Below, piece after piece: positions 1 to 14,612 of a stretch of 14,612 bases of DNA. Origin of the DNA: Bdellovibrionales bacterium (GTDB lineage: Bacteria; Bdellovibrionota; Bdellovibrionia; Bdellovibrionales; JAGQZY01); assembly GCA_031426555.1 (NCBI GenBank), contig JANPLN010000004.1, positions 1 to 14,612 of the forward strand, read 5' to 3'. Each line of letters starts with the position of its first letter. The stretch's first letter is position 1. The notes under the pieces were generated by a model. It searched no databases. It saw nothing but the letters and a program-made list of their open reading frames with translations, and was not told the DNA's origin. A program made the translations under genes and the position numbers.

Positions 1-1
1 C

Positions 2-110
2 CTACTTTTGGCATGCTGTAAGTGTTTGGAATTATGTATTAAAGCTTGAAGCAGCTTTTCACCGTGCCACCGGCAGACGGAAAAGCGCTTAACAACTGAC
101 TAAAAAGTAG
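2..110. repeat. Nested inverted-repeat element (outer 8-bp IR plus long bulged inner hairpin); REP/MITE-like or structured RNA
   Basis: CTACTTTT (2-9) pairs with AAAAGTAG (103-110). Inner bulged stem 49-90: AAGC/GCTT, GCTTTT/AAAAGC, CCGT/ACGG, GCC/GGC around loop ACC. No ORF here in the track. Confidence 0.45.
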
Positions 111-170
111 CCAATCAAACCATCTAGTTCTGGCGGCGGGCGTCTTCTCCTGGCGATGCCGCAGGGCGAT

Positions 171-199
171 TTTCCAGATGGGCTTGTGTCGTCCATACT
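171..199 (+). promoter_or_regulatory. Putative sigma70-type promoter of the M23 peptidase gene
   Basis: TTTCCA (171-176), 17-nt spacer, CATACT (194-199). Predicted +1 falls near ATG 206. No Shine-Dalgarno before either ATG. Confidence 0.3.
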
Positions 200-1486
200 A
201 TGTATATGGTCTATAACAAATCTATTGCCCTCCTTGTTGGTTCTATTCTCTTTGGTTCCTTTGTCGGCTACGGAATGCTTTATTTTTCAGCAGGCAATGA
301 AACCTCGATCCAAGATTTAAAAACTCCTGACACAATTGTGGACCTTCCAGTCATTCCGCTCGAGGAAGAATTTCCCCATGTGATCCCGCCAAAATCCAGT
401 TTGTTTTTGGTGCTGCGTGAACTGGACGTAGAACCTCAGTTGATTCATGAAGTGGTGCAGGCCTCAAAGCCTGTCTATAATCTGTCTCGCATGCATCCTG
501 GAATTCGCTTTCAACTCAAATACGATTCCCTCAGTGGAACGCAGCTCACGCAAATTCAATTTCGTTTATCTGCCCTGGAAAAATTGACGTTAAAGCGCGA
601 GCCCACTGGTTGGCGCGCCGAAAAAACCATCGAACAAGTGGATATTCAGATTGTGCACTTTTCGGGGACTGTGAATTCAAGCTTGTGGGACTCCGCCGTG
701 AAAGCAGGAATGGATCCTGATCTGATTTCGGAGCTTGCAGATATCTTTGGCTGGGAAGTGGATTTCTCCCGCGAAGTTCGCGTGAATGATCGCTGGCGGC
801 TTTCGTTGGAGCAAAAGATAGTGAAGGGTCAACCCGTGGGCTGGGGTGCTATTTTAGCGGCGGAGTATATTAATAGCGGCGAAGTGCACCAAGCGGCTTT
901 GTTTCGCCTTGATAAAGAAGACCGCGGCTACTTCACACCTACAGGCCAGAGTTTGCGCAAAGTATTTTTAAAAAGCCCCATTCGCTATGGTCGCATCACA
1001 TCTGGTTTTAAGCGCCGACGCTTTCATCCCGTGCTGCAAATCTACCGCGCCCATCGAGGTGTGGATTACGGCGCACCCATCGGAACACCTGTACGCAGTG
1101 TGGGCGATGGCACCGTCATTTTTGCCGCCCGCAGTGGTGGCGGCGGCAATGTAATCAAAGTTCGCCACAATGCCACTTATCAAACGGCCTATAAACATTT
1201 AAATGGCTACGCCCGCGGCGTTCACAACGGCGCTCGCGTAAAACAAGGTCAAGTCATCGGTTTTGTAGGCAACACCGGAATGTCCACTGGTCCGCATTTG
1301 CATTTTGAATTTTATCAATCAGGAAACTACATCGATCCCCTTGGAAAAAGATTTCCTTCGGCAGAGCCTGTCCCCTCAGAGCATCTCACTTTTTTTAAAT
1401 CGTCGGCGGAGCGTTTATTAAAAACCCTGCCCGATTGGACGTCCAGTTCCATGAGCGCCGACAGACGGATGCCTTCGGAAATTTGA
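200..1486 (+). CDS. Peptidoglycan DD-metalloendopeptidase, M23 family (MepM/Csd3-like), N-terminal membrane anchor
   Basis: 428-aa ORF with hydrophobic N-terminus (IALLVGSILFGSFVGYGMLYF) and M23 zinc motifs HRGVDYG (HxxxD) and STGPHLHFE (HxH); typical RFHPVL and VKQGQVIGFVGNTG segments. The start may be ATG 206. Confidence 0.93.
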   Translation: MYMVYNKSIALLVGSILFGSFVGYGMLYFSAGNETSIQDLKTPDTIVDLPVIPLEEEFPHVIPPKSSLFLVLRELDVEPQLIHEVVQASKPVYNLSRMHPGIRFQLKYDSLSGTQLTQIQFRLSALEKLTLKREPTGWRAEKTIEQVDIQIVHFSGTVNSSLWDSAVKAGMDPDLISELADIFGWEVDFSREVRVNDRWRLSLEQKIVKGQPVGWGAILAAEYINSGEVHQAALFRLDKEDRGYFTPTGQSLRKVFLKSPIRYGRITSGFKRRRFHPVLQIYRAHRGVDYGAPIGTPVRSVGDGTVIFAARSGGGGNVIKVRHNATYQTAYKHLNGYARGVHNGARVKQGQVIGFVGNTGMSTGPHLHFEFYQSGNYIDPLGKRFPSAEPVPSEHLTFFKSSAERLLKTLPDWTSSSMSADRRMPSEI

Positions 1487-1532
1487 TCTCATTCTGAGAC
1501 AGGATTTTTCTGAAACAGTCTCTCTTGTAGAT
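1487..1532. promoter_or_regulatory. Pair of palindromic sites, candidate enhancer (UAS) for the downstream sigma54 promoter
   Basis: TCTC-ATTCT-GAGA (1487-1499) and imperfect GTCTC-TCTTG-TAGAT (1518-1532). Centres are 32 bp apart, about -133 and -101 from the predicted +1. Confidence 0.45.
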
Positions 1533-1599
1533 GGAATGGTCAGTCGTTAGCTTTCAAAACCTCAGCTCGTTTTAGCGTGGCTTTGAGCGAACAAATCGG

Positions 1600-1615
1600 T
1601 GGCACTCCAATTGCT
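1600..1615 (+). promoter_or_regulatory. Sigma54 (RpoN) -24/-12 promoter
   Basis: TGGCAC-TCCAA-TTGCT matches TGGCAC-N5-TTGC(A/T) exactly. It lies 28 nt before ATG 1644, with SD AGGGGGAG in between. Confidence 0.8.
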
Positions 1616-1643
1616 CTTAACTTAAGAAAACTTAGGGGGAGCC

Positions 1644-2963
1644 ATGAAACAATCAATTTTAAAAAAAACCGTCGCATGTTTAGTTATTTCATCTTTATTT
1701 ATTACTCTTTCAGCTTGCGACAGCGAACATAATGTCAAAAATAATAAGAGAACACTAGATACTGGCGCAATTTCAGCAAACTCGCAGCTTTCCAGCGAGG
1801 AAAAGGCTGAACGCCTAGCTCTGGCCGCCGAAGAGCTATTAACTCCAGATGGTTTTATTTATGCCACTGATGTTCTTGATGAAGCATTAAAACATGACTC
1901 CAATAACAAAAGAGCTCAACTCTATAGATCCTTGATGGAGCAAACACTCGCTCTCAAGGGAATTTTGAAGCGAGTCACACCTTTGATGAACCAATACCCT
2001 CACCTCAAAGAACAACACCAATTACAAGTAAAAAGTATGGAAAATACAACAGTGATGAACGCTTATCTCTTGGATGGTCAGGAGGATATAAAATCAGAAG
2101 AAGATGTTCAAACTTTTCTAGATAGTTTTTATGAAAAACAAGAAGCTTTTAGACAATTTTTAATTAAAAACAAGGATCTAGAAATCACATTAAACTACAG
2201 TGCGTGGCTCAAAGAAGTTTCTTACAACACCGAACAAAAATGTAAGGTCTTCAGAGCTCCGAACGGCCAGTTTGAGCTTTTTAACTGCGAAGACTACAAA
2301 CCAGTCAGTGTAAAATTAAATCGCGCCGATAATGAAACTTTGCAGCAGTATCTTGCGGGTGGACAGATCACCACAATCCTCGCGACAGCCTATAAAATCA
2401 ACGGTCTTGCACGACAGTTGGATATTGGCCTTGTTGCCAAAGCTTCTGCTCAGTCCATTGCGAGCAATCTTTTAGCTAACAGCGAATCCGCAGAACTCAG
2501 AAGTACAAATCGTCTTCTCAATGTATTAACTTTCGGTACAGACGGTATTGCCGCCATTCAATGGGCCAAATCATCACAGAAGTCATTATGTAACGACACT
2601 CACCCGGACTTACCAGAACGCCCTGGAATGCTATTTTTCGAAGGGCTCTGTTTATCTAAATACTCGCACCAGAAGAAAACAGCTCTCGATCAAATTAGTG
2701 CCACTGTGGCCTCAGCCATTTCGGGTCAGCATATTCTCGCCCGCAGCGGAACATTTGAAACTACTTTGAACCCAAATGTTTTAATCACTCAACCGATTCA
2801 AGATTTAAAGAAGCTCAAGCCGCGCTTTGATGTGTGTGATCAGCTTGTGAATGTTGACGACAAATCCGTGGGCGGCCTCTTTGTTAAAAAAGACGCTGTG
2901 GCCTACCTTACGGCTGTCAACAGCTACTGCGGCCCTGCTAACGGACGAAGCAATGCTCAATAA
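1644..2963 (+). CDS. Hypothetical lipoprotein with an N-terminal TPR-like helical segment and six Cys in the mature region
   Basis: 439 aa; SD AGGGGGAG; basic N-terminus, hydrophobic stretch and lipobox LSAC; TPR-like AEELL...ATDVLDEALKHDSNNKRAQLYRSLM. No catalytic motif recognised. Confidence 0.85.
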   Translation: MKQSILKKTVACLVISSLFITLSACDSEHNVKNNKRTLDTGAISANSQLSSEEKAERLALAAEELLTPDGFIYATDVLDEALKHDSNNKRAQLYRSLMEQTLALKGILKRVTPLMNQYPHLKEQHQLQVKSMENTTVMNAYLLDGQEDIKSEEDVQTFLDSFYEKQEAFRQFLIKNKDLEITLNYSAWLKEVSYNTEQKCKVFRAPNGQFELFNCEDYKPVSVKLNRADNETLQQYLAGGQITTILATAYKINGLARQLDIGLVAKASAQSIASNLLANSESAELRSTNRLLNVLTFGTDGIAAIQWAKSSQKSLCNDTHPDLPERPGMLFFEGLCLSKYSHQKKTALDQISATVASAISGQHILARSGTFETTLNPNVLITQPIQDLKKLKPRFDVCDQLVNVDDKSVGGLFVKKDAVAYLTAVNSYCGPANGRSNAQ

Positions 2964-3327
2964 AAAAATGTTTTTCATGGGAGCACCTCTTTTGGCGCTC
3001 CTTATTCCGTTAAAAGCCTTCGCTCTCACCTCCACTGGAGAAATTACTGGTTTTAAAATGAAATCCTGTGGCGAGTCCAAATGCTTCGCAGTCACTGCCG
3101 AAAAAATGAACGAAGGTCTTTTGGCTGGGAATTACTTTTCAAAAACCGCCAAATTTTCGGTAGAAAACAAGAACACTAAGAAAAAGATTATCGAGCTAGA
3201 AACACAAAGTTTATACTACGATAATATCCATAACTTCATTTACATTAAAGATGTGGTTGGTGAAAAGGCTCAGTACTCTTACGAGATTTCAACCGAGACT
3301 CTTCAACGCTTTCCATTAAAAAACTAA
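2953..3327 (+). CDS. Small secreted beta-rich hypothetical protein (124 aa), possibly LptC/OstA-like beta-jellyroll
   Basis: Start reassigned to ATG 2953 (MLNKKMFF...), overlapping the upstream stop by 11 nt. Sec signal ending in AFA; CGESKC pair; LETQSLYYDNIHNFIYIKDVV resembles Lpt-type beta strands (fold call is weak). Confidence 0.75.
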   Translation: MLNKKMFFMGAPLLALLIPLKAFALTSTGEITGFKMKSCGESKCFAVTAEKMNEGLLAGNYFSKTAKFSVENKNTKKKIIELETQSLYYDNIHNFIYIKDVVGEKAQYSYEISTETLQRFPLKN

Positions 3328-3353
3328 GGGCTGTTGACGTTTCGTCGCGCGGC

Positions 3354-3368
3354 TTCTCAACTTGAGAA
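3354..3368. promoter_or_regulatory. Perfect palindrome TTCTCAA-C-TTGAGAA (TCTC-N5-GAGA family) between convergent genes
   Basis: 7-bp perfect inverted repeat with a 1-nt centre; same core as 1487-1499 and 13697-13709. Confidence 0.4.
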
Positions 3369-3390
3369 AATTCTAAAATTCGCTAGTCGA

Positions 3391-3828
3391 TTAGCGTCGC
3401 GGCTTCTGCCATGGCTTACTATGGTCAGCTTGATCATAGATGAGCATCTGATGGGCAATTGGCTTAAGATTCTCTTCGATATAGTCGCAGAATCCAACCA
3501 GCATCTTTGTGCTTCCTCGACCAATTTTCGAAAGACAATACTCAACTCGCGGGGGAATTTCGGGGTAACTCATGCGCTCTATGAAGCCGACTCTTTCGAG
3601 CCTTCGCAACGTTTGCGCTAACATTTTTTCTGATATGCCAGGCACAAGACGTTTTAGCTCGGCATTGCGCAAGACTTCGTTTTCACTAAGCGCACGTAAT
3701 ATCAAAAGACCCCAAAGTCCGGTCAGAGAATCGACGATCTCGCGGGCCGGGCAATTTTGATTCAACAAGTCACCCCGCTTAGGTAGCGACTTTAAGATAG
3801 TTTTTATTTTTCGATCATCTAATTTCAT
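3391..3828 (-). CDS. HxlR/DUF24-family winged-helix transcriptional regulator (YodB/HypR/QsrR-like, thiol/quinone sensing)
   Basis: Motifs CPAREIVDSLTGLWGLLIL, LKRLVPGISEKMLAQTLRRLE and YPEIPPRVEYCLSKIG. Start placed at ATG 3828 (MKLDD) with GAAGGG upstream. Divergent from azoR. Confidence 0.92.
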   Translation of the reverse strand: MKLDDRKIKTILKSLPKRGDLLNQNCPAREIVDSLTGLWGLLILRALSENEVLRNAELKRLVPGISEKMLAQTLRRLERVGFIERMSYPEIPPRVEYCLSKIGRGSTKMLVGFCDYIEENLKPIAHQMLIYDQADHSKPWQKPRR

Positions 3829-3882
3829 ACTTACCCTTCGGTGCGTACTTCCTAAAAGAAGGTAAAGAGACTTATAGTAAGT
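3828..3882. promoter_or_regulatory. Candidate HxlR operator array in the divergent spacer
   Basis: TACTTAC-N6-GTGCGTA (3828-3847), TACTTCC-N5-GAAGGTA (3846-3864) and ACTTA-TAG-TAAGT (3870-3882): repeated ACTT/AAGT half-sites resembling DUF24-family operators. Confidence 0.55.
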
Positions 3883-3923
3883 ATAGAACAACCCATCTTA
3901 TTAGTCTAGTGGAGGCAAAACTT

Positions 3924-4529
3924 ATGAAACCTATTCTCTTAATTCAGGCCAGCCCTCAGGGTGAACATTCACTGAGCCGGAAGATTGCTGGCGAATTTTT
4001 AAGTCAGTATGCGGTGCGCTTTGGTAAGAAGCCCGTAACAGAGCGCGATCTCACAAAAGATCCACTCCCCCATATCTCGGGCGAGTTTGTCGCTGCGATG
4101 TTCGTACCCCCCGAAAACCGTACCCCAGACATGGTAAAAACGCTAGCTCAAGGGAATCAGTTGGTTGACGAGCTGTTAGCTCACGACGAAATCTTTATTT
4201 CTACTCCGATGTATAACAACACTGTTCCATCTTCGCTAAAAGCATGGATCGACCATATAGTTTTACCGGGTCGAACATTTAACTTTGGGCCGAATGGGAT
4301 CAAAGGACTACTTGAGGGTAAAGTGCTGTATTTTATTTGCGCAACAGGCGACATGTATTCAACTGGGCCTCGCCAACACGAAGACTTTCTCACGCCATAC
4401 ATCAAGCAAATCATGGGTGTCATTGGGATAAAGGACGTGCGACCTATTTATGTCGAAGGTATAGTGCGCGATCGAGAAGCTGCTTTATCTAACGCGAGAA
4501 AGCATATTGAGTCTGCTCTGAAAGGTTAA
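3924..4529 (+). CDS. azoR: FMN-dependent NADH-azoreductase / quinone reductase (Flavodoxin_2 family)
   Basis: Motifs ILLIQASPQGEHSLSR, ERDL and LVDELLAHDEIFISTPMYNNTVPSSLKAWIDHI...GRTF. SD GGAGG at 3911-3915 supports ATG 3924 (201 aa). Confidence 0.9.
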   Translation: MKPILLIQASPQGEHSLSRKIAGEFLSQYAVRFGKKPVTERDLTKDPLPHISGEFVAAMFVPPENRTPDMVKTLAQGNQLVDELLAHDEIFISTPMYNNTVPSSLKAWIDHIVLPGRTFNFGPNGIKGLLEGKVLYFICATGDMYSTGPRQHEDFLTPYIKQIMGVIGIKDVRPIYVEGIVRDREAALSNARKHIESALKG

Positions 4530-4553
4530 AAAGAGTTGCGGCAAAGTTGCGAT

Positions 4554-4582
4554 TTAATACAGAAAATTAATACAGAAAATTA
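4554..4582. repeat. 13-bp tandem duplication abutting the purF stop codon
   Basis: TTAATACAGAAAA at 4554-4566 and 4567-4579, followed by TTA (4580-4582, the purF stop on the minus strand). Confidence 0.8.
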
Positions 4583-5953
4583 GTAAAGCGGCGTTGGATA
4601 CTCGCCACCAAAGCAGGCCGAGCAAAAGGTTTTTTCGGTTTCTGACTGCGACGCTTTGATCAACCCTTCGCTGGATACATAAGCTAAACTGTCGGCACCA
4701 ATAAAATCACAAATTTCTTTCACACTTTTATTGGCCGCGATCAGTTCGGTCTTTTGGGGTGTGTCCACACCGTAGTAGCAGGGGCTCACCGTGGGCGGCG
4801 CTGCAATCCGCATATGAACTTCTTTGGCTCCAAACTGGCGAATCAGTCCTACGATTTTTTTACTGGTGGTTCCGCGCACGATGGAATCATCCACCACGAT
4901 CACCCGCTTGCCTTTTAAAATTTCGGACTGCGGATTTAATTTGATCTTTACGCCAAAGTTACGAATGCTTTGTTTTGGTTCAATAAATGTTCGGCCCACA
5001 TAGTGGTTGCGAATAATACCCAACTCAAAAGGCAAACCACTGGCTTCGGCATACCCCAAAGCCGACGGCACTCCACTGTCTGGTACCGGAATCACGATAT
5101 CCGCATCGATGGGATTTTCCCGGGCCAGCTGGCGTCCGAGTTCTTTACGCACTTGATACACACTGCGACCAAAGACTTTCGAATCAGGTCTGGCAAAATA
5201 CACATATTCAAAAACGCAGGGTCGCTTGTTTGTGACTTCTTTAAACGTGGCAGTGTAAGCTCCCTTGTCGTCACACCAAAATATTTCTCCAGGGGCAATC
5301 TCGCGAACAAATTCCGCGCCGATGAGATCAAAGGCGCAGGTCTCTGAAGCCAAAACCCAGGCCGTCCCTGCTTCGTGTTTTAGTTTTCCCAGGACCAGCG
5401 GCCTAAAGCCATTGGCGTCGCGCATGCCAATCATCATATCGCGACTCAACATCGCCATGCTAAAGGCGCCTTCGAGCTTGGGCAGCTCTTGCTTTAAACA
5501 TTCTACAAGATCATTGCTCTCGTTTCGCGAAACCAAATGTAGTAAAATCTCTGTGTCGTTGGTTCCTTGAAAAATCGAACCTTTGGCTTGCAGCTCCCGG
5601 CGAAGCTTGGCGCTGTTGACGATGTTTCCGTTGTGCGCAAGCGACACCGGCCCGTTGTACAATACGGCCTTGAGGGGCTGGATATTAAAGCGCTCATTTT
5701 CACCGGTTGTGGAATATCGATTGTGCCCAATGGCCGCAAGACCCTTGAGGCGATCCAGAGCGGCTTCCTGAAACACATCGGCCACAAGACCAAAACCTTT
5801 ATGCTCGAGATGTTGGTTTTCGAAAAGGGAAACCACTCCTGAAGCTTCTTGCCCTCGATGCTGAAGAGCATAGAGACCCAGATAGGCCATTCGACTGGCT
5901 TCGGGATGGTTCCAGATTCCAAAGACCGCACACTCATCACGCCAGGTTTTCAA
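4580..5953 (-). CDS. purF: Amidophosphoribosyltransferase, propeptide / 4Fe-4S type
   Basis: TTG start with SD GGAGG. Propeptide MKTWRDE before nucleophile Cys (CAVFGI); LQHRGQE, GHNRYST, HNGN, PRPP loop VIVVDDSIVRGTT; cluster-type Cys in PCVFEYVY, PCYYGVD, FCSACF. Confidence 0.98.
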   Translation of the reverse strand: MKTWRDECAVFGIWNHPEASRMAYLGLYALQHRGQEASGVVSLFENQHLEHKGFGLVADVFQEAALDRLKGLAAIGHNRYSTTGENERFNIQPLKAVLYNGPVSLAHNGNIVNSAKLRRELQAKGSIFQGTNDTEILLHLVSRNESNDLVECLKQELPKLEGAFSMAMLSRDMMIGMRDANGFRPLVLGKLKHEAGTAWVLASETCAFDLIGAEFVREIAPGEIFWCDDKGAYTATFKEVTNKRPCVFEYVYFARPDSKVFGRSVYQVRKELGRQLARENPIDADIVIPVPDSGVPSALGYAEASGLPFELGIIRNHYVGRTFIEPKQSIRNFGVKIKLNPQSEILKGKRVIVVDDSIVRGTTSKKIVGLIRQFGAKEVHMRIAAPPTVSPCYYGVDTPQKTELIAANKSVKEICDFIGADSLAYVSSEGLIKASQSETEKTFCSACFGGEYPTPLY

Positions 5954-8105
5954 ATTGCGCCTCCCAAGATTTTTTATAGAGCTGATTTAAAACTTCGGAC
6001 TTCACTTTAAGATCAGCCCATACCAGTTCGTTTTTCTGAGTCTGGCCAATTTTTTGTATTTTTAGAGGTTTTAAACCCCACGACTGCACTTCTTTTTCGA
6101 GAGCGGCCGCATTTTTTGTGCTCACCACAATTTGATAGAGCGGCTCTACAAAATGATTTTGCGTCGACTCAATCCGTGCACCCATGCCATTTAAACTCAT
6201 GCGTGTAAGTGCGTATAGCAAACCAAACTTACTCACAATGCGAGCACTGCTTACAAGGTCACTGGTTCCAAGTTTTGTAAGTTCTTTTACAAATTGATCA
6301 AACCCTTGAGTTTCAAAATTTAAAAAGGCTTTCGGCGTCTTGTCGTTCATTTCAGCAAGCAGTCCTTCGGCCCAGCAATCGCCCCAGGTGAGCGTGTAAA
6401 TTTCTTCGCCCTCGGAAGCGAAAGCTGTGGTTGGAAGATTTTCCATCTTCGAGCGCAAACCAACAAGGCCCGTACTCGGCGTGGGCGAAATGTTTTTGGA
6501 TTTGGTCTCGTTATAAAAACTCACATTGCCGCTAATGATGGGCGCTTGCAGCTCACGGCACGCGCTGTTCATGCCGTCGAGAGCCGCCACAAACTGAGTC
6601 ATGGTTTCTGTTTTTTCTGGATTGCCAAAATTTAAGCAGTCGGTCACCGCCAAGGGCTCAAAGCCCATCACGGCGAGTTGTAAAGCGGGATGCAAAATAG
6701 AATCGCGCCCACCAAACTGCGGATCCAGCCGCATCATATGCGGCCGACAACCAAGCACCACACCCAGCGCACGCCCTGACTCTGGCAAACGCACCACACC
6801 AACAGGATCAGAGCAGTCCCGTGCTGTTGCGGCACCCACGCGTTGATCATACTGGCGATACACCCACTCACGACTTCCACCGTGCTCAGATTTTAAAATC
6901 GTCTCAAGAGTTTGCAACGTGTTGCCCCCATCTTGCGGGACAGCTTGCGGCTTTAAGTAAGGCGAATTGTATTTTTCAAAAGGGCGCTGGTACTGAGGCG
7001 CATGACTGACGATGGTTGCTGGATTGATGTCTGTGATCAATTCCATATTCCAAAACAGACGAACATTGGGCCCTTGAGTCACTTTGCCGATGACCGAAGC
7101 ATCGAGGCCCCAGCGCTCAAACACTTCTTGGAGAGGTTTTAATTTTGCGGGGTCGCAAATCAGCAGCATTCGCTCCTGGCTTTCCGAAAGCATAATATCT
7201 TCTGGTGTCAGGGTGGAATCGCGCAAAGGCACTTGATCCAAGTGCATATCAATGCCCACTTCGCCCTTTTCGGCCATTTCAAACGTCGAGCTGGTTAAAC
7301 CTGCGGCACCCATATCTTGAATGGCCACAACTAAATCTTTTTTCATCACTTCTAAACAGGCTTCGATCAAAAGTTTTTCAAAGAAGGGATCGCCGATTTG
7401 CACTGTTGGTCGTTTGGCGGCCGAGTTGTCGTCAAACGACTCACTGGCCATGCTGGCTCCATGAATCCCATCGCGACCGGTTTTTGCACCCACGTACACA
7501 ACCAAGGTGCCAACGCCTTTGGCCTTCGACAAACAGATGGGGTCGGCTTTGCCAAAGTAACCAACCGCCATGGCGTTGACCAAAATATTTTCGTTATAGG
7601 AGCTATGAAAGTGTGTTTGCCCAGTGATAGTTGGAACACCCACGCAGTTGCCGTAGCCACCGATGCCGCGTACCACACCATCGACAAGCGTTTCCATACG
7701 GTTGGCCTTGGGTTCGCCGAAGCAAAGGTAGTTCGCGAGTGCGATGGGCCGTGCGCCCATGGTAAAAATATCACGAAGAATTCCACCCACTCCAGTGGCA
7801 GCCCCTTGGTAGGGCTCGATGAAGCTTGGGTGATTATGGCTTTCCATTTTAAAAGCAATCTTTTCGCCCTGGCCAAGATCTACAATCCCGGCGTTCTCAC
7901 CAAAACTTTGCAGCACTCGGGGTGACTGGCTAAAAAGCTGCTTGAGGTGAATTTTAGAACTTTTGTAACTGCAGTGTTCACTCCATAGCGCCGAGAAAAG
8001 CGCCCATTCTAAGCCTTTTGGATCGCGACCCAAGAGTTTTTGAATCTGTGCATACTCGTCTTGATTCAATCGATACAGTTTTAGTTTTATTTGTAATTCA
8101 GTCAT
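5937..8105 (-). CDS. purL: Phosphoribosylformylglycinamidine synthase subunit PurL (small type)
   Basis: WSEHCSYKSS, KMESHNHPS, PYQGAATGVGGILRDI, IQDMGAAGL, SESQERM, TDCLNFGNPE, GNVSFYNE. Confidence 0.98.
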   Translation of the reverse strand: MTELQIKLKLYRLNQDEYAQIQKLLGRDPKGLEWALFSALWSEHCSYKSSKIHLKQLFSQSPRVLQSFGENAGIVDLGQGEKIAFKMESHNHPSFIEPYQGAATGVGGILRDIFTMGARPIALANYLCFGEPKANRMETLVDGVVRGIGGYGNCVGVPTITGQTHFHSSYNENILVNAMAVGYFGKADPICLSKAKGVGTLVVYVGAKTGRDGIHGASMASESFDDNSAAKRPTVQIGDPFFEKLLIEACLEVMKKDLVVAIQDMGAAGLTSSTFEMAEKGEVGIDMHLDQVPLRDSTLTPEDIMLSESQERMLLICDPAKLKPLQEVFERWGLDASVIGKVTQGPNVRLFWNMELITDINPATIVSHAPQYQRPFEKYNSPYLKPQAVPQDGGNTLQTLETILKSEHGGSREWVYRQYDQRVGAATARDCSDPVGVVRLPESGRALGVVLGCRPHMMRLDPQFGGRDSILHPALQLAVMGFEPLAVTDCLNFGNPEKTETMTQFVAALDGMNSACRELQAPIISGNVSFYNETKSKNISPTPSTGLVGLRSKMENLPTTAFASEGEEIYTLTWGDCWAEGLLAEMNDKTPKAFLNFETQGFDQFVKELTKLGTSDLVSSARIVSKFGLLYALTRMSLNGMGARIESTQNHFVEPLYQIVVSTKNAAALEKEVQSWGLKPLKIQKIGQTQKNELVWADLKVKSEVLNQLYKKSWEAQFENLA

Positions 8106-8107
8106 TT

Positions 8108-8758
8108 TTAATTCCTAAAATAAAGTTGACCATCGCTGCTTCCCATCCACTCATAAATAGCACGCTCTGGGTGTGGCATCATGGCGACGACATTTTTTTT
8201 GGCGTTCATCACACCGGCAATATTTCCTGCTGACCCATTGGGATTGGCTACGTATGTGCAATACACCTGATCGTTATCTTGAATTTTTTTAAGCTCATCA
8301 TCCGTCACAAAATACCTGCCATCAGCGTGGGCGATGGGCATGCGCGACTTTTGATTTTTCTTTAGTTTTAAACCAAACCTTTTATGGGAATTTTGCGTTT
8401 CAATCTCAATCATTTGATCAATAAAGCGAAGTCCCGCGTTGCGCATCAAAGCCCCTGGCAGCAGCCCGGCTTCGCAAAGGATTTGAAAACCATTGCAGAC
8501 GCCAAAAATAGGATAGCCTTTTTCGGCGGCCGTGCGGAGAGAATCCATGGCCGGAGCGTGAGCAGCGAGGGCCCCCGAGCGTAGATAGTCTCCGTAGCTA
8601 AAGCCACCGGGTATAACAAACCCATCATAGTCTTCGACGTTGAAGGTATCTTGATGCCACAAAAATGTAGGTTTGGCGCCACTCCACTCGACGGCTTTGT
8701 AGATGTCCCAATCGCAATTCGTTCCGGGGAATCGCAACACGCCAATTTTGTCGCTCAC
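8108..8758 (-). CDS. purQ: FGAM synthase glutaminase subunit PurQ
   Basis: FPGTNCD, PGGFSYGDYLRSGA, GVCNGFQIL (catalytic Cys), NPNGS, MMPHPER. GTG start overlaps the purS stop (GTGA). Confidence 0.98.
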   Translation of the reverse strand: MSDKIGVLRFPGTNCDWDIYKAVEWSGAKPTFLWHQDTFNVEDYDGFVIPGGFSYGDYLRSGALAAHAPAMDSLRTAAEKGYPIFGVCNGFQILCEAGLLPGALMRNAGLRFIDQMIEIETQNSHKRFGLKLKKNQKSRMPIAHADGRYFVTDDELKKIQDNDQVYCTYVANPNGSAGNIAGVMNAKKNVVAMMPHPERAIYEWMGSSDGQLYFRN

Positions 8759-8997
8759 GGCAACTCCTCAATCTGAAACGTTTCAATGAGCGTATTGCAA
8801 AGAAGATCTTCCGAAATTTTTGTCGCTTGAGCGCGGGCGTGGGCTGGAGACTCGCCTTCGATCTGCAAAATAACAAACTTTCCAACTTTGCAGTCCATCA
8901 CTTGAAAGCCCTTGGACTTCAACGTCATGCCCACAGCGCGACCTTGGGTATCAAGCACTTCAGCTCTCGGCATGATTCGTACACCTATTTTATACAT
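8755..8997 (-). CDS. purS: FGAM synthase subunit PurS
   Basis: 80 aa from ATG 8997 (GGAG upstream); VLDTQGRAV, VGK, LLCNTLIETF match the PurS DPxG...GK...LLxNPVIE pattern; lies between purC and purQ. Confidence 0.95.
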   Translation of the reverse strand: MYKIGVRIMPRAEVLDTQGRAVGMTLKSKGFQVMDCKVGKFVILQIEGESPAHARAQATKISEDLLCNTLIETFQIEELP

Positions 8998-9727
8998 ATT
9001 GACTCCATTTGTTTTGAATTCTGTTCCAAACATCTTGGTATTTTTCTTTTACCTGCCCGAGATCTCGGCGAAAGCGATCTTTGTCTAATTTTTCGTTCGT
9101 CGCTTCATCCCACAGACGACAGCTATCGGGAGAGATTTCGTCGCCTAAAACGATTTCGCCTTTTTCGTTTTTCCCAAACTCTAATTTAAAATCCACAAGC
9201 TTGATTCCGCAGGTTGCGAAAAAGGATTTTAGTGCTTCATTTACTTTTAAGCCCAAGGTCTTCAGCTCATCCAGTTCCGCTTGTGAGTCCACGGTTTTTA
9301 AAAACAGCGCCTGGTCGTCGCTAATAAAGGGGTCTGCCAGTTCGTCTTTTTTATAATAAAACTCTACAAGGGCTTTGCTCATGCTCGAGCCTTCGGGGAT
9401 ACCTAACTTTTTTGCAGTGGATCCCGCCATGATATTGCGAACCACAACTTCCAGGGGAATCATGGTCAGCTTTGTGGTGACAAGAGAGGTGCTTGAGAGT
9501 TTCTCCACAAAGTGCGTGGGCACTCCTTTGTCAGCCAAGAATTTAAAGATGCTAGTTGTGATAAGGCAATTCAGTTCGCCTTTTCCTTCGAGTTCTTCTT
9601 TTTTCAGCGCATTGAAGGCCGTGAGTTGATTTTTAAACTCTTGCAGAACAAAACCGTCCTTGCCCTTTAAGGCAAAAATACGTTTTGCTTTGCCGTCGTA
9701 AAGCTGTTCGGCTTTTAGCCACGTCAT
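8990..9727 (-). CDS. purC: SAICAR synthetase
   Basis: LYDGKAK, IPLEVVVRN..AGS, LVDFKLEFG, DEISPDSCRLWD, LDKDRFRRDLG. Confidence 0.98.
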   Translation of the reverse strand: MTWLKAEQLYDGKAKRIFALKGKDGFVLQEFKNQLTAFNALKKEELEGKGELNCLITTSIFKFLADKGVPTHFVEKLSSTSLVTTKLTMIPLEVVVRNIMAGSTAKKLGIPEGSSMSKALVEFYYKKDELADPFISDDQALFLKTVDSQAELDELKTLGLKVNEALKSFFATCGIKLVDFKLEFGKNEKGEIVLGDEISPDSCRLWDEATNEKLDKDRFRRDLGQVKEKYQDVWNRIQNKWSQYV

Positions 9728-11019
9728 AGTTCACCTCTCAAAGTTTCAAATATTTTTCGCGTTTGTAAAATATGTCTTTCGCCAGAAAAGATGGAATCCA
9801 AAGTTTTGGCGTCGAAGTATTTTTTGGTATCGGGATTCGTGCTCAATTTTTCTTTCAGCTGCTCGCCGGGTTTCAACTGATGGCTGGCACTTTGTACTAA
9901 TTTGTATCCATCTTCGCGGGAAAGTCCTTGGTCTACCAGATGCAACAGCAAGTGCGAACTGAACAACTGACCTTGCGATAAATTCATATTCGCCAGCATC
10001 TGCTCTTTGTTCACCTGCAGCTGACTGAGCATTGTGGCCAAACGATCACAGGCGTAGTCGGCGAGAATAAAACTGTCGGGAAAAATCACTCGCTCCACTG
10101 AGGAATGGGAAATATCTCGCTCGTGCCAGAGAGCCACATTTTCCAGCGCGGAGAGCGCGTAGGACCTTAGCAGTCGTGCACAGCCGGTGAGGTTTTCGGC
10201 ACCGATGGGATTCTTTTTGTGAGGCATCGCACTGGAGCCTTTCTGCCCCGGCGAAAATCCTTCTTGCACTTCATTCACTTCGGTTCGCTGAAGATGGCGG
10301 ATCTCTGTAGCCAATCGTTCAAGCCCCGTGCCCAACATCGCAAGAGCTGTGAGCACCTCGGCATGACGATCTCTGGGGATCACTTGGGTAGCCACAGTTT
10401 CCTGCTGCAGACCTAAACGCGCGCTCACCTGTTTTTCCAAGTCGGGAGTCAAAAACGAATAGGTGCCCACTGCCCCACTCAGTTTACAAATCGCCATTTG
10501 CTGTAATGCCTGTTCGACTCGTTTTTTATTGCGAAGGGCCTCGTAATAATACCCCGCCATCTTGTAACCAAACGTGGTTGGCTCGGCGTGCATTCCGTGG
10601 GTGCGACCACTGCAAAGTGTTTTTTCGTTATCAATGGCGATTTTTTTAAGTGCCGCTAAAAGTTTATTTACGGACTTTAAAAGCACCACACCTGCGCGCT
10701 GAATTTGCACACTCAAAGCCGTGTCTAAAACATCCGAGCTTGTTAAACCGTAATGCACGTAACGACCTTCGGGTCCGATGTTTTCGGCCATGTTGCTCAC
10801 AAAGGCGATCACATCGTGGCGAGTTTCTTTTTCGATTTCTAAAATGCGATCGTACTGGATGGCCGCTTTCTCAGAAATCTTGGCAGCAGCGTCTTTGGGT
10901 ATCAACCCCATTTCACCTTGAACAAGGGCGACAGCCACCTCCACCTGCATCATGTTTTCAAAACGCGACTGCGGCGTCCAAAGATCACCCATTTCTTTTC
11001 GCGTGTAACGATCAACCAT
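9724..11019 (-). CDS. purB: Adenylosuccinate lyase
   Basis: RHDVIAF, HYGLTSSDVLDTA, GRTHGMHAEPTTFG, fumarase-family signature GSSAMPHKKNP, WHERDISHSSVER. Confidence 0.98.
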   Translation of the reverse strand: MVDRYTRKEMGDLWTPQSRFENMMQVEVAVALVQGEMGLIPKDAAAKISEKAAIQYDRILEIEKETRHDVIAFVSNMAENIGPEGRYVHYGLTSSDVLDTALSVQIQRAGVVLLKSVNKLLAALKKIAIDNEKTLCSGRTHGMHAEPTTFGYKMAGYYYEALRNKKRVEQALQQMAICKLSGAVGTYSFLTPDLEKQVSARLGLQQETVATQVIPRDRHAEVLTALAMLGTGLERLATEIRHLQRTEVNEVQEGFSPGQKGSSAMPHKKNPIGAENLTGCARLLRSYALSALENVALWHERDISHSSVERVIFPDSFILADYACDRLATMLSQLQVNKEQMLANMNLSQGQLFSSHLLLHLVDQGLSREDGYKLVQSASHQLKPGEQLKEKLSTNPDTKKYFDAKTLDSIFSGERHILQTRKIFETLRGEL

Positions 11020-12112
11020 GCAGTTTTCCTTCTTTTAAACTTTGTACGATTAAATTTTGCAAAGCCCAATAGGTCGAAAAAAAGAAATCATTCACTTTTT
11101 CTGTGCCAACGTAAAAAAGCCCATCCACATACCAGGAGGACTGGGTTTCCCAGGCCACGGGATCATAAATTGGAAAGAGCGAATAAAAGTTTTCCGATAG
11201 CAGCTCCCGAGGCTTTTGCACGCAAGTTATAGTCTCGGCATTGAACTTGGTTTTCAGCTCGGCCGTGATTTTTTCCTGAACCTTGTTGAAATAGGTTTCT
11301 TTTTGATGAAAATCAAAATAGGAGCGAAACCACACATCAAAAACATTTTTATTCTTATCTTTATGCAAGACTAAAAAGTTTTGTTCGATCCAGGGATCTT
11401 CGGCGCGAGGAACTAGCAACGTTCGCTGTGGCATTTTTTGCAAACAGGCAGAGGTCTCAATCTGAACTTGCACCTTTTGCCAGCAAAGACGTGGCCGCAA
11501 TGTTTCACCGCGCACCAACGCCGCCATTCCCTCATCATAGAAGGGCGCCATCTCATAAGAGTTTAGAAAAAAAACAAAGAACGGCGCAGACCATTCTTTT
11601 TCATTGATCTGAATTGATTTTTTATCGCGATTGATCTGCAAGCGCACATGGTCTTCGGGTAACAAACTAATCCCGCGAACTTTCGGGCCGGTGGCCGAAA
11701 GCGTCCAGTAGTCGTGCACAGGATTGAACGGTTGTTCCATCTCCGCCCATTTCGAGCGTGGCCAATCCATTTTTGAAGTTAAATTTTTAAAAAGACTTTC
11801 CACCCATTTTTCATTTTGAAAAAACTGCGATACGCGAAACGGACCTTGTGCTTCAAAGGTGCCAAAATCCGACCACGCACTCCAACCCGCAGGCTGCAAA
11901 TTCTTTTCGTAGTTTTGGTCAATCCAGGTGCGTAAATTGTCGTGAATTTTTTCTTCGCCAAAAAGCCCAAAGGGACCCGACATTTCAGCATCAGATCTTT
12001 CGCCAAGTTTTTCCGACCAGTCAAGCACTTGCACGTTCTTGCCCATGGAAGAGAGCTGATCGATCAACCAGTCTCCGCGGTGAAAAGCGTTGATCACAAT
12101 CACGTCATGCAT
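11012..12112 (-). CDS. Uncharacterised protein (orfX, 366 aa) inside the pur operon; degenerate FAD/Rossmann-fold-like, Trp-rich
   Basis: Start at ATG 12112 (SD GGAGGGAG; 8-nt overlap ATGCATGA with the purN stop); stop overlaps the purB start (ATGGTTGA). The N-terminus DVIVINAFHRGDWLIDQLSSMGKNVQVLDWSEKLG mimics a beta-alpha-beta dinucleotide-binding motif without GxGxxG. Confidence 0.85.
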   Translation of the reverse strand: MHDVIVINAFHRGDWLIDQLSSMGKNVQVLDWSEKLGERSDAEMSGPFGLFGEEKIHDNLRTWIDQNYEKNLQPAGWSAWSDFGTFEAQGPFRVSQFFQNEKWVESLFKNLTSKMDWPRSKWAEMEQPFNPVHDYWTLSATGPKVRGISLLPEDHVRLQINRDKKSIQINEKEWSAPFFVFFLNSYEMAPFYDEGMAALVRGETLRPRLCWQKVQVQIETSACLQKMPQRTLLVPRAEDPWIEQNFLVLHKDKNKNVFDVWFRSYFDFHQKETYFNKVQEKITAELKTKFNAETITCVQKPRELLSENFYSLFPIYDPVAWETQSSWYVDGLFYVGTEKVNDFFFSTYWALQNLIVQSLKEGKLHG

Positions 12113-12650
12113 AGGCTCCCTCCACAGCCCGTCGAACCAGTGCATACTCAGCTTGATGCATCATTTGTTCGGCAGACTTAAAACTGATTTTTTTAACCAC
12201 GTCTTTAGGCACAATCGTTTTCTGCAAGACCACGTGTCCTGCATCGACTTGCTCATTCACGTGGTGAACGGTGATTCCCATGTCCGCCCCGTCTTGATAA
12301 GCGCGCTCCATGCTTTTTAAGCCTGGGTAGTGCGGCAACAGGCTTGGATGAACATTCAGAATCACACCTGTCCAAGAGTTTAAAAATTCTGGCGGCACAA
12401 TTTTCATAAAACCTAAAAGAAAAACATGAGTGATTTGTAAACGCTCAAGCTCGGCACCTAGTTTTTGCCAATGGATTTTTGCATCGAGCACCAACGTTGG
12501 CACGCCACTTCGCCGAGCGCGCTTTAAGCCCTGGGCCTTGGGCGACGACGACACGACCAAGGCAACATCGAGATCCCATTTTTGGTCCAGCAGCGCCGAC
12601 ATGTTGGACCCCTGTCCCGAAATAAAGAGGGCCCAACGCGCTTTCGTCAC
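12105..12650 (-). CDS. purN: Phosphoribosylglycinamide formyltransferase
   Basis: FISGQGSNM phosphate loop, GFMKIV, catalytic LNVHPSLLP and GITVHHVNEQVDAG. GTG start overlaps the purM stop. Confidence 0.96.
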   Translation of the reverse strand: MTKARWALFISGQGSNMSALLDQKWDLDVALVVSSSPKAQGLKRARRSGVPTLVLDAKIHWQKLGAELERLQITHVFLLGFMKIVPPEFLNSWTGVILNVHPSLLPHYPGLKSMERAYQDGADMGITVHHVNEQVDAGHVVLQKTIVPKDVVKKISFKSAEQMMHQAEYALVRRAVEGAYA

Positions 12651-13633
12651 TTCTCCCCCGGATAAAAGAGCGGGGTGGAGTTTTTCACTACAACTCCGAG
12701 ATCGTAGTATTTAAACCCGTGTTTTTGTATGGTGTCGGAAAAAGCCTGGCGCTGATCTGCAGAGCCAACAATCGTCAAACCGATTCCACAGTTCAACGTT
12801 CCGAGCATTTGTTTTTTGGTCATCCCTGTGCGCTTTTGCACTTCCAAAAACGGCTCGGGCCACGACCAATCCTTAAGACTAATGGATAAGCCCTCAGGAA
12901 GGATGCGCGGAATATTTTCCATTCCGCTTCCGGTAATATGCGCCACTGCGTGAACACCTTGCTTTTGCAAATCGAGAACGAGATTTGTATAGAGTGCGGT
13001 GGGTTCGAGAAGTTCTTTTTTCCATTTGTCTAAATCGTTTTCGAAAACTTTTCTTAAAAGCGAAAATCCATTGCTGTGAAAACCACTGCTCGCCACGCCA
13101 ATGACAATGTCGTTTTCCTGCACACGATGGGAGCCTAAAATCTGCGGACGGTCCACCACTCCCACAGCAAATCCAGCACAGTCAAAATCCCGACCATGAT
13201 AAACACCAGGCATCTCGGCAGTCTCCCCACCAATGAGCTGAGCACCCACTTCGATGCAGGCTTTGCGAACACCCGCCAAAAATGGCCGAGCCTGTTCGAG
13301 CTCTAACTTACCCGTGGCGAAATAATCTAAAAAGAAAAGGGGCTTTGCTCCACAGCACGCAAGGTCGTTCACACACATGGCCACCAAATCTTGGCCAATG
13401 AAGTTGTACTCGTTAAAATGAACGGCGATTTTTAATTTTGTGCCCACACCATCGGTGCCGCTTACAATGCAGGGTTCTTTGTACTCGGGAAAATCAAAAC
13501 GCATGATGGAGGCAAAGCCGCCAACGCCAGAAATCATTTTGTCATCGAGGGGGCCTTTAACGTGGGTTTCCTGGATCCAATCGACAAGTTGGTCGCCTTT
13601 TTCAACATCGACCCCTGCGGATTTGTAATCCAT
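12647..13633 (-). CDS. purM: AIR synthetase (phosphoribosylformylglycinamidine cyclo-ligase)
   Basis: MDYKSAGVD, TDGVGTKL, DLVAMCVND, PLFFLDY, LIGGETAEMPG, SSGFHSNGFSL, AHITG, NCGIG; SD GGGAG upstream. Confidence 0.98.
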   Translation of the reverse strand: MDYKSAGVDVEKGDQLVDWIQETHVKGPLDDKMISGVGGFASIMRFDFPEYKEPCIVSGTDGVGTKLKIAVHFNEYNFIGQDLVAMCVNDLACCGAKPLFFLDYFATGKLELEQARPFLAGVRKACIEVGAQLIGGETAEMPGVYHGRDFDCAGFAVGVVDRPQILGSHRVQENDIVIGVASSGFHSNGFSLLRKVFENDLDKWKKELLEPTALYTNLVLDLQKQGVHAVAHITGSGMENIPRILPEGLSISLKDWSWPEPFLEVQKRTGMTKKQMLGTLNCGIGLTIVGSADQRQAFSDTIQKHGFKYYDLGVVVKNSTPLFYPGEK

Positions 13634-13659
13634 GCTCAGCTCCCTTTTATTTAGACCTT

Positions 13660-13688
13660 TTTCTACTATCTGGAGCCCTTTTTTTCAA
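13660..13688 (-). promoter_or_regulatory. Possible sigma70-type promoter of the pur operon
   Basis: Minus strand TTGAAA (13688-13683), 17-nt spacer, TAGAAA (13665-13660). The -10 lacks the conserved final T. Confidence 0.3.
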
Positions 13689-13695
13689 GCAAGAT

Positions 13696-13710
13696 GTCTC
13701 TTTTTGAGAC
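13696..13710. promoter_or_regulatory. Palindrome GTCTC-TTTTT-GAGAC in the divergent purM / beta-barrel spacer
   Basis: Perfect 5-bp IR with a 5-nt spacer, followed by an extra half-site TGTCTCA (13715-13721) overlapping the putative sigma28 -35. Confidence 0.5.
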
Positions 13711-13718
13711 GGACTGTC

Positions 13719-13746
13719 TCAACTTTCACCGTCGATGTACCGATAA
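13719..13746 (+). promoter_or_regulatory. Putative sigma28 (FliA)-type promoter giving a leaderless transcript
   Basis: TCAAC (13719-13723), 15-nt spacer, ACCGATAA (13739-13746; 7/8 match to GCCGATAA). ATG begins 7 nt after the -10 and has no SD. Confidence 0.6.
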
Positions 13747-13752
13747 TCTCAC

Positions 13753-14487
13753 ATGCTGAAAAATGCTCTGATTTTCCTTATGCTTACTCTGTCTCTAGCG
13801 ACCAGTTTTGCACAAACGGGCGACAGCGATATCACGGGAGACGACGCCTACGACCCCTTTGCCGATTATAGCGAATTTGAAGCTTCGGCCGACGAAGAAG
13901 CCGACATTCACTTCTTTAAAAATGGGCGCTTTTTTAACTTAGCCCTGCTTTTAGGACCACAAATGTTCACCGAGGCCCTGGGCGAATATAACAATATCGC
14001 ACCTGCCTATGGAATCTACTTTGCCTACTTTTTCGATATTCGCACGGCCCTGCAGGTCACTTACATCAGCAGCTCCCACGATTTTAACGTTCCTGCCACG
14101 GCGATTTCAAATCCCATTAATGGAACAACCAGTTTATCGACCTTTTCTGTACACATGAAGTACTACTTCAATACCCAAAACATCACGCGCGGTTTTGCCG
14201 ACCTCAATCCCTACCTCATTGGCGGTTTTGGATCTTCCCAGCGAAGCATCGCCATTATAAATCAAACGGCGGTGGCCAAGAGCAGCCCCACCGGCGTCGA
14301 ATTCGGCGGCGGCCTCGAAGTCCCCATCTCGCGAAATAAAATGTATTTAGGCGCCCAAATCATGTACCACTACGTTCAGTTCTCCGACGAAAACATGATG
14401 CTCGCCGATGAAAACCGAAACCCCACCGGCGTCACCTTGAACGGCGACTACATCACCGGCCTCTTCGTCCTCGGAATCAACTTCTAG
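13753..14487 (+). CDS. Outer-membrane beta-barrel protein (small, probably about 8-stranded) with an acidic N-terminal extension
   Basis: Sec signal ending in SFA; amphipathic strands YGIYFAYFF, FSVHMKYYF, NPYLIGGFG, GVEFGGGLEV, YLGAQIMYHYV; C-terminal BAM-type signal LFVLGINF. Confidence 0.88.
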   Translation: MLKNALIFLMLTLSLATSFAQTGDSDITGDDAYDPFADYSEFEASADEEADIHFFKNGRFFNLALLLGPQMFTEALGEYNNIAPAYGIYFAYFFDIRTALQVTYISSSHDFNVPATAISNPINGTTSLSTFSVHMKYYFNTQNITRGFADLNPYLIGGFGSSQRSIAIINQTAVAKSSPTGVEFGGGLEVPISRNKMYLGAQIMYHYVQFSDENMMLADENRNPTGVTLNGDYITGLFVLGINF

Positions 14488-14540
14488 GTACGCTTTTTGG
14501 GACTCATTGCATAAATTTTTATTCACATTCTAGAAGGCTT

Positions 14541-14612
14541 CTTTTTAGGACGCGTCCATCCATGGACTCGCTCGCAGCACGAAACGTCGTGTTTGCGAGA
14601 GGTCCTAAAAAG
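14541..14612. repeat. Y-shaped (three-way junction) palindromic element; REP/MITE-like or bidirectional terminator
   Basis: Perfect 11-bp IR CTTTTTAGGAC (14541-14551) / GTCCTAAAAAG (14602-14612) encloses hairpin GTCCA-TCCA-TGGAC (14554-14567) and hairpin CTCGCA-GCACGA-AACG-TCGTGT-T-TGCGAG (14571-14599). Confidence 0.7.

Follow-up and report, generated by a model that had tools for sequence, protein, structure and literature searches.

The open reading frame lying between purN and purB in the purine operon of this Bdellovibrionales bacterium (orfX) is a conserved gene whose product has the predicted fold of CrtI-type carotenoid desaturases, with the FAD-binding glycines replaced. We tentatively favor, with somewhat less than even confidence, the reading that it is a catalytically dead binding protein (an adaptor or carrier) with a housekeeping role independent of de novo purine synthesis. 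orfX is best read as representing an unannotated and undescribed family of pseudo-flavoenzymes, no description of which was found in a literature search that included main texts for the locus tags Bd1946-Bd1950 and had most subscription papers outside its reach. What is defined here is an unannotated, near-core protein family of Bdellovibrionales, one member of which (Bd1948 of Bdellovibrio bacteriovorus) is expressed and non-essential in a genetically tractable model. Should the loss of FAD be confirmed, this would be one of the rare cases in bacteria of a pseudo-enzyme from a large superfamily of flavoproteins, with intermediate stages of the decay still extant (canonical loop, SAFGRG, NAFHRG, no loop), and the automatic label 'FAD-dependent oxidoreductase' would be corrected. 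Even a gene tied into a pur operon through overlaps need not act in the pathway. The window, by which we mean the whole 14,612-nucleotide stretch that was analysed, carries the operon in the order purM-purN-orfX-purB-purC-purS-purQ-purL-purF [Table 1].

Table 1. Features of the window (positions counted from its first nucleotide).
Feature	Positions	Strand	Remarks
orfX	11012..12112	-	366 aa; predicted CrtI/amine-oxidase fold, degenerate FAD loop
Shine-Dalgarno GGAGG	12119..12123	-	6 nt ahead of orfX ATG, within purN coding sequence
NAFHRG, orfX codons 8-13	12074..12091	-	GxGxxG position; Arg12 conserved in 95% of family
GPFG, orfX codons 46-49	11966..11977	-	Top motif of N-terminal half, 93/99/94/96%
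GLFYVGTE, orfX codons 331-338	11099..11122	-	C-terminal GLYLxG position; Glu338 is E or D in 96%
purM	12647..13633	-	TIGR00878 over cut-off
purN	12105..12650	-	TIGR00639 136.7 bits, slightly under cut-off of 150.1; 8-nt overlap with orfX
purB	9724..11019	-	Adenylosuccinate lyase; 8-nt overlap with orfX stop
purC	8990..9727	-	
purS	8755..8997	-	Pfam PurS over cut-off; both other models below cut-off or partial
purQ	8108..8758	-	
purL	5937..8105	-	
purF	4580..5953	-	
Outer-membrane beta-barrel ORF	13753..14487	+	44% identity to Bdellovibrio protein two genes before orfX
Flavodoxin_2 ORF	3909..4529	+	Azoreductase-like; just past purF, divergent from HxlR ORF
HxlR regulator ORF	3391..3828	-	Divergent from Flavodoxin_2 ORF
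123-aa ORF	2956..3327	+	Overlaps 439-aa ORF; without Pfam or NCBIfam match
439-aa ORF	1644..2963	+	Lipoprotein-like start; without Pfam or NCBIfam match
M23 peptidase	200..1486		

The features from which the sequence-only reading had started are all seen in the sequence: the stop-free translation of 12112-11012, with 16 Trp residues, a strong Shine-Dalgarno sequence, and the overlaps with purN (ATGCATGA) and, at the stop end, with purB (ATGGTTGA), which would couple the translation of orfX to that of purB. A longer in-frame start at an ATG at 12145 was rejected, the homologues beginning at 12112. Compared with its counterpart in genome G003, orfX has a dN of 0.022 and a dS of 0.709 (dN/dS about 0.03), indicative of purifying selection; the corresponding values are 0.081 and 0.532 for purN and 0.013 and 0.745 for purB, placing the dN of orfX below that of purN and close to that of purB. 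Pairs of Bdellovibrio orthologues of orfX give dN values of 0.012-0.113 at dS values of 0.97-2.4. Because of this ratio against G003 and of the 183 representative relatives retrieved by phmmer at E<=0.001, we consider orfX a real, conserved and selected gene and not a chance ORF. It has no Pfam match at E<=1 and no NCBIfam match. An Rfam search of the window returned no match, and promoter-like and terminator-like sites occur in it only at chance level.

The amine oxidase/phytoene desaturase fold guessed at in the sequence-only reading is borne out by structure prediction. The AlphaFold model of orfX (pLDDT 93.2, pTM 0.91) best matches the gamma-carotenoid desaturase 4REP (Z 18.5, rmsd 3.8, 350 residues aligned), followed by rice PDS (Z 17.5) and then by amine oxidases and protoporphyrinogen oxidases. 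The model of a full-length Bdellovibrio family member (pLDDT 96.4) has the same top two matches (Z 18.9 for 4REP and 18.1), and in both models the predicted two-domain fold, FAD-binding plus substrate-binding, is matched across the whole chain. Foldseek ranked amine oxidases first for the orfX model (E about 5e-11), and the language-model features of the ESM Atlas pointed to the same families (0.96-0.97). At the level of profiles, the best match of the family to PDB sequences had an E-value of only 0.09; the profile of the sister family matched 4REP at E 8e-5 and a JGI phytoene desaturase at E 7e-9. The register of the landmarks was taken from a global profile alignment forced against three canonical flavoproteins, with the JGI-named phytoene desaturase as lead sequence (probability 95%), in which NAFHRG falls on GSGIGG, D31 on the Glu of beta2, EKLGER on DRPGGY, EWSAPFFVFFLNS on KIDAPLVVSNAD and VDGLFYVGTE on IEGLFLAGHW, so that the degenerate landmarks picked out earlier by eye are indeed collinear with those of flavoproteins. 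A shifted register of the loop was rejected, as the spacing of helix and strand sets N8-A-F-H-R-G13 on GxGxxG.

A profile of 145 sequences matched 72 of 301 genomes of the phylum, nearly all in the order to which the window belongs and almost always in single copy; genus g25 has a match in 21 of 21 genomes. The family is also present in all six genomes of the sister order, always as purM-purN-X-purB-purC (X standing for the orfX relative), and a family referred to here as Y occurs in 66 of 81 genomes of another class. Two clusters in the ESM Atlas, from Myxococcota (465 aa) and Thermodesulfobacteriota (480 aa), provide leads outside the phylum. Profile scores over about 400 columns are 98.3% between X and distant Y and 99.1% between the sister order and distant Y, to be read against the scores with the three canonical controls, which are 95.9% for X and 93.5% for the sister order but 99.7% for distant Y. 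A quick tree gave the X clade a support of 99, with G224 deepest, and left X, Y and the purN-linked proteins unseparated from the three canonical controls. From gene position and the profile scores of 98-99%, orthology of orfX with the proteins of other classes is likely. Most members are about 430 aa long; the orfX lineage is without about 65 aa of a helical domain between residues 102 and 103. Across lineages protein length falls from about 530 to 430, 366 and finally 306-327 aa, the shortest being eroded copies of genus g15 (L054, L055, L058, L060, L061, L268, L269, L272), which lie at the same place, have no trace of the loop motif and in several cases were found by a g15 profile alone.

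The degeneracy of the dinucleotide-binding loop, noted at the outset for orfX itself, holds family-wide. In an alignment of 145 sequences (A2; fragments, some of the long rows and P0114, a spurious match with 7482 aa of repeats, were left out), one of 143 rows has a canonical GxGxxG loop, and the commonest reading is SAFGRG; the first glycine is kept in 4 of these rows, the middle one in 1 and the last (as Gly or Ala) in 124, and Phe or Tyr replaces the middle Gly in 87% of the family. A bulky residue at this middle position blocks the pyrophosphate. The C-terminal glycine-rich motif that contacts the flavin is lacking as well, GLFYVGTEKVNDFFF aligning on GLFLAGHWTRPGGGI with a family consensus of GPExWxxLDW, and the Pfam models Amino_oxidase, NAD_binding_8 and DAO gave no score over cut-off for orfX or the relatives scanned. 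P0149 carries the full FAD fingerprint, and some Bdellovibrio members are titled 'FAD-dependent oxidoreductase' in UniRef. The acid at the end of beta2, D31 in orfX, is Asp or Glu in 143 of 145 sequences, and outside the loop conservation is highest at GPFG, G76, G84, L183, E187, W211, P228, W241, N245 and W261. In the sister order the loops, compared by eye, read GSGFRG, GSHHRG, GTSFRG, GSGLRG, GSNHRG and GEGFRG (canonical in 3/6 genomes, with the Arg in 6/6 and the beta2 acid in 2/6). Family Y has loops of the type GDHPGA, none of them canonical among the 95 of 100 sequences that fitted the pattern, and 78 of these 95 have Pro for the beta2 acid; further lineages show GKALPG, SYGIGS, GNDILA and GDxxPEG. 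This lineage-by-lineage difference in the decay of the loop suggests that selection is maintaining something other than canonical FAD binding, and the product of orfX is likely to lack FAD and hence to be a non-catalytic binding protein.

These same residues bear on an alternative that we regard as doubtful, namely that orfX is still a flavoenzyme (an oxidoreductase or isomerase) binding FAD or FMN at a remodeled site where Arg12 would take over the contacts of the glycines with the phosphates. The conserved Arg, Asp and GPFG would leave room for such a site, and the retention of the whole predicted two-domain fold, the strength of purifying selection, the conservation of Glu338 and the occurrence of a canonical GxGxxG together with the same Arg in half of the sister-order genomes are all consistent with it; it is harder to reconcile with the aromatic residue at the middle Gly, with degenerate loops that differ by lineage, with the loss of the acid in family Y, with the large deletions, or with the absence of any loop in genus g15. 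Under the reading of orfX as a dead binder, there would be neither FAD nor redox chemistry, and function would have shifted to the substrate-side domain, where conservation peaks (G46-P-F-G49, W211, P228, P240-W241, N245, W261). By analogy with Rab-GDI/REP proteins, a hydrophobic ligand or a partner might then be held on the flavoprotein scaffold.

Three known systems invite comparison. CrtI-type desaturases (4REP, 4DGK and the plant PDS 5MOG) and phytoene-dehydrogenase-like proteins come out on top structurally for both models (4REP and 5MOG at Z 17.5-18.9) and have landmarks collinear with those of orfX, whereas orfX has neither GxGxxG nor the C-terminal glycine-rich flavin loop, is 60-130 residues shorter, shares 9-13% identity with them, has no Pfam match and lies in loci in which, among those read, there are no carotenoid genes; judged by its motifs, orfX falls outside the CrtI enzymes. 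Flavin amine oxidases and protoporphyrinogen oxidases (Pfam Amino_oxidase; 3NG7, 6CR0, 1SEZ, 2IVD; Z 16-17) share the superfamily fold, but orfX is without their FAD fingerprint and below any Pfam score. Rab-GDI and REP proteins are non-catalytic binders. Their invocation in the sequence-only reading as a precedent stands as a structural parallel, the Bdellovibrio model matching REP-1 (1LTX) at Z 14.5 and GDI (1UKV) at E 2.9e-11; they nonetheless rank far below CrtI proteins (rank 47 among the best 50 matches, against Z 18.9 for 4REP). The GDI Pfam family PF00996 did not match orfX and matched one distant relative below cut-off (E 0.006), over its first 40 residues. With this Pfam family unmatched and CrtI proteins as the closest structures, the relationship of orfX to GDI/REP is one of analogy and not of membership.

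The conserved order purN-orfX-purB anticipated from the window was recovered in both orders of the class. Directly behind orfX lies purB in 84 of 87 loci (some genomes counted twice), overlapping it in 77, the exceptions being one protein of another class and two contig ends. The gene upstream varies (purN, purM, a glutathione peroxidase, an outer-membrane gene, or a divergent waaF or waaA), and orfX stays beside purB after other pur genes leave the locus. Further afield, the family-Y class has the order waaF-waaA-(hotdog)-Y-(GT4)-purB, with waaA preceding the relative in 29 of 30 loci and purB no more than two genes downstream in 23 of 30; in family f24, waaA precedes the relative in 10 of 10 loci and purB is not behind it. 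A related protein follows purM-purN in f22 (6 genomes), f15 (2/2), f25 and f17 (1 each), and the arrangements purM-purN-X-waaF-waaA (G043) and purN-X-argS-waaF-waaA (f15, 2 genomes) also occur. In f15, f17, f22, f24 and f25 purB is not the next gene, and the PurB of f22 is of a distant type (26-30% identical); the loci read in f16, f18, f19 and f21 have no orfX relative beside purN or purB. Within Bdellovibrionales orfX keeps to purB and not to waaA/waaF, which in the genome of the window lie on another contig. No neighbor is constant across distant relatives, and with genes of purine, LPS, tRNA-synthetase and thioesterase-fold type side by side in the old neighborhood, location is a poor guide to function. 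The place of orfX among pur genes may be an inheritance from a mixed operon of purM, purN, purB, waaF, waaA, a hotdog-fold gene, a GT4 gene and argS, and the old link with waaF-waaA makes envelope or lipid metabolism the leading, if weak, candidate process.

Presence and absence of the gene set it apart from the de novo pathway. As purD, purE, purK, purH and purA all score over cut-off in the genome of the window, no purine step is missing there, contrary to the proposal that orfX might replace one. Searches for purF in 85 genomes found it in 79 of 80 genomes of one set and 3 of 5 of another, leaving three without it; purM was searched in 5. Two of these genomes, G031 (one contig, 98% complete) and G025 (98%), have no match for purM, purF, purE or purH and no purD over cut-off, yet keep an intact orfX (E 4e-110 and 1.6e-139), and G060 (100%, one contig), without purF, keeps an eroded copy. 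Genomes without the de novo genes retain purA and purB. In G099, a Bdellovibrio, the de novo cluster lies about 1 Mb from orfX. Conversely, of the 12 genomes of genus g4 the orfX profile matched only one (G012), with the reservation that the same profile missed five eroded g15 copies and a relocated, eroded g4 copy is possible; in none of the other 11, which keep purB and purF, does orfX precede purB, and 8 have purN directly before purB. G176 has lost orfX and, like g4, keeps purB. Because these gains and losses run independently of the de novo genes, orfX is likely not a step of purine synthesis; nor is the proposed scaffold for PurSQL/PurF supported, since orfX persists in genomes where these genes are absent or distant and is missing from others that have them.

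Published data are available for the Bdellovibrio genes assigned to orfX by gene order. Bd1948 of B. bacteriovorus HD100 (Q6MLQ9; CAE79798.1, uncharacterized) is a family member that precedes purB, as orfX does, and aligns with it in two local matches (34% and 25%), but is 434 aa long, has the loop SAFGRG and no purM or purN upstream. In the accessible part of a Tn-seq study in strain 109J, EP01_RS05675, located between a glutathione peroxidase gene and purB, has fitness values of 1.48, 1.16, 1.73 and 1.09 under four predation conditions and is outside the essential list (PMC6561027). Because purB is itself dispensable in that screen, which used rich medium plus prey, the screen is silent on purine auxotrophy. 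In the portion of a proteome study available to us, Bd1948 is represented by 19 peptides and is level across the predatory cycle (log2 5.58-5.83), PurB is level as well (log2 7.10-7.17), and PurF (Bd3009) falls about 16-fold (FC 0.06 at 2 h) (PMC12546842). Since Bd1948 stays level while PurF falls, orfX does not appear from these data to be co-regulated with PurF.

That orfX might be a non-catalytic sensor or regulator acting at the IMP/AMP level, where it would bind a purine nucleotide through Arg12 and Asp31 and act on PurB in both salvage and de novo synthesis, strikes us as improbable. The constancy of purB behind orfX and their frequent overlap, its staying with purB once other pur genes leave, the retention of purA and purB in genomes without the de novo genes, the level amounts of Bd1948 and PurB in the available proteome data and the proximity of purB in the family-Y class would all agree with such a role; retention beside an overlapping gene can however be passive, purB is not the next gene in five families, one of them with a distant PurB, and g4 and G176 have purB without orfX. 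A joint complex prediction of orfX, PurB and PurN scored 0.00, which is no answer and counts neither way. Bolder, and in our estimate less probable again, is a scenario in which orfX would belong to an ancient line of pseudo-flavoenzymes of predatory Bdellovibrionota, derived from CrtI, in which FAD was lost repeatedly in parallel and which became the bacterial equivalent of Rab-GDI/REP adaptors. In Bdellovibrionales it would read a purine nucleotide through an Arg-rebuilt phosphate loop and tune the adenylosuccinate lyase with which it is co-translated, as the cell alternates between synthesizing purines and obtaining them from prey. That orfX is a component of de novo purine synthesis, whether as a replacement for a missing step or as a scaffold, is very improbable. 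The gene does lie within the pur operon in both orders of this class and immediately follows purN in four additional families, but its distribution largely refutes such a role: the genome of the window has every step; two genomes lacking the pathway have an intact copy, and a third, lacking purF, an eroded one; one Bdellovibrio genome has it about 1 Mb away from the de novo cluster; and in genus g4 the search missed it in 11 of 12 genomes, although these have purF. Nor does it show co-regulation with PurF in the proteome data at hand.

Several other observations were made in passing. In seven genomes (G099, G238, G037, G164, G290, G244 and G176), purF is separated from purB and has a weaker score (E 1e-114 to 1e-131, compared with about 1e-155); this displacement and lower score suggest that the pur cluster of these genomes was replaced from outside. 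A second, weaker PurD-like ATP-grasp ORF was seen at G000:C31:46399-47418 (E 2e-30) and also in G016. The PurN of family f15 (L233:6114-7070, L234:6322-7266) is 314-318 aa long, about 120 residues over the usual size. A hotdog-fold (4HBT) gene (L155:5125-5511, L236:6028-6474) accompanies this neighborhood, standing between waaA and Y in one class and, in family f18, ahead of purM at a place without an orfX relative. Where purC to purF are gone from the locus, as at L073:9530-13012, the genes that come next after orfX-purB encode an S66 LD-carboxypeptidase, a serine hydrolase and Mpl; in the accessible part of the Tn-seq supplement, the S66 gene has zero transposon insertions, although the upstream orfX and purB had some (PMC6561027). 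In most of the order the outer-membrane beta-barrel gene runs divergently from purM or orfX, and its Bdellovibrio counterpart (Bd1946/EP01_RS05665) is required for predation, with fitness values of 0.006-0.055 in the accessible part of the same study (PMC6561027).
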